From: an uncultured delta proteobacterium
Lineage (GTDB): Bacteria; Desulfobacterota; Binatia; Binatales; Binataceae
Length of the DNA stretch: 64,000 nt
Reading direction: 5' to 3'
Assembly: GCA_963842085.1 (NCBI GenBank)
Contig: CAWJET010000002.1
Span: 992,001 to 1,056,000 of the forward strand
The position numbers were made by a program, and so were the translations under genes. Shown piece by piece: positions 1-64,000 of this stretch. The notes beneath the pieces are model-generated. The model was not told the origin of the DNA. It did no database searches and was given only the letters and a program-made list of their open reading frames with translations. Numbering within the stretch: the first letter of the stretch is position 1; the number at the start of each line of letters is the position of its first letter.

Positions 1-140
1 GCATGCCCACCCGTGCCGACCGTCACGTCGACGAACGCGAGCGGACCGTGTGCGGACAGCAGCCCGCACACCTCCTCCACCATCACCGGCACATGCCTCC
101 GGTCCGCCGCGTCGTCTTCGTGTATCGCCGCCAGACTCAT
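1..140 (-). CDS. rsmH: 16S rRNA m4C1402 methyltransferase RsmH, N-terminal part (truncated by window edge)
   Basis: Manual translation from ATG at 140: MSLAAIHEDDAADRRHVPVMVEEV...FVDVTVGTGGHA (HxPV and D-x-T-x-G-x-GGH motifs); directly downstream of mraZ; not in the ORF track. Confidence 0.9.
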   Translation of the reverse strand, partial: MSLAAIHEDDAADRRHVPVMVEEVCGLLSAHGPLAFVDVTVGTGGH

Positions 141-146
141 CACTCG

Positions 147-596
147 TCACAAACCCAGCTTCGCAAAAAATTCCGGATCGGTTATTTTTTCCTCGGTGGC
201 CTTCAGAACCTTGCCGAGAGTCTGCTTGTCCCAAAGTTGAAAATGATCCCGGCGCGCCGAGAACGTCACCTCGCGATCCAGCCGCGCGTAATCGCGCAGG
301 TTGGTCGGAATCAGAATCCGTCCCTGGCGATCGACGGGCACCTCATGCGCCCCGCCGATAAACATTGTCTCGAACGCCTGCACCTGCGGATCGAATCGCG
401 GCATGGTCTCCAGATGCGCATTGAGCTTGTCCCACTGACTCGGCGGATAGAGGGCCAGGCAGCGCTCTCCAGCGTAGGGGAAATTTGTGATATACAAACG
501 ATCGTGATTCTCGCGCTGCAAAACTTCGCGAAATCGGGCCGGGATGCTCACCCTCCCTTTCTCATCGATCGAATGGTCGAACCGGCCGCTGAACAC
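147..596 (-). CDS. mraZ: Division/cell wall cluster transcriptional repressor MraZ
   Basis: Two AbrB-like repeats (IDEKGRVSIPARFR, VDRQGRILIP); GTG at 596 preceded by GGGAGGG. Confidence 0.95.
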   Translation of the reverse strand: MFSGRFDHSIDEKGRVSIPARFREVLQRENHDRLYITNFPYAGERCLALYPPSQWDKLNAHLETMPRFDPQVQAFETMFIGGAHEVPVDRQGRILIPTNLRDYARLDREVTFSARRDHFQLWDKQTLGKVLKATEEKITDPEFFAKLGL

Positions 597-615
597 CGCA
601 TTCCCTCCCGAGCGT

Positions 616-640
616 CCCACAACATCCCACTCTGCCCCAC
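616..640 (-). promoter_or_regulatory. MraZ operator (three GTGGG boxes, 10-bp period)
   Basis: CCCAC at 616-620, 626-630, 636-640 on +, lying between a minus-strand TTGACT (649-644) and the mraZ RBS. Confidence 0.85.
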
Positions 641-920
641 TTCAGTCAAGCAATTCGCGCGTCCCGCGATGCAGTAAACTGACTATTAGCTCAAATAGTC
701 AGTAACGAAGAAAAAGCGAAACTGAGATGTGGTCTGGCTATTCGCTGCGAAGCAAATTCGGTTGAAACATTCGAGCATTCCGGCAACCTGGGCGTTCACT
801 GAAAAAACCCCAGCTTGACAGCGACGCCATTCATTGGCGAAACTCGCGCCGATTCACAGGCCGATCCACCACATCAGAATCAACACGCCTCAAGCTCATC
901 GGGGCAGAGAGAGAGGATAG

Positions 921-1715
921 ATGAAGACGGGAAATTCTTGGCTGCGAATCGCCGCGGTCGTCGCAGCAGGCGTAACAGTGACAGTCCTAATCATCAGCCC
1001 AGCCGCACATTCAAGGCAGAGAAAGAAAAAGGAAGCCGCGGAACCTACTGCGACCCTGACGCCGACCGCCACCCCGACCCCCGAAGTTCACCTATGGAAT
1101 TTCGATCAGGACAAAGCGGGCACCGTGCCCGCGGGATGGAAAGCGCTCGAAGGCGATTGGCAGGTCATTCCCGACCCGACCGCGCCCAGCAAGCCCAATA
1201 CATTCGGCTTGCCCGCCGGCCGCCTAATCAAGTCGCTGACCAACGCTCTGGCGTATTATCCAATGGCAATTGAAACGGATCCGACTGAGTATGCCGACTT
1301 TACTCTCGAAGCTCAGTTCCAATCGGTCGGCGGACGTTTCGATTGTTCCGGCGGTCTCATCTTCCGCTACGTCGACGAGAAAAACTTTTACCTGCTTTCC
1401 GCCGGATGCCCGAGCGATTACTTCGCCCTCTCGCGCATGACCAACGGACAGCTCGCAACCCTCAAGCAGAGCGTCGTGCCGACCGACAAGAACACCTGGT
1501 ACCGGCTCAAGGTCACAGCCCAGGGTGGACACTTCATGTGCTATGACGACGACAAGATGATCTTTGATTACGACGACAGCAAAATAGCCAAAGGCAAAAT
1601 CGGAGTCTGGGCGTCCGACGATTCGCAGGCGGAATTCGACGACGTGAAACTCACGGTCATCGGCTCAGGCGATAGCGGAGCAAGTCCCGCCCCTGCCGCC
1701 GCGTCGTCGCCGTAG
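921..1715 (+). CDS. Exported protein with Pro/Thr linker and ConA-like (DUF1080-like) domain
   Basis: N-terminal hydrophobic segment, PTATLTPTATPTP linker, beta-sandwich motifs (DFTLE, GGLIFRY, WYRLKV, GKIGVW, FDDV); RBS GAGAGGA. Confidence 0.65.
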   Translation: MKTGNSWLRIAAVVAAGVTVTVLIISPAAHSRQRKKKEAAEPTATLTPTATPTPEVHLWNFDQDKAGTVPAGWKALEGDWQVIPDPTAPSKPNTFGLPAGRLIKSLTNALAYYPMAIETDPTEYADFTLEAQFQSVGGRFDCSGGLIFRYVDEKNFYLLSAGCPSDYFALSRMTNGQLATLKQSVVPTDKNTWYRLKVTAQGGHFMCYDDDKMIFDYDDSKIAKGKIGVWASDDSQAEFDDVKLTVIGSGDSGASPAPAAASSP

Positions 1716-1788
1716 CACTGACAGTCTTGCCGGGCGCCCGCCTGACGGTAGTTGCATGCGGGCGCCTCGCACCTTACTCTGAACCCTG

Positions 1789-2034
1789 ATGGAAGCCACC
1801 GAAGAGAAAGCGCGCGTCGAGGTCCGCATCCAGCCGTTGCGCGGCTTCGAACTTTTCAAGGAAGTCGCCGGCGGAGTTGGCCGCACGCTGGGTCTGACGC
1901 TGTTGTGGGGACTCGAGATCGTGCGCGATTCGTACTTCCGCCTGCTCGATCGTCTTAACGTCCGTCCGCGCCACAAACGCGCGAGCGCGTTCCCGCCCGG
2001 CCAGCCAAAAAAACACAACGCCCGCTCGCGCTAG
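1789..2034 (+). CDS. Small hypothetical protein (81 aa)
   Basis: Fills the intergenic gap, with GC-rich third positions and one short hydrophobic stretch. Confidence 0.5.
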   Translation: MEATEEKARVEVRIQPLRGFELFKEVAGGVGRTLGLTLLWGLEIVRDSYFRLLDRLNVRPRHKRASAFPPGQPKKHNARSR

Positions 2035-2097
2035 CTGGAGTCGGCGCCGCTCACCTTGATTTGATCGCCTCAATCGCCGGTGGCCGGCCCGCTCGGC

Positions 2098-4479
2098 CTA
2101 ACCGCCGGCCCTATTCTCCTCCAGCACCTGCGCCAGGTACCGTGCCAGCTTGTCGTCGAGCACCCGCACCAGCGCGTCGGTCTGCGCGGCTTGGGTGATC
2201 TTCAGGAATCCTTCCAGGCGATGCTCGCGGTCATGATCGCGAATCAGCCGCGCGATCATGGTTTGCGACAGCGCCGTCAGCTTGATCTCGAGCGCACGCC
2301 GAATTTCTTCCATCGCAGCTTCGAGTTCCACCTGTGGCGACGACGCGCCAAGCTGAAACCCGCAACTCGAACATCGCGGCGTCGTCTCGGGCGCGATTGC
2401 GTCCCCGAGTTCGCATCGCACGACGCGCGCGCTGAGCTCCGAGACTTGCGCTCCCAGGTGCGCGCCTTCCGGCCGGCCCAGCGCGGCGATCGCGTTGAGC
2501 CGCGCGAGCGCATCGAAATACCGCCGCGCGTCTCCCGCAACCGACTCGAGCCGCTCCATCTTCACACGCCATCGCGCATGCGCGCTCAGGTAACACTGCA
2601 CGTAGGTCCATTTGAATTTTTGAAACCGCGCTTCCAGTGCATCGAGGCTGCGCGGCGGAGCCATCAGGATGCGCGGCCCCAGCTCGACCGCGAGCAGTTC
2701 GCATTCCGTCTCCAACGCCGTCAGCGCCGATTCGCGCGCGCCATTTTCGGTTGCTCCCGCTTCGTCGCGCGCGGCGCGCAGTCCCGTCGCTGCCAGGTAC
2801 TCGCGCATCGCGCGCATCCGCGGTATTGCCGCGGCCGCCGCCGCCAGCGCCTCGTACGCGTCCACGACTTGGATCGCCGCTGCGAGGTACGACCGATCGG
2901 CAGCGGCCTCGAGCATCGCCGCCGCGCCCGATTCCGCCAGCGCTACATATTCAGCGATCGCCTTGCGATTAGCCGGGGGCAGCTCGACCTTCGATTCCCC
3001 GAGCACCGACGCGAGCACCTCGCGCGTGTGGGTCGCGGCCTCGACCGCCAGCGCCATCGCGGCCTCGAGCTGTTTCAGCCGAGCCTCCAACGTATCGCGG
3101 TCGCGCGCCGGCGCGAGCCGCGGCTCGAATCGCCGCGCGAGCACCAGCGCCGCGTTGAACGCCGCCAGCTCCGGCGCGCCTGCCGCTTCGGGGTCGAAGC
3201 GGGCCGCGTCGTGATCGAAGCGGATCACGCCGCCGGTCGATACCTCCAACTTTCGCATCAATTCGCGCACCGCCCGGGTCGCGCCTTCCTGCGGCGTGTC
3301 GCCGCACGCGACCATCGGCACTCGCGACTTCAGTTGTTCGAGCGCGAGCGCCGCCGTGCCGTCACACACATTCTGGACGAGCAGCGAGTCGACTATTTCG
3401 CGCGCGAGGTCCTTCTCGTAGCCGTCCATGCGGGCGAGCGTGTCGCGTGCGATCTTCCATGCGGCGCGTCCGGATTCGGCAAGCAGAGTCTCGAGCTGCC
3501 TGGAAATCGCCGCGTTCATCGTCAGATCGGGCGGATAGATAAGCCGCGCTGGAAATTCGCCGCCGGCGCCGTCGAAAGGCGGCGACGTTAACACTTCGCG
3601 CGCCAGGCGCGATAACGATACGACCGCGGCGGGATCGGGCTTCTTGCCGTCCGGGTTCGGAGCGGTGGCGATCGTCCGAAGCGCGCTCAGCGCCGCCGGG
3701 TGGAACGGGAAGATCGCGTCAGGCGCCAATCCGGCCGTATCTACTCCCGCATACGCGCCGTCGGCGTCGAGCCCGGCGTCTTCGACCAGCCGCCGTGCGC
3801 GCCGCACTGCGATAATCGTTTCCTCGTTGGCGTCGAGCGGCGCCACCGAAAGCGCACGAGCCGCTGGCGGAGCCATCGCGCGCCCGGACGCGATCACGGT
3901 GAATTTTACCTGCCGGAACGACGCAGCGACCTCGGCCAGCATCGTGAAGAAATCTCCCACCGCCTCGCACCGCGACAGGCCAAAGTCAATCGCAACGGTT
4001 ACCGCCCGGACTCCTGTCCGCCGCGCGCTCTCCAGCGCCACGTTCAACGCGGCCGCCCCGCGCATCTGTCGGAAAATATCGCCCGAACGCGGGTCGCCGC
4101 CGATTTGTTCCGCTAGCGCGCTCAGCAGGTACAGCTCGACCTCCGCCCCATCGACGCGCCCCGCCAGCTCAAGCCCGCACACCTGCCGCCGCGCATTTTG
4201 CGCTTTGAGCGCGCCCGCCCGGTTTTGCAGCGCGACGACATAGTTAAGGAAATGGGTCTTGCCACATCCCGCCGGCCCGTCAATCCAGAACACTCCCCCA
4301 TCCGGCTCGGCAATGTGTTGATTGAGGACCTCCCACGAGCGCTCGGCCGCGCGCGTCAATACGTAGCTCGACACGGTCGAGGCGCGCGGCGAAGTCTGCA
4401 GTTCCATCCGCTCGGGCAGAGGCGGCTCGAGTTCGAACCAACGCCGCGCGTGCCGTCCCCCCCGCTTTGCCAGTTCCAT
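2098..4479 (-). CDS. BrxC/DUF6079-like P-loop NTPase derivative with C-terminal Cys cluster
   Basis: Walker A GPAGCGKTHFL, IFPFHP motif, long helical region, C-terminal C...PRCSSCGF. Confidence 0.6.
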   Translation of the reverse strand: MELAKRGGRHARRWFELEPPLPERMELQTSPRASTVSSYVLTRAAERSWEVLNQHIAEPDGGVFWIDGPAGCGKTHFLNYVVALQNRAGALKAQNARRQVCGLELAGRVDGAEVELYLLSALAEQIGGDPRSGDIFRQMRGAAALNVALESARRTGVRAVTVAIDFGLSRCEAVGDFFTMLAEVAASFRQVKFTVIASGRAMAPPAARALSVAPLDANEETIIAVRRARRLVEDAGLDADGAYAGVDTAGLAPDAIFPFHPAALSALRTIATAPNPDGKKPDPAAVVSLSRLAREVLTSPPFDGAGGEFPARLIYPPDLTMNAAISRQLETLLAESGRAAWKIARDTLARMDGYEKDLAREIVDSLLVQNVCDGTAALALEQLKSRVPMVACGDTPQEGATRAVRELMRKLEVSTGGVIRFDHDAARFDPEAAGAPELAAFNAALVLARRFEPRLAPARDRDTLEARLKQLEAAMALAVEAATHTREVLASVLGESKVELPPANRKAIAEYVALAESGAAAMLEAAADRSYLAAAIQVVDAYEALAAAAAAIPRMRAMREYLAATGLRAARDEAGATENGARESALTALETECELLAVELGPRILMAPPRSLDALEARFQKFKWTYVQCYLSAHARWRVKMERLESVAGDARRYFDALARLNAIAALGRPEGAHLGAQVSELSARVVRCELGDAIAPETTPRCSSCGFQLGASSPQVELEAAMEEIRRALEIKLTALSQTMIARLIRDHDREHRLEGFLKITQAAQTDALVRVLDDKLARYLAQVLEENRAGG

Positions 4480-4576
4480 CGGACAAGACTATCGCAGCAG
4501 TCAGCATCAAAATGTCATGTTATGCCGACCAAAATGTCGACTTTCTGTTACTCGGAGCACCAACTCGCGCTTTCTT

Positions 4577-5236
4577 CTAGTCGATCCGAATCAGTTTGTG
4601 CTTGATCGCGTATCGCACTATTGCCGCCGTCGAGCGCAGCTCGAGCTTCCGCTTGAGATTGTCACGATGCGCCTGCGCGGTCTTCACGCTGATGCCCAGT
4701 CGTCGCGCGACCTCCTTGGTAGTCGCGCCCTCGCCGATCAGCTTGAGCACTTCGCGCTCGCGGCGCGTCGGAGTCGCGGCGTGCGAGGTGTTCGGCGGCG
4801 CGCCATTGCGCAGTCGCGCAAGCACGATCGGCGCGATGGTCGGGCTCAGATAGCGCCGCCCCGAATGAACTGCCCGCACCGCGGTCAGCAATTCAGCCGC
4901 CGCATCGGTCTTGACCACGTAGCCCGCGGCGCCCGCATCGCCGAGCGCCTCGAGCACGCATTCTTCGTCCTCGTATTGGCTGAGCATCAGCACCTTGCAT
5001 GCCGGCGCTTCTTTGGCGATTCGACGCGCCGCCGATATTCCGCCGATTCCCGGCATCCCGATGTCCATCACGACCACCTGCGGCTTGAGTTGCGCGGCAA
5101 TCGCGGCGGCCTGCTCGCCATCCGACGCTTCGGCGATCACCTCGCACTCCGCCGCGAGCACCGAGCGCAGTGCCTCGCGCAGGATCCGATGGTCATCGGC
5201 GAGCAGCACGCGAATCCGCTCGCGACTCTCCGTCAT
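4577..5236 (-). CDS. NarL/LuxR family response regulator
   Basis: RVLLADDH, VVMDIGMPG receiver motifs and LuxR HTH (TRREREVL...LGISVKTAQAHR); ATG at 5236 overlaps the kinase stop. Confidence 0.93.
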   Translation of the reverse strand: MTESRERIRVLLADDHRILREALRSVLAAECEVIAEASDGEQAAAIAAQLKPQVVVMDIGMPGIGGISAARRIAKEAPACKVLMLSQYEDEECVLEALGDAGAAGYVVKTDAAAELLTAVRAVHSGRRYLSPTIAPIVLARLRNGAPPNTSHAATPTRREREVLKLIGEGATTKEVARRLGISVKTAQAHRDNLKRKLELRSTAAIVRYAIKHKLIRID

Positions 5237-6945
5237 GCGACCTCCGGAATTTCGGCGATCACGGTCGTGCGACCTGCCCGCGATTCCACGGTCAAGCTCC
5301 CGCCCATCAACTCCAGCCTTTCCCGCACACCAGCCAGGCCGCTGCCCGCGCCGTCGTTGGCGCCGATACCGCAGCCGTCGTCGCTGACCGAGACCCGCGC
5401 GGCCCCGTCGCGGCTTTCGATCGCGATCTGCACGGACTTCGCGCGCGCATGGCGAATGACGTTGGATAGCGCCTCGCGCACGACCTGGAAGCATAGTTGC
5501 TGCAGCGGGCGCGAAATGTTCGCCGCCGCGGCACCGTAAATCAATTTCGCTTTTACCCCCGCGTCATCGAGCCGGGCGAACTCGTGCTCGATTGCCTCGT
5601 CGAGTGACACGCTGCCGATCGTGGCCGGACGAAGTTCACGGGTCTTTTTGCGCAACTCCTCTTCGACCTGCTTGAAGATCGCGCGGGCCGCCTCACCCCG
5701 ACCGTCGAGCGCGATTTTCGCCGCCGCCAACAGTTGCGCCTGATCGTCGTGCAGGTCGCGCGCGATCCGGGCGCGCTCCTCGTCGATCGCCGCAAACATT
5801 CTAAGCGCAAGCTGGCGCACCAGGCCGCCGCGCCGCGACGCCTCCCGCTCCATCACCCAGCTCATTGCCAATGGCGCCAGCCGCTCGACAATCGCCTGCG
5901 CCCGCGCCGCCGATGCGTGCCCGTCGCGCGAGGCGAGCGCAATTGCGCCCGCCCCGAACGGGATACACACGTACGAACCACCAAACACCTTGTCCTCGAA
6001 ATATTGGCGGGCGCGATCGAGCGTTCGGTCTTCGCGCTCGCGCCAGCGGGCAATCACGATCCGGCGCAGAAAACTCTCGGCCAGCGCGCTGCCGGTCTCC
6101 ACCGGGTCGAATTGTTTCAGCTCCGCGGGCGACGACGCGGCCATGGTCAACGCGCTGCCGTCCGCGACCGCCACCATCCATTGGTCGAAGCCGGCGCCGC
6201 CCGCCACGAGTTCGCCGAAACGGCCGAACCGGTTGTTCGGCTGCGCGCACCGCGCCGCCGCAACCGCCTCGTCCAGGCTATGGGTCGCCGCCCGCTCGGT
6301 CGCCAGCTCCTGCTTGGCGCCCTCGGCCTGGCGGCCGCGCTCAGCACCGTGACCGCGCCAGAATTCAAGCGAGACGCGGGCGGCGGCCAGCGCGAGCTCG
6401 CCGAAAACGGCGCGCGCCGTAAGTTCAAGCGATGCCTCAAGTTCGGCGGGGGCGCGATCCGCCCGCGCCACCAGCGCGATTCGCACCGCGCTCGCGCCGT
6501 CGGTGAACGCCGACGCGGCGAACTGGCGCCCGTCGTCCATTTTATCGGCGCGCGCGATTGCGTCGAGCTCTCGCGCGCTCAGCGCAACTTTTTCGATCAA
6601 CCCGCTCGAAGCCGGCACGCCGCGCGCCCGCTTCGTTCCGTCGGCTGCAACCAAGTCACCCAGCCGATGACCGAGCGCTTCGAGAATCGCCTTCAGAAAC
6701 TCGTCCCATCGCGAGTCACCGTGTGGCGCGTACACCACCTCGTCGGCGCTCGTCGCGCTCGATTGAAACGCGATCGCGCATCGCTCGGCCGCAAGCGTCC
6801 CTGCGCCAAGCTCGGCAATGGCGGCGATCCGATCGCTGAAGCATGTGCCACGCGATGTCGGTCGCGGCGCGATAACTGCCAGTCGATTGGGCTGTCTGAG
6901 AGTGGTTCCCAAAATTCCTCCGCCTTCAGGATGACAGAGGAACAC
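5233..6945 (-). CDS. HisKA_3 (NarX-like) sensor histidine kinase; true start probably downstream of 6945
   Basis: RIARDLHD H-box; EALSNVIRHA, DDGCG, GSGL HATPase motifs; the first codons of the ORF overlap a repeat element. Confidence 0.85.
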   Translation of the reverse strand: MFLCHPEGGGILGTTLRQPNRLAVIAPRPTSRGTCFSDRIAAIAELGAGTLAAERCAIAFQSSATSADEVVYAPHGDSRWDEFLKAILEALGHRLGDLVAADGTKRARGVPASSGLIEKVALSARELDAIARADKMDDGRQFAASAFTDGASAVRIALVARADRAPAELEASLELTARAVFGELALAAARVSLEFWRGHGAERGRQAEGAKQELATERAATHSLDEAVAAARCAQPNNRFGRFGELVAGGAGFDQWMVAVADGSALTMAASSPAELKQFDPVETGSALAESFLRRIVIARWREREDRTLDRARQYFEDKVFGGSYVCIPFGAGAIALASRDGHASAARAQAIVERLAPLAMSWVMEREASRRGGLVRQLALRMFAAIDEERARIARDLHDDQAQLLAAAKIALDGRGEAARAIFKQVEEELRKKTRELRPATIGSVSLDEAIEHEFARLDDAGVKAKLIYGAAAANISRPLQQLCFQVVREALSNVIRHARAKSVQIAIESRDGAARVSVSDDGCGIGANDGAGSGLAGVRERLELMGGSLTVESRAGRTTVIAEIPEVA

Positions 6946-7199
6946 CTCAGTTCTAAGGGGGCGCGACCCAATGCAGCGCGCGTCCAGTTACGCAAAGAAC
7001 ACTTTGTGTGGGGGAACGAAAATCGTCCTCCCATCGGGTCGGAAATTCGGTTCAGATCACGTTCCAGAAATTGTCGGACTGATGGTCGGTGTTGAAGGTG
7101 GATTCGGTGGTCGCATTCGGCGGAATCAGCGACCGGAACACATCAGCCGTCGGATCGTAGAGCGACTGACCGATACGAAGTTGCGCGCACGCGCTGCTG

Positions 7200-9947
7200 T
7201 CAGGGATGCCCGGAATCTGATGGCTTCGATAGTTCGTCGCCCAGCGCTTTCATCTCGGCGCCGAAGGCGGTCCAGTCGCCCGCGCGGATCGCGTCCATCG
7301 CGCGATTGTAATGCTGCGCGGCGCTTTGCATGTCGGCCTTGGCCGCGCCAGCCGTTATCGGTTGCGCTAGAGCCTCGGTCGCAGCCGTCTTGGCGATCGT
7401 TGGCGCCGGCGGCGCCTCATTTTGGAACAACGCCGCCATCGTCAGGTCGAGCGTATCGCCCATCACCACCCGATCGCTGTACGACGCGATCACCCGCTGC
7501 AACTCCGGCAACTGGCCGTTCTCGGCGCGGATGAACAGCGGCTCGACGTAGAGCAGCGAGTCCTGGATCGGTATCACGAGCAGGTTGCCGAGGATGACCT
7601 TGGAACCCATCTGATTCCACAGCGAAAGTTGCCGCGAGATTTCAGGATTCTGATTGATGCGCGCCTGGATCTGGTAGGGGCCGTAAATGAGTTTGTCCTT
7701 CGAAAATGCATACTCGAACAGATGACCGTAATCCGCGCCGTCGCAGCGCGCCGCCATCCACGCAATCATGTTGTCGCGCCCCGACGGCACCATCGGCAGC
7801 ATCAACATGTATTCCGCCTGCGTCTCGCCCGGCAGCCGCATGATCACGTAGTAGGGCGACATCGGAACCGTCTGTCCGGCGTAGTTTTCGCGCGGAAATC
7901 CCCACAGGTCCTCGCGGTTATAGAAGACCTGCGGATCGGTCATGTGATAGGTGCGGAAAGTGTCGGCCTGGATCAGAAAAAAATCCTCTGGATAGCGGAT
8001 GTGCGCGCGCAATCCCGCCGGCATCGCCGACATCGGCTTGAACATCGCGGGGAAAATGCGCTGCCAGGTCTTGATGATTGGGTCGTCGGGATCGGCCACG
8101 TAAAATTCGGTGCCGCCGGTATACGCATCGACCACCACCTTGACCGAATTGCGGATGTAGTTGATGCCGTCGGCGTTACGCTGCGAGTACGGGTAGTGAT
8201 CGCTGGTGGTATAGCCGTCAACGATCCAGACCAGGCGGCCGTTCTGGATCACGGCGTAGGGATCGCGGTCGAGATTCAGGAACGGCGCGATGTACGCGAT
8301 GCGGCCCGTGATGTTGCGCCGGATCATGATCTTGCTGTTCTTTACGATGTTCTCGGTGACGAGCAGATTGATGTCGCGGAAAAAGATGCTGAACAGCAGG
8401 CGGCGGAAGAATCCCGCCACCGGCACGCCGCCCGAGCCCGCGTAGTACGCAAAGACGTTGTCCGCGCCCTTGGGATAGTCGAACTCGGGCGTCGCCGAAT
8501 CGACCACGGCGTAGTTGTCGCGCTCTTCGCCAAAGTAAATCGCCGGCTGGTCAACCTTCAGCCCCACGTCCGAGACCGCCGGAATATCCTTGATGTAGAA
8601 CACCGGCAGCCCTTCGCTGTCCTTCCGGTTGACCGGGCTCATCGCCAGCCCGGCGCCGTGGGTGAACTTGAGATGCTGGTTGACCCAGGTCTGGGCGTTG
8701 TCGGGCAGTTGGTCGATATTCATCTCGCGCGGCGACAGCATGACCTCGGTGTACTTGCCCTCGATCCAGTAGCGATCGATGTCGACGTCGCGAAAGTCGT
8801 AGTAGGTGCGGATTTCCTGCAACTGGCGGTAGGTGTCGATCAGCGGGCGCGGGTCCCACAGCCGGATGTTCTTGACCGTCGTCGAATCTTCGTCGAGCGC
8901 CGCCGGCGTGAGCGTGCCCTGCCCGGCAAACGGTTTCACGTCAACCGTGTCGAGCTTGTAGGCGTGCCGCGTCGCCTCGATGTTGCGCACCAGGTACGGC
9001 CGCTCGATCCGCAGCTCGTCGGGCTTGACCCACAGGCGCTCGATCACCGGCTGGATGAAATTCATGATCAGCGCCGGGCCGAACACGATAACGAACGCGG
9101 CGACGGGAATTCGCAGTCCGCTCTCGCGCGCGTTGAACATGCACATCGCGGCGGCGACCAGCGACAGCGCCACCAGAATCCACAGTCCCGGCTGCCACAG
9201 GATGCGATCGACGTAGCGCAGTCCGAACACGACGCCGTTGGTATGCAGCAGCAGGTCGAAGCGGCCAAGCCAGTAGCTCATCGCGCGCTGCAAGAAGAAC
9301 AGCCCCAGCAGCACCGACAGATGCCCTGCCGCGCCGGCCGACACGCGGGGCGGCGATTCCTTGAAGTCGAGCGCGCCGCGCGCCCAATAGACCGCGATCG
9401 CCATCCCGGCCGCGAGCACGATCAGCATCAGGAACAGGTCGCGGATTTCCTCGAGCAGCGGCAGCGTGAAGACGTAAAAGCCGATGTCGTTGCCGAACGC
9501 CTGCTCGGTGATTCCGAACGGCACGCCGTAGAGGCCCTTCAAGTAGGTGTCCCAGCTCGCCGCCTCGCCTTGCGCCGCGAACAGCGCCAGTATCGCCGCG
9601 CCGCCCGCCACGATCACGCGCCACGGCACCCGCTCGCCCAGCGCGCGAATCAGCTCGGGCAGATTGACCTCGACCATCTCGTCAGGACGGCGCACCACGC
9701 GCAGCCGCTCGCGGTCGCGGCTCGAGCCAATCGCAATCAACCCGCTCACGAAGATCGCGGCGAACGACACCAGCCATACGATGACGAAGATCGCGATTTC
9801 CGCGCCGACGGTGGTATTGAAGACGCCGCCGTAGCCGAGTCTGCCGTACCACAGGTAATCAACCAGCAGCTGGTCAGCCAGACTCAACGCCACCAGCGCG
9901 ACGATAACGAGCGCAGCGAGGAGGATCAGGATATTGCGCGGCCGCAT
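7200..9947 (-). CDS. UPF0182 family membrane protein
   Basis: DYLWY, DIGFYVFTLP, NIRLWDPRPL, FTHG, NYIRNSVKVVVDAY, GNLLVIPI motifs; 915 aa. Confidence 0.93.
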   Translation of the reverse strand: MRPRNILILLAALVIVALVALSLADQLLVDYLWYGRLGYGGVFNTTVGAEIAIFVIVWLVSFAAIFVSGLIAIGSSRDRERLRVVRRPDEMVEVNLPELIRALGERVPWRVIVAGGAAILALFAAQGEAASWDTYLKGLYGVPFGITEQAFGNDIGFYVFTLPLLEEIRDLFLMLIVLAAGMAIAVYWARGALDFKESPPRVSAGAAGHLSVLLGLFFLQRAMSYWLGRFDLLLHTNGVVFGLRYVDRILWQPGLWILVALSLVAAAMCMFNARESGLRIPVAAFVIVFGPALIMNFIQPVIERLWVKPDELRIERPYLVRNIEATRHAYKLDTVDVKPFAGQGTLTPAALDEDSTTVKNIRLWDPRPLIDTYRQLQEIRTYYDFRDVDIDRYWIEGKYTEVMLSPREMNIDQLPDNAQTWVNQHLKFTHGAGLAMSPVNRKDSEGLPVFYIKDIPAVSDVGLKVDQPAIYFGEERDNYAVVDSATPEFDYPKGADNVFAYYAGSGGVPVAGFFRRLLFSIFFRDINLLVTENIVKNSKIMIRRNITGRIAYIAPFLNLDRDPYAVIQNGRLVWIVDGYTTSDHYPYSQRNADGINYIRNSVKVVVDAYTGGTEFYVADPDDPIIKTWQRIFPAMFKPMSAMPAGLRAHIRYPEDFFLIQADTFRTYHMTDPQVFYNREDLWGFPRENYAGQTVPMSPYYVIMRLPGETQAEYMLMLPMVPSGRDNMIAWMAARCDGADYGHLFEYAFSKDKLIYGPYQIQARINQNPEISRQLSLWNQMGSKVILGNLLVIPIQDSLLYVEPLFIRAENGQLPELQRVIASYSDRVVMGDTLDLTMAALFQNEAPPAPTIAKTAATEALAQPITAGAAKADMQSAAQHYNRAMDAIRAGDWTAFGAEMKALGDELSKPSDSGHP

Positions 9948-9959
9948 CAGCGTCAGGTG

Positions 9960-10274
9960 CTATTCGCCGCGTCCGATTTGTTGGACGTGTTCCCGCACCA
10001 CGTCGGGCGGGCAGAGCCAAATGAAAACCTTGAGCGCCAGGTAGCCGATAAGGAGCCAGTCGAGTTCGCCGATTATCGGAATCATGTCGAGCTCGAGCGC
10101 CGGCGGCGTCACCATCAGCAGCAAACCCATCGCCGGCACCATCTTCGCCAGCACCGGCACACGGCTCTCGGTGATTAGCCGATAGAACAGGCGGACGAAC
10201 TGCGGCAGGTACATCACCAGCCGGCCCAATTGCGCCGGCCCCAGGAATTGCATGCGAAGCATCGATCGAAACAT
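9960..10274 (-). CDS. DUF1232/YkvA-like small membrane protein
   Basis: RVPVLAK...DMIPIIGELD and PPDVVREH motifs. Confidence 0.75.
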   Translation of the reverse strand: MFRSMLRMQFLGPAQLGRLVMYLPQFVRLFYRLITESRVPVLAKMVPAMGLLLMVTPPALELDMIPIIGELDWLLIGYLALKVFIWLCPPDVVREHVQQIGRGE

Positions 10275-10391
10275 CTGCTTGACCCGTCTTGATAATACTC
10301 TAGCACAAAGCGGCGCCGAAGATGTCGCCGCGATGGGGACGGCGCCCGCGTTTTTGTTAGAATTAACCCGGTACGAGGAGGGCGAAGCGGA

Positions 10392-12086
10392 GTGAAGAGG
10401 CACATGGCGCTGGGCGATTTCCTGGTCGCGTACCTGCGCAAGATTGGCGTGTCGCACGTCTTTGGCATCCCCGGCGACCTCGCGCTCAAGCTATTCTTCG
10501 CGCTGGGCCGCAAGCACGGAATGAAAATCATCACCCTGTCGCACGAGCCGGGGGTCGGCTTCGCGGCCGACGGTTACGCGCGCGCCACCGGCAAAATCGG
10601 CGTCATCTGCGTGACCTACGGCGCCGGCGGCCACAACATGGTCAATCCGGTCGCGGGCTCGTTCTCGGAGCGCGTGCCGATCCTGATTTTCTCCGGCGGT
10701 CCGGGTGAGGAGGAGCGCAAACTCGGCACCCTGATTCATCACCAGGCCCGCGAGATCGAATCGCAGCGCCGCATTTACAACGAAGTCACCTGCGCGTCCG
10801 CCGTGCTGACCGATCCGCGCACCGCCGCGCACGAATTGCACCGCGTCGTGCGCGCCATCTGGGCCGAGCAGCGGCCGGGCTACGTTGAGATTCATCGCGA
10901 CATGGTCGACCGGCAAATCGAAGTCCCCGACGAGCTGATCGAATGGGACGGGCGGCTGTATTTCCAGGAATCCGACACGCGCAAGGTCGAGGAGGCGGCG
11001 CACGAGACCGCCGCGATGTTCAACGAGAGCCGCAAGCCCGTGCTCATTGCCGGCATCGAGATTCACCGCTTCAAAGCGTCGCATGAGCTGGTGGAACTGG
11101 CCGAAAAAATGGGCGCGCCGGTGTTCACCACCGTGCTCGGCAAGGGCGCGTTCCCAATGGACCATCCGCTATACATGGGCGTGCACGTCGGCCCGATCAG
11201 CCCGCCATCGATCGTCGCGCGGATGGACGCGGCCGACTTCGTGCTCAATCTCGGATGCCTGAAAACCGACATGAACTTCGGCAACCGTCCGCCGCACGTG
11301 ATCCAGGGCCGAACGGTGTGGGCTGTCGATCGCCGGGTCGAGGTCAAGTATCACACCTACACCGACGCCGGCGTGCGCGATTTCGCGCGTGCTCTGCTGC
11401 ACGAGAAGCTGCGGCTTCATCATGAGAAGGTCCGCTACGCGGATAATCTTCGCGAGATTGCCGAGCGCGACGGCAAGCCGGTCAAGGTCAGCCAGATCCT
11501 GGCCGCGGTCAACGAATTCCTGGCCGACAAGCGCGAATACCTGGTGGTCGCGGAGTCGGGCGACATGCTGTTTGGCGGGCTCGACATCCGGGTGCCACAC
11601 AGCGGCGGCTACCTGGCACAGGGGTTTTACGCCTCGATGGGATTCGCGGTGCCGGCCTCGCTCGGCGCACAGATCGGCAGCGGTCTGCGCCCGCTGGTGC
11701 TATGCGGGGACGGCGGCTTTCAGATGACCGGTCCCGAAATTTCGCAGGCGCCGGCCAAGGGCGTCAATCCGATCGTGGTGGTGATCAACAACGGCGGATG
11801 GGGCATCTTCCGGCCGATCGCCGAGCGGCGCGACCTGCTCGACATTCCGCCCTGGCCGTATGCGAAGCTCGCGCGCGATTGGGGCGGCGCCGGATTCGAG
11901 GCGACCACGGTCGAGCAGTTGCGGGATGCGCTGCGCGCGGCGCACGACTGCAAATCGTTTGCGATAATCGACGTACGTGTCGAACGCGACGACCTTTCTC
12001 CCGTGACGGTGAAATATATCAAGGCGGCGGCCAAGCGCTCGCAAGCGCCTGCCGAGCACGCGACGCGCTGGAATTCGCGCCCATGA
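10392..12086 (+). CDS. ThDP-dependent 2-keto-acid decarboxylase (indolepyruvate/phenylpyruvate decarboxylase family)
   Basis: FGIPGD, HEPGVGFAADGYAR, GDGGFQMTG...NNGG ThDP motif. Confidence 0.9.
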   Translation: MKRHMALGDFLVAYLRKIGVSHVFGIPGDLALKLFFALGRKHGMKIITLSHEPGVGFAADGYARATGKIGVICVTYGAGGHNMVNPVAGSFSERVPILIFSGGPGEEERKLGTLIHHQAREIESQRRIYNEVTCASAVLTDPRTAAHELHRVVRAIWAEQRPGYVEIHRDMVDRQIEVPDELIEWDGRLYFQESDTRKVEEAAHETAAMFNESRKPVLIAGIEIHRFKASHELVELAEKMGAPVFTTVLGKGAFPMDHPLYMGVHVGPISPPSIVARMDAADFVLNLGCLKTDMNFGNRPPHVIQGRTVWAVDRRVEVKYHTYTDAGVRDFARALLHEKLRLHHEKVRYADNLREIAERDGKPVKVSQILAAVNEFLADKREYLVVAESGDMLFGGLDIRVPHSGGYLAQGFYASMGFAVPASLGAQIGSGLRPLVLCGDGGFQMTGPEISQAPAKGVNPIVVVINNGGWGIFRPIAERRDLLDIPPWPYAKLARDWGGAGFEATTVEQLRDALRAAHDCKSFAIIDVRVERDDLSPVTVKYIKAAAKRSQAPAEHATRWNSRP

Positions 12087-13741
12087 CCGATTCATTTAAG
12101 ACCAATGCGATCAGGTCCGATGCGCTCGAGCAGTATCGGCGTACGTGTCGGGACTTCAGGTGGGAGACGCCGGAGCATTTCAACTTCGCCGCGGTTATCG
12201 ACAAGTTCGCCGAAGATCCGCGCCGGGTTGCGATCCTTTGCGAGGACAGCGAGGGCAATCGCGCACGGCTGACGTTCGCGGACATCGCCCAGCAGTCGAA
12301 GCGGATCGCGAACGTTCTCGCCGGCCATGGAATCAGGCGCGGCGACGCGGTGCTGCTGGTGCTGCCGCGAATCACGCTCTGGCAGGCCGCCTACATCGGC
12401 GCGCTCAGGCTCGGCGCGATCGTCATCCCGTGCACCTCGATGCTGCGCGAGAAGGACTTGATCTATCGCGCGAATCATTCTGGCGCGCGCGCGATAATCG
12501 CCGGTTTCGAGCAAGCCGCGATGATCGCGGACCTGCGCAAGCAATGCCCCTCGCTCGAGCATTACCTGATCGCCGGCGCCGCCCGCACCGGCTGGGTCAG
12601 CCTGCAGGAATACATGGGTCACTCGTCGCCGGTGTTCAGAACCGCGAACACGAAATCGTCGGAGCCCGCGATTTGCTATTACACTTCCGGCACGACCAGG
12701 GAGCCGAAGGCCGTTCTGCATAGTCACTCCTATACCTACAGTCACCGCTTCACCGGGCTTAACTGGCTGAACGTGAGGCCGGGCGACATCCATTGGACTA
12801 CGTCGGACACCGGCTGGGCCAAGGCCGCGTACGGCGTGCTGTTCGGGCCGTGGATGAACGGGGTGACGACGTTCATGTACAAGGGCCGCTTCGACCCGGA
12901 AAAAGAACTCGGGTTGCTCGGCCGCTACAGAGTTACTACCTTCTGCGCGCCGCCGACTGAGTATCGAATACTAATCAAGGAGAATCTCGCCGATTACTCA
13001 TTCCCCAAGCTGAGACATTGCACTGGAGCGGGCGAGCCGCTGAATCCGGAAGTGATTGAGGTCTGGCGCGAGCGGCTGGGGCTGACGATTCACGACGGCT
13101 ACGGACAAACCGAAACGATCATCCTCGCCGCGAACATGCCCGCGATGCCCGTGAAGCCGGGCTCGATGGGGCTGCCGTTCCCCGGCCATGACGTTCGAGT
13201 GCTCAACGGCGAACTGGCCGAAACAAAGATCGATGAAGTCGGCGAGATCGCAGTGCGAGTGAGTCCCGAGCGCCCGCCGTCGCTGTTTCTGGAGTATTGG
13301 AAAAATGCGGAAGAGACCGCCGGAGTGTTTCGCGGCGACTGGTACCTGACCGGCGACCAGGCGACCCGCGACGCCGACGGCTACCTGTGGTTCGTCGGCC
13401 GCGCCGATGACGTTATCATTTCGGCGGGCTATCGAATCGGGCCGTTCGAAGTGGAGAGCGCCCTGCTCGAGCATCCCGCCGTAATGGAATCCGCAGTGGT
13501 CGCGTCGCCAGACGCTGATCGCGGCTCGATCGTCAAGGCGTTCGTGAAGCTGCGACCCGGCGCCGAGCCGGGCCAGCGGCTCATCACAGAACTGCAGGAG
13601 CACTGCAAGCGCGTGACGGCGCCCTACAAATATCCGCGCGAGATCGAGTTCATCGACGAGTTGCCCAAAACAGTCAGCGGAAAAATCCGCCGCGTCGAGT
13701 TGCGCCAACAAGAAGAATCCCGCAAGGGTAAATCTGTCTGA
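12083..13741 (+). CDS. Short/medium-chain acyl-CoA synthetase (ACSM-like)
   Basis: YTSGTTREPK, GYGQTE, GRADD, LPKTVSGKI; ATG at 12083 overlaps the upstream stop. Confidence 0.92.
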   Translation: MTDSFKTNAIRSDALEQYRRTCRDFRWETPEHFNFAAVIDKFAEDPRRVAILCEDSEGNRARLTFADIAQQSKRIANVLAGHGIRRGDAVLLVLPRITLWQAAYIGALRLGAIVIPCTSMLREKDLIYRANHSGARAIIAGFEQAAMIADLRKQCPSLEHYLIAGAARTGWVSLQEYMGHSSPVFRTANTKSSEPAICYYTSGTTREPKAVLHSHSYTYSHRFTGLNWLNVRPGDIHWTTSDTGWAKAAYGVLFGPWMNGVTTFMYKGRFDPEKELGLLGRYRVTTFCAPPTEYRILIKENLADYSFPKLRHCTGAGEPLNPEVIEVWRERLGLTIHDGYGQTETIILAANMPAMPVKPGSMGLPFPGHDVRVLNGELAETKIDEVGEIAVRVSPERPPSLFLEYWKNAEETAGVFRGDWYLTGDQATRDADGYLWFVGRADDVIISAGYRIGPFEVESALLEHPAVMESAVVASPDADRGSIVKAFVKLRPGAEPGQRLITELQEHCKRVTAPYKYPREIEFIDELPKTVSGKIRRVELRQQEESRKGKSV

Positions 13742-13786
13742 TCTCGAAGAGACGTCTTAAACTTCAGAAAAATTGGGAGAAACACA

Positions 13787-14740
13787 ATGGCGCAGGTCTT
13801 CGGAGCGGAATCCACGGCCGATGAGGTCCTCAAGGGTATCGACCTTTCGGGCAAGCGGGTACTCGTGACTGGCGTGTCGGCCGGCTTGGGTGTCGAGACC
13901 GCCCGCTCACTCGTCGCGCACGGCGCCACCGTCGTCGGCACGGCGCGCGATCTGGCCAAAGCGCGTCGAGCTCTCGCCGAAGCGGGCAACCCCGCTGTCG
14001 AACTTGTCGAAATGGACCTCGCGTCCCTTGCCAGTGTGCGCAAAGCCGCCGCAGAGCTGCTGGCGCGCGGCAAATCCTTCGATGTGATCATCGCGAATGC
14101 CGGCGTGATGGCGTGTCCGCAGGGCAAGACGCAGGACGGCTTCGAAACGCAATTCGGAACCAATCACCTGGGGCATTTCGTGTTCGTCAATCGGCTCGTG
14201 CCGCTGCTGAAGCCGGGCGCTCGAATCGTCACGCTCTCTTCGGCGGGTCATCAGATAAGCGATGTAGACATTGAAGACCCGAATTTCGAGCGGACTCCTT
14301 ATCAGGCGTTTACCGCGTACGGCCGCTCGAAGACGGCAAATATACTGTACGCCGTGGCGCTCGACAGCCGCCTCAAGGGACGCGGCATCCGCGCAACCGC
14401 GGTCCATCCGGGAGGAATCCAGACCGAGCTCGGGCGCCATATGACGCCGGAACTCATCGAGCAGATGATGGCGCGAATAAATCGTGGTGCAAAACCCGGT
14501 CAGGCGCCGACGTTCCGGTTCAAGAGTGTCCCGCAAGGCTCGGCGACTTCCGTTTGGGCCGGGTTTGTCGGGCCAGCCCACGCAGTTGGCGGACACTATT
14601 GCGAAGACTGTCACGTATGCGCGGTGAATGACGACGCGGCCTCGCGCGTCGGCGTGCGTTCCTATGCTCTCAACCTTGCCCATGCGAACGACCTGTGGCG
14701 AAAGAGCGAGGAGATGGTCGGCGAGCGCTTCCCGTTGTAG
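13787..14740 (+). CDS. SDR oxidoreductase (retinol dehydrogenase-like)
   Basis: TGVSAGLG, NAG, FGTNHLGHF, YGRSK. Confidence 0.92.
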   Translation: MAQVFGAESTADEVLKGIDLSGKRVLVTGVSAGLGVETARSLVAHGATVVGTARDLAKARRALAEAGNPAVELVEMDLASLASVRKAAAELLARGKSFDVIIANAGVMACPQGKTQDGFETQFGTNHLGHFVFVNRLVPLLKPGARIVTLSSAGHQISDVDIEDPNFERTPYQAFTAYGRSKTANILYAVALDSRLKGRGIRATAVHPGGIQTELGRHMTPELIEQMMARINRGAKPGQAPTFRFKSVPQGSATSVWAGFVGPAHAVGGHYCEDCHVCAVNDDAASRVGVRSYALNLAHANDLWRKSEEMVGERFPL

Positions 14741-14765
14741 CGCTCGATCGCTTCGCCCCGCTTTC

Positions 14766-15746
14766 TTAACGTTGGGTGCAGGGGTCAGCCCCTGCCCGCG
14801 GAAATAGCGCGAGCGCGTTGCCCCGCCCGATCGCGCGGAAGTCGTCCGGAGACAACAACTTACTGCTCAACAATTCCACGAGATGCGCCGACACCACCGC
14901 TTCCGGCGTGTGTACGTAGTCGCTGCCGTATAGGATGTGCGAGCGTTCGGTCATCTCGAGTAGCGGAGTGAGCGCATTCGAGCCGGGCGAGCCCGCAAGA
15001 TCATAATAGAGCCGGCGCAGATGCTCTTCCGTGCTGATCGGAGTACTCGCGCTGCCGCCGGCGAGACCGCGGCCGAACATGCCGATTCGCCGCGCCAGGA
15101 ACGGCAGAGTGCCACCCGCGTGCGGCACGATGATACGCAGTTTCGGACAACGCGCCGTCGTCCCACTGAATATCAGGTTGACGACCGCCCGCGTGCTGTC
15201 GAAGGTGAACTCGATCATGGGGCGCGGATATCCGAGCGCACTCTGCTGCCAGCATATCGGCGATGTGGGATGAATGAAGACTATTGCGCCCCGGCGGTTG
15301 AGCTCATCGAAGACCGGGTCCAGCCGCTTGTCGCCGAGGTACACGCCGTTGAAGTTGGTCAGCACGACTACCCCGTCAAGCTTGAGCATATCCAGGGCAT
15401 AAGCGATCTCTTCCAGCGCACCGTCAACGTCCGGAAGCGGCAGGCTGGCAAAGCCGCCAAAACGCCCGCGATGGTCGCTGATGGTGCGCGCAGCAAACTC
15501 GTTGACGGATCGGGCCAGCAAACGAGCCTTCGCATCGTTGCCGAAATGCACCCCGGGAGAAGATACGGATAACATCCCGGTCGCGATCCCCATTCGGTCC
15601 ATCATCGCAAGCGCAGCCTCCGCGCTCCATTGCGGCGCAGCAAACCCGTCCGGCGAACCGCCGACGGCGTCGATCATTTTCTCGCGATATTCCGGGCTCA
15701 GATAGTGGAAATGGACGTCGATGCGGTCCGTGAACGGGTCTGTCAT
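14766..15746 (-). CDS. Amidohydrolase_2 family protein (aromatic-acid decarboxylase-like)
   Basis: DVHFH, FIHP, PHAGGTLP, YGSDY. Confidence 0.9.
   Translation of the reverse strand: MTDPFTDRIDVHFHYLSPEYREKMIDAVGGSPDGFAAPQWSAEAALAMMDRMGIATGMLSVSSPGVHFGNDAKARLLARSVNEFAARTISDHRGRFGGFASLPLPDVDGALEEIAYALDMLKLDGVVVLTNFNGVYLGDKRLDPVFDELNRRGAIVFIHPTSPICWQQSALGYPRPMIEFTFDSTRAVVNLIFSGTTARCPKLRIIVPHAGGTLPFLARRIGMFGRGLAGGSASTPISTEEHLRRLYYDLAGSPGSNALTPLLEMTERSHILYGSDYVHTPEAVVSAHLVELLSSKLLSPDDFRAIGRGNALALFPRAGADPCTQR
14774..14797 (+). repeat. Palindromic REP-like repeat family A, copy 1
   Basis: GGGTGCAGGGGTCAGCCCCTGCCC; overlaps the last codons of the amidohydrolase gene. Confidence 0.8.
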
Positions 15747-15810
15747 CGGCAGTAGCCTCCAATTCCCTGATTAGTCGGTCTCGACTCGAATCGCCACCTT
15801 ACTTAACACC

Positions 15811-15880
15811 GGGTGCAGGGGTCACCCCTGCCCAGGGAAGCGTGAAACTCAGGAAGGGTTTCACATTCAATAGAGTGAGT
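15811..15880 (+). repeat. Family A repeat, long two-hairpin form (copy 2)
   Basis: GGGTGCAGGGGTCACCCCTGCC followed by GTGAAAC-N9-GTTTCAC; homologous to 33808-33878. Confidence 0.85.
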
Positions 15881-15881
15881 T

Positions 15882-16532
15882 TCAATTCTTCGCCGCGGCT
15901 TTCACCTCCGTCCTCTGATATCGTGGGCGCAGGACTTCCATGACGTGTGCCGGCGCGCGTCCCGCATTTCCGTCGAACGGCGGCTGCGGATCGTATTCGA
16001 TTCCCACCTGGATCGCATGCGCAATCGTGTCGCCCGCGACGCGGCGGACGAGATGCAGCGCCATGTCGATGCCGGCGGAAACTCCAGCCGCGGTGATGAT
16101 CTTGCCGTCCTCGACGATGCGCTCGTTGCGCGGCTCGGCGCCGAACTCGCGCAGCATCTGCAGCCGCGCCCAATGCGTGGTCGCAGGCTTTCCCTGGAGC
16201 AGACCGGCGGCGCCGAGCACCAGCGCTCCCGTGCATACCGACGTTGTCCATTTCGTAGTCGCATCGATTTTGCGCACCCATTCAAGCATGTGCAGCTTCT
16301 GGCGAACCTGCTGCTCGCCGCGCCCGCCCGGCACCACCAGGATGTCGGCGCTGGTGACATCGTCGATTGAATAGTCGGCAACTATGCCGAGCGATTTCGG
16401 ATCGGCGCGTTTGATGCCGGCGGTCTCGCCGACGAACATCACCTCGGCGCCCGGGATTCGACACAGCACCTCGAACGGTCCTATCGCATCGAGTGTGGTC
16501 AAATCGTCGAAAATCAGGAAGGCAATTCGCAT
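15882..16532 (-). CDS. DJ-1/PfpI family protein (isonitrile hydratase-like)
   Basis: LDAIGP, SVCTG, TAAGVSAGID, EYDPQPPF. Confidence 0.92.
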   Translation of the reverse strand: MRIAFLIFDDLTTLDAIGPFEVLCRIPGAEVMFVGETAGIKRADPKSLGIVADYSIDDVTSADILVVPGGRGEQQVRQKLHMLEWVRKIDATTKWTTSVCTGALVLGAAGLLQGKPATTHWARLQMLREFGAEPRNERIVEDGKIITAAGVSAGIDMALHLVRRVAGDTIAHAIQVGIEYDPQPPFDGNAGRAPAHVMEVLRPRYQRTEVKAAAKN

Positions 16533-16550
16533 GGCGTTCTCCTTTGACTG

Positions 16551-17594
16551 TCAGGCGCTCAGTTTCTGATGAAAGCGGCTGCGATACGCGCTGGGCGGCA
16601 CGTGCAGCATGCGGATAAACGCGCGGCGCATCGATTCGCGCGTGCCGAAGCCGCACGCGGACGCGATCGAATCGACGCCTTCGCCCGATTCTTCCAGGCG
16701 GCGGCGCGCCGCTTCGACGCGCGAGCGCTCGACGAATTGTCCCGGCGTCACTCCGACCTCGCGCGTAAATACGCGGGCAAAATTCCGCGGGCTCATCGCG
16801 GCGCGCCGCGCGAGCGCTTCAACCGAAAGGTCCTCGCCAAGATGATCCGCAATCCATCGCTGCAACTCGCGGATCGGCTCGCGATCCGCAACCTGCGCGC
16901 TGAGTTGTACGGAAAACTGTGACTGCCCGCCGGGGCGGCGCAGGAACATGACCAACTCGCGCGCCACGGCGAGCGCCACGTCGCGGCCGTGGTCTTCCTC
17001 CAGGAGCGCCAGCGCCAAATCGATTCCTGCGGTCACGCCGGCTGAGGTGAATATTTTGCCGGCGCGCACGAAAATCGGATCCGTCTCGACCGTGACCGCC
17101 GGATATTGAGCCGCGAGCCGCTCGCATTGCCGCCAATGAGTGGTCGCCGACAGCCCGTCCAGGAGACCTGCCTCCGCAAGCAAAAATGCTCCCGTGCATA
17201 CCGAGCACAGACGGCGCGTGCGATCGATACTGCCGCGGAGCCACTCGATCAGCGCGCGGTCGCGCAGCGCCGCCGCAGTTCCGCGGCCGCCCGCCACCAG
17301 AATCGTGTCGATATGCCCGCGCACCTGCGCGATCGAGCGGTCTGCGATCAGCCGGATGCCCGATGAAGTCGTGAACGGGCCGGCTTTGGTCCCTACGATC
17401 TCGACGGTGTAAGCAAGAGCGCGCCTGCCGCGCTCTTCGCTCAGCAATCGCGCGGCGCGTCCGAACACTTCGAGCGGGCCGGTGATGTCGATGATCTGTG
17501 CGTCGGGAAAAGCGAGCATGACGATTCGGCGCGTGCGCGGACTCGGCGATGTGCGCGCGGGTCCAGGACGCCATTTGCTCCGTTTCGCCTTCAT
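16551..17594 (-). CDS. GlxA-family AraC transcriptional regulator
   Basis: DJ-1-like domain (SVCTGAF, TSAGVTAGID), RRPGGQSQFS, AraC HTH. Confidence 0.93.
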   Translation of the reverse strand: MKAKRSKWRPGPARTSPSPRTRRIVMLAFPDAQIIDITGPLEVFGRAARLLSEERGRRALAYTVEIVGTKAGPFTTSSGIRLIADRSIAQVRGHIDTILVAGGRGTAAALRDRALIEWLRGSIDRTRRLCSVCTGAFLLAEAGLLDGLSATTHWRQCERLAAQYPAVTVETDPIFVRAGKIFTSAGVTAGIDLALALLEEDHGRDVALAVARELVMFLRRPGGQSQFSVQLSAQVADREPIRELQRWIADHLGEDLSVEALARRAAMSPRNFARVFTREVGVTPGQFVERSRVEAARRRLEESGEGVDSIASACGFGTRESMRRAFIRMLHVPPSAYRSRFHQKLSA

Positions 17595-17680
17595 GGAACG
17601 GGATTATCCAGCGCGCCGATGGTGGCAGCAATAGATTAGCTGCCACACTTACTGCCAATCGCGGCTACGCGCCGGACATT

Positions 17681-18373
17681 TCAATGATGCGAAGGTTGCG
17701 GCGTCGGCGGCGTTGAAGAGGAGGTCGCCTCCGCCGCTCGTACAGGCAGCGCGTCGCGAAATCCCGGCTGGATAATCAGCAAGCCGATTGCGCGCGAGAG
17801 TGCAACTGACAAGGACTCGGCGGGCTCCGTCTCGAGCGGCAGAAAGACCTCCGCGCCGACGGGATTTGGCGGTTCATTTTCGATCCCGCTGACCTCGCCT
17901 GAGTAAAGCACGGCGCCGTCGCGATTCTTGAGCTCGAACTTAGCGCGCACCACCGCTCTCATCGTGAAGTACTGGCCGTGTATGGTCCAATTCGCTCCGA
18001 ACCGCTTGTTCACTTCGAGCTGCTCGAGCCTGGAGCCAAGGATGAAGTCCGCGCCTTCGGGCGGCTTGCCGTCGTCCGGACTCGAGTCGAGCGCGACCGG
18101 CACCAGCCCGGCGTCGGCCAGTCCCCTGAGCAACGCGGCGTTGAAGGCATCAGCCGCATCGGCGACCGCCAGCGGGGTCTGGACGGTGCCGTCGGCGGCG
18201 TAGATCGCGCCGACCTCGGAATCACCGGCGCCAAAATCTCTGGTCGTGGGAGGCACCGCGATTTTGGCGGGCCGAAATACGTTTTGCGAGCCGGGCACGA
18301 AGCCCGGAAGATAGTGAAGATCGATACGCGTGCGCGGCTTGCATCCGGACATCGCCAGCGCGAGTGCCACCAC
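17681..18373 (-). CDS. Putative lipoprotein
   Basis: Lipobox-like LAMSGC followed by an alpha/beta domain. Confidence 0.55.
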   Translation of the reverse strand: MVALALAMSGCKPRTRIDLHYLPGFVPGSQNVFRPAKIAVPPTTRDFGAGDSEVGAIYAADGTVQTPLAVADAADAFNAALLRGLADAGLVPVALDSSPDDGKPPEGADFILGSRLEQLEVNKRFGANWTIHGQYFTMRAVVRAKFELKNRDGAVLYSGEVSGIENEPPNPVGAEVFLPLETEPAESLSVALSRAIGLLIIQPGFRDALPVRAAEATSSSTPPTPQPSHH

Positions 18374-18395
18374 CGCGACGCAGTCGCGAATCCTG

Positions 18396-19079
18396 CTACG
18401 ATTGAGGCCGCGACACCGCAGGATGCCGGTCCCTCCACCAAAAGAAGAAGAACGCCAGCGCTACCACGAACGCGCCCAGCCCAATCCATCGCGACGCCTG
18501 ATCCGCCATCATCATTACGCGGTACACCTCGTCGCCAACCAGGTAGCCGATCGTAACGATCAGCGAGCACCATACGATCGCGCCGAGCACGTTCCATCCC
18601 AGGAACTGGAAGAACGGCATCCCGCACGCACCCGCCATCGGCCCCGCCATAAAGCGCGCGCCCGTGATAAATCGCGCCATGAACACCGCCTTGCTGCCGT
18701 GAGTCTGAAAGAACACCTGCAGGCGGTCGTAACGCGTGCGCATGAAGGGAAACGCCGTCGCGAGCCGCACCAGTACTCGCTGTCCGCCGGTGCGGCCGAT
18801 GACGTAGCCGCAACAGTCGCCGGTGACCGCGCTCACGATTACGGCGACATAGACGATTCGCAGATCGAGCAGTGCGCGGCCGGCCAGAAATCCGGCCGCC
18901 AGCATCACGGTTTCCTCAGGCACCGGCACGCCGAGGTTGCCGACGAACACGGCGACGAAGATGCCGAGGTAGCCCCACGTCGCGAGCATCTCCGCGACAT
19001 GCGCGGGGTCGGTTATCCCATGCATTGAGAATCCATCGGTCGCGAATTCGGCGCCACTCCCCACCCCCGTCCGAGCCAT
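18396..19079 (-). CDS. DedA family membrane protein
   Basis: GVPVPEE, GD..GY.IGR, ARFITGAR motifs. Confidence 0.92.
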   Translation of the reverse strand: MARTGVGSGAEFATDGFSMHGITDPAHVAEMLATWGYLGIFVAVFVGNLGVPVPEETVMLAAGFLAGRALLDLRIVYVAVIVSAVTGDCCGYVIGRTGGQRVLVRLATAFPFMRTRYDRLQVFFQTHGSKAVFMARFITGARFMAGPMAGACGMPFFQFLGWNVLGAIVWCSLIVTIGYLVGDEVYRVMMMADQASRWIGLGAFVVALAFFFFWWRDRHPAVSRPQS

Positions 19080-19361
19080 CTCCAGCTTGCCGGATCGAGT
19101 CTGCCAGCGTAAGAGGCTGTTGGCTAGTCAGGTGCTAAAATGACGCGTCGAAAGCAATATCGTGCTTTGGCGCCGTCATAGGAAAATTGTCCAGCCGATC
19201 GTCGCGAGCGTCACGAGCGCGCCGAGCAAAGCACCGTAGTCTCGATATGCGATCGTGACACGCTGCTTCCCCGGCGGCACGCGCACTCCGATGAGTCCAT
19301 TTTCGTTGACGACAGCGCCTGTTCCGGCAACAACCCCAAGCTCGCCAAACTCGAACGCTGA

Positions 19362-21539
19362 CTACCGATTGCCCAGCGATAGCAAATCCGATCGGCGGTA
19401 GAGTTGGATTCCGCCTGAGTCGAAGATGCGCTCGTAGCCGGCGGGCGGAAACGCGAGCGGACCCGGAGGCGCAATTTCCTCGAGAATATATGGAGGGCGT
19501 TTGCTCAGCTCGTCGTCGAGATGTACTACTGCGCGCGCGCGGCTGCCGACAAGGAACATCGGCCACTCTGACTCGGGCGGCTGAAGTACTACCGGATCAT
19601 CGTCAATTCCGGTAAAGACCGAGAAACGGGCCCATCTCTCGGATGGACTGACATTACGCACGAGATGCAGGATGTGCGTGCTCGGCGTGATTCGCCCGGC
19701 GCGAACTTCTTCGAGCAGCAGCAGGTTCAGGCGTGACTCGACCGGGTCAAATGTCCAACGCGAGTCGGAGGTCCCGGTCCAATAGCCATTGCTGACGATG
19801 CTGAAATCAACCATCCAATTTTCGCCGATAGAATGCTCGTGCGTGTAGTAGTCGATTCCAGTCTTGCGTGGCGGCGCAAGGATTAGGCTGGCGAGCAGTA
19901 CGCTTGCCAGGAAAGCCTTGGGAACAAGCTCGCAGAGCAGCGCGATAAAGCGCGCGGCCGGAAACACCAGCACGAAAGGCATCCAGTAGTCGGCGATTTT
20001 CCGCGTTAACTCGAACGTTGCGAAGTTCATTGCCGGCGAAGAAGTGAGCGGAACATTCGTCAGTATTCGAATGATCGCAAATGGAGGCAGCAGCATCGCC
20101 GCGATCACGCAGATTCGACTCACGCCGCCGACCGATGGAGGAATTGAGATCAGGGCCAGAAGCCCCGCGACCGCAAGCATCCCCAACACCGGAAAATTTC
20201 CCGGCACTTCGCCAAATAGCGATCCGGAGCCCGTAATCGCATCGTACCCGATAGCGAGTGTCTCGACGAGAAGCAAAAGGCGCAAACAGGTGTTCACCCC
20301 CCGCGGCTCGGCGGCGCCTTTGCACGGAATCAACCGCGTTGCTCCGTAGATTACCAGCCCGGCACCGACGGCCTCGAACAAAACCAGAAGCGGCACCGGT
20401 ACGACGGTTGCGCTGGCAATGAAGAATTCGGGGGCGCCGAACAATACCGCGCCACTCAGGCATAAGACTCCGGCCTTGAAGCGGGGGACGTCGCGCGCGA
20501 GCAACCATGAGCCGGCCGCCACCAGCGCCACCCCAAGGGCCAGCGCGCCGTCAATCGCATGCGAGGGCAAAGCCGCCCCAAGCATAAGCGCGCCGGAAGC
20601 CATCAGGATTCGATTGCGGCGCGGATCGATAAACAATGCCAGCCCAAGCGCAGCCAATACGAAAGCGACCGCGGTGCCGCGCATTCCTTCGGCCCAGCGA
20701 AATATCGTCGTGAGAAACAGCAAGAGTGCGGCGGCTCCGCCGGCCGTGTCGTCGAACAGGGCTACGCCTAGGCGATAGGTCGCCAGGATGGTCAACGCCC
20801 CGATTGGAAAGATCAGAGTGCTTTCAGCCACGGCTGCTAGCCGCGTGAACGATCCCAGCCCTAGAAAAGCGTAGAAGAGCTCGAGCGCCGGCTGCTGAAC
20901 GTTCGGTCCCCAGATTCCGTAGGGATCATTATCGAACGGTAAGTACACCCCGAAGGTGAGCACGCGCTGCGCGGAGGCCGGCCACGACAACACATCCATG
21001 TACGGAGCGACGGGAGACGCAAGCTGAAGCGGAATGAGTGAAACCGCAGCCAGACCGATCGCGATCAGTGCGAGCCCAAGTCCGAAGCTGGGACGATCGA
21101 GTACTCGCCCCGGGCGGTCGCGCCACAGATAGATGGTCCCAGCAAGTCCCAAAACCCAAAGCAGCGATGCGCGAAATAATCCGATCGGCCCGAGCGCCGT
21201 CCCGAGGAAATAAGCCAGTACCCATACTCCGGCCGCTCCGATCAGCCCGCAATCCAATCGGCCAATCTTCGGATCGAGCTTGTGGACAACGATCGCGATC
21301 AGAACTGCCCACCATGCCCAGAATGCCCACACTCGTACGGCCGCTGCTCCGGTGACTGGCAGTAGTCGTACGATCGCTGACACCGCTGCGTCCAAGTCTC
21401 GCGGAAATGGAAAGTTACGAAGCTCGTAGATAGCAAGCGCCGAGAATACAAAGGCCGCGGCAGCTGCTACGACCAGGGGATCTCGGCTGACGCTCCGAAC
21501 ATCTGCATGGAAACGGCTAGACTGCACTCGCATCACCAT
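19362..21539 (-). CDS. Polytopic membrane protein, probable GT-C-fold glycosyltransferase (paralog 2)
   Basis: Many TM helices; loop motif PVAPYMDVLSWP...YLPFDNDPYG shared with the neighbouring paralog. Confidence 0.6.
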   Translation of the reverse strand: MVMRVQSSRFHADVRSVSRDPLVVAAAAAFVFSALAIYELRNFPFPRDLDAAVSAIVRLLPVTGAAAVRVWAFWAWWAVLIAIVVHKLDPKIGRLDCGLIGAAGVWVLAYFLGTALGPIGLFRASLLWVLGLAGTIYLWRDRPGRVLDRPSFGLGLALIAIGLAAVSLIPLQLASPVAPYMDVLSWPASAQRVLTFGVYLPFDNDPYGIWGPNVQQPALELFYAFLGLGSFTRLAAVAESTLIFPIGALTILATYRLGVALFDDTAGGAAALLLFLTTIFRWAEGMRGTAVAFVLAALGLALFIDPRRNRILMASGALMLGAALPSHAIDGALALGVALVAAGSWLLARDVPRFKAGVLCLSGAVLFGAPEFFIASATVVPVPLLVLFEAVGAGLVIYGATRLIPCKGAAEPRGVNTCLRLLLLVETLAIGYDAITGSGSLFGEVPGNFPVLGMLAVAGLLALISIPPSVGGVSRICVIAAMLLPPFAIIRILTNVPLTSSPAMNFATFELTRKIADYWMPFVLVFPAARFIALLCELVPKAFLASVLLASLILAPPRKTGIDYYTHEHSIGENWMVDFSIVSNGYWTGTSDSRWTFDPVESRLNLLLLEEVRAGRITPSTHILHLVRNVSPSERWARFSVFTGIDDDPVVLQPPESEWPMFLVGSRARAVVHLDDELSKRPPYILEEIAPPGPLAFPPAGYERIFDSGGIQLYRRSDLLSLGNR

Positions 21540-21540
21540 C

Positions 21541-23784
21541 TCAAGGCCGGCGCCGACGCATGACAATGATGATTCCGATGATCGAGGCGATAGCTAGCAG
21601 GTTATTATAGATGAAGTGAGAATGTGCAGGCGTCGCTGTGAGATCGTGGCGGCGATAGAGCCGGATATATCCACTGGTGAGGATCAAGTCGTAGCCGGCC
21701 GGCGGATCGCCGAGCGGGGGACGCGGCGGCACCTGCTCGAGAATATACGGCGGACGCGCCGCCAGCGCGGCCGGAAGATCCGGGAGCCCGCCTACGCGGC
21801 TTCCGCCCTCCCACAGATTGTTGGCATCGTGGTTATATTCGAGCGGATCGTCGTTGATTCCGGTCAGCACCGGGAACTGGACCAGCGACCACGACGAGAT
21901 GTCGTTGCAGATGTGCAGTATGTGCGTAGCGGTCGTAATACGGCCGGCGCGGATCTCTTCCTGCAGCTTGGCTATGAGTGGCATCTCCTCGTTGCCGAAT
22001 GTCCAGCGCCGATCGGAATGGCCAGACCAATAGCCATCGGCAGCGGTTTGCAGATTGAAGGCCCATTGCTCGGTTATCGAATGCTCGACCGAATCATAGT
22101 CGACGGGATCTTTAATCTGGTTCCACGGGTAGATCAGAACAGTCAGCAGCGCGAAGAACGTGGCCGGCTTCGACCAGCGGTCGTAGGCAACCGAGAAAAG
22201 AAATCCTGCCGGCAGCGTCAGGAAATAGGGGATCCAATAGTCCCAGAGCTTGATCCTCAAATCGGAGACCATCATGCCGGTCGTCGCGCTATGCGAGATC
22301 GGGCGCAGGATCGCATCCAGATATTCGCCGACGATTCCCAGCGAAAGCGCGACCACCACGATCGCCGCATAAGGCATCGCGGATGCCCCCTCGCCGTAAA
22401 TAGTTCCGGCCGCCCCGACCAGCCCCGCGAAGCAGAACAGCGTGAGCATCGGCAGGTTTCCCGCGACCTGAGCATAGAGCGAGTAGGGCTCGACCGCATG
22501 CCGATAGAGCACCGCCAGGATGAACACGGCGATCAGCGCCACATTGAGGCCGCGCAGCCGTGCGCGATCGCGAGTCGGTGAATCGTCGCGGAGCCGATTG
22601 ACGCCCGCGACGATCAGAACAACGCCCGCGATCAGGCATAGCGGCAGAATCGGGTACCGAAGCGGCCGAGCCATGCCGATCGCAAATTCGGGCAGAGCCA
22701 TCAGAGTCGCCCCCGCCAGACTCATCATTCCGGCCTCGACGCGCTGGAAATCGCCTTCCAGGATCCAGAAGAGCAGCGCGGCCGACGCCGCCACCATCGC
22801 GAAGCCGCCGTCGATCGCGTGCGCGGCAACCGCGGTCCCGAGCATCGCGGCTCCCAGCGCCATCAACAGGCGCCGCCGTCCCGGATCGAGAAAGAAGGCG
22901 AGCCCCAGTCCGAGCAATGCGAAATCGATCGCCGTCCCGCGCATCCCCTGCGCGCGCCGCAGGAGGCAGGTCGAAAAGATAAACAGCGCGGCGACTCCGC
23001 CAGCGGTGTCGTTGAAAAGTGTCTTGCCGAGCCGGTAGGTCGCGAAGAATAGCAGCCCACTCATTGGGACCATCGCGGCGGTCTCGGCCAGAGTCGCGAA
23101 GCGGGCGTGACTTCCCAGCGCGAGTAGCGCGTAAAACAGTTCGAGCGCAGGCGTCTGCGCGTACGGCCCCCAGCATCCGTATGGATCGTTGTCAAACGGC
23201 AGATAGACGTGAAAGGTAAGGATGCGCTGCGCCGATGACGGATACGAAAGCACGTCCATGAACGGCGGTACCGGCGAGCCAAGTTGCAGCGGCAAGTACG
23301 ATATGGCAAGCAACGCGGTCGCGAGTGCCGCCAGCTTCTGGCCCGAGGTCCACGCTCCAAGCTTTATTGTCGGCGGACTCCGCCACAGGTACGCGCTGCC
23401 GAGCGCAAGCAATCCCCACACCGTAGGCGTGTTGTACAGGCCGATCGGACCGAGCAAGTTGCCAAGTAGGTAGGCGAGAACCCAAAGCCCGCCCGCTCCG
23501 GCCAGCAGTGCGTCGGAAAACTCCAGCTCACTGTCAAGCTTGAGCGCAAATCCAGCCAGTATCGCCGCACTCCACGCCCAGAAAATCCAGACTTTGAGAG
23601 CGGCCCATGCGGTGACCGGAAGGACCGCGCGTATACCTGCATATGCGGCGCTCCAACTCAGATGGTAGGGAAAATCGCGCAGGCGATGGATCGCCAGCAA
23701 GGTCACGATCGCAAGGCCGAGCCAGACCGCGATCCATTGGCGACGGTCGCCGCGTTCGCCTAGTTTTGCGCTTCCTTCCGCCAA
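21541..23784 (-). CDS. Polytopic membrane protein, probable GT-C-fold glycosyltransferase (paralog 1)
   Basis: Many TM helices; PVPPFMDVLSYP...YLPFDNDPYG; colinear with 19362-21539. Confidence 0.6.
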   Translation of the reverse strand: MAEGSAKLGERGDRRQWIAVWLGLAIVTLLAIHRLRDFPYHLSWSAAYAGIRAVLPVTAWAALKVWIFWAWSAAILAGFALKLDSELEFSDALLAGAGGLWVLAYLLGNLLGPIGLYNTPTVWGLLALGSAYLWRSPPTIKLGAWTSGQKLAALATALLAISYLPLQLGSPVPPFMDVLSYPSSAQRILTFHVYLPFDNDPYGCWGPYAQTPALELFYALLALGSHARFATLAETAAMVPMSGLLFFATYRLGKTLFNDTAGGVAALFIFSTCLLRRAQGMRGTAIDFALLGLGLAFFLDPGRRRLLMALGAAMLGTAVAAHAIDGGFAMVAASAALLFWILEGDFQRVEAGMMSLAGATLMALPEFAIGMARPLRYPILPLCLIAGVVLIVAGVNRLRDDSPTRDRARLRGLNVALIAVFILAVLYRHAVEPYSLYAQVAGNLPMLTLFCFAGLVGAAGTIYGEGASAMPYAAIVVVALSLGIVGEYLDAILRPISHSATTGMMVSDLRIKLWDYWIPYFLTLPAGFLFSVAYDRWSKPATFFALLTVLIYPWNQIKDPVDYDSVEHSITEQWAFNLQTAADGYWSGHSDRRWTFGNEEMPLIAKLQEEIRAGRITTATHILHICNDISSWSLVQFPVLTGINDDPLEYNHDANNLWEGGSRVGGLPDLPAALAARPPYILEQVPPRPPLGDPPAGYDLILTSGYIRLYRRHDLTATPAHSHFIYNNLLAIASIIGIIIVMRRRRP

Positions 23785-25736
23785 ATCAGGATCAACGCCG
23801 CCAGCGCGGCAATTGTGAGTCCGAATGCTAACAGGATGCGCTCGGGCGCGTACACCAGCTCGATTTGCTGGCGACCCAGCGGGAGGCGGACCGCGATCAG
23901 TCCGTTTTCGGCGTAGAGTTGGCCTGCGCCACTAGCAGGTTGCGGAAAAACTCAATGAAAGACGATTTCGGCGAAGAGTAAGCATTACTACGATCACGAG
24001 AATGCGTCTTGGATCAATGTCATCAGGAGTCAAAAACCCTTTTTCCGCAACCTGCTAGTCAGGCGCCATCCCGGATAATAGTTCTGGTTCACAACCAACG
24101 AGGTCGCCGCCTGAACGTTGACCTCATACCGGAGACGATTTGGTGTCCACAGCGTTTGGCTGACCGTACCCGCGTCCAGCAGGTAGTACTCACCTCGATA
24201 CCCAGGCTGATTGTATCCAAGTGGATTTTCCGGAATGTCGCAGTATCCGTATCCCTGGCAATTCACCGATCCCATATTGGCTTGCGAAATTTCAGTCTGG
24301 ATGCCGGGGTTTCCCACCCAGTACTGACGGAAGTCGGGCGAGTAGGCGACTTGGCGGATGTCGCCCTGAAACAGATATCGAAGATTGGGAGCGCCGACCA
24401 GCCAATTATCGACGATGCCGATAGTAATCAACACTACAGCGGTCCGGCGGCCCCACGATCCGAACCTCGAACATAGGAAATCAGTTCCGTGAGCGGCGAC
24501 CACTCCGGCGCAGAATACGAACGGAATAAGGTATCGTCCCGTGAGCCCAGCGCTCTGCGAAAGCGGCAGATGGCGCAACAGCAGCACTGCGGAGTGGTCG
24601 CCCGTGAAACCCCGCGTGAAGGACAGGAATATAAAGGCGGGCAGCACCCACGGCAGCGTTCTAAGTGGACGGCTGAAGAGACCGACGACCGCTAGCGCGG
24701 CGAAGGCGATCGAAATGTACGCACCATATTCGGCAAATAGAAATTCCGCCCCGCTGGGTCGGTAAAGGTCCTGGTGGCGCGAAAAAAGGAAGCCCGAAAT
24801 CATTCGTGCGGAAATGAATTCCAGCCCGAACGGGTGCTTTGGATAGATCGTGAGCTGCTGCGCCATCGGCAGCAGTTTCAACGCGCCGAATCCGAGACCA
24901 AACAATCCGATGACCAGTCCATAGATGAGCGGCCAGACGCTTCGATTGAGCAGCGTGAGCATCAACGCGACCGACCCGATAATGATCGCACTATACAGAA
25001 ACGTGTAGTTCCCTTCGGTCAGCGTCAACGCGCAAATGAAACCGCCCATCGCGGCAGGAAGAAATTTCCGGCGCTCAATCGAAATCAGCAGCAGCGCGCC
25101 GATCCATGGAAAGTATAACGCACGAAGGAAATTAAGATGACCGACGGAGAGATGAAGGTAGATCCACGAACTCGCGGGAAAAACCGCCGCACTGACTATT
25201 GCCGCGACCCGCCCCAGTCCCAGCTCGCGCCCGAGCACATAGCCACCGGCGAATCCAATCGCGAGGTGGCCGACAATCTCGATGTACAATCCCGCATACT
25301 GGCCGAATAGCAGGTACGGGAGCAAAGACGGGCTGACCACCATTGACTCGGGATTGCTCAACATCCCCATTCCGCCGCACTTGTATGGATTCCAGAACGG
25401 CAATTGATGGAAGTGAGTAATGGTGTAGTACGGAACCCATCGAAGTTGCGTAAACAGATCCCAGTCGCCGTTGGCGGGAAAGCGGCCGAGATGACTGAAT
25501 AACGGCCCCGTCGCTATCCACCCGGAAACCCCAGGTCCCAGGTACACCACCTCACACAACATCGGGTACGAGAACACGATCGAAAATGTGAGCGAGCCGA
25601 CGACCAGCCACGCGGCTTCGCGCCGGGTCATCGACTGAAACCATCCGTTCCTAGTGCGAACCAAAGCCTCCGCCGCAGTCATTCGGAACATATCTACGCA
25701 AATCACTGAAAGAATTAGATGTCGCGCAATAGTCAT
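23760..25736 (-). pseudogene. YfhO-like (GT-C) membrane protein interrupted near its 3' end by a MITE
   Basis: LPFWNPY..GG, NQNYYPGW motifs; removing the insert plus one CTAG restores ...PGWRLTSGAGQLYAENGLIAVRLPLGRQQIELVYAPERILLAFGLTIAALAALILIWRKEAQN*. Confidence 0.8.
23936..24054. mobile_element. 119-bp MITE with 15-bp terminal inverted repeats and CTAG target duplication (IS5/IS1182-like ends)
   Basis: CTAG|CAGGTTGCGGAAAAA ... TTTTTCCGCAACCTG|CTAG (CTAG at 23932-23935 and 24055-24058); no transposase. Confidence 0.9.
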
Positions 25737-25840
25737 GCGCGATGCGGGCAGGCATGATCAGAAGCGGTCGCTCCGATCTCAACGGCGACCGATGCCCCGG
25801 TGCCTTTATTGCCGATGGGCTGTTCGCGAGCGCGCCCATT

Positions 25841-26653
25841 CTACTCTTTAGGCGGTTGCGTACTTGCGAACGGGCCGAGTTTCAGGAACGTAACTCCGCC
25901 GCTGTACGTGCCAGTGTTCGAGTTCCCACTGCTATCGTCTGCACTCGGGCCGTTCTCTTCGTCTAGTTCGTAAAACGCCAGCGGCTTGTCGGCTAGTACT
26001 GCTGAGTCGTACGCAGCGTCGGAAGCGGCGGCAGCGTGTGCTTTTATCCTCTCCGCACTGAGGGCTGAGTTATAGACCGCTACTTTCGCGAGCGTGGCGT
26101 TGCTCCATCTGTCACCGCCTAAATCTCGGCCGATCGCCGCACTATCAGTTGGAGCGTGAGGTGTACCCGATGAGGTCGCGGCGTAAGGAGCGCCATCAAT
26201 GTAGAACGAGGGAGCCGACCCTGCCGCGCCGATTACGAACGCAATATGATGCCAAGCGCCCGCAGAGAGCGTGGGATCGCCGGCTGGATAGAACCACGCA
26301 GAGTTTTCGTATAGGCCGATCACGGCGTTGCCCGTGTTCGAAGCATCAAAGCTGGTATGACTCGCCCCCAGGCCGATTCCGTAACCTGTGTTGGCGTCTC
26401 CAATCTTCACAAAGCAACCCTTTGCGCCGGTCGGAAGTTTAGCCCAGGCCTCCAGAGTTACATTCGCGGCCGCCGTAGTTACGACGGGTATCGAGACTTC
26501 ACCTGTCGCTCCGTCGAATGAAACCGCCATCCCTGTGACTGCTCGACCACTACCACTGCATCCTGTCGTCAGCACTATCACACCGAAACGTCCGGCAACG
26601 ATTGCGAGACCCAAGGCGAACGAGACAAAGTGGCGCGAAAGGTATTTCCTCAT
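25841..26653 (-). CDS. Exported LamG/ConA-like domain protein
   Basis: AVSFDG, TLEAW, WHHIA, FYIDG, VAVYNSALS motifs; signal peptide with TTGC. Confidence 0.8.
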   Translation of the reverse strand: MRKYLSRHFVSFALGLAIVAGRFGVIVLTTGCSGSGRAVTGMAVSFDGATGEVSIPVVTTAAANVTLEAWAKLPTGAKGCFVKIGDANTGYGIGLGASHTSFDASNTGNAVIGLYENSAWFYPAGDPTLSAGAWHHIAFVIGAAGSAPSFYIDGAPYAATSSGTPHAPTDSAAIGRDLGGDRWSNATLAKVAVYNSALSAERIKAHAAAASDAAYDSAVLADKPLAFYELDEENGPSADDSSGNSNTGTYSGGVTFLKLGPFASTQPPKE

Positions 26654-26749
26654 GAGACCTATGCTGTGCGCACCGGGTAGGCTGCCGCTATCAACGCACG
26701 CTTGGTCATGTCCTTCCTTCCACGAATCCTTTCCCGGCGCGGCCCTTGG

Positions 26750-27571
26750 CTATGCTTTCTTCGCGAATGGACGATCGCGCTCCGTGAGCGCGCCCTTGAG
26801 ACCCTTTTCGCGGCTCGCCTTCATCCAGTTCTTCACCGTGTCCGTCTGATGCGCGATCACGTCGATGTCCGCCGCCGACTGCTCGGCCGCGCGAATCCCG
26901 AGGATATCGAGATAGCGATTCACCGCCGCCTTGTGCAGCATCAGCAGCTCGGCCGGCACCATCGCGACGCGGCGCGCATAGTTCATCGTTTCTTGCTCGA
27001 GCTTGTCCTTGGGGAAAACGCGATTGACCAGGTGCCATTCGAGCGCTTCTTTCGCCGACATGTAGTCACCGGTGAAAAAGTACTCTTTCGTTTTGCGCGG
27101 ACCCATCAGCACCGGCCACATCGACATCGTCGGCAGGATCCCGAGCGAGCGGCCCGCCGGATGCCCGAACTGCGCGTCCTCGCTGGCGAACACGATATCG
27201 CAGTGCCCGACGAACTCCGTGCCGCCCGCCAGGCAGTAGCCGTGCACCTGCGCGATCGTCGGTTTGTTGATCGACCACAGCCGCTGCCATCGCTCGATCG
27301 TCTTGTGCAGGCCCATCCGGTCGTTGGTGACGGTGAAGGTCGAGCCGGGATGCTGCGTGCCCTGCAAGTCGTAGCCGGCCGAGAACGCGCGCCCGGCGCC
27401 GCGAATTATCAGCACGCTGGCGTCGGCATTCGACTCGAACTCGTCCATCACCGAGTCGAGTTCCTTGAGCAGCTTTTGCGACAGCGCGTTGAGCTTCTCC
27501 GGCCGGTTGAGCGTCAGCCGGTAGATTTTGTCCTCGGCCTTTTCGTAAATGACGGTTTCGTAGTTCGCCAT
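26750..27571 (-). CDS. Enoyl-CoA hydratase/isomerase family protein
   Basis: LNRPEKLNAL, AFSAGYDL, KPTIAQVHGYCLAGG. Confidence 0.93.
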   Translation of the reverse strand: MANYETVIYEKAEDKIYRLTLNRPEKLNALSQKLLKELDSVMDEFESNADASVLIIRGAGRAFSAGYDLQGTQHPGSTFTVTNDRMGLHKTIERWQRLWSINKPTIAQVHGYCLAGGTEFVGHCDIVFASEDAQFGHPAGRSLGILPTMSMWPVLMGPRKTKEYFFTGDYMSAKEALEWHLVNRVFPKDKLEQETMNYARRVAMVPAELLMLHKAAVNRYLDILGIRAAEQSAADIDVIAHQTDTVKNWMKASREKGLKGALTERDRPFAKKA

Positions 27572-27586
27572 ATGAGCCTCCGGCGC

Positions 27587-28414
27587 TTACTTCACCGCGG
27601 CCAGGAAGTCGCCCGCCACGCGCACGGTTTCCTCCGGCGCCTCCCAGAAAAACATGTGGCCCGCGGCCTTGAGCGTATGCATTTTCGAACCCGCGATCGC
27701 GCCGTGCAAAACCTCCGCGTTCGGATACGGCACGATCGCATCGTCGTCGCCGTGAATAATAAGTGTCGGCGACTTGATTTGTCCAAGCCGCGCGAAGCTG
27801 TCGAATCCGGCAATTGCCTGTCCCTGGCGCATAAACGTATGCATCGGCGTCATCGGGTAGTTGCCCATCTCCGCGAGCGCCTGCGTCAGCGTCGCCTGGC
27901 CCGCCGCCGAATTCAGAAACGTCTTTCCGCACGCCACCGAAAATGCGCGCCGCGCCTGCTCGAGCAGATCCATCCCCGGCACCGGCAGCAGGTTGGCAAT
28001 CGCCGCCGGATCGGCCGCAATCGAATGACTCGCGCCGCAGTTGGTGCATCCGAGCACCAGCCCGCGCGTGCGCGACGGATACGCCAGCGCGAATTCCTGC
28101 GCGATCATCCCGCCCATCGAGACTCCGAAAACATGCGCGCGCGGCGTCTGCGCACGATCCAGCACCGCCGCGATATCCGCCGCCATGTCGCCGAGCGTGA
28201 ACTCGGTGTCGGGCTTGTCGCTCTCGCCCGTGCCGCGATTGTCGATAACGAAAACTTTGAAGCGCGCTTCCATCAGTTTCAAAAACGCCTCGCCCCATCC
28301 GCGGCTCGAGCCGCTGAATCCCATGATAAGCGCGACCGGCTCGCCCTGCCCTCTCACCTCGTAGCGAAGCTTGAGGCCGTCTCTTGTCTCAGCAAAATCG
28401 CGAACTGCTGCCAC
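27587..28414 (-). CDS. Alpha/beta hydrolase
   Basis: DNRGTGES, GVSMGG nucleophile elbow, HGDDD, AGH. Confidence 0.92.
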   Translation of the reverse strand: MAAVRDFAETRDGLKLRYEVRGQGEPVALIMGFSGSSRGWGEAFLKLMEARFKVFVIDNRGTGESDKPDTEFTLGDMAADIAAVLDRAQTPRAHVFGVSMGGMIAQEFALAYPSRTRGLVLGCTNCGASHSIAADPAAIANLLPVPGMDLLEQARRAFSVACGKTFLNSAAGQATLTQALAEMGNYPMTPMHTFMRQGQAIAGFDSFARLGQIKSPTLIIHGDDDAIVPYPNAEVLHGAIAGSKMHTLKAAGHMFFWEAPEETVRVAGDFLAAVK

Positions 28415-28474
28415 GTCGGAAATCTCCTCTTCCTCGAATACCAGCGATGAATACTAACTACAGACGGGCAAGGT

Positions 28475-29212
28475 TCAAGCGGCGGCGCTGTCAACCGCGG
28501 CGTCGGCGAGGAGCGACCCGAGGATTCGATACACCTCGCGATTGACGATCAGGCTGGCGTGCAGTCCGGAGACTTCGAAATTGGCGCCGGCGTCGTCGAT
28601 GCATGCTTGCCATTGCACGACCTCGTCGCGGCGCGTGTAGATCGCGCTGAAACGGCTCTGCTTCGGAGTCGGCGCGAACACCGCGTCGGCGATTCCGCAT
28701 GAGCACTCCATCGTGCCGCAGTTCTCTGGTGCACTGGAAAATGTCTGCCAGAAAGCCTGGATCGCCTGCAGTGCGGGACGGACCTGATCGTGCACTCCCG
28801 TCCATCCGTTGCGAATCGGCGAGCCAAGCGCCACCACCTGGCTCACGATTGCGGGGTTTGCCGTCGCGATTGCGCGGCCGAGCACGCCGCCCAGGCTGTG
28901 TCCGATGATTGTCACGCGCTGGCCGGATTCGCGCGCGATCTTTTCCACCCGCCATCCCACCAGTTCCATCTTGCGCCGCGGGCATCCGACGTTGAGATCG
29001 ATTCCCGACAGGTACGCCCGGTATCCCACGCGCCCGAGCCATCGCGCCAGCGTGCCGAGCGACCAATCGCCCGCGGTGAATCCGGGAATCAGCAGGACGG
29101 GCCGCCCGTCGCCCGGCGGCACTCCCACGCCGTAGCCGACCGGGTCGCGCACCAGCGAAGCGAACTGCCGCAGGAAGTCGAAGTAGGCGGAGGCGGTAAG
29201 TTGCAGCAGCAT
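28475..29212 (-). CDS. Lipase/esterase-like alpha/beta hydrolase
   Basis: PVLLIPGF, GHSLGG, LGSP; start placed at MLLQL (29212). Confidence 0.85.
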   Translation of the reverse strand: MLLQLTASAYFDFLRQFASLVRDPVGYGVGVPPGDGRPVLLIPGFTAGDWSLGTLARWLGRVGYRAYLSGIDLNVGCPRRKMELVGWRVEKIARESGQRVTIIGHSLGGVLGRAIATANPAIVSQVVALGSPIRNGWTGVHDQVRPALQAIQAFWQTFSSAPENCGTMECSCGIADAVFAPTPKQSRFSAIYTRRDEVVQWQACIDDAGANFEVSGLHASLIVNREVYRILGSLLADAAVDSAAA

Positions 29213-29614
29213 ACTGATTACGCGTTGGCGCGACACTGCCACGAAACGCGGTAACAGTAAAGTCAGGCGCGCGTAATGGATGTGGAAAAGTGCGCTGAAC
29301 TCCTGAGTAATTCCGCTTCGTTCGGCGAAGCGGAAACAAACATTGTTTTTGAACTGAGTTTGGGATGAACGGCTGCTTTTGTTGACTTTCTCCGCCAATT
29401 CTTCCGTCGGCTTCAAATTGTCGGAAGGCGCGAATGAAAATAAGCATTGGGAGAGTGAGAGGATCGGAAGATTGCGATGCGGGGGCGAGGTCGCAACGGG
29501 CGAGAAATGCCGGGTGCGCGTTGGCGGGACTCAGGTGCTGTGAGGTGAGTGAGTGGAAGGGAGTGGTCCGGGAAGTCATATTAAGGATTATAGCATAGCG
29601 GTATGACAACCGTT

Positions 29615-29639
29615 GGCAGGGGTGACCCCTGCACCCAGT
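29615..29639 (-). repeat. Family A repeat, copy 3
   Basis: Exact reverse complement of 33805-33829 (ACTGGGTGCAGGGGTCACCCCTGCC). Confidence 0.85.
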
Positions 29640-29751
29640 GATTTTGGGGTGTGCGCTGGTACCGCGCTCCTTCGTCGCGCTGTGGTCTCGCTGCGATGTC
29701 GAGACCTCGATGAACAGCCGGTGTATAACTACTGTGACTGAGGTGCACCGG

Positions 29752-30318
29752 ATGCAGAAACCCGATTACGAGGATAACTTCCGCGCGACGCTCAAGCGGC
29801 TGCTGGCCGAAACGCACAACCTTTTATCAGTGCAGGCCTCGCTGGAGGCGCTCTACGAGGCGCTGGTTCACCACCAAACCGGGTCCATCATACTGGAACA
29901 GTCGTTCAACGCGTTCATAGGGGACAGGCTCGCCCGCCTAATCCGAATGCTGGAAGACAGTGAAGAAACGGCTTCCTTCTGGTACTTGCACCGGTGTGAG
30001 CGCGACAACGTCGCGAAGGACATCGACATCGCTCGTCTGAAAGACCTCTCCTCGAAGGATAAGCTCAGGCTCATCCGCGACAAGGCCTTCTTTCACATCG
30101 ACAAGGATCACGTCGCCGATTCGCAGGCGGTCTACAAGCGGGCCAACATCTTCGCGAGTGAAATCATCTGGGCGATGGAGGCCATCTGGCGCACCCTGAA
30201 CCGACTCTACGCGGAGCGCTTCGGACAACCCTATGAGCAGGCGCACATGACCTTGCCCGGCGCGAGGGAAACATTCAAACGCGATCTCGCAAAGTTGCTC
30301 GGAGCGGCGGGAAAATAA
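29752..30318 (+). CDS. Putative HEPN-domain protein (AbiU2-like)
   Basis: Helical-looking protein with IRDKAFFHIDK (R-x5-H). Confidence 0.55.
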   Translation: MQKPDYEDNFRATLKRLLAETHNLLSVQASLEALYEALVHHQTGSIILEQSFNAFIGDRLARLIRMLEDSEETASFWYLHRCERDNVAKDIDIARLKDLSSKDKLRLIRDKAFFHIDKDHVADSQAVYKRANIFASEIIWAMEAIWRTLNRLYAERFGQPYEQAHMTLPGARETFKRDLAKLLGAAGK

Positions 30319-30742
30319 AAAGGCGCGCCGTTCGAAGACGACAGCCCCCCGCGTTGAATCAGGCGATCGACTGTCCATCCCACGCGCATCGCATGCGAAC
30401 CGCCTAGCACCGTAGGATCCACGAATGAGCTGCAAGATCTGTAAGGAACCAGACGTATCCCCGCGCGGTATAACTCCGCCACCGCCGCCCAGCGCTGGAC
30501 CTCGTTGTCGTAAGCACTGGAATGAGTGGAAGCTGGAACATCGAAAACGTCGCGCTCCACGTCCCGCGCGGAACGATCGGCGAAAATAAACACGCGCGAG
30601 AACTTAGACACTGGCCGAAACGTTTGCCAGATCGACCTGTGCTTGCGGCGCTGCGAGATCGTCGTCGAGCGCGATCGCGCGCGGATTGGAGATTCCGGAT
30701 CGGCAGAACCCATAGCGTGTCGCGCGGCTGTCTGCTAACTCA

Positions 30743-31264
30743 ATGTCGATGACGCTTCGCCTCGTAACCGCCGCCCCCATTCTGGCCGTCGTGCTGATCG
30801 GGTGTTCGACCCCGTATCAGAGCCACGGATTCCGGGGCGGATACTCAGATACGCGGATCGATTCTAATACCGCGCTCATCTCTTTCAAGGGAAACGGCTA
30901 CACCGGCCACGAAAAGGTTGAAACCTATTTGCTCCGGTGCTGCGGCGAAGTAACCCTAGCTGACGGCTTTGACTACTTCGTAATTGTCGATAAGGATGAC
31001 GAGGCTGTCCATGGTTCAATCAACACCCCCGGTTCGTATTCATCGAACACGTCAGCGACCGCGATTGGATCGGGGAACGTAGCGTTTGGTCAAGCACATA
31101 CTACTGGAACCTTCTACCCGGGCCAATCGATTCCATACACGAAGCATCGCTCTGAGGTGATGATAAAAATGTTCAAGGGGCAGAGGCCCGGCGACGACAG
31201 TCGCGCATTCGACGCGCACGAGCTGGCGCACTATCTCGGCGCTCCCAGCGAAGGGGCGAACTAA
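30743..31264 (+). CDS. Lipoprotein (CC0125/CC1285-like)
   Basis: Lipobox LIGC; TPYQ..GGYS, F.GNGYT, GFDYF motifs. Confidence 0.7.
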   Translation: MSMTLRLVTAAPILAVVLIGCSTPYQSHGFRGGYSDTRIDSNTALISFKGNGYTGHEKVETYLLRCCGEVTLADGFDYFVIVDKDDEAVHGSINTPGSYSSNTSATAIGSGNVAFGQAHTTGTFYPGQSIPYTKHRSEVMIKMFKGQRPGDDSRAFDAHELAHYLGAPSEGAN

Positions 31265-31304
31265 ACATTTTAGCTGCAACGATCACGAGACCTGACTCGA
31301 CAAT

Positions 31305-32027
31305 ATGGACTACTTCCACGTTTCTTATATCGGTCGTGTTGCGCTCCTTTATCCGATTATCAACCGGTTGAACGAACTGAAGGGGAGCGCCCGCGGCGCC
31401 CAACTCGGCACTTGGGGGCCCAAGATGGGCGATGCGGCGATTGCGCTAATTACAAAGATCCGAGCTGTCGAGATTGCTGTCGAGCGGCTTCAAAAAGACA
31501 TCAAAGACCTTGATAGAGAACTTTCGGAAAGAGTCGAGGAAATCGATAGATGTATTGCGCGCAAACCGATAGGTCTTTCTCTGCAAAATGATGAAATTGG
31601 GTTTCATCTCGTGGCAAGTCTCGATGCGTTTCTGTATGAGGCACGTTCGACTTTCGAAATGCTGCGTACCTTTGTGATTAGATTCACGCGACATATTCTC
31701 AAGCAGCGTTGCCACGAGAATGATGCTGAGCGAACGTTAGAACAAGGCATGCGCGCGCACGGACATAGTTTCGATTGGGTAGAGGAACTCCAGAAATACA
31801 GAGCCAGCTTCTTCCACGAAACCGCGCCATGGTTTGCTCTGGAGATGACCAGCCGCGATCCGCGTCGCTACGAACTCCTTATTCTTAACGAAAATGTCGA
31901 TGACCTTGAGAAAACTCCGAACTACATCAGATTCGAAAGCTACCGGAGCATTTGGTTTGGCCTACAAGCGTGTGCAGCGGATATGCAGGAATGGGCGCTC
32001 ACAAGCCTAGACGTGACCTCGTCGTAA
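31305..32027 (+). CDS. Putative HEPN-domain protein (Cthe_2314-like)
   Basis: DAFLYEARSTFE...W.EELQKYRASFFH (R-x4-H); visibly lower GC than flanks. Confidence 0.5.
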   Translation: MDYFHVSYIGRVALLYPIINRLNELKGSARGAQLGTWGPKMGDAAIALITKIRAVEIAVERLQKDIKDLDRELSERVEEIDRCIARKPIGLSLQNDEIGFHLVASLDAFLYEARSTFEMLRTFVIRFTRHILKQRCHENDAERTLEQGMRAHGHSFDWVEELQKYRASFFHETAPWFALEMTSRDPRRYELLILNENVDDLEKTPNYIRFESYRSIWFGLQACAADMQEWALTSLDVTSS

Positions 32028-32189
32028 AGGACCCTAGGTCTTTCGCTGCCGCTCTGGCACGGCCCGCTTGCTTGAAGTGCCGCACTTCGCGACGTTGAAC
32101 GGCCCGTCGCGGCGGTAGGATCGACGACTTAAAATCCTCTAGATGAGAGCCTTGCAAAGATCCTGGCCTGCCCCCCGATGCCCGTCAGA

Positions 32190-33047
32190 TCATAAGTAGA
32201 GTCGGTCGTGGTTTTGGCCCTCTCGGGGCGGTTGCTGTTGCTGTCTTTTAAGCATGGCGAACTCGATTGGTGTCAATGCGCCGAGGCTGCTGTGTGGTCG
32301 GAGGTGATTGTAGTCGTAACGCCACGCTTCGATGGTCTCGCGCGCTTCGGCCAGGGTGAGGAAAACGTGCTCGTTGAGGCATTCGTCGCGCAGCCGGCTG
32401 TTGAACGATTCGACGAAAGTGTTCTGCACCGGCTTGCCGGGTTCGATGTAGTGCCACTCCAGTCGCCCGGTGGCCCAACGCAGCACTGCGCAGCTGGTGA
32501 GCTCGGTCCCGTTGTCGCTAACCACCATCCGTGGCAGTGCGCGCTCAGCTGTTAGCCGGTCCAGTTCGCGCACCACGCGCACCCCGCCCAGTGAAGTGTC
32601 CACCACCGTGGCCAGGCATTCGCGGCTGAAGTCGTCGACCACGCATAGGATGCGGAAGCGCCGCCCGTCGCTCAGTGCGTCGGCCACGAAGTCCAGTGAC
32701 CACCGTTGGTTGATCGCGCCCGGTAGCGTCATCGGCGTCCTGGTTCCCAGCGCGCGCTTGCGCCCTCTGCGCCGGCGTACCATGAGCTTTTCCTCGCGGT
32801 ACAACCGATAGAGCTTCTTGCGGTTCAGCACGTGACCTTCCCTCTCCAGCAGCCAGCCCAGGCGCCGATAGCCAAAACGTCTGCGCTCAGCGGCCAGCTC
32901 GCGCAGCCGCTGCCGCAGCAGCGAATCGTCCGGCCGCCGCGGCCGATAGTGCATGCTCGAGCGATTGAGTCCGACCAGCCTGCATGCGCGCACCTGGCTC
33001 AGCCCGCGCTGCTCGACCAGTCGAGCAACCGCCGCCTTCCGCGCCAC
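32190..33047 (-). CDS. IS3 transposase OrfB (DDE integrase core)
   Basis: [43 protein letters not shown]. Confidence 0.95.
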
Positions 33048-33052
33048 AGGCT

Positions 33053-33319
33053 TCAGACGTTTTTTCCGAGCAGGTCCTTCAGCGCTGAGTTGTCCAGCAT
33101 TGCTTCGGCCAGCAGCTTCTTCAGCCGCCGGTTCTCATCCTCCAGCGACTTCAGGCGGCGCGCCTCGGATACGTCGAGCCCGCCGTACTTCGCTTTCCAC
33201 TTGTAAAAGGTCGCGCTTGAGATCCCGTGGCGGCGGCAAACCTCCTCGGTCTTCGCCCCCGCCTCATGTTCGCGCAGCACCCCGATGATCTGCTCCTCGC
33301 TGAATCGGCTGCCTTTCAT
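33053..33319 (-). CDS. IS3 transposase OrfA (HTH), fusable to OrfB by -1 frameshift
   Basis: RFSEEQII..., ATFYKWK; slippery A AAA AAC at about 33059-33065 on the minus strand. Confidence 0.95.
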
Positions 33320-33451
33320 TGTCCGTCTCCTTTCAGTCGACGGACTCTACCTCAAAACTGCTGGGCGTTAGGGGGGCAGGCCAATCCGCGTATGACGCCT
33401 GCAACAGGAAGAATCCTAAGTCGCGCGCGTACAAAATCGCGCGCTGGATAA

Positions 33452-33885
33452 GGACCCTCACCCTTCGGCAGGCTCAGGGCAGGCTCTTCGATCCTCTCCC
33501 TAGTAGGGCGAGGGGAAGATCACAAGCGGGATTCTTTGCTGCGCTCTAGAATGACACGGGAAAAGAACCTGAGAGCAACATGGGGTCGCGGGACCCTCAC
33601 CGCCGGCCGCGATGCGGCCGGCCGCCTCTCCCGTGAAGTAACGGGCGAGGTAAAGAAGGAACCGGGATTCTTCGCTTCCCTCTGAATGACACAAAGACGG
33701 AATCACACAAAAAGTGAGCATGCGGGCGTCGCGAACGATGCGAGCTAACCTAACCCCTGACCCCTGACCCCTTCCCGCGCGGGAAGGGGAACTGGATAAA
33801 AAATACTGGGTGCAGGGGTCACCCCTGCCGAAGGAAGTGTGAAACCCATCGCGGGTTTCACATTAGATGAAGTGATTTCCCCCTT
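33452..33885. repeat. Mosaic cluster of REP-like palindromic repeats
   Basis: Two related units (33452-33557, 33591-33692) starting GGACCCTCACC and ending GGGATTCTTYGCT...GAATGACAC; CCCCTTCCC-N4-GGGAAGGGG hairpin unit (33749-33792); family A long form (33808-33878). Confidence 0.8.
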
Positions 33886-33902
33886 TTCGCGTTCCTGATG
33901 CG

Positions 33903-35084
33903 CTAGCCCTTGGGCAGGCCCAGAACGCGCTCGCCTATGATGTTGTGCTGAATCTGATTGGTCCCGGCGTAGATCGTCGGCCCGCGCGCCGCCAGCATCC
34001 TGAACGACCACTTGCCCTTGTCCACCGCGAACGGCGCGTTGAATTCGAGCTGGCTGTACGGCCCCAGCAGCTCCATCGCGTACAGCGCGATCTTGAGCGC
34101 GAGCTCCGTGCCGCACAGCTTCATCATCGAGCCTTCCGGCCCCGGGGGCAGGCCCTTCAACTGGCGCGTCAACTGGCGATAGCCGGTGTATCTGAGCGCC
34201 AGCGCATCGGCGGCGAACTCCGCCACGCGCTGCCGCACGCTCGAATCGTCCCATGCGCTGCCGCCGTTGCGCGGGATGCGCCTGGCGAGCCTCGCCAACT
34301 CATGCACTTCGCCGAGGTAACCTTCGCCGCCGCCGCCACCGCGCTCGAACATCAGCGTGGTTATCGCGACCTGCCAGCCGTTGTTGCGCTCGCCGACGAT
34401 ATTTTTCTTCGGCACGCGCACATCCTCGAAGAAAACCTCGTTGAAGCCCTTGCCGCCCGTCATCTGCACCAGCGGACGCACGGTGATACCCGGACTGTGC
34501 ATGTCGATCAGCAGGTAGCTGATTCCCTTGTGCTTGGGCGCGTCGGGATCGGTGCGGACCAGCGCGAAGATCATGTCCGCATGCTGCGCCATCGAGGTCC
34601 ACACCTTCTGCCCGTTGACGACGAAGTCGTCGCCGTCGTCGACCGCGCGGGTCTGCACCGAGGCAAGATCGGAGCCCGAGCCGGGTTCCGAATATCCCTG
34701 GCACCAGACTTCCTCGCCCCTGAGAATTTTCGGAATGTGGTTGCGCTTCTGCTCCTCGGTTCCCCAATGCATCAGCGTGGGGCCGAGCAGGCTGATTCCC
34801 ATCCCGATGAACGGCTCCGTCAGCCCGAGCCGGCTCAACTCTTCCCGGTAGATCAGCCGCTGCATGACGGTGGCGCCGCGCCCGCCGTATTCCATCGGCC
34901 AGTTGACGGCGACCCAACCGCCCTCGTTGAGCTTCTTGTGCCACCGGACGCGCGCCTCCCAGTCGCCCTCGCCCTCTTCGGCCATCATATTGGCGGGCGG
35001 CGGTGCGTACTTCTTGTTGGCTTCGAGCCACGCGCGCAGTTCGCTGCGAAATGCCTCGTCTTCCGGCGTATAGTTGAAATCCAT
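33903..35084 (-). CDS. Acyl-CoA dehydrogenase (paralog 2)
   Basis: WCQGYSEPGSGSDLA, VNGQKVWTS, FNEVFF, TIYAGTNQIQ. Confidence 0.93.
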   Translation of the reverse strand: MDFNYTPEDEAFRSELRAWLEANKKYAPPPANMMAEEGEGDWEARVRWHKKLNEGGWVAVNWPMEYGGRGATVMQRLIYREELSRLGLTEPFIGMGISLLGPTLMHWGTEEQKRNHIPKILRGEEVWCQGYSEPGSGSDLASVQTRAVDDGDDFVVNGQKVWTSMAQHADMIFALVRTDPDAPKHKGISYLLIDMHSPGITVRPLVQMTGGKGFNEVFFEDVRVPKKNIVGERNNGWQVAITTLMFERGGGGGEGYLGEVHELARLARRIPRNGGSAWDDSSVRQRVAEFAADALALRYTGYRQLTRQLKGLPPGPEGSMMKLCGTELALKIALYAMELLGPYSQLEFNAPFAVDKGKWSFRMLAARGPTIYAGTNQIQHNIIGERVLGLPKG

Positions 35085-35090
35085 AAAGAA

Positions 35091-35193
35091 CCTAACCCCT
35101 AACCCCTTCCCGCACGGGAAGGGGAACCGGAGAAATGGGGCTCATCTCCCATCCTATCCCCCTCGCCCCCTTTCCAGGTTGGAAAGGGGGAAC
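35091..35193. repeat. Two C/G-run hairpin repeats (family B)
   Basis: CCTAACCCCTAACCCCTTCCC-GCAC-GGGAAGGGGAAC and CCTATCCCCCTCGCCCCCTTTCC-AGGTT-GGAAAGGGGGAAC; the same pair recurs at 63893-64000. Confidence 0.8.
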
Positions 35194-35219
35194 AGATGAA
35201 ACCCATTTCGGATCTTCAA

Positions 35220-36410
35220 TCATCCTTTGGGTAAGCCCAGGACACGCTCACCGATAATATTATGTTGAATCTGATTGCTGCCGGCAGCAATCGTGCCGCC
35301 GCGCGCCGCGAGCATCCGGAACGACCATTTGCCCTTGTCGAGCGCGAACGGCGCCTTGTACTCCATCTGGCTGTATGGCCCGAGCAGCTCCATCGCGAAC
35401 AACTGGATTCGCATGTTTAGTTCGGTGCCGCATAGCTTCATCATCGAGCCTTCCGGCCCCGGTGGCATCCCCTTGAGCCGCCGCGTGAGCTGCCGATAGC
35501 CGGTGTAGCGCAGGGCAGTCGCCTCGCAGGCAAACTCCGCGATTTTCTGCCGCACGCTCGCGTCGTCCCACGCCGACGCGCCGTTGCGCGCGAGCGATTT
35601 CGCCAGCGCTACCAGCTCGCGGACTTGCGTCATCCCGCCGCGATCGCCGCCCCCGCTCGAGCGCTCGAACATCAGCGTCGTGATCGCCACCTGCCAGCCC
35701 TGGTTCTTCTCGCCAACCAGGTTTTTCTTCGGCACGCGCACGTCTTCGAAGAAAACCTCGTTGAAGCCCTTGTTGCCGGTGATTTGCACCAGCGGACGCA
35801 CTGTCACGCCGGGGCTGTGCATATCGACCATCAGGTAGCTGATCCCCTTATGCTTGGGCGCGTCGGGATCCGTGCGCACGAGTAGAAAGATCCAGTCGGC
35901 GTGCTGCGCGATCGACGTCCACACTTTCTGCCCGTTGACGACGAAGTAGTCGCCGTCCTCGACCGCGCGGGTCTGCAACGACGCCAGGTCGGAGCCTGAG
36001 CCGGGCTCAGAATATCCTTGGCACCAGATTTCTTCCGCTTTCATGATCGGCGGGATAAAGCGCTGCTTCTGCTCCTCGGTCCCCCAATGCAACAACGTCG
36101 GCCCGAACAGGCTGATACCCATCCCGATCATCGGCGCCGAGACGCCCGCCCGCGCGAGTTCCTCGTTATAGACGATGTTCTGCAGGATTCCCGCGCCGCG
36201 TCCGCCGTATTGCGTGGGCCAGCTCGGCGCGAGCCACCGGCCCTCGGCCATCTTCTTGGCCCAGCGCTTCTGCTCGTCGAACGCGCCTCGACCCTCGGCC
36301 ATTCCGATCGTGGTCTCGCCCATGCGCGGCGCGAACTGCTTGTTGGCGTTGAGCCACTCGCGAAACTCCATCCGGAACGTTTCGTCTTCGGGATTGAAAT
36401 TGAAATCCAT
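35220..36410 (-). CDS. Acyl-CoA dehydrogenase (paralog 1)
   Basis: Same motifs as the neighbour; start MDFNFNPEDE at 36410 mirrors MDFNYTPEDE. Confidence 0.93.
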   Translation of the reverse strand: MDFNFNPEDETFRMEFREWLNANKQFAPRMGETTIGMAEGRGAFDEQKRWAKKMAEGRWLAPSWPTQYGGRGAGILQNIVYNEELARAGVSAPMIGMGISLFGPTLLHWGTEEQKQRFIPPIMKAEEIWCQGYSEPGSGSDLASLQTRAVEDGDYFVVNGQKVWTSIAQHADWIFLLVRTDPDAPKHKGISYLMVDMHSPGVTVRPLVQITGNKGFNEVFFEDVRVPKKNLVGEKNQGWQVAITTLMFERSSGGGDRGGMTQVRELVALAKSLARNGASAWDDASVRQKIAEFACEATALRYTGYRQLTRRLKGMPPGPEGSMMKLCGTELNMRIQLFAMELLGPYSQMEYKAPFALDKGKWSFRMLAARGGTIAAGSNQIQHNIIGERVLGLPKG

Positions 36411-36532
36411 CGCGCAATTTCTCCTGGCACGGCTCGACCGCCTGTACCGGCTGTGACGATCAACGGTCAGCCCGCCGACCGCCGGGCGTATGTCACGCAT
36501 GAACTTAAAACATTCGCCTAGCACTCTGCAAA

Positions 36533-36555
36533 GGCAGGGGCCGGCCCCTGCACCC
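36533..36555 (-). repeat. Family A repeat variant
   Basis: GGCAGGGGCCGGCCCCTGCACCC on +. Confidence 0.75.
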
Positions 36556-36686
36556 GGGTAAGAAAGATGTGACGGGCCCCTAACTGTCCGGTCGAGCTGA
36601 GGCACATACATGGCAGTGCATCTTGCAGCAATTGAAAAAACCGGAGGATGAGGGTTTACTGACTCAGCACGGTGCCCATTGTGACG

Positions 36687-37961
36687 ATGCAGAGCGACGA
36701 TAAGCAGGGAAAAACACTCGCGATCCTGGTCGGCGGCGGTCCCGCGCCGGGAATCAACAGCGTGATCGCCGCGGCCGCCATTGAGGCGATCAAGTGCGGA
36801 CTCCGCGTCGTGGGCTTGCGTGACGGTTATCGGTGGCTCGTGGAGGGCGACACCGGGCACGTCGTCGAACTCGAACTCGAGGAGGTCAGCCGGATCCACT
36901 TCACCGGCGGTTCGATCCTGCGCACCTCGCGCACCAATCCGGCGCGCGACGAAGCGAGCCTGGGGCGGGTGATCGATGCGCTGACAGCGCTTGGCGTTCG
37001 CTACCTGATCTGTATCGGCGGCGACGACACCACGTACGGCGCGGCACGAATTGCCGAACGCACCAGAGGCAGGATTGGCATCGTGACGGTGCCCAAAACG
37101 ATCGACAACGATCTGCCCCTGCCTGAGAATGCGGCGACCTTCGGCTTCGAAACCGCTCGCGCTGTCGGCGCCGGAATCATCGAATCGCTGATGGAAGACG
37201 CCCGCACTACCAGCAGGTGGTATCTGACGATCTCGATGGGGCGGAAATCGGGATCGCTCGCGCTCAGTATGTGCAAGTCAGCCGGCGCCACGCTGGCGGT
37301 GATTCCCGAGGAATTTCCAGGCGAGAAGTTTGACCTCGCGCTGGTCGTGGACACTATCGTCGGCGCGATAATCAAGCGTCGAGCCGACGGCCACGACCAC
37401 GGCGTCGCGGTCATCGCCGAAGGGATCGCGGAGCGCATGGACGTTGGCACCCTGGCTTCGGCGCCGGGCTCGCAGGCTGACGCTTACGGCCACGTGCACA
37501 TCGCTGACATCCCGCTGGGTATTCTCTTGCGCGATCAGGTGCGTACGGCGCTCAAACAACTCGGCATCGATGCGACCGTGATCGCCAAGGACATCGGCTA
37601 CGAGTTGCGCTGCGCGAAGCCGTTGCCATTCGACATCGATTACACGCGAACGCTGGGCTACGGCGCGGTCCGCCACTTGTTAAGCGGTGGCTCCGGCGTG
37701 CTGATCGCCATCGCGGGCGGCCGCGTAACGCCGGTCAATTTCGAGCAACTGCTCGACCCGAACACAGGCCGGATTCGCGTGCGGACAGTGGATGTCTCCA
37801 CTGAATCATACCAGGTGGCGCGCTCTTACATGATTCGGCTCGAGCTCCAGGACTTCGAGGAGCCGATGCTGTCGAGGCTCGCCGAACACGCCAAGCTCTC
37901 GGCCGCCGCCTTCAAGGCGAGATTCCTGCCTTCGGTCGGCGCCGCGACTCATGGGAGCTGA
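36687..37961 (+). CDS. pfp: Pyrophosphate-dependent phosphofructokinase
   Basis: GGGPAPG, GGDDT (Asp at the PPi-specificity position), PKTIDND, MGR, GYELRC. Confidence 0.88.
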   Translation: MQSDDKQGKTLAILVGGGPAPGINSVIAAAAIEAIKCGLRVVGLRDGYRWLVEGDTGHVVELELEEVSRIHFTGGSILRTSRTNPARDEASLGRVIDALTALGVRYLICIGGDDTTYGAARIAERTRGRIGIVTVPKTIDNDLPLPENAATFGFETARAVGAGIIESLMEDARTTSRWYLTISMGRKSGSLALSMCKSAGATLAVIPEEFPGEKFDLALVVDTIVGAIIKRRADGHDHGVAVIAEGIAERMDVGTLASAPGSQADAYGHVHIADIPLGILLRDQVRTALKQLGIDATVIAKDIGYELRCAKPLPFDIDYTRTLGYGAVRHLLSGGSGVLIAIAGGRVTPVNFEQLLDPNTGRIRVRTVDVSTESYQVARSYMIRLELQDFEEPMLSRLAEHAKLSAAAFKARFLPSVGAATHGS

Positions 37962-38201
37962 GACCGTCCGCCGGGCTGCCCGCATACGCCAAGCGGTCGG
38001 AAGAGTCGATCACCGCCGCGAGAAGCGCTTGCTCGTGGCATCGTGTCAATTTCGAATCAGGAGTTTTGGATTCTGAGCGAAAGCTGCGTGACCCCAGCCC
38101 GCTAAATCATACCCACGCCGCAGCTGAACAATCTCGCCCCGAATCTATGGACGGTTGACCAGCCCGCCTTCAGCACCGGCTTCGCAAAGATCGGAACGCG
38201 A

Positions 38202-38825
38202 ATGACGGTAATAAAGCTGGCGGGCGGCGGCCTGTTTCTCCATTCGCCGACCAAGCTTGATGACGAAACCAAACAGGCGCTCGACGCAATCGGCGAGGTT
38301 CGTGCTGTCGTAGCGCCCTCGCGAGCCCATCACCTGTTCGTCGGCGACTACATCAAGGCGTGGCCCAACGCGAAGCTGTACGGACCGCCCGGCCTCGTCG
38401 GCGACATCGCGGATTTCCGCGCCCGCCTCGGTGCGCGACGCGATCTGAAACTCGACGCGGTTTTAGGCGACGAGCCTCAATCCGAATGGGCGGGCGAGAT
38501 CGACCAGCATCTGTTCAAAGGCGCGCCGCAGTTGAACGAGGTGGTGTTTTTTCACCGGCCGACCCGCTCCGCGATTTTCACCGATCTCGTTTTCAATGTG
38601 CCGGCGGATTTCAAAGACGCCCGAGTCTTCTATACGATCGTCGGCGCCCGCGGGCGCTTCGGACCTCATCTCCTGATTCGCCTGGCAATTCGCGACCACA
38701 AAGCCGCGCGCGAGTCCGTCGCGAAAATCCTCGAGTGGGACTTCGATCGAGTGATCCTAACGCACGGCGACGTGCTCGAATCCGGCGGCAAAGCAAAATT
38801 CGCTCAAGCGTTCTCATACCTGTGA
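38202..38825 (+). CDS. DUF4336 family protein (homology appears to extend upstream to about 38109)
   Basis: RMTVIKL, HSP, AP..HHLF, EVVFFH, TDL, WDFDRVI..HG. Confidence 0.85.
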   Translation: MTVIKLAGGGLFLHSPTKLDDETKQALDAIGEVRAVVAPSRAHHLFVGDYIKAWPNAKLYGPPGLVGDIADFRARLGARRDLKLDAVLGDEPQSEWAGEIDQHLFKGAPQLNEVVFFHRPTRSAIFTDLVFNVPADFKDARVFYTIVGARGRFGPHLLIRLAIRDHKAARESVAKILEWDFDRVILTHGDVLESGGKAKFAQAFSYL

Positions 38826-38889
38826 ACGCGGGCCTCGAACGGGCGCGTTTGACAACAGTTTGACGATTGCGGAAAGTCCTACTCCGAGC

Positions 38890-39180
38890 ATGGTTGTGAA
38901 TTTCAAGATCGATCTACCGGACGACCTCTTCGACGCCCAGTTCACCGAGTCCGACTTCGCCGCGCGCGTCCGCGAGCTCGCCATCCTCGAACTGGTGCGC
39001 GTCAAGCGCCTGCACGAGCACGAGGCCAAGCAGATGCTTGCGCTGGAACGCTTCGAGCTGGTCGAGCGGATGAAGGCCGCGGGGATCGCGCCCACCGAGG
39101 ACGTCTTCGCCGAAATCAAAGGCGAGCTCACCAAAGCGATTGACTCCAGGCGCCGCAAACCGGAAAAACCAAAAGGATAA
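38890..39180 (+). CDS. Small hypothetical protein (UPF0175-like)
   Basis: [27 protein letters not shown] pattern. Confidence 0.55.
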
Positions 39181-39184
39181 TCGC

Positions 39185-39568
39185 ATGCGCCTTTTGCACA
39201 CGATGCTCCGGGTCAACAACCTTGACGAGTCGCTCAAGTTCTACTGCGACAAACTCGGGATGAAACTCCTGCGCAAGCACGACTTCCCCGGCGGCGAGTT
39301 CACCCTCGCCTTCGTCGGCTACGGCGACGAGAAGGACAACGCGGTCATCGAGCTCACCTGGAATTGGGGCACCTCGAAGTACGAAATCGGCACCGCCTAC
39401 GGACACATCGCGCTCGGCGTCGACGACATCTACCAGACCTGCGCCGAGCTCAAGCAGAAAGGCGTCAACGTCGTGCGCGAGCCCGGCCCGATGAAGCACG
39501 GCACCACGCCCATCGCCTTCATCGAGGATCCCAACGGCTACAAGATCGAATTGATACAACAAAGGTAG
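39185..39568 (+). CDS. gloA: Lactoylglutathione lyase (glyoxalase I)
   Basis: [34 protein letters not shown]. Confidence 0.95.
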
Positions 39569-39615
39569 GCGCCGGCGGGTCCGTTCCCTCGCGCGTTCTG
39601 AAAGGTTCATTTGCG

Positions 39616-40644
39616 ATGAAAGCAGCAGTGTTCAGGAAAAGAGATGAGATGGCCGTCGTCGACCTGCCCGAACCCGTCGCCGGCGCCGGCGAGGTCGTGC
39701 TCAAGGTGCACAATTGCGGAATTTGCGGATCCGATCTGCACGCCGTCCAGTACGGAATCGGGATGCCGCCCGACACCGTGATGGGCCATGAATTCTGCGG
39801 CGAGATTCATTCGCTGGGCCCCGGCGTTAACGGCTACCAGCTCGGCGAGCGAGTCACCTCGCTGCCGTACTTCGCATGCGGCGTATGCTCATGGTGCAAG
39901 CGCGACGACGCGATGCACTGCTCGAAGCTCCGCAGCCTCGGTCTCGGCCAGCTCCCCGGTGCTTACGCCGAGTTCGTCGCATGCAGCGCCGCCAGCCTGC
40001 TCAAGCTGCCCGCCAACGTCAGCTCCCGCGCCGGCGCGCTCGTCGAGCCGCTTTCGGTCGGCCTTCATGGCGTGAACCACGCGTCGCTCGAACCGGGAAT
40101 GGGAGTAGTCGTGATGGGCGCGGGACCGATCGGCCTTTCGACCCTCATATGGGCCAAGGCCAAGGGCGCCAGCGCGGTCGTTGTGTCAGAGCTTGCGCCC
40201 GGCCGCACCGCGCTTGCGATGAAACTAGGCGCCAGCGCGGTCGTCAACCCGACCAGGGACGATCCCGCCGGCGCGGTCAATGCAATCACCGGACGCCCGC
40301 CCGAAGTCGTCTTCGAATGTATCGGCGTCAAGTCCACGCTCGGCACCGCCATCAGCATGGTCGGGCGTCACGGTCAAGTCGTCGTCATCGGCGTCTGCAT
40401 GGAGGCCGACAGCATCTACCCGCTGAGCTGCGTGATGAAAGAAGTGCGAATCGATTTCGCGCTCGCGTACACCCGCCGCGAATTCCAGCAGACCATCGAC
40501 GCGCTCTCCAACGGCGCTATCGACGCAACGCCAATGATCACCGACGTCATCAACGTCGACCAGGTGCCCGACATGTTCACCGCCCTGAAGCACCCCGGCA
40601 CCCGCGCCAAGGTGATGGTCGAATTCCCGCATTGCGGAAATTAG
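39616..40644 (+). CDS. Zn-dependent alcohol dehydrogenase (MDR family)
   Basis: CGICGSDLH, GHE, CGVCSWC...C, GAGPIG. Confidence 0.92.
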   Translation: MKAAVFRKRDEMAVVDLPEPVAGAGEVVLKVHNCGICGSDLHAVQYGIGMPPDTVMGHEFCGEIHSLGPGVNGYQLGERVTSLPYFACGVCSWCKRDDAMHCSKLRSLGLGQLPGAYAEFVACSAASLLKLPANVSSRAGALVEPLSVGLHGVNHASLEPGMGVVVMGAGPIGLSTLIWAKAKGASAVVVSELAPGRTALAMKLGASAVVNPTRDDPAGAVNAITGRPPEVVFECIGVKSTLGTAISMVGRHGQVVVIGVCMEADSIYPLSCVMKEVRIDFALAYTRREFQQTIDALSNGAIDATPMITDVINVDQVPDMFTALKHPGTRAKVMVEFPHCGN

Positions 40645-40673
40645 GCGGAACTCCCCGCGCGCCGACGAAATAG

Positions 40674-40704
40674 AAAAAGGCCGGATGACGATGCGTCCGG
40701 CCTT
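40674..40704 (-). terminator. Intrinsic terminator downstream of hppA
   Basis: AAGGCCGGA-N10-TCCGGCCTT hairpin followed by a T5 run on the minus strand, between convergent genes. Confidence 0.65.
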
Positions 40705-40732
40705 CGTAAAATCGCCAGGCGTGAAAGCCCAC

Positions 40733-43006
40733 TCAGGCGGCCTGCTTGGTCTCGATTGCCAGGCTCTCCTCCGCGATCGAGCCGCGCTTGGAGAAGGTTA
40801 CCGCGATCGCCAGTGCGACCAGCGCCAGCACCACGACCGCGACGCGCAGCACCGTCACGCCGCCGAGCGAAACCGTGGTGAACGGCGCCGCTAAAATCGA
40901 GACCAGGTTCATCACCTTGATCATCGGGTTCAGCGCCGGGCCGGCCGTGTCCTTGAACGGATCGCCGACCGTGTCGCCCACGACCGACGCCTTGTGCACG
41001 TCGGTGCCCTTGCCGCCGAGGAACCCGTCCTCGATCTTTTTCTTCGCGTTGTCCCAGTTGGCGCCCGCATTCGACATGAAGACCGCCATCAACTGGCCTG
41101 TCAGGATCGTGCCGCCGAGGAAACCGCCGAGCGCGCCCGCGCCGAGACCGAAGCCGACCAGCAGCGGCGAGAAAATCGCCAGGATTCCGGGGCCGAGCAA
41201 TTCCTTCTGCGACGCGGCCGTGACGATATCGACGCACGCGCCGTAGTCGGGCAGCTCCTTGCCCTCCATGATTCCCGGATGCGCGCGAAGCTGGCGGCGA
41301 ACCTCGAACACGATCTGATAGGCCGCGCGGCTGACCGCCTTAATCGCGAACGAGCTGAACAGAAACGGCACCGCGCCGCCGATCATCAGGCCGACGAACA
41401 CGGTCGGCATGTTGATCTGCACACCGAGCGCGCCGAGATGAGCCTCATCGATAAACGACCGGAACAGCGAGACGGCCGCGAGCACCGCGGTCGCAATCGC
41501 CAGGCCCTTGGTCAGCGCCTTGGTGGTGTTGCCGATCGCGTCCATCCACGACAGCGTCTTCGACGCCTCCTCCTGATGGATTCCGCCCATCTCGAAGATG
41601 CCGTGGGCGTTGTCGGTGATCGGCCCGTAGGTGTCCATCGCGAGGATGAACCCGGTGGTGGTGAGCAGGCCGAGCCCGGTCAGCGCGATTCCGTAAAACT
41701 GCAGCGCGAGCGAATCGTGGAAAATCGCCATCGCGCCGATGATCGCGGCTGCGATCACCAGCAGCGCCCAGACTGACGACTCGAGTCCCTCGGCCATGCC
41801 CGACAGGATCAATGTCGCCGGGCCGGTGCGCGCCGCCATCGCGGTTTCGGTGACCGGGCCTTTGTCCGGATGCGTAAAATAGTTCGTCAGCCACAGCGTC
41901 ACGACGGCGAGAATTATTCCGAGCGACGCGCAGCAGGCGAAGCGCCAATCGGTCGCGCCGGTGCGCGGATCGTCGAGGTAGAGATAATTCACGACGAAGA
42001 ATCCGATCACGGATGCGATCGCCGAGGTCATGTAGCCGATTGTGATCGGGCGCATCGGATCGAGCATCTTGCCGGCCGGCACGCGCACCGCCAGGATTCC
42101 GATGATCGAGGAAAACACGCCGACGCCGCGCAGGATCAGCGCGAACATGATGAGTTTGACCGCGAACATACCCGCGTACTGGCCATAGATGGCGATAAAG
42201 TCCGATTCCTGCAGCGCGTACGCCGCCAGGATGATCGCGGCGACCAGCGTCACCTCGTACGACTCGAACACGTCGGCCGCCATGCCGGCGCAGTCGCCGA
42301 CGTTGTCGCCGACGTTGTCGGCAATCGTCGCGGGATTGCGCGGGTCGTCTTCGGGCAGGTCCTGCTCGATCTTGCCGACCAGGTCGCCGCCGACGTCAGC
42401 GGCCTTGGTGTAGATGCCGCCGCCGACGCGCATGAAGAGGGCGGCCAGCGAGCCGCCGAAGCCGAAGCCGACCAGGACCTTCATCGCGTTTTCGCGGAAC
42501 ACCAGGAAGATGATCGTCGCGCCGAGCAGTCCCAGCCCGACCGTGAACATCCCCGACACTCCGCCCGCCTTGAATGCCAGTTCCATCGCGCCCTTGAAGC
42601 TGGTCAGCGCCGCGTTGGCGCTGCGGACGTTGGCCTTGACCGCCAGCCACATCCCGACGTAGCCGGCACTGTAGGACGCCGCGACGCCCATCAGGAATGC
42701 GATCGAGATTCCCAGCGGCAGGGTCAGGCCCTGATACACGTTGCGGTACATGAAGAACAACGCGATGAAGATGGCGGCGACGAACCAGATCATGGTTTTG
42801 ACCTGGCGTCCGAGGTACGCCATCGCGCCGAGTTCGATCGCGTCGGACACGTCGGTCATCGATTTGGGTCCGGGGTCGGCCGCCAGCACCACGCGTATCA
42901 GCATGACTCCGTAGCCCAGCGCGACCAGCGCCGAGACCAGCACCAGCCACAGGATCATCACCTGTCCGCTGGATAAAGTGGGCAGAACGATATTCGCTTC
43001 GCTCAT
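40733..43006 (-). CDS. hppA: Membrane H+-translocating pyrophosphatase, K+-independent type
   Basis: GGGIYTKAADVGGDLVGKIE, DNVGDNVGD, GNTTKA (Lys determinant), GDTVGDPFKD. Confidence 0.93.
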   Translation of the reverse strand: MSEANIVLPTLSSGQVMILWLVLVSALVALGYGVMLIRVVLAADPGPKSMTDVSDAIELGAMAYLGRQVKTMIWFVAAIFIALFFMYRNVYQGLTLPLGISIAFLMGVAASYSAGYVGMWLAVKANVRSANAALTSFKGAMELAFKAGGVSGMFTVGLGLLGATIIFLVFRENAMKVLVGFGFGGSLAALFMRVGGGIYTKAADVGGDLVGKIEQDLPEDDPRNPATIADNVGDNVGDCAGMAADVFESYEVTLVAAIILAAYALQESDFIAIYGQYAGMFAVKLIMFALILRGVGVFSSIIGILAVRVPAGKMLDPMRPITIGYMTSAIASVIGFFVVNYLYLDDPRTGATDWRFACCASLGIILAVVTLWLTNYFTHPDKGPVTETAMAARTGPATLILSGMAEGLESSVWALLVIAAAIIGAMAIFHDSLALQFYGIALTGLGLLTTTGFILAMDTYGPITDNAHGIFEMGGIHQEEASKTLSWMDAIGNTTKALTKGLAIATAVLAAVSLFRSFIDEAHLGALGVQINMPTVFVGLMIGGAVPFLFSSFAIKAVSRAAYQIVFEVRRQLRAHPGIMEGKELPDYGACVDIVTAASQKELLGPGILAIFSPLLVGFGLGAGALGGFLGGTILTGQLMAVFMSNAGANWDNAKKKIEDGFLGGKGTDVHKASVVGDTVGDPFKDTAGPALNPMIKVMNLVSILAAPFTTVSLGGVTVLRVAVVVLALVALAIAVTFSKRGSIAEESLAIETKQAA

Positions 43007-43169
43007 CGGTTGATTCGAGACTCCTGAAAGAATTCGAGGTTATTTTAAGGGCGGCGCCCGCTGCGCAATTGAATCGCTCCGCGCATAACCGGGCGATCGC
43101 CCTCCGGGTATCTGGCGCAGTCTAGGTTTTCCTGAAAGCGAAGTCCATATCGGCAGGCGTGCCCCCTTT

Positions 43170-43198
43170 GTCATTCAGAGCGCAGCGAAGAATCCCGG
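43170..43198 (+). repeat. REP-like repeat family C
   Basis: GTCATTCAGAGCGCAGCGAAGAATCCCGG; reverse-complement relatives at 33527-33555 and 33662-33690, degenerate copy at 6913-6936. Confidence 0.75.
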
Positions 43199-43320
43199 AT
43201 CTTTCTCGATGTGGGCTGACGCACCCCTAGCGTCGGCTCGACCGGGATCACCGACGCAATTTCGCCCTCGTCGGTTGATTCACCCAATCGCGGTGTGTTT
43301 ATCTGTAAAGTTCAACTGCC

Positions 43321-44646
43321 ATGAATGTAAATATCGAAGAACCCTCCACTCTCCGGCGCAAGCTCACGATTGAAGTCGAGCCCGACGAAATCAAGCATGA
43401 GCTGGATCGCGCATACAACGAACTCAAACGCGGCGTGGTGCTCAAGGGCTTCCGCCCCGGCCACGCGCCGCGCAATCTGCTCGAGCGATTTTTCGGTGAG
43501 CAGGTCCGCGGCGAGGTAGTGCAGAAGCTCGTCGAGGAATACACCAAAAAGGCGCTCGAGGAGCACGACCTCAAACCCGTGGTCGCGCCCGAAATCGTCA
43601 CCGAACAGACCGACCTGCAAAAAGACCTCGCGCTCAAGTTCAGCGCCACCTTCGACCTGCGCCCGAAGATCGAGGTCAAGGACTACGAGGGCCTCAAGGT
43701 GCCCGCGTCCACGGTCGAGGTCACGGATCAGGAAGTCGAAGAGGCGATCGAAAGATTTCGCGTGCGACAGGCAACGCTCAAGAAGATCGAAGATCGCACC
43801 GTCGTCGAGGATGGCGATTACGTGCTCGCCTCGGTCGAGGCGTTCGAGGACGGCAAGCCGCTGTCGAGCACCAAACCTGACGATCGGCTGGTCGAAGTTT
43901 CCGAACGCGCGCTGGCCCATGGCGTGTTCGAAGTGCTCAAGGGCTCGGAGCTTGGCAAGGAAAAACGGGCCTCTAAGACCTACGCCGCCGACTACAGCCA
44001 GAAGGAGCTGGCCGGCAAGACGATCGAATGGCGCGCCACCCCGAAAGAAATCTACCGGCGCGAGCTGCCGACCGTCGACGACGACTTCGCCAAGGATCTC
44101 GGCGACGAGAACCTCGAGGCGTTCCGCGCCCGCGTTCGCAAAGAACTGCTAGCGCACGCCGAGGATGAGGCCAACGCGCGCGCGCGCCAGGGTTTGCTCG
44201 ATCTCGTGATCGAGCGCAACCCGCTCGAGCTGCCCGAATCGCTGGTCACGCGCGAGCTGAGCGCGATGGAATCCGAGCTGCATCAGACGCTCGAAGCGGG
44301 CGGCCTGTCGCACGAGGAAGCCGGCGAACGGGTCAAGCAGAGCGCCGAGGACCTCAAGACCCGGGCCGAGAAGCGCGCGCGCACCGGGCTAATCGTGGAT
44401 GCGCTCGCCGAGCAGGAAAAAATCGAGGTCGATGACGAGGCTCTGGGCGACCGGGTGGCGTCAATCGTGACGAACAGCGGACGCAATCGCGACCGCGCCG
44501 CCGAGTTTTATCGCAAGGAAGAGAACCGCGAGGCGCTGCGGCAATCGATGCGCCGGGAGAAGGCGCTCGACTTTATTTTGAGCCGCGCCAAGCGTGAAGA
44601 TGCACCGTCTGAGCCGCGTGACGAAGGTTCATCTGAGCAGAAGTAG
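43321..44646 (+). CDS. tig: Trigger factor
   Basis: GFRPGHAP ribosome-binding motif; upstream of clpP. Confidence 0.93.
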   Translation: MNVNIEEPSTLRRKLTIEVEPDEIKHELDRAYNELKRGVVLKGFRPGHAPRNLLERFFGEQVRGEVVQKLVEEYTKKALEEHDLKPVVAPEIVTEQTDLQKDLALKFSATFDLRPKIEVKDYEGLKVPASTVEVTDQEVEEAIERFRVRQATLKKIEDRTVVEDGDYVLASVEAFEDGKPLSSTKPDDRLVEVSERALAHGVFEVLKGSELGKEKRASKTYAADYSQKELAGKTIEWRATPKEIYRRELPTVDDDFAKDLGDENLEAFRARVRKELLAHAEDEANARARQGLLDLVIERNPLELPESLVTRELSAMESELHQTLEAGGLSHEEAGERVKQSAEDLKTRAEKRARTGLIVDALAEQEKIEVDDEALGDRVASIVTNSGRNRDRAAEFYRKEENREALRQSMRREKALDFILSRAKREDAPSEPRDEGSSEQK

Positions 44647-44772
44647 CATCGTTGCTACGCGGTTCGGAGCCAATCACGGTTGCTCCCCCATTTCCCTCAC
44701 GTTACAATTTGAAGGCGTCAGCGGCCTTCTCTCAATCGTTGTCGGAACCTGGCTGTGGCGCGGGTTGGAGGT

Positions 44773-45369
44773 ATGAGCAACCTGGTACCGATGGTCGTCG
44801 AACAGACCGGGCGCGGAGAGCGGGCCTACGACATCTACTCTCGCCTGCTCAAGGACCGCATCGTCTTTCTCGGCACCGAAATCAACGACGACGTCGCCAA
44901 CCTCGTCACGGCGCAGTTCCTGTTCCTCGAGTCCGAAGATCCCGAAAAAGAGATCAATTTTTATATCAACTCGCCGGGCGGCTCGGTGACGGCCGGGATG
45001 GCGATTTACGACACGATGGAGTTCATCCGGCCGCCCGTCTCGACACTATGCCTTGGGCAGGCGGCCAGCATGGCCGCGGTCATGCTCTTGGCGGGTGCGA
45101 AGGGACGACGCTACGCGCTGCCGCATTCGCGCATCATACTGCATCAGCCGCTGGGCGGGATGCAGGGTCAGGCGAGCGACCTGGAAATTCACGCGAGGGA
45201 AATTCTGCACGCGCGGGAGGAAATCAACAACATCATAATGAAGCATACGGGACAGAATCTCCGTAAGATCGAAAAGGACACCGATCGCGACTACTTCATG
45301 TCGCCGGATCAAGCGGTTGAATACGGGCTGATTGATGAGGTAATCGTTAGCCGAAGGCCGTCCAAGTGA
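44773..45369 (+). CDS. clpP: Clp protease proteolytic subunit
   Basis: [25 protein letters not shown]; RBS GGAGGT. Confidence 0.97.
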
Positions 45370-45384
45370 GCCGCGGGAGGCAGT

Positions 45385-46635
<1,251 letters not shown>

Positions 46636-46660
46636 CTCGGGGAGATTTTGAAATCGTAAG

Positions 46661-49135
46661 ATGCTTTTTCGCAATGACAAAAAAGACAATCGCGATGCAA
46701 CGTCGAACGTCGTGCCACTGTTCCCGTTGCGCGAACTGATCGTATTTCCGCATGAAGTCTATCCGATCTTCGTCGGCCGCCAGAAGTCGATTAAGGCTCT
46801 GGAAGCCGCCGAGGCCAGGAAGACGCCCATCCTGCTGGTCACGCAGAAGGACCCGAAGGTCGCCGAGCCCGCGCCCGGCGACCTCTACGCGGTCGGCACG
46901 CTCGGGGTGGTCGTGCAACTGCTGCGTCTGCCCGACGGTACCGTCAAGGCGCTGGTCGAGGGCAAGAAGCGCGCGCGCGTGATCCGCTACGTCGCCGACG
47001 AGGAATATTTCCAGGTCGAAGCCGAGGAGATCGAGGAGGTCAGCGACCGCTCCACCGAAGTTGAGGCGTTGATGCGCTCGGTGGTCTCGACCTTCGACAA
47101 CTACGCGCGGCTCAACAAGAAGATTCCGCCCGAGATGGTGACCTCGATCGCCGCGGTCGACGATCCCGCTTTCCTGGCCGACAAGCTCGTCGGACATCTT
47201 GGGATCAAGCTCGAAGACAAGCAGGCGCTGCTCGAATCGACCAACCCGGCCGAGCGGCTGGAAAAGATTCTCGGCTACATGCGCTCGGAGCTGGAAATCC
47301 TCGAGGTCGAAAAACGCATCCGCTCGCGCGTCAAGAAGCAGATGGAGAAGACGTCCAAGGAGTACTACCTCAACGAGCAGATGCGCGCGATTCAGAAGGA
47401 GCTCGGCGAGAAGGACGAATTCAAGAACGAGATTCAAGAGTTGGAAGAAAAACTGCGGCAGAAGAAGATGCCCGCCGAGGCGCGTGAGAAGTGCGAGCGC
47501 GAGATCAAGAAGCTCAAGATGATGTCGCCGATGTCGGCCGAGGCAACCGTCGTGCGCAACTACCTCGACTGGTTCCTGGCGCTGCCGTGGTTCGAGTACA
47601 CCGAGGACAAGCTCGACATCAAGGAAGCCGAGCGCGTGCTCGAGGAAGATCATTACGGGCTGGAGAAGGTCAAGCAGCGCATCCTCGAATACCTGGCGGT
47701 CGAGACGCTGGTCGGCCAGATGAAGGGCCCCATCCTGTGCCTGGTCGGACCTCCGGGGGTCGGCAAGACGTCGCTGGGCAAATCGGTGGCGCGCGCGACC
47801 GGACGTAAATTCGTGCGCGTGTCGCTCGGCGGCGTGCGCGACGAAGCCGAAATCCGCGGCCATCGCCGGACTTACATCGGCGCGCTGCCGGGCAAGGTGA
47901 TCCAGTCGATTCGCAAAGCGGGCTCGTCCAACCCGGTGCTGCTGTTCGACGAGGTGGATAAAATGTCCACCGACTTCCGCGGCGACCCGTCGTCGGCGCT
48001 GCTCGAGGTTCTCGATCCCGAGCAGAACTGCACGTTCAACGATCACTATCTCGACTGCGACTACGATTTGTCGAAAGTGATGTTTATCACAACGGCGAAT
48101 ACGCTCGATCGCATCCCGCGGCCGCTCCAGGACCGCATGGAAGTCATCCGGATTCCCGGCTACACGGAAACGGAGAAGCTCAACATCGCCAAGAAGTACC
48201 TGCTGAAGAAGCAGCAGGAGGCCAACGGGCTGCGGCCGGAGAATATCGAAGTGTCCGACGGCGCAATCCAGGGCATCATCCGCTACTACACGCGCGAGGC
48301 GGGCGTCAGAAATCTCGAGCGCGAGCTCGCGTCGATCTGCCGCAAGGTCGCGGTCGAGGTCGTCAAGACCGATCGCAACGCGCACGTCAAGGTTTCGAGC
48401 TCGAGCCTGGGCAAGTACCTGGGCGTTCCGAAGTTCCGCTACGGTACGGCTGAGACGATACCGCAGGTGGGAGTGGCGACCGGGCTGGCGTGGACGGAGC
48501 TTGGCGGCGAGCTGCTCAGCGTCGAGGTGACGATCGTTCCGGGACGCGGCAAGCTGACTATTACCGGACAGCTCGGCGACGTGATGCAGGAGTCGGCGCA
48601 GGCAGCGCTTTCGTACGTGCGTTCGCGGGCGGAGGTGCTCGGGCTCGATCGCGGCTTCTATCACCGCATCGACATCCACATCCACATTCCCGAGGGCGCC
48701 ATTCCCAAGGACGGGCCGTCGGCCGGAATCACGCTCGCAACCGCGCTGGTGTCGGCGCTCACGCGCTCTCCGATTCGCAACGACCTTGCGATGACGGGCG
48801 AGATCACGCTGCGCGGACGGGTGCTGCCGATCGGCGGACTCAAGGAGAAGGTGCTCGCGGCGCATCGCGGCGGCATCAAGACGATCCTGATACCCAGGGA
48901 CAACGCCAAGGACATCGAGGAGATCCCGCCGCAGATCATGAAGGGCATCACCTTGATCCAGATCGAGCACATGGACGAAGTGCTCAAGCACGCGCTGGTG
49001 TTGACCGACCCGGATACGTTCTTCAAGACGGGCAAGGGCGACAGCGACCTGGCGTTCCTGCGCGAGCCGGAACCGAAGGTGCCGATAACGCCGGTGGACG
49101 AAGACGATACGACTGTATCCACGAACCTGTCGTAG
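46661..49135 (+). CDS. lon: Lon protease
   Basis: [24 protein letters not shown]. Confidence 0.97.
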
Positions 49136-49230
49136 GTTCTGAGCGGGGGACACCGCGCATTCCGGCCGGCCGGAGTGCGCGGCTCAAATATGCGGTCGCG
49201 GATTTTTGGCAAGACCGCCGAAGGTTACAT

Positions 49231-49548
49231 ATGACCAAGGCTGAACTCATAGAGGCGTTGTCAAACAAGCTTCCGCTCAACAAGGCCGACGCCGAACGCG
49301 CAATTAACATCGTGCTCGACGACGTCATTGCCGCGCTGCGCCAGGGCGAGCGCGTGAACATCTCGGGCTTCGGCACGTTTTCAGTATCGGAACGGCAGGC
49401 GCGCACCGGGCGCAATCCAAAGACCGGCGAGTCGATCGAGATAGCGGCGAGCCGGTCGGCAAAGTTCAAACCGGGCAAGCAGTTGAAGGACTCGCTCAAC
49501 GAAGGGGTCGGCGCAGCGCCGGCTTCGTCGCCGTCGACGGGCTCGTAA
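49231..49548 (+). CDS. hup: HU family DNA-binding protein
   Basis: MTKAELI, GFGTF, RTGRNPKTG, FKPGK. Confidence 0.93.
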   Translation: MTKAELIEALSNKLPLNKADAERAINIVLDDVIAALRQGERVNISGFGTFSVSERQARTGRNPKTGESIEIAASRSAKFKPGKQLKDSLNEGVGAAPASSPSTGS

Positions 49549-49648
49549 CGCACGCACAATCGAAGCGATCGATTCGATTCGCGGAAGAAATGGCCCGTGT
49601 GTCGATCGCACCCGTGGCCGTCTTTTTTTTGCTAACATTTCGGGCCGC

Positions 49649-49723
49649 GGGCGGTTAGCTCAGTGGTAGAGCATCGGCCTTACAAGCCGGGGGTCGCAGG
49701 TTCGAAACCTGCACCGCCCACCA
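49649..49723 (+). tRNA. tRNA-Val (anticodon TAC)
   Basis: GGGCGGT/ACCGCCC acceptor stem, CT-TAC-AA anticodon loop, GGTTCGAAACC T-arm, encoded CCA. Confidence 0.97.
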
Positions 49724-49771
49724 ATAAAATCAAGCACTTACGCGATTGCGCTAACGGCGTTTCCGGCGTCA

Positions 49772-49789
49772 GTGCCAAATAGGTGCCAA
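49772..49789 (+). promoter_or_regulatory. Putative integrase arm-type sites (left)
   Basis: GTGCCAA x2 at 11-bp spacing; same motif x3 at 58016-58047. Confidence 0.65.
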
Positions 49790-49915
49790 TTTTTTATCAA
49801 AAGCAGGGGCTAAAAGAGCCCTTGGTAGGGGTCGATTTTGTACCCAAGCTCGAGCCCAGATCGGGTGCACGAGGATGCAGTTTCACCGAAAATCAAAAAT
49901 GGAAACGGCTGGGAT

Positions 49916-49942
49916 CTGATCCGTCTGATCCGTCTAATCCCC
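49916..49942 (+). repeat. 9-bp iteron-like array (left end)
   Basis: CTGATCCGT CTGATCCGT CTAATCCCC. Confidence 0.8.
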
Positions 49943-50162
49943 CGCAACCCCCAGGGGCGATGGTGACGGGACGACCTCAAAGAATCGTGCCGGGGGTAGC
50001 CCGTAGACCCCCACCCCCTCTATGCTTTTTCGTCGCGCGCGCGGCGGCACGGCTCACGAATACAGTGGCGTCGACGTGGGAGTCTGCTTGCTTCGAGAAG
50101 GGGCGCCGAATCGAGCTTTTAGCGCTATGCTTCACAATCGCGAGCCGCGGCGCGGCGGGCGG

Positions 50163-50408
50163 ATGGTCGATCTTATGCTGCAACCCGATTTCGATCCCAA
50201 GCCGAAAACTCTCCACATCTATCCGTGCGGCTACCTCTCGAAATGCAAGGCTCGGCGATGCTGGGAGCGCGCGACGCTGATCGCCGAGAAGGTTGACGGC
50301 GGCGGCCGGCACATTCGGCAGATCGAATTGTGCACGAAGCATGGCAACGTCGTTATCGCGCGCGAGCGGGCGCGCGGTCTAGAGATTTCTGATCGGCGGT
50401 TTGAATAG
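50163..50408 (+). CDS. Small Cys/His-containing hypothetical protein
   Basis: C...CKARRC...LCTKH, possibly Zn-binding; C-terminal part of ORF 50022..50408. Confidence 0.55.
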   Translation: MVDLMLQPDFDPKPKTLHIYPCGYLSKCKARRCWERATLIAEKVDGGGRHIRQIELCTKHGNVVIARERARGLEISDRRFE

Positions 50409-50419
50409 GGAACGGGCCA

Positions 50420-50517
50420 GCGAGGGAGGGGTGCCCATTTCGCCAGCCCGAACGCCGACTGGTCAAAAGGGAGGTAAACACACCAGCCAGCGATCCCATC
50501 CCTACTAAATCGGCGCG
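50420..50517 (-). ncRNA. Candidate small RNA with an anti-SD loop
   Basis: 11-bp stem (50453-50463/50482-50492) that pairs fully only on the minus strand via G-U; loop contains ACCUCCCUUU; upstream TTGACA-N16-TATAGA. Confidence 0.4.
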
Positions 50518-50781
50518 CGAGCGTCTATAAATCGGAACGATGCGCTGTCAAAACGATTCGGCCAAAGGCGTTCACGAGCTAGAAATTTTCAACTTACGAC
50601 GGCGCCAGGCCTACCGCGAGCAGACCGGCATTTTCCATTTTGACGGCGAATGTAGGAGATGCTTCGCCTCGTATTGGCAGCACGGACAAGAGATCGTTTC
50701 TGAGCAGTGGAAGTTGCGCCCTGCTACTTGCGATTGCGGCTGCGCTTAAATTAAGAGATTCGCGACTTGAAATTCAGCCAC

Positions 50782-50937
50782 TCAGCACCGAATTGAGACA
50801 CTGCCGGCGGGTGAACTTCCGGCTTGCGCGGCCTTGTTCTTCTCGCGCTGCAGCTTGCGGGCCTGCTTTCGCTCGCGCTTCAGCCGGCGCGCCATTTCGG
50901 CCAGTTCGTGCTGCGATCCGCGCGTTCGCGTGCTCAC
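50782..50937 (-). CDS. Small basic protein (51 aa), not in ORF track
   Basis: GTG overlaps the stop of the TerS-like gene (GTGA); MSTRTRGSQHELAEMARRLKRERKQARKLQREKNKAA... Confidence 0.5.
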   Translation of the reverse strand: MSTRTRGSQHELAEMARRLKRERKQARKLQREKNKAAQAGSSPAGSVSIRC

Positions 50938-51368
50938 GACAACCGCCGCCCGTCGGCTTTCGCCTCGGGCGCGTCGACAACTTCCGCATCGTCTACCGAG
51001 TGGATCAGCTGTTCGAAGACATCCTGGTTGCGCGGTCGTGCCGCTGAAAACGACAACGGCGTGAGCAGCAGTTCTCTTTCGTGTGCGAGCAAAGTCTGTC
51101 CAAGGCGCCGAATTGCGTCTGTAACCCCGCGCGGGTTGCCGAGCTCGTCGATCAGGCCGCGCTCGCGGGCGCTCGCGATCAAACCATCGAACACGACGGA
51201 CAAAGAACAGTACCTCTTGAGCGTCAGTGAAAACTCAGGCTTGTCCAACCAGCCGGCCGATCGTTTGAGAGAGCGCGCGCGCCTGCGGATTCGTTCATCA
51301 CGTCGTTTCGCGACTGCCCTGCGCGACACGGGCGCCGGCGTAGCCGTATCGGTGGGGTCGCCGTTCAT
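50934..51368 (-). CDS. Terminase small subunit-like protein
   Basis: LKRYC...GLIDELGNP...LLAHERELLLTPLS resembles the P27-family TerS pattern NP...ELGLTP.S. Confidence 0.5.
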   Translation of the reverse strand: MNGDPTDTATPAPVSRRAVAKRRDERIRRRARSLKRSAGWLDKPEFSLTLKRYCSLSVVFDGLIASARERGLIDELGNPRGVTDAIRRLGQTLLAHERELLLTPLSFSAARPRNQDVFEQLIHSVDDAEVVDAPEAKADGRRLS

Positions 51369-51595
51369 TCGAGTCTCGCAACTACGTCTTTCAGCTTCGC
51401 GAGCGCCTGGGCGCGGCGCGCGTCTAGTCGCCGCTGTAACTCGAGCTGCTCGACGCGCGGTAGCCGGCCGAACTTTTCGAACAACGCCGCAACAATCCGC
51501 ACATACTCGCTGTCGTCCGCCACGTGCAACGCCGTGGCAAAAGCCCGATCGAGACGATCTACCTCGTTATCGAGACTATCTGCGTTTTGTGCCAT
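51365..51595 (-). CDS. Hypothetical helical protein (76 aa)
   Basis: ATG at 51595 with RBS AGAGAGG; ATGA coupling to the next gene. Confidence 0.6.
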   Translation of the reverse strand: MAQNADSLDNEVDRLDRAFATALHVADDSEYVRIVAALFEKFGRLPRVEQLELQRRLDARRAQALAKLKDVVARLE

Positions 51596-51694
51596 ATAAC
51601 GTTCCTCTCTTTGAATCCGCCGGCGCGGGCGTGATGCCCTTGGGTCGAGGCGGAGAACCGCAACCAGGCACCACAACCCGCAGCCGGCGAAACC

Positions 51695-52162
51695 TTAGGT
51701 AAGCGAGCCGTAGTGCTTCTCGCGCACGACTTCGCCTTTGTCGTTGATGTAACTGATGCCGCTCGGATGAATAACTGCCTTAACCTGGCCAGCCGGCGCC
51801 CGGCCGTAGCCGCCGTGAATTGTCGGCTTGTAGGGGGGGCGTGGGCCCGACGCGGGAATTTCGGCGCAGATTTTCAACATAGCCTGCGCGATCTGGTTGC
51901 CAGCACCTACGCTGACCAACGCGAGCAGCTTTTCCGCGGCGCCATCAAGTAGTTGACGCGCAGCGGGCGCAAAGTGCGGGTTTTCGCTGACGAGCCCGCC
52001 GATCCGTCTCAGACCTTCGCGCAGCGCGCCGAGCGCATCTCGTGCCGCAGCGCGCTCGAGCAGTGTGTCCGCGTATTCCGTGAATAGGTCGAGCGCCGTC
52101 GCCGGAGCGGGTTGTTCGTCGGTTCCGTTGCTTTTCGTCGGTTCATCTCCTGGGGTGTTCAT
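51695..52162 (-). CDS. Hypothetical protein (155 aa)
   Basis: In the satellite operon; RBS GAGAGGG; coupled to the upstream small ORF. Confidence 0.65.
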   Translation of the reverse strand: MNTPGDEPTKSNGTDEQPAPATALDLFTEYADTLLERAAARDALGALREGLRRIGGLVSENPHFAPAARQLLDGAAEKLLALVSVGAGNQIAQAMLKICAEIPASGPRPPYKPTIHGGYGRAPAGQVKAVIHPSGISYINDKGEVVREKHYGSLT

Positions 52163-52338
52163 CGATAATCCCTCTCAATTCTTTTGATCACCGCGCGCAT
52201 TCTGGCGTTCGCTTCACTCTCGCTGAGCTTCGGATCGCGCAGAACTCCTGCGTCCGGCGAGATGGGTGTTTCGTAGCGCCTCAACTTCTCTTTCAGCGCG
52301 GCGTTTTCAGTTCTCAGTGCTTCTATGTCGTCGGCCAT
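52159..52338 (-). CDS. Small coiled-coil protein (59 aa), not in ORF track
   Basis: MADDIEALRTENAALKEKLRRYE...IERDYR*; duplicated RBS AAGGAGACAAGGAGAC; ATGA overlap with the next gene. Confidence 0.7.
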   Translation of the reverse strand: MADDIEALRTENAALKEKLRRYETPISPDAGVLRDPKLSESEANARMRAVIKRIERDYR

Positions 52339-52401
52339 TTTCGTTGTCTCCTTGTCTCCTTGTTTGAATTCAGTTTTTGAGCCTTCCTAGCCATCGCACC
52401 G

Positions 52402-52710
52402 CTAGAACCGCACCTGAGCGCGGCAGGGGCCGGCCTTTTCGATCGTAATGTACTCGCGCGTAACTCCAGTAATTCGATCATCACGGCCGAGTTTTGAAAT
52501 TAGGCCCGACGCGCCCCACAGCCGTGCGCGATCCCAGCCGAAGTTTAACGCGCAACGCTCGACTGCCCCTATTTCAGCGACACTTACGAGGCTTCGCCCA
52601 TACCGGCAAGCCCAGGAAACGATATCCGAGGGTATTTCGAACGATGGGAGGTCTTCAAAAAAGACGCGTGGCATTTTTTTTGCTCCTGTGCGCTGTATCG
52701 CCCTATGCAT
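52402..52710 (-). CDS. Hypothetical protein
   Basis: Abuts the upstream gene within the same operon. Confidence 0.55.
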   Translation of the reverse strand: MHRAIQRTGAKKMPRVFFEDLPSFEIPSDIVSWACRYGRSLVSVAEIGAVERCALNFGWDRARLWGASGLISKLGRDDRITGVTREYITIEKAGPCRAQVRF

Positions 52711-53121
52711 TCAGTTGATCGGGTGAAACTGGATGGAGGTTAGAATAAAGCGGAGGGCCGAGTAACAGACTTTCGAGCCGCAGAGCACTTTATTGCCGCT
52801 GATCCAGTATCGGCTGGCGCCGCATTTGGGGCATGGAGGGAATTGGTGATCCTGTACCGCGAGCCTTGCTACGTCGGCCGCGGGTCGGAAAGTCGCCTCG
52901 ACGATTTTTCCATCAGCGCGCCAGCCGGCGCGGTCACTGTCGGACCGTTCGTCGGCCGGGCTGGCGAGCAGACTTAGCAAAGCGGATTTGTGGGTGCGGA
53001 CTTTCTCGACCAGCGCGACCGTCAACCGGTCTTTGGGGGCAACGTAGATATTACCGTTGGGGCGCCGCTCGATCCGGATGCCCAGCGCGTTTAGTTCATC
53101 GAGCACAGTTTGCGCGGTCAT
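52711..53121 (-). CDS. Primase-associated protein with TubC-N-like domain and Zn ribbon
   Basis: VLDELNALGIRI...HKSALLSLL; CPKCG...C..KVC; ATGA-coupled to the primase. Confidence 0.6.
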   Translation of the reverse strand: MTAQTVLDELNALGIRIERRPNGNIYVAPKDRLTVALVEKVRTHKSALLSLLASPADERSDSDRAGWRADGKIVEATFRPAADVARLAVQDHQFPPCPKCGASRYWISGNKVLCGSKVCYSALRFILTSIQFHPIN

Positions 53122-55622
53122 ACTTCAACTCCTTCGGCAGTTTCCGGTCGCGCTGCCGCGCCGTCGACTTTGACGATGCGCCACGTGCCGGTCTTATGGG
53201 ATTCGAAATCGCCCCGCATCAGGCGCAAGTTGCCGACGATTCGATCGGCGTGGTTTCTGCACCATCCGGCGAGCCGGCGGTTGTCGATTTTCTGCGGGTT
53301 GTTCCGCGCCGCCGCTACATCGAGCAGCGACTGTCGCAAGTTTGATTCGGCAGTTCCTTCCGTTGCCGACTCCGCGCAACCGACCACCTCGCGCAACAAC
53401 AGCATCCGATCAGCAAATAGATCGGCCCAAGCGCGCAAGACGGCTGTCGTCGATTGGCGGTCAGGGTCGAGAAGGGAAATTCTCTCCCGGGTCGCAACAG
53501 GATCAGCGCCGCTCGCCCACACAAGCGCGCTACGAACCCAATCAGACCATTCCTCGAAGCGGCCGTAGGGGCGGAGCCCCTGATCGGGCATCCCGGCGCG
53601 GGAATATGCTTTCAGGATCGTGAGCGCGGCCTGTACGAGGCGGGGCCGTTCTCGCCGAACGTGGGCGCGCAGATCGGCAATGACGAAGTTTCGCTCTTCG
53701 GGCTTTTCGCATCGCGGATCGATCCTGCAAACGATCGCACGGCTGGCCAGGTCGCCGGCAAATACGAGATTGTTGGCCGTGCACAACCACAAAAGATTTG
53801 TCGGAAGTTGTGGGCGTTCGTTTTTTCCCAGTAGGCGATCAGCGAACACAGGTTGCGTCACGATCATTGCGAGCGCGTCACTTCGCATCGCGCGGGTGAT
53901 GTTGTCGATGTTCGCAACCAGGTCGCCCGCCAATAAGATCGAAGTAAGGCGTTTTCGAAGCTCCTCGCTATTGCCCCCAAGCGGCATCGACGCGACAACA
54001 CGGCCCGTTAATATGATCGCGATACAGTCGGCGAGTAGGCTTTTACCGCTTCCCGGCGTGGGTGCGTCCAATCCGATGATCGGTGCGGCCGCCAGCTGCC
54101 GACGCACTAAGCCAGTGAGTATGCCGGACACAATCACGCTGCGATCCGCTGCGCTGACAAATGGAAATTCGGCGATCGGTGCGGTCAGTAGCGCGAGCGC
54201 GCTCTCTGCATCGGCGTGAGTAGCTTGTTCAGGGACGGGAAGCCAGTTCTCGCGCGAATATAGAAACAACCCGCTGGCAAGATCATAGCCCGGCGATTCG
54301 ATCATCCTACCGTCCGGCATGATCGTGGGCGCCTCGATCACTCCGGTAAGAACTGGCAACTTCCAATGTCCCGCCCGGGCAAGATAGCTTGCGGCAACTT
54401 TTGGCGGGCAATCTTCGGAAACAAAATCTCCCCTGCGGTTGCGCCTGTGCCAATTGATCGCGCGCGAGAAGGTGTCTTCAAGCGCGATCGAATCCATTGG
54501 CTTCAGCATTACGGCGCCATTCGGTCGCCGGATTGATTTGCGATCATCCGACGGATCGATTTCGACGACACGCACGACGATCCCGCTCCGTTGGAACAGT
54601 CCCCATCGCCGATGATCGAGAATTATTTTTTCGGCGAGATCGATCATCCAAGGGCGGCGGCCAGCCACAATTTCGATCCTCGGCCGGCCGTCGTTTTTGT
54701 AGGTTTTGTAAGCACGGATGACGATCTTTTTCGCTGCATCGCTTGGAAAGCTCGGAACGCACTTCCCGGCGGCTTCCAGGCACGCTTGAATCGCAACCTT
54801 CCGAGCGGTGTTCGTGGCTCGGAATGAGCAAGCCGCGCGAAAAATCTGATCGTTGCGCGCGCCCTCGGGGACGCCGCTTAAGGCGCGGAGAAGATCGAAC
54901 CCTGTTGGCTTGTCGTTCCCCTCGCCGCCGGTCGTGTGCGGTCGGTCTTCGTTGGTCTTGTCGCGCAGCCGTTCGACCAGCGGCGCCGGGAGCTCTGCAA
55001 TCGGCGTCTCGGTGATCTGGTGGCCGACTTCCCAGACATATTCTCCGCCGGTGAAATGTCGGCTGGGAGGCGCGATCACGTACCCGCCAGCCGATTTCAC
55101 GTCGACGCCGGGGCCGAGCGCGTTGCTGCGCGACGGCACGCGGACACCGGCTGGCAGACGATAATAAACATGAGGGCCGCCGGAGCCGCTGAGTGCCTGC
55201 GCGGTATCATCATTGATGTTCAGTTCTGTCTTGAGCTCCGCCCACGTTGAATCACCGGCGGCGCGCAGGTCAACGTCAATCACCACCACCCCCGACGGCT
55301 CACAGGCGATCGCGATATTCCATTCAGGATGGGACTTCCACCAGCGTGTTATTGAAGCCCGATCGATGGTTGCATCCTTCAGGCCGTGTAGGGTGGCGGG
55401 GTGCTTACCGGGATGCTCGCAGGCCGAATCGCTGCATGTGCAGATGGGCGCACGTTTACCATCTCGCTCGACGTAGAGGATTCCGTGACCGGGGAAAACA
55501 TAGAAGCCGTGCGCCGCGTACCATAGAGCGCAAGTTAGGTGCCTATCGTGCTTTCCCCGCTCCTTCTCCGAGCTACGCCGCTCGCCACGAGGGGGGTGCG
55601 CGGCGGACTCAGTTCCGTTCAT
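53118..55622 (-). CDS. Bifunctional primase-polymerase with PriCT and P-loop helicase domains
   Basis: GKHP, NIAI..VVVIDVD, GGPHVYY, GGYVIAPPSRH; EGARNDQIF (PriCT-1); PGSGKS Walker A. Confidence 0.88.
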   Translation of the reverse strand: MNGTESAAHPPRGERRSSEKERGKHDRHLTCALWYAAHGFYVFPGHGILYVERDGKRAPICTCSDSACEHPGKHPATLHGLKDATIDRASITRWWKSHPEWNIAIACEPSGVVVIDVDLRAAGDSTWAELKTELNINDDTAQALSGSGGPHVYYRLPAGVRVPSRSNALGPGVDVKSAGGYVIAPPSRHFTGGEYVWEVGHQITETPIAELPAPLVERLRDKTNEDRPHTTGGEGNDKPTGFDLLRALSGVPEGARNDQIFRAACSFRATNTARKVAIQACLEAAGKCVPSFPSDAAKKIVIRAYKTYKNDGRPRIEIVAGRRPWMIDLAEKIILDHRRWGLFQRSGIVVRVVEIDPSDDRKSIRRPNGAVMLKPMDSIALEDTFSRAINWHRRNRRGDFVSEDCPPKVAASYLARAGHWKLPVLTGVIEAPTIMPDGRMIESPGYDLASGLFLYSRENWLPVPEQATHADAESALALLTAPIAEFPFVSAADRSVIVSGILTGLVRRQLAAAPIIGLDAPTPGSGKSLLADCIAIILTGRVVASMPLGGNSEELRKRLTSILLAGDLVANIDNITRAMRSDALAMIVTQPVFADRLLGKNERPQLPTNLLWLCTANNLVFAGDLASRAIVCRIDPRCEKPEERNFVIADLRAHVRRERPRLVQAALTILKAYSRAGMPDQGLRPYGRFEEWSDWVRSALVWASGADPVATRERISLLDPDRQSTTAVLRAWADLFADRMLLLREVVGCAESATEGTAESNLRQSLLDVAAARNNPQKIDNRRLAGWCRNHADRIVGNLRLMRGDFESHKTGTWRIVKVDGAAARPETAEGVEV

Positions 55623-55819
55623 CGCTCGCCGCCGCCCGCCAGATATTTTTCAAGCTCCGACGCCGAAATGAGAACGCGCCGGCCAGCGCGGATGATCGGA
55701 AGATGCCCGCGGTTGATCTCGAGTCTGACGAAGCCTTCAGAAACGCCGAGCGAATCCGCGATCTCGGCGACGCCGAACGCGCGCCGCGGCAGTCCCCCAT
55801 TCAAGTTTTTCTTCACCAT
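55619..55819 (-). CDS. Excisionase-like HTH protein
   Basis: FGVAEIADSLGVS...GRRVLISASELEKYL; coupled to the primase. Confidence 0.8.
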   Translation of the reverse strand: MVKKNLNGGLPRRAFGVAEIADSLGVSEGFVRLEINRGHLPIIRAGRRVLISASELEKYLAGGGER

Positions 55820-55872
55820 ATGTGACTAGTTTACTCGCAGTTGTGTCTGGTGCAACGTCGTGATAGGAATAA

Positions 55873-56760
55873 GTGTTGAAACGAAATGCAGCGATGTTTG
55901 AGGAGAAAGCGTTGCGCAAAAAACGACAGTCTAAAGCAAGAGCGTCCGGCCGCGGCCGTCCCGTTGAAGGCTTGATCACGTCCCTAGACCAGGGGACGCG
56001 CGAGGCCGACGCCGCTTATCGCCGTGTCGGGGGCACGCCGGCGGCACGCCTCACATGGCTCCTGGCTTTCGGGCCGTTGCGTAAGCGCAGCCATGCGAAG
56101 GAGAGCGAGCGGCGGCGGCGGGCGACCTCGCTTGAGCTCTATGCGTTCTGCATCGGTCAGCGCGGCAGCATGAGGCGCAGCCGCGCCACGACTCTAGCCG
56201 GCGGAGAATTCGAGGAACTCGCCTCGAAGATTACCCAGGCGCTGAGGGACTTGGCCGCTGGCCGCCCTTGGGAGCTCAAAGCGGCGGACACTCCCGACTT
56301 GACGCGCCGGCTGTTGCTTCGCGGCGACATTTCCCGCATCGGCTTAACGCTCCCGGTGTTGCTTCGCGCCGGGATTTCCCGCGAGGATGCGACCGGGCTA
56401 AGTCGGGGCGCAACTTCGATCTACGACGGCCCCCTGCCGCAAATGTTCCTATGGTCGGTTGCTGATTTCATCGCGGTTGACGGTTCCCTGCTGGCAACTT
56501 GCGCGTACAAGAAATGCGGCAAGCTCATGGTGCACATAGGTGATCGGCGCCCGCGCGAATACTGCTCAAAGCGGTGTTCGCTGCTTGAACGCACACGACG
56601 CTACCGATCGACACATTCAAAAGAACAGCTATCCGCAGTTCGTCATGAACTATATCGCCGTGCAGTTGAGAGAGAGCATGGCCGCACCGTCGCCAAGCGC
56701 GTGAGGCGCCGCTTGCACGAACAAAATAGCAGTCCGGTCATTTTTGAATTGGAGGAATGA
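55873..56760 (+). CDS. Putative regulator with CGNR-like zinc finger
   Basis: CAYKKCGK...REYCSKRC followed by a basic helix; divergent from xis and coupled to the integrase. Confidence 0.6.
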   Translation: MLKRNAAMFEEKALRKKRQSKARASGRGRPVEGLITSLDQGTREADAAYRRVGGTPAARLTWLLAFGPLRKRSHAKESERRRRATSLELYAFCIGQRGSMRRSRATTLAGGEFEELASKITQALRDLAAGRPWELKAADTPDLTRRLLLRGDISRIGLTLPVLLRAGISREDATGLSRGATSIYDGPLPQMFLWSVADFIAVDGSLLATCAYKKCGKLMVHIGDRRPREYCSKRCSLLERTRRYRSTHSKEQLSAVRHELYRRAVEREHGRTVAKRVRRRLHEQNSSPVIFELEE

Positions 56761-57812
56761 TCATGAGCCGAGTTTTTCAACGTAGCGGGTCTGGGTCGTG
56801 GTGGATTGATTTCTCCGACGCGCAGGGAATCCGCCATCGGCGCAAGATCGGGCCTTCAAAGCGTGTCGCCAAGGAAGTGCTCGACGGTATTTTGGGAAGC
56901 GTCGCCCGCTGTCAGCACCTCGGGATCGTCGCGGAATCAGCCGTCTCGTTTAATGACTTCGCCGAACTCTGGAAACAACGCGTCACCCCGACACTCCGCC
57001 CTCACACACAAACACGATGGTTCGGCATCATTGAAAATCACCTAAAGCCGCTCTTCGTGGGCGCCCTGCGCTCGATTACCAGTAGCGCAGTGGAAGGCTA
57101 CGCGGCTCGCCGTCTGGAAGCCGGGGCCAACCCGCAAACTGTGAATCGCGAGCTCAGCGTGCTGCGACACATGATCAAACGAGCGGTTCGATGGGAGTAC
57201 TTGACCCGTGATCCGGTCGGTACGTGGCCGTTTTCGAAAGAGACTAGCTTCGGCCGCGCGCGCTTCCTCACGGAAGAGGAAATCCCGCGCCTACTCGCCG
57301 CTTGCGAAGATTCGCGCTCGCCCTACCTCAAGGCGTTTGTAATCGTCGCGCTCAATAGCGGGATGCGCAGGGGCGAAATTTTGAGCCTCACCCGAAAATC
57401 GATCGACTGGCAAAATTCGAGCGCAACGCTCGAATTGACCAAAAACGGCGACACCCGGCACGTCCCGTTGAATAGCGCCGCCGTCGACGCGCTACGCTCG
57501 CTGCCAGCCCGCCTCGATGGCGGCCGCCTGTTCCCATTCAAGGATGACCATAGTGTGAGTCGTGCCTTCCGCCGTGCCGTAGAACGCGCAAACATCGAGG
57601 ACTTCCGCCTTCACGATCTCCGGCATACCTTCGCGAGCTACCATGCGATGGCCGGCGTTCAGGGCCGTGGCTTGCAATCGCTGCTCGGACACCGCGACGC
57701 CCGCATGACGATGCGCTACTCGCACCTGTCCGACGGCTACCTGCGCGCGGCCGTCGATAGCGTCGTGCTCGGAGCCGCCGCACCCGCCGAGCGGCCCGCC
57801 AAAGCGAAGTAA
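56757..57812 (+). CDS. int: Tyrosine recombinase (integrase)
   Basis: GMRRGE, TKNG, HDLRH, LLGH, MRYSH catalytic residues. Confidence 0.95.
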   Translation: MIMSRVFQRSGSGSWWIDFSDAQGIRHRRKIGPSKRVAKEVLDGILGSVARCQHLGIVAESAVSFNDFAELWKQRVTPTLRPHTQTRWFGIIENHLKPLFVGALRSITSSAVEGYAARRLEAGANPQTVNRELSVLRHMIKRAVRWEYLTRDPVGTWPFSKETSFGRARFLTEEEIPRLLAACEDSRSPYLKAFVIVALNSGMRRGEILSLTRKSIDWQNSSATLELTKNGDTRHVPLNSAAVDALRSLPARLDGGRLFPFKDDHSVSRAFRRAVERANIEDFRLHDLRHTFASYHAMAGVQGRGLQSLLGHRDARMTMRYSHLSDGYLRAAVDSVVLGAAAPAERPAKAK

Positions 57813-57850
57813 CACCGCGCCGCCAGCTCGGTCGCCCAAGACCATAAAAG

Positions 57851-57981
57851 ACGGATCAGACGGATCAGACGGATCAGTTTCCCGCTCTAAACATTTTCAG
57901 TTTTCTGGGATCACTACACACACCTTCTACTCACCTCGAATTTTTACAAACATGATCCTTCCCGTGATCCGTGTGATCCCC
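57851..57981. repeat. Putative replication origin: convergent iteron arrays around an AT-richer spacer
   Basis: ACGGATCAG x3 (57851-57877); oppositely oriented TGATCC x3 (57953-57981). Confidence 0.65.
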
Positions 57982-58015
57982 CGCCCATGGGTGTTCAGTT
58001 CTTATTACATTTTGT

Positions 58016-58047
58016 TGGTGCCAAACTGGTGCCAACTTTGGTGCCAA
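58016..58047 (+). promoter_or_regulatory. Putative integrase arm-type sites (right)
   Basis: TGGTGCCAA x3 at 58016, 58027, 58039. Confidence 0.65.
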
Positions 58048-58179
58048 AATAGCGCCACAATAGGGTCGCACTCAGTGATACTCGATAGCATTAGACGCGT
58101 GAGAAAACCCTTGCGGCCGTGTGGGATTCTGGCGATTAACCGCGGCATTGCTGAGTGATCCAAACCCCTACTTTTCGTT

Positions 58180-58229
58180 CTTACAAGCCGGGGGTCGCAG
58201 GTTCGAAACCTGCACCGCCCACCAATAAA
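58180..58229 (+). repeat. attR: duplicated 3' portion of tRNA-Val
   Basis: Identical to 49679-49728, starting at the anticodon loop. Confidence 0.95.
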
Positions 58230-58318
58230 TTCAACCAGTTAGGCAGCAGGTCTGATCGCCGCGATTCAGACAGCCGTCGACGGGTTCATTTCATTGCCGC
58301 CAACCTCGCACGCTGAAT

Positions 58319-58558
58319 TTGCGGAACGTTCCGGCAAGTTGGCTGCCATTCCCCTGCCCGCGCGCGAATCGGCGATCGTCGGATAATCTTGCGGCCGGGC
58401 TCCGCAATTCGGAAGTCGCCAGGCAACTTTCAATCGCCGAGGGAACTGTGAAAGCCAGCTCAATCGAGTCTTTTCGCAAGCTTGGTGTGCGCGATCGAGT
58501 GGAACCGGTGAACTACGCGTTTCGCAACGGATTGGACAAGGTGAATCCGCCACATTGA
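58319..58558 (+). pseudogene. Degenerate LuxR-type HTH fragment
   Basis: AAGLRNSEVARQLSIAEGTVK...FRKLGVRDRVE; no receiver domain, conserved His lost. Confidence 0.6.
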
Positions 58559-58629
58559 ACGCGCACTGCATCTTGCTCTGTCGTGCTGATCTGGTCGGAT
58601 AATTCGGCGCGTTTCCCGGAATATAATAG

Positions 58630-59061
58630 TCAGACTGTACGTATCCTGAGGACGGGGCATGGTGCGTGCCGCAGGAGTTTTTCAGCAGTGCCACCGATCA
58701 AAAGATCAACCAAGTGAGTTTGTCCGCGCATAGACATCACTATGAGGTCAACCTTGAGCTTGTTCACCAGCTCCCCGATTACTTCGTGAACGACGCCAAA
58801 GTGGAGTTCGGAGCGTGATTTTGGGTAGAGCTGGGTTGCTTCCTTTTCGAAAACCTCAAGCTCGACCAGTGCCGTCTCACCGTAACGCTCGAGCAATTTT
58901 GTGGGCTCATACCAACGCGCGACTCCGTAAGGTAACGGCTCAACTACGTGAACGAGCACCACTTCGGATTCGTGCTCGCGCGCTAATTCTATCGCGTATT
59001 TTAATGCCGTGAGCGAATGTTCGGAAAAGTCCGTAGGCACCAAAATCCGTTCTATTTTCAT
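58630..59061 (-). CDS. Universal stress protein
   Basis: ILVPTDFS, DLIVM, GGTAEKLLRHAPCPVL. Confidence 0.93.
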   Translation of the reverse strand: MKIERILVPTDFSEHSLTALKYAIELAREHESEVVLVHVVEPLPYGVARWYEPTKLLERYGETALVELEVFEKEATQLYPKSRSELHFGVVHEVIGELVNKLKVDLIVMSMRGQTHLVDLLIGGTAEKLLRHAPCPVLRIRTV

Positions 59062-59092
59062 TATTCTTCCTCCGACGAAGAAAAATGAAGAT

Positions 59093-60121
59093 CTAATGGA
59101 ACAAAGCCATCACGTGCAAAACCGCGAAACAGAGAATCAGCAACAGGGCCCCGGTGACAACGCCAATATTCGCCCACTCGCGGCTCGTGATTCCGAGTCG
59201 GCTCGCGGCGACGATATTGGGAATGTTGCCGGTGACAAGCGCCCCTCCGCTGATTAGCAAAGCGAGAAACGCTGCGCGCTGCTGATTCATACTCAAGGAG
59301 GGTGATATCTCTACAGCCGCCAGAGTCGAATTGTTGACAACCGCGGAAATGGTGTTCATCCAAAACAGCAATCCATCTGGAATGCGATGGATGTACGCAT
59401 TGACCACGGGCCTGAGCCCATCCGAAAGTGCCACAAGTCCGGCAATAAAGACGTACACCTTGCCGGGACGAGTCAACAGGACAACCCTCCACGAATCCTT
59501 CTCTTGAGCTGTATCCAGCGGCTCACCGGAAGCGAACGGCAAAAACAAGATAGGAACCGCGGTGAGAATGACGCCGACAAAAACGAACGGCCCGAGAAGA
59601 TGGGTAAGGTACCAGAAGTCGGCGCCTAGAGACCGGAGAACGACGGCAATCCCAGGCATGCCCAAAGGCGTGAGGCCCGCACCAATGCCGATTGCGAAGC
59701 ACGCGAACACCGTCGCTGCGATTTCGTCCGATCGGCCGCAGCGCAGCAGCGCGATTGCTTCCACGAACACCAGCGCAGATACGACCGGAGTTATGAACGG
59801 TGCAAGCGCGCCGAGTATGATGGCCAAGCCGAAACAGAGAATGCGGGGGGCGACCAGTCCGATTGCGCGACGAATCAGTTGATCGAGATAGTCTCTCAGG
59901 AAGCGAAATGTGGCGCCAAAAACCAGAACGGCAAGCGTGAATGACAGGGGTTCACTCAAGGTTGCCCGGACGAGCGCCGCGTCGAATTGTCCCATGGTAC
60001 AGGCGGTCAGCACTCCGATCAGTAGGAAAAACACCTCGGTGTTCCGTTCAATCGGCTGTACAAGGATTGGGCCTAGAAGGACTGCCAGGATCGTCAGCGA
60101 TGTCAGGATCACCGTCATCAT
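59093..60121 (-). CDS. DUF1646-like membrane protein (putative ion transporter)
   Basis: LLGP..IERN.E.F, GAGLTPLG.P, KVYVFIAGL, N.ISAV.NN.TL, GNIPNI. Confidence 0.75.
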   Translation of the reverse strand: MMTVILTSLTILAVLLGPILVQPIERNTEVFFLLIGVLTACTMGQFDAALVRATLSEPLSFTLAVLVFGATFRFLRDYLDQLIRRAIGLVAPRILCFGLAIILGALAPFITPVVSALVFVEAIALLRCGRSDEIAATVFACFAIGIGAGLTPLGMPGIAVVLRSLGADFWYLTHLLGPFVFVGVILTAVPILFLPFASGEPLDTAQEKDSWRVVLLTRPGKVYVFIAGLVALSDGLRPVVNAYIHRIPDGLLFWMNTISAVVNNSTLAAVEISPSLSMNQQRAAFLALLISGGALVTGNIPNIVAASRLGITSREWANIGVVTGALLLILCFAVLHVMALFH

Positions 60122-60184
60122 CTCTCCGCAACTAATGCAGCAACGCGGCGTTCGTGCAACCAGTGTTTGGTTTGCGCGCACGAA

Positions 60185-60631
60185 TCAGGTGGAGGGCCGA
60201 CGGAGAAGCGGGCGGGCGCGATATGCCACGTAGAGCGCAATCATCAGCACGACCGGACTCTCGCCCATCGCGACCTTCACGTGAAGGCGCTGCGCCTCGA
60301 CGCCCAGGTTCGAGGTGATGAAGATCACGTGGCCGGCGACGACTTGCGCCATGTAGAGCAGCGCGAGGATGGTTCCCCAGCGCCGGCGCATCGAGATTCC
60401 GATACCGAAGGCGGCGATCACGGCCGCTTGCAGAGCCATCGTGACGCGCGCTTGGTCGCCGTGGAACTTCACGCCGAAAATTACGTCTTCGATTGGCGCT
60501 CCAGCGGACAGGTTGAAGCTTGCGCGCGTTATCAAGACTGCCGACCAGAGGATGCAAAGGCCGGCGAAGATTCGAAAATCGCGCGGCCAGCGATCAGTCG
60601 ATCCGGACTGTGCCATCAGCGGGTCAGCCAT
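60185..60631 (-). CDS. Small membrane protein
   Basis: Four hydrophobic segments; downstream in the operon. Confidence 0.6.
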   Translation of the reverse strand: MADPLMAQSGSTDRWPRDFRIFAGLCILWSAVLITRASFNLSAGAPIEDVIFGVKFHGDQARVTMALQAAVIAAFGIGISMRRRWGTILALLYMAQVVAGHVIFITSNLGVEAQRLHVKVAMGESPVVLMIALYVAYRARPLLRRPST

Positions 60632-60972
60632 TTCGGGTTGTTGATCGCCAGAGCGTCGCTGAGAGATTGGCGTACGTGCGCACGCAAAGCAGGATCGTCA
60701 ATCGCAATCGCTCCAGCGCGGATTCGCTCCGCCAGCTCAACACTCAGAGCCTCGACGTCGCCGTCATGACCGAGCATGGCGATCAGCCTCGCGCGCTCGG
60801 CCTGTGCCTGGGCGCCGCGCAGCTCCAGCTCGCGGCGCACGGTGTTGAGCACGTTGACGGTGACGCGCGTCTGGAAGCGATGATAGCCGTCGAGCGTCGG
60901 CATCAGCTCGGTTTCCAGGTATTTGACCGCGGCCTCGAGCAGAACGGCGGCCTTCGGGATACTCTGTGGCAT
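60616..60972 (-). CDS. DUF6285-like small protein (LvaB-like)
   Basis: LLEA...L..E..P...FQTRV..N.L..V.REL...L...IRAG...LAINNPKW. Confidence 0.75.
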   Translation of the reverse strand: MPQSIPKAAVLLEAAVKYLETELMPTLDGYHRFQTRVTVNVLNTVRRELELRGAQAQAERARLIAMLGHDGDVEALSVELAERIRAGAIAIDDPALRAHVRQSLSDALAINNPKWLTR

Positions 60973-61008
60973 AGTCAGTCCTATAGTCAGTTCACGAATC
61001 TCGATTAG

Positions 61009-62013
61009 TCAGTCGCAGCCTTCGATCAGATTGAGAAAATCCCACAGCGGCTCTTCGACTCGGCGGCCGATTGCGCAGCGTTCTACGCCAACTTCTTCGA
61101 TCCCGCGAGTGCCCATGCTGAGGCATCCAATACCCCAGCGCACGCTCCCGTATGCTTCCCAGAAGCGCACATGGGCTGGATCGACACTCAGTCCGGTGGC
61201 CTTCTCGTAAGCCTCGAACAGGTCCTCGCGCGTGCCGAAGCCGCCGACCGGCAGTTTGCCGCCGAATCGCCACGTCTTGACGCATAACCATCCCAGGTCC
61301 TGCATCGGATCGCCGCTCTGCCCTATTTCCCAATCCAGCACGCAGCGGATACCTTGCTCGCCGACGATAAAGTTGCCCGCGCGGAAGTCGCCGTGCACCA
61401 CGGTATGGCGCGTGCTTCGCGGAGCGTGTTGTTCCGCCCACTTGAGCCCCAGCTCGAGCGCCGGCGAATGAAATCCCAGGTACTCGATGATTCTGCGCTG
61501 GGCCGCGATGTGTTCGGCCGGTGTCAGCTTCATCAGGAACGGAACTTCGGCGACCGGAATGCGATGAATGGCCGCGAGGATCGCGCCGCACTGCTTCGCC
61601 ATCGTGGCGCGCGCGCCGGCGAAGCGTTCTTCGCGCAGGATGCGCGTCGCCAGTGTCTCTCCCGCCACCCTCTCGGTGACGTAGCCGGGGCCGAGCCCGT
61701 CGTCCGGTTTCAAGATCGCGCGCACTCGCGGCGCCGGAACGCCGGCCTTGACCGCTGCGATCATCAGCCGCGCGTCTTCATCAGCGGTCAGATGCGGCGA
61801 GACGCCCGCCAGCGGATTGCCTTCGTCGTTGGCGCGGGGGCTTGCCAGTTGCAGGATGAATTGCGCGCGCGCACCCGCGACGTCCGCATCGAACGACCAG
61901 GTCGTTTTGTTGGCTCCGCCGGTGAGTCGTTGCAGGTCGTGAATTGTGCCGGGCGAGCCGACGTGACGCGCGATGGCGACTTGCAAGCGCGCGGCGAAAT
62001 CTTCGCTGCTCAT
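61009..62013 (-). CDS. APH-family phosphotransferase (LvaA / ACAD10-11 kinase-like)
   Basis: LTGGA, VHGDFRAGN, LDWE, GDPMQDLGW. Confidence 0.88.
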   Translation of the reverse strand: MSSEDFAARLQVAIARHVGSPGTIHDLQRLTGGANKTTWSFDADVAGARAQFILQLASPRANDEGNPLAGVSPHLTADEDARLMIAAVKAGVPAPRVRAILKPDDGLGPGYVTERVAGETLATRILREERFAGARATMAKQCGAILAAIHRIPVAEVPFLMKLTPAEHIAAQRRIIEYLGFHSPALELGLKWAEQHAPRSTRHTVVHGDFRAGNFIVGEQGIRCVLDWEIGQSGDPMQDLGWLCVKTWRFGGKLPVGGFGTREDLFEAYEKATGLSVDPAHVRFWEAYGSVRWGIGCLSMGTRGIEEVGVERCAIGRRVEEPLWDFLNLIEGCD

Positions 62014-62035
62014 GTAAGTCTCGCGCGCGAACGCT

Positions 62036-63310
62036 TCATTCTTCGGCCGGCTTTCGGTCCTTGAAAAATCCGAACAGGTACTGCGCCACGCGCCGCATCT
62101 GGATTTCCTCCGAGCCCTCGGTGATGCGATAGCGCCGGTGATGCCGGAAAATATGCTCGAACGGCTTATGCCGCGAGTATCCGATCGCGCCATGCACCTG
62201 CATCGCGCGGTCCGCGGCCTCGCACACCAGCCGGTTCGCGCGGTAGTTGCACATCGCGACCTTGTCGGAGAGTTTGAGCGCGACCTCGGGCTTCGACATC
62301 TGATCCATCTGCCAGGCGGTCTTGTAGATGAGATTGCGGATCATCTCGGCTTCGGTGTGCAGCTCGACCAGCGGCCATTGAATAGCCTGGTTGGTCGCGA
62401 GCGGTTTGCCGAACGGCTTGCGCTGCTTGGCGTACTTCACGCTCTCGTTGATGCAATATTGCGCCGCGCCCAACGAACCGGCCGCCTGCCGAATCCGATT
62501 CTCGTGGACGAAGTGCTGCGCGACTGCGAGCCCGTTTTCCGGATCGCCAAGAATTGCGTCGGCCGGCACGGCGACATCGGTCAGCGAGACGCGCGGGTGA
62601 TCGGTCGGCATGTTGAAGGTCCACAAATATTCTTCGACCTTGAAGCCCGCGCTCCTGGTCGGAACGATAAAGCAGGTGATGCCGCGCGGGCTGCCGTCTT
62701 TGCCGCTGGTGCGCGCGAACACAAAATCGTGGGTGGCGACGTGCAGGCCGGTGTTCCACATCTTGGCGCCGGTGATTCGCCAGTGATCGCCGTCGCGAAC
62801 GCCGCGCGTCTCCATCCAGGTTGCGTCGGAGCCGTGATCGGGCTCGGTGAGTCCGAACGCGATACGCATTGAGCCGTCCAGGATCTTCGGAATGAATTCC
62901 TTCTTTTGCTGTTCGTTGCCGAAGTCGCGGAACATCAGCACCGTCGGCAGATTGCCGACGATCGAGCTTTCGTTTTGCAGATCGTTGTGCAGTCCGAGTC
63001 CTTTGGCTGCCAGGTACTCGCGGATAATTGCCATCGCGAGGTTGGTGCCGTCCCTGCCGCCGTATTCTCTTGGCAGCGCGTAGCGGTAGTGGCCGGCCTT
63101 GTCGGCGCGCCGACGCATCTCGCCGAGCAGCGCCTCCCATTCATGGCGCGGCAGGCCGTCGCGCTCGAAGTCGGTGCGCGCCCATTCGCGGCGATGATCA
63201 AAGAAACGGATGTTGTCGTTCTCGCGCTCGAGCGGCTCGATCTCTTTCTCGATGAAGACGTCCAGTTCCTTCAGATAGGCGGTGACATCTGCGGGAATAT
63301 TAAAATCCAC
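62036..63310 (-). CDS. Acyl-CoA dehydrogenase (LvaC-like)
   Basis: FGLTEPDHGSDA, GAKMW, RYRITEGSEEIQ. Confidence 0.9.
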   Translation of the reverse strand: MDFNIPADVTAYLKELDVFIEKEIEPLERENDNIRFFDHRREWARTDFERDGLPRHEWEALLGEMRRRADKAGHYRYALPREYGGRDGTNLAMAIIREYLAAKGLGLHNDLQNESSIVGNLPTVLMFRDFGNEQQKKEFIPKILDGSMRIAFGLTEPDHGSDATWMETRGVRDGDHWRITGAKMWNTGLHVATHDFVFARTSGKDGSPRGITCFIVPTRSAGFKVEEYLWTFNMPTDHPRVSLTDVAVPADAILGDPENGLAVAQHFVHENRIRQAAGSLGAAQYCINESVKYAKQRKPFGKPLATNQAIQWPLVELHTEAEMIRNLIYKTAWQMDQMSKPEVALKLSDKVAMCNYRANRLVCEAADRAMQVHGAIGYSRHKPFEHIFRHHRRYRITEGSEEIQMRRVAQYLFGFFKDRKPAEE

Positions 63311-63892
63311 GGCGTTTCTCCTCAGGCGATCACGTTATGTGCGAGGCGTACCAGAGTGCGGTTGCGAACGGAAGCAGAATCAATACCGATCGGTATGTGC
63401 GGGGCCGGCCCCGCACCCACTGAAATTGGGCCGTGCTCCGGCCGCGCGCTGCTTCGTCGCGCTACGGCGGTTATCAACTTCGACGAAGGAGCGCGTTCAA
63501 TATGGTGCGCCAGCTGAAGCGATCCGAACGATGTTAGATTTTCCATTGCAAGGAACCGCAGAGGCGGTTGCGATCGGGCTAAATTGGGAGGATTTTCGTG
63601 TGAATTCGTGTCGATTTCGTTGTCGAATTCCGCGCAAGTGAGATCGGCGGAAAGTGCGATTTCCACAATATGCTGTGGTTCATGAACAGGCATACCACTA
63701 TCGGTGGCTTCGTTCCGTCAAATTTATTTTTCTGGGCGCAGAAGTGGAAGTGCGGGTTATGACGGCTGGGACGTGTTTTGTTTCTGATGACGATTAGCTA
63801 TCGTCATGGTGTAATTTATAACAGATTGTGAGCAGGCGCGTAAGAGATGGAAGATCAATCCGCGAGGGAGTCACGAGGCTCGCGGACAGACG

Positions 63893-64000
63893 CCCTAACC
63901 CCTAGCCCCTTCCCCAGGAATGGGGAAGGGGAAACGGAACACTTGTGGGATCGTGCTGTCCTATCCCCCTGGCCCCCTTTCCAGATGGAAAGGGGGAACC
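63893..64000. repeat. Two family B hairpin repeats
   Basis: CCCTAACCCCTAGCCCCTTCCCC...GGGGAAGGGG and CCTATCCCCCTGGCCCCCTTTCC-AGAT-GGAAAGGGGGAAC. Confidence 0.8.

Follow-up and report, generated by a model that had tools for sequence, protein, structure and literature searches.

The window analyzed here, that is, the whole stretch of 64,000 nucleotides, contains an element of 8.5 kb that is integrated in a tRNA-Val gene and that carries arrays of the 9-mer CTGATCCGT at both of its ends in the form of a 58-nt inverted repeat. The features on which the analysis bears are as follows, with positions counted along the window.

49649..49723, + strand: tRNA-Val (TAC), the integration target (ARAGORN; Rfam tRNA, 74.5 bits)
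49679..49728, no strand: attL core, a 50-bp block identical to 58180-58229 and belonging to the 3' part of tRNA-Val-TAC (direct repeat D1)
49772..49789, + strand: B sites, GTGCCAA x2 repeated every 11 bp at a distance of 43 bp from the core; proposed as arm-type sites (P' arm) of the integrase
49883..49915, + strand: A-tract box of the left module, starting CCGAAAATCAAAAATGG, in an arm of inverted repeat I1; alignable with the box of each of 13 other modules
49916..49942, + strand: array A2, two exact copies of CTGATCCGT plus the degenerate CTAATCCCC, 187 bp from the core; proposed Rep iterons
50163..50408, + strand: small conserved gene encoding 81 aa, with Cys-rich relatives of about 77 aa and no Pfam family
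53118..55622, - strand: Rep, Prim-Pol primase and helicase with a predicted C-terminal winged-helix-like domain (Pfam Prim-Pol, E = 1e-41)
55619..55819, - strand: HTH_17 protein, 66 aa, possible excisionase or regulator (Pfam HTH_17, E = 1.4e-9)
55873..56760, + strand: 295-aa ORF, its end overlapping the start of int; same position in relatives
56757..57812, + strand: tyrosine integrase (Int) of 351 aa whose N-terminal domain, about 60 residues long, is conserved (Pfam Phage_integrase, E = 2.5e-32)
57851..57877, - strand: array A1, CTGATCCGT x3 on the minus strand (three exact ACGGATCAG); proposed Rep iterons
57878..57952, no strand: spacer of 75 bp with 39% GC (element mean 60%); candidate melting region
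57953..57981, + strand: array A3, degenerate, without a box, inverted with respect to A1, 198 bp from the core (repeats D2 and D4)
58018..58058, + strand: B sites, GTGCCAA x3 plus GCGCCAC, repeated every 11-12 bp; proposed as arm-type sites (P arm) of the integrase
58180..58229, no strand: attR core, a partial tRNA-Val copy identical to 49679-49728

Residues 313-819 of Rep are 45-53% identical to the helicases of other elements, and the comparison of the tails showed that the Rep of the window ends without the ori-bearing 3' tail of its relatives. The AF2 model of its C-terminus (residues 690-834, mean pLDDT 76.5) contains helices and a beta hairpin; the best matches given by VIA-align were winged-helix domains with Z values of 5-6.5, which is the background level for such searches, and Foldseek yielded no significant match to the model. 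Homologues of the HTH_17 protein were identified in 10/14 integrase relatives, and the 295-aa ORF is fast-evolving, with about 25% identity to that of one related element (L054). The small conserved gene has 159 database relatives, the best 120 of these 159 being 61-86% identical to it, and its family is multi-copy in this genus (7 matches in the element's own genome and 22 in another, G026). We rejected its product as a binder of the arrays on the grounds that the gene is multi-copy and that an array lay between gene and tRNA in one of 29 further loci (L235). In the contigs of four soil runs the element was recovered from two studies and neither a circle joint nor an empty site was found; these contigs break at the att repeats, and the depth of the element is not above that of its flanks, which, being taken from contigs, is uninformative on excision or replication.

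Two families of repeats around the attachment site

The exact 9-mer occurs six times in the window against an expectation of 0.64, a number reached in none of 100 shuffles, and five of these six copies fall in A1 and A2. Because allowing one mismatch removes any enrichment in the window (16 found vs 16.9 expected), the signal resides in the clustering of exact copies. The first-pass annotation, which was made from the sequence of this DNA, had described the arrays at 49916-49942 and 57851-57877 as reverse complements of each other with a similarity extending over about 55 bp, and both observations hold, with the qualification that the third unit on the left is degenerate: the inverted repeat I1 covers 58 nt (49883-49940 vs 57853-57910) with 76% complementarity, and its ungapped score of 23 is above all the values of 200 shuffles (mean of 8.6, maximum of 12.5). 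The third array that had been annotated, at 57953-57981, is real but degenerate, being composed of the units ATGATCCTT, GTGATCCGT and GTGATCCCC, and its 3' part matches the 3' part of A2 at 90% over 20 nt (repeat D4). The spacer separating A1 from A3 includes the box of A1 (57878-57910) and a CACACACA tract. A1 and A2 are opposed in orientation across attP, and the outer arrays, which had been estimated to lie some 8 kb apart when integrated and close together on the circle, are separated by 7.9 kb in the first case vs 539 bp across attP in the second. We also found no array after the primase-helicase gene of this element, as had been noted before, and rep overlaps the next gene.

A scan that knows the sigma-70 consensus only found no promoter-like sites adjoining the arrays, and the scan for terminators gave nothing usable. 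Across 165 genomes of the order the 18-mer is present in the window's own genome only, and an additional match in that genome (L004, two copies, without the context) looks like chance. Matches to the 18-mer in metagenomes were considered as possible relatives and rejected, as 0/80 loci examined had a homologue of any protein of the element; these matches are unrelated repeats and are therefore uninformative.

A second repeat, GGTGCCAA, which is absent from the first-pass annotation, lies on both arms nearer to the core than the 9-mers. Clusters of GTGCCA are present in 14/14 integrase relatives, whose targets differ (Val-TAC, Glu-TTC and Glu-CTC), and they adjoin the tRNA in 13/13 relatives whose locus holds one, a GTGCCAA pair being located 45-65 bp past the tRNA 3' end in each of these 13; the GTGCCAA triple is shared by the elements L044, L046 and L054. 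It is well established that heterobivalent tyrosine integrases such as lambda Int have arm-type (P/P') sites, and we read GGTGCCAA as the probable arm-type site of this integrase from its distribution. The resemblance to lambda Int is that both arms contain GGTGCCAA, with an 11-12 bp period and at distances from the core of about 40 and 130 bp (43 bp on the left; 132 bp to the end of the last exact copy on the right), and that the putative arm sites are conserved along with the integrase family whatever the core. The difference is that all GGTGCCAA copies, on either side of the core, share one orientation; the comparison concerns GGTGCCAA and not the 9-mers.

The best solved relative of the integrase is the HP1 integrase (E = 1.9e-18). 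The N-terminal 68 residues of Int, a candidate arm-binding domain, have 75% column identity across 11 sequences, and the model of this region (residues 1-68, pLDDT 77, with no significant Foldseek match) presents strands at 5-8, 15-20 and 26-32 and a helix at 35-55, three strands and a helix, which is the topology of the arm-binding fold of lambda and Tn916. Since this domain is conserved while the 9-mers vary, we rejected it as their reader; binding of Int to the 9-mers is also unlikely because it is GGTGCCAA, and not the 9-mer, that goes with the integrase family.

Homologous modules in related elements

In six of the 11 loci with helicase homologues, the rep 3' end bears three or four 9-mers that follow each other every 9 bp. 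There the module consists of an A-tract box followed by these 9-mers and is found in inverted pairs, the inverted partner array having been flagged by the scan in two of the six loci and recognized by eye in three more. Three tail-less helicase homologues with extended loci are accompanied by an integrase of a second family (25-31% identical), and in all three the arrays are located beside int and att; in G154, which has this second integrase family, box-bearing modules flank attP at a tRNA-Leu, inside the arm-type repeat of this second family, CCGCACAA. L211, with a second helicase type, presents a palindrome of box and 9-mers directly after rep, and L044 has an additional array at the rep 3' end. 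Fourteen modules align with one another; their 9-mers share a TCaCC-like core, and the 9-mer sequence differs from element to element. The earlier reading of the arrays as iterons is supported by this comparison, with the same module being found at or after the rep 3' end of helicase homologues and the Rep of the window being devoid of that tail.

Homologous elements had been suggested as the place to look for the layout of the window, and in the four elements that are arranged alike (the window, L044, L046 and L054) each one carries its own repeat on both sides of attP, inverted. In L044 and L054 the int-side array nearest the core is down to one copy. No arrays were found in the DNA examined from four relatives whose int adjoins the tRNA, and L047 shows at most a weak match with an 8-bp period after int. 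The attP-flanking layout is common to three replicase types, namely this helicase, the second helicase type and a DnaB-like protein (L054), and the elements of all three types have int, the ORF and the HTH_17 module in common. We found no relatives with an identical 9-mer, and co-variation with Rep therefore rests on layout and module homology rather than on matched pairs.

A proposed origin interleaved with attP and its alternatives

Taking the comparisons together, we propose, with a probability of roughly 0.7, that attP and the element's own replication origin, including 9-mer iterons bound by Rep, share some 0.65 kb of the excised circle in an interleaved fashion. The most likely identity of the 9-mers is that of Rep iterons, and we infer binding of Rep to them and of Int to GGTGCCAA, with the arrays functioning as an origin. 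The first of the two interleaved systems would be the attP of a heterobivalent tyrosine integrase, its 50-bp core corresponding to the tRNA-Val 3' end and its arm-type sites to GGTGCCAA, present in three or four copies towards int and in two on the opposite side. The second would be the origin, built from modules of an A-tract box and three 9-bp iterons (CTGATCCGT) to which the C-terminal domain of the Prim-Pol/helicase Rep would bind, and it would have been relocated with respect to relatives, in which it appears to sit in or just after the rep 3' end. The box-bearing A1 and the box-less, inverted A3 would thus serve it between int and attP, and the box-bearing A2 across attP, an arrangement that integration would break up, the int end retaining A1 and A3 and the tRNA end A2.

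The first-pass annotation had gone further in proposing a split origin that is completed by excision and hence prevented from replicating in situ. This claim stands in part: attP is indeed flanked by the two box-bearing modules, which are in the canonical orientation, yet the int end by itself keeps inverted arrays around a spacer with 39% GC, and A1 and A3 around this AT-rich spacer might fire in situ. That attP is nested in the origin, the box-bearing modules working only when joined across attP so that integration means off and excision means on, is an idea we hold tentatively, as possible rather than probable. The integrase complex on the intervening arm sites would in that case perhaps fold the modules together, and the order 'excise first, then replicate' would be enforced without a dedicated regulator. 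The arrangement survives the change of integrase family, of arm sites and of tRNA target, which argues for selection.

It may be instead that the arrays are iterons but that A2 is a decaying duplicate without a role, the origin being constituted by A1, the spacer and A3 at the int end. The fit of A1 and A3 with their 39% GC spacer to the described layout of a complete origin and the degenerate third unit of A2 speak for this explanation, which we nevertheless judge possible rather than probable: the repeat across attP is kept, changing in step with that of the other side, in 4/4 like-arranged elements and in G154, the box is carried by A2 and not by A3, and it is the int-side array nearest the core that has been reduced to a single copy in L044 and L054.

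Because the attP-flanking layout extends across three replicase types with a common int module, a protein of that module could be the binder. The HTH_17 protein, as a directionality factor of the AlpA/Xis type or a regulator, could then dock on the arrays, which would be unrelated to replication; bound head to tail in tandem on both arms, it would shape an excisive or integrative complex. Proteins of the Xis/Cox type typically have short tandem repeats as their sites, the HTH_17 gene adjoins int here and has its homologues in the 10/14 relatives mentioned above, and the arrays flank attP. The putative recognition helix and wing are, however, almost identical among the window, L046, L044 and L054 (S.GF[VL]RLE..RG.L...GRR), whereas the repeats differ at most positions, and eight relatives with int beside the tRNA mostly have HTH_17 homologues and yet no att arrays bar the weak match of L047. 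The same modules are, moreover, found inside or after rep genes, and they flank attP where tblastn finds no homologue of this HTH_17 protein, all of which makes the explanation improbable. Most improbable of all is a role of the arrays as operators in the control of outward or antisense transcription at the ends, the regulator being a fast-evolving one from the int module, such as the product of the 295-aa ORF (whose position is kept in relatives while its sequence diverges fast), for even though the small conserved gene starts about 220 bp downstream of A2 and A1 lies just after int, no promoter-like site was seen beside the arrays in the sigma-70 scan, the second integrase family has the same modules but no homologue of this ORF was found there, and the arrays in rep tails are left unexplained.

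Known systems and significance

In phage P4, ori and crr are two separated sets of repeats bound by the alpha protein, and both are needed in cis. The proposed arrangement of the window resembles that of P4 in that putative initiator-binding repeats lie at separated places in a small integrative replicon with a primase-helicase; it differs in that the Rep of the window has a Prim-Pol N-terminus and in that the P4 sites, as generally known, are not described as flanking attP. The alpha protein and its ori site are named in passing in excerpts of one published account (PMC6092414). In the excerpts of that account and of another, the SaPI/PICI origin consists of two opposed iteron sets around an AT-rich region, is positioned immediately 3' of rep and contains penta- or hexamer repeats that are specific to the element, the initiator (Rep or Pri-Rep) being a self-loading helicase with a winged-helix domain at its C-terminus (PMC9371898, PMC6092414). 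With respect to these excerpts, the window element is similar in having opposed sets of short repeats that flank an AT-rich stretch (A1 and A3), an element-specific repeat sequence and, as putative initiator, a primase-helicase fusion whose C-terminal domain may likewise be of the winged-helix type, a likeness from which we claim no homology to the SaPI Reps. It is different in that the proposed origin would be situated between int and attP and across attP, and not directly 3' of rep, and in that its repeats are 9-mers in strict 9-bp tandem vs penta- or hexamers. A proposed origin directly 3' of the initiator gene, absent in the window element, is present in 6/11 helicase-homologue loci. In the literature searched, at the level of titles and the beginnings of abstracts, we found no description of an origin nested around attP.

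For phage satellites, related islands and other small integrative replicons, it is essential that the origin does not fire as long as they reside in the chromosome. Of two further articles, one proposes that an active initiator acting with a chromosomal origin is harmful or lethal to the host (PMC7826253), and the other describes phages that replicate in situ as drivers of lateral transduction (PMC8575938). The physical interleaving of proposed origin modules with integrase sites extends, in this uncultured soil lineage, to two integrase families. If the far module were needed, this would amount to a purely architectural switch coupling recombination to replication. Even if it were not, the comparison would indicate that the position of the origin shifts within this group between the rep tail and attP, that iterons can be embedded in frame in rep, and that arm sites and iterons may be distinguished by the protein family that they track.

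The integrated element and its genes

The gene for tRNA-Val(TAC), at 49649-49723, holds an integrated element of 8.5 kb whose limits are given by a 50-bp block, 49679-49728, that is repeated exactly at 58180-58229. The element carries the following genes:

50163-50408, + strand: small conserved gene (81 aa)
between this gene and rep, leftward: block of small ORFs
53118-55622, - strand: Prim-Pol/helicase fusion, Rep (834 aa)
55619-55819, - strand: HTH_17 protein, a possible excisionase or regulator (66 aa)
55873-56760, + strand: ORF of 295 aa, its 3' end overlapping the start of int
56757-57812, + strand: tyrosine integrase, int (351 aa)

No capsid, terminase or helper-related genes were found in the element. 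The 295-aa ORF matched no Pfam family above threshold, and its position is occupied in relatives by a fast-diverging ORF of 199-361 aa. The small conserved protein is Cys-rich, measures about 77 aa in relatives and belongs to no known family; the best 120 of its 159 database relatives are 61-86% identical to it, and its gene, often adjoining integrase fragments or tRNAs, is multi-copy in the genus (7 matches in its own genome, 22 in G026, another genome of the order). In the soil runs, where contigs only were available, neither circles nor empty sites were seen. Loose ends occur at 49725 and 58226 in runs X2 and X3, and contigs pass from the tRNA-Val end into other sequence, identical in two runs, so that in other strains this site is occupied by something else. 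The depth of the element was lower than that of its flanks in three soil runs.

Two families of repeats around attP

The first-pass annotation had described 9-mer arrays at both ends of the element and read them as iterons of a split origin, and its description of the arrays was borne out. The left array, A2, consists of two exact copies of CTGATCCGT and a degenerate third at 49916-49942, and the right one, A1, of three exact copies on the opposite strand at 57851-57877, with six exact copies found in the window against 0.64 expected. The similarity, given as about 55 bp, extends to 58 nt at 76% (score of 23; the highest among 200 shuffles was 12.5). The third array, A3 (57953-57981), is present but degenerate, and is identical at 18 of 20 positions to the 3' part of A2. 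On the excised circle the outer arrays would indeed come together, 539 bp apart, and nothing array-like lies 3' of the window's rep. A short tandem of TTGTCTCC, in two to three copies at 52339-52366 between two small leftward ORFs, is unrelated to the 9-mers.

Overlooked at that stage was a second repeat, GTGCCAA, with a period of 11-12 bp. Two copies stand on the tRNA side, 43 bp from the core, and three plus a degenerate fourth on the int side, with 132 bp between the last exact copy and the core; all share one orientation. For comparison we took 14 loci that encode a related integrase (identity of 53-70% in the best segment). GTGCCA clusters were present in all 14, with a pair 45-65 bp past the tRNA 3' end in each of the 13 loci that contain a tRNA, these being variously tRNA-Val-TAC, tRNA-Glu-TTC and tRNA-Glu-CTC. 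Because GTGCCAA tracks the integrase family rather than the core, we read it as a putative arm-type site of the integrase. The N-terminal 68 residues of the integrase show 75% mean column identity (11 sequences) and are modelled as three strands and a helix, a model for which Foldseek gave no significant match.

The 9-mers go with the replication module. Of the 14 loci, L051, L055 and L057 could not be classed by layout. The window's own 9-mer, CTGATCCGT, was not found in any relative. Four elements (the window's, L044, L046 and L054) have int far from an intact tRNA, and each of the four bears its own element-specific repeat, inverted, on both sides of attP: CGYCTCCAN in L044, CTGTCACYT in L046 (with two inverted repeats, one of 51 nt at 82% and one of 54 nt at 81%) and CGAAGGGTGCAA in L054. 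Int adjoins the tRNA in eight others (L045, L047, L048, L049, L050, L052, L053 and L056); no arrays were found at att there, save a weak match of 8-bp period after int in L047, and in L048 and L052 inverted 9-mer arrays adjoin the helicase gene instead. L054, at the same tRNA-Val site, contains a large-terminase gene (Terminase_6N/6C, 4760-6145) and a DnaB-like helicase, and is a case of cargo and replicase swapped on a constant int/attP module. In L046 the tRNA-Glu 3' end occurs a third time, at 13669 and 2.2 kb past attR, which suggests a tandem or remnant element.

Arrays in rep tails and the probable reader of the 9-mers

The Reps are mosaic, with an N-terminus of Prim-Pol or DUF3854 and a C-terminal helicase of type X (found in the window and in L052, which share 45% identity over some 500 residues) or type Y (L044, L046 and L047), and all four combinations occur among these five. 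A search with the window's Rep against 165 genomes of the order yielded 11 loci with an X-type helicase. In six of the 11 the 3' end of rep, within the C-terminal tail of the ORF, carries three or four 9-mers repeated every 9 bp (GTGAGTTAT, GGTGGGTTT or GTGAATKTG). A partner array in inverted orientation, some 100 bp farther on, was picked up by scan in two of the six and by eye in three more; the next gene is homologous to the window's 136-aa ORF. In-frame copies were noted in L186 (2983-3151), L052 (6377-6545), L179, L180, L181, L184 and L185, the protein tail reading ...WRVSYVSYVSCVSS...NNSPNSPDSH...; as 9 bp equal three codons, putative origin and low-complexity protein tail use the same DNA. 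Among type Y loci, arrays directly follow the rep stop in two of five looked at; L211 has a palindrome of box (the A-tract stretch adjoining an array) and three 9-mers after rep and a third array within it, and L044 has one more array at the 3' end of its own rep.

The window's Rep ends soon after a conserved W-R-I-V motif, without an array-bearing tail, its C-terminus being modelled as helices and a beta hairpin with weak best matches to winged-helix domains (Z 5-6.5). The three other tail-less X-type homologues come from elements with integrases just 25-31% identical to the window's, and each element carries TGGTGAGTT-type arrays next to the 3' end of int. In G154 (L231, L233) attP at tRNA-Leu is flanked by box-bearing modules placed outside the 11-bp-period repeat of its own integrase family, CCGCACAA. 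A partial tRNA in G117 has both arrays on the same side. The third is a second element of the window's own genome (L230, G000:C2:1162000-1181000, outside the window), with a helicase of the window's type (45% identity), an unrelated integrase and GGTGAYNGT arrays some 70 bp away from the 3' end of int; a far-end array and a tRNA copy were looked for there and only the int-side array was found.

Fourteen modules from rep tails and attP align as an A-tract box, about 15 nt and three 9-mers with a common TCaCC-like core, many with a GTGTG tract upstream. That the HTH_17 protein reads the 9-mers is unlikely, since the putative recognition helix and wing of this protein hardly change between elements with differing 9-mers, and modules occur where no HTH_17 homologue was detected. 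The 9-mers are most likely iterons of Rep, and the modules putative origin halves of the SaPI/PICI kind.

Is the origin divided by integration?

The earlier claim of a split origin is partly supported: box-bearing modules flank attP, but the int end alone resembles a complete origin and might fire in situ. We give the split-origin switch a probability of about one in three. Arguing for it, A1 and A2 oppose each other across attP with their boxes inside, the orientation seen in the rep-tail origin of G071, another genome of the order. The far module is moreover kept, changing in step, in all four elements of the window's layout and in G154, and the core-proximal int-side array is reduced to one copy in L044 and L054. 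Arguing against it, the int end comprises A1 and the inverted A3 with a 75-bp spacer of 39% GC between them, which fits the published description of a complete origin, and L211 has arrays some 470 bp apart within one unsplit origin.

Origins of SaPIs and PICIs are described as an AT-rich region flanked by iterons in two opposed sets, usually just 3' of rep (PMC9371898, PMC6092414). The element shares the opposed repeat sets and the AT-rich stretch between them, but has them around attP rather than just 3' of rep. Its origin has probably left the rep tail and would now lie around attP.
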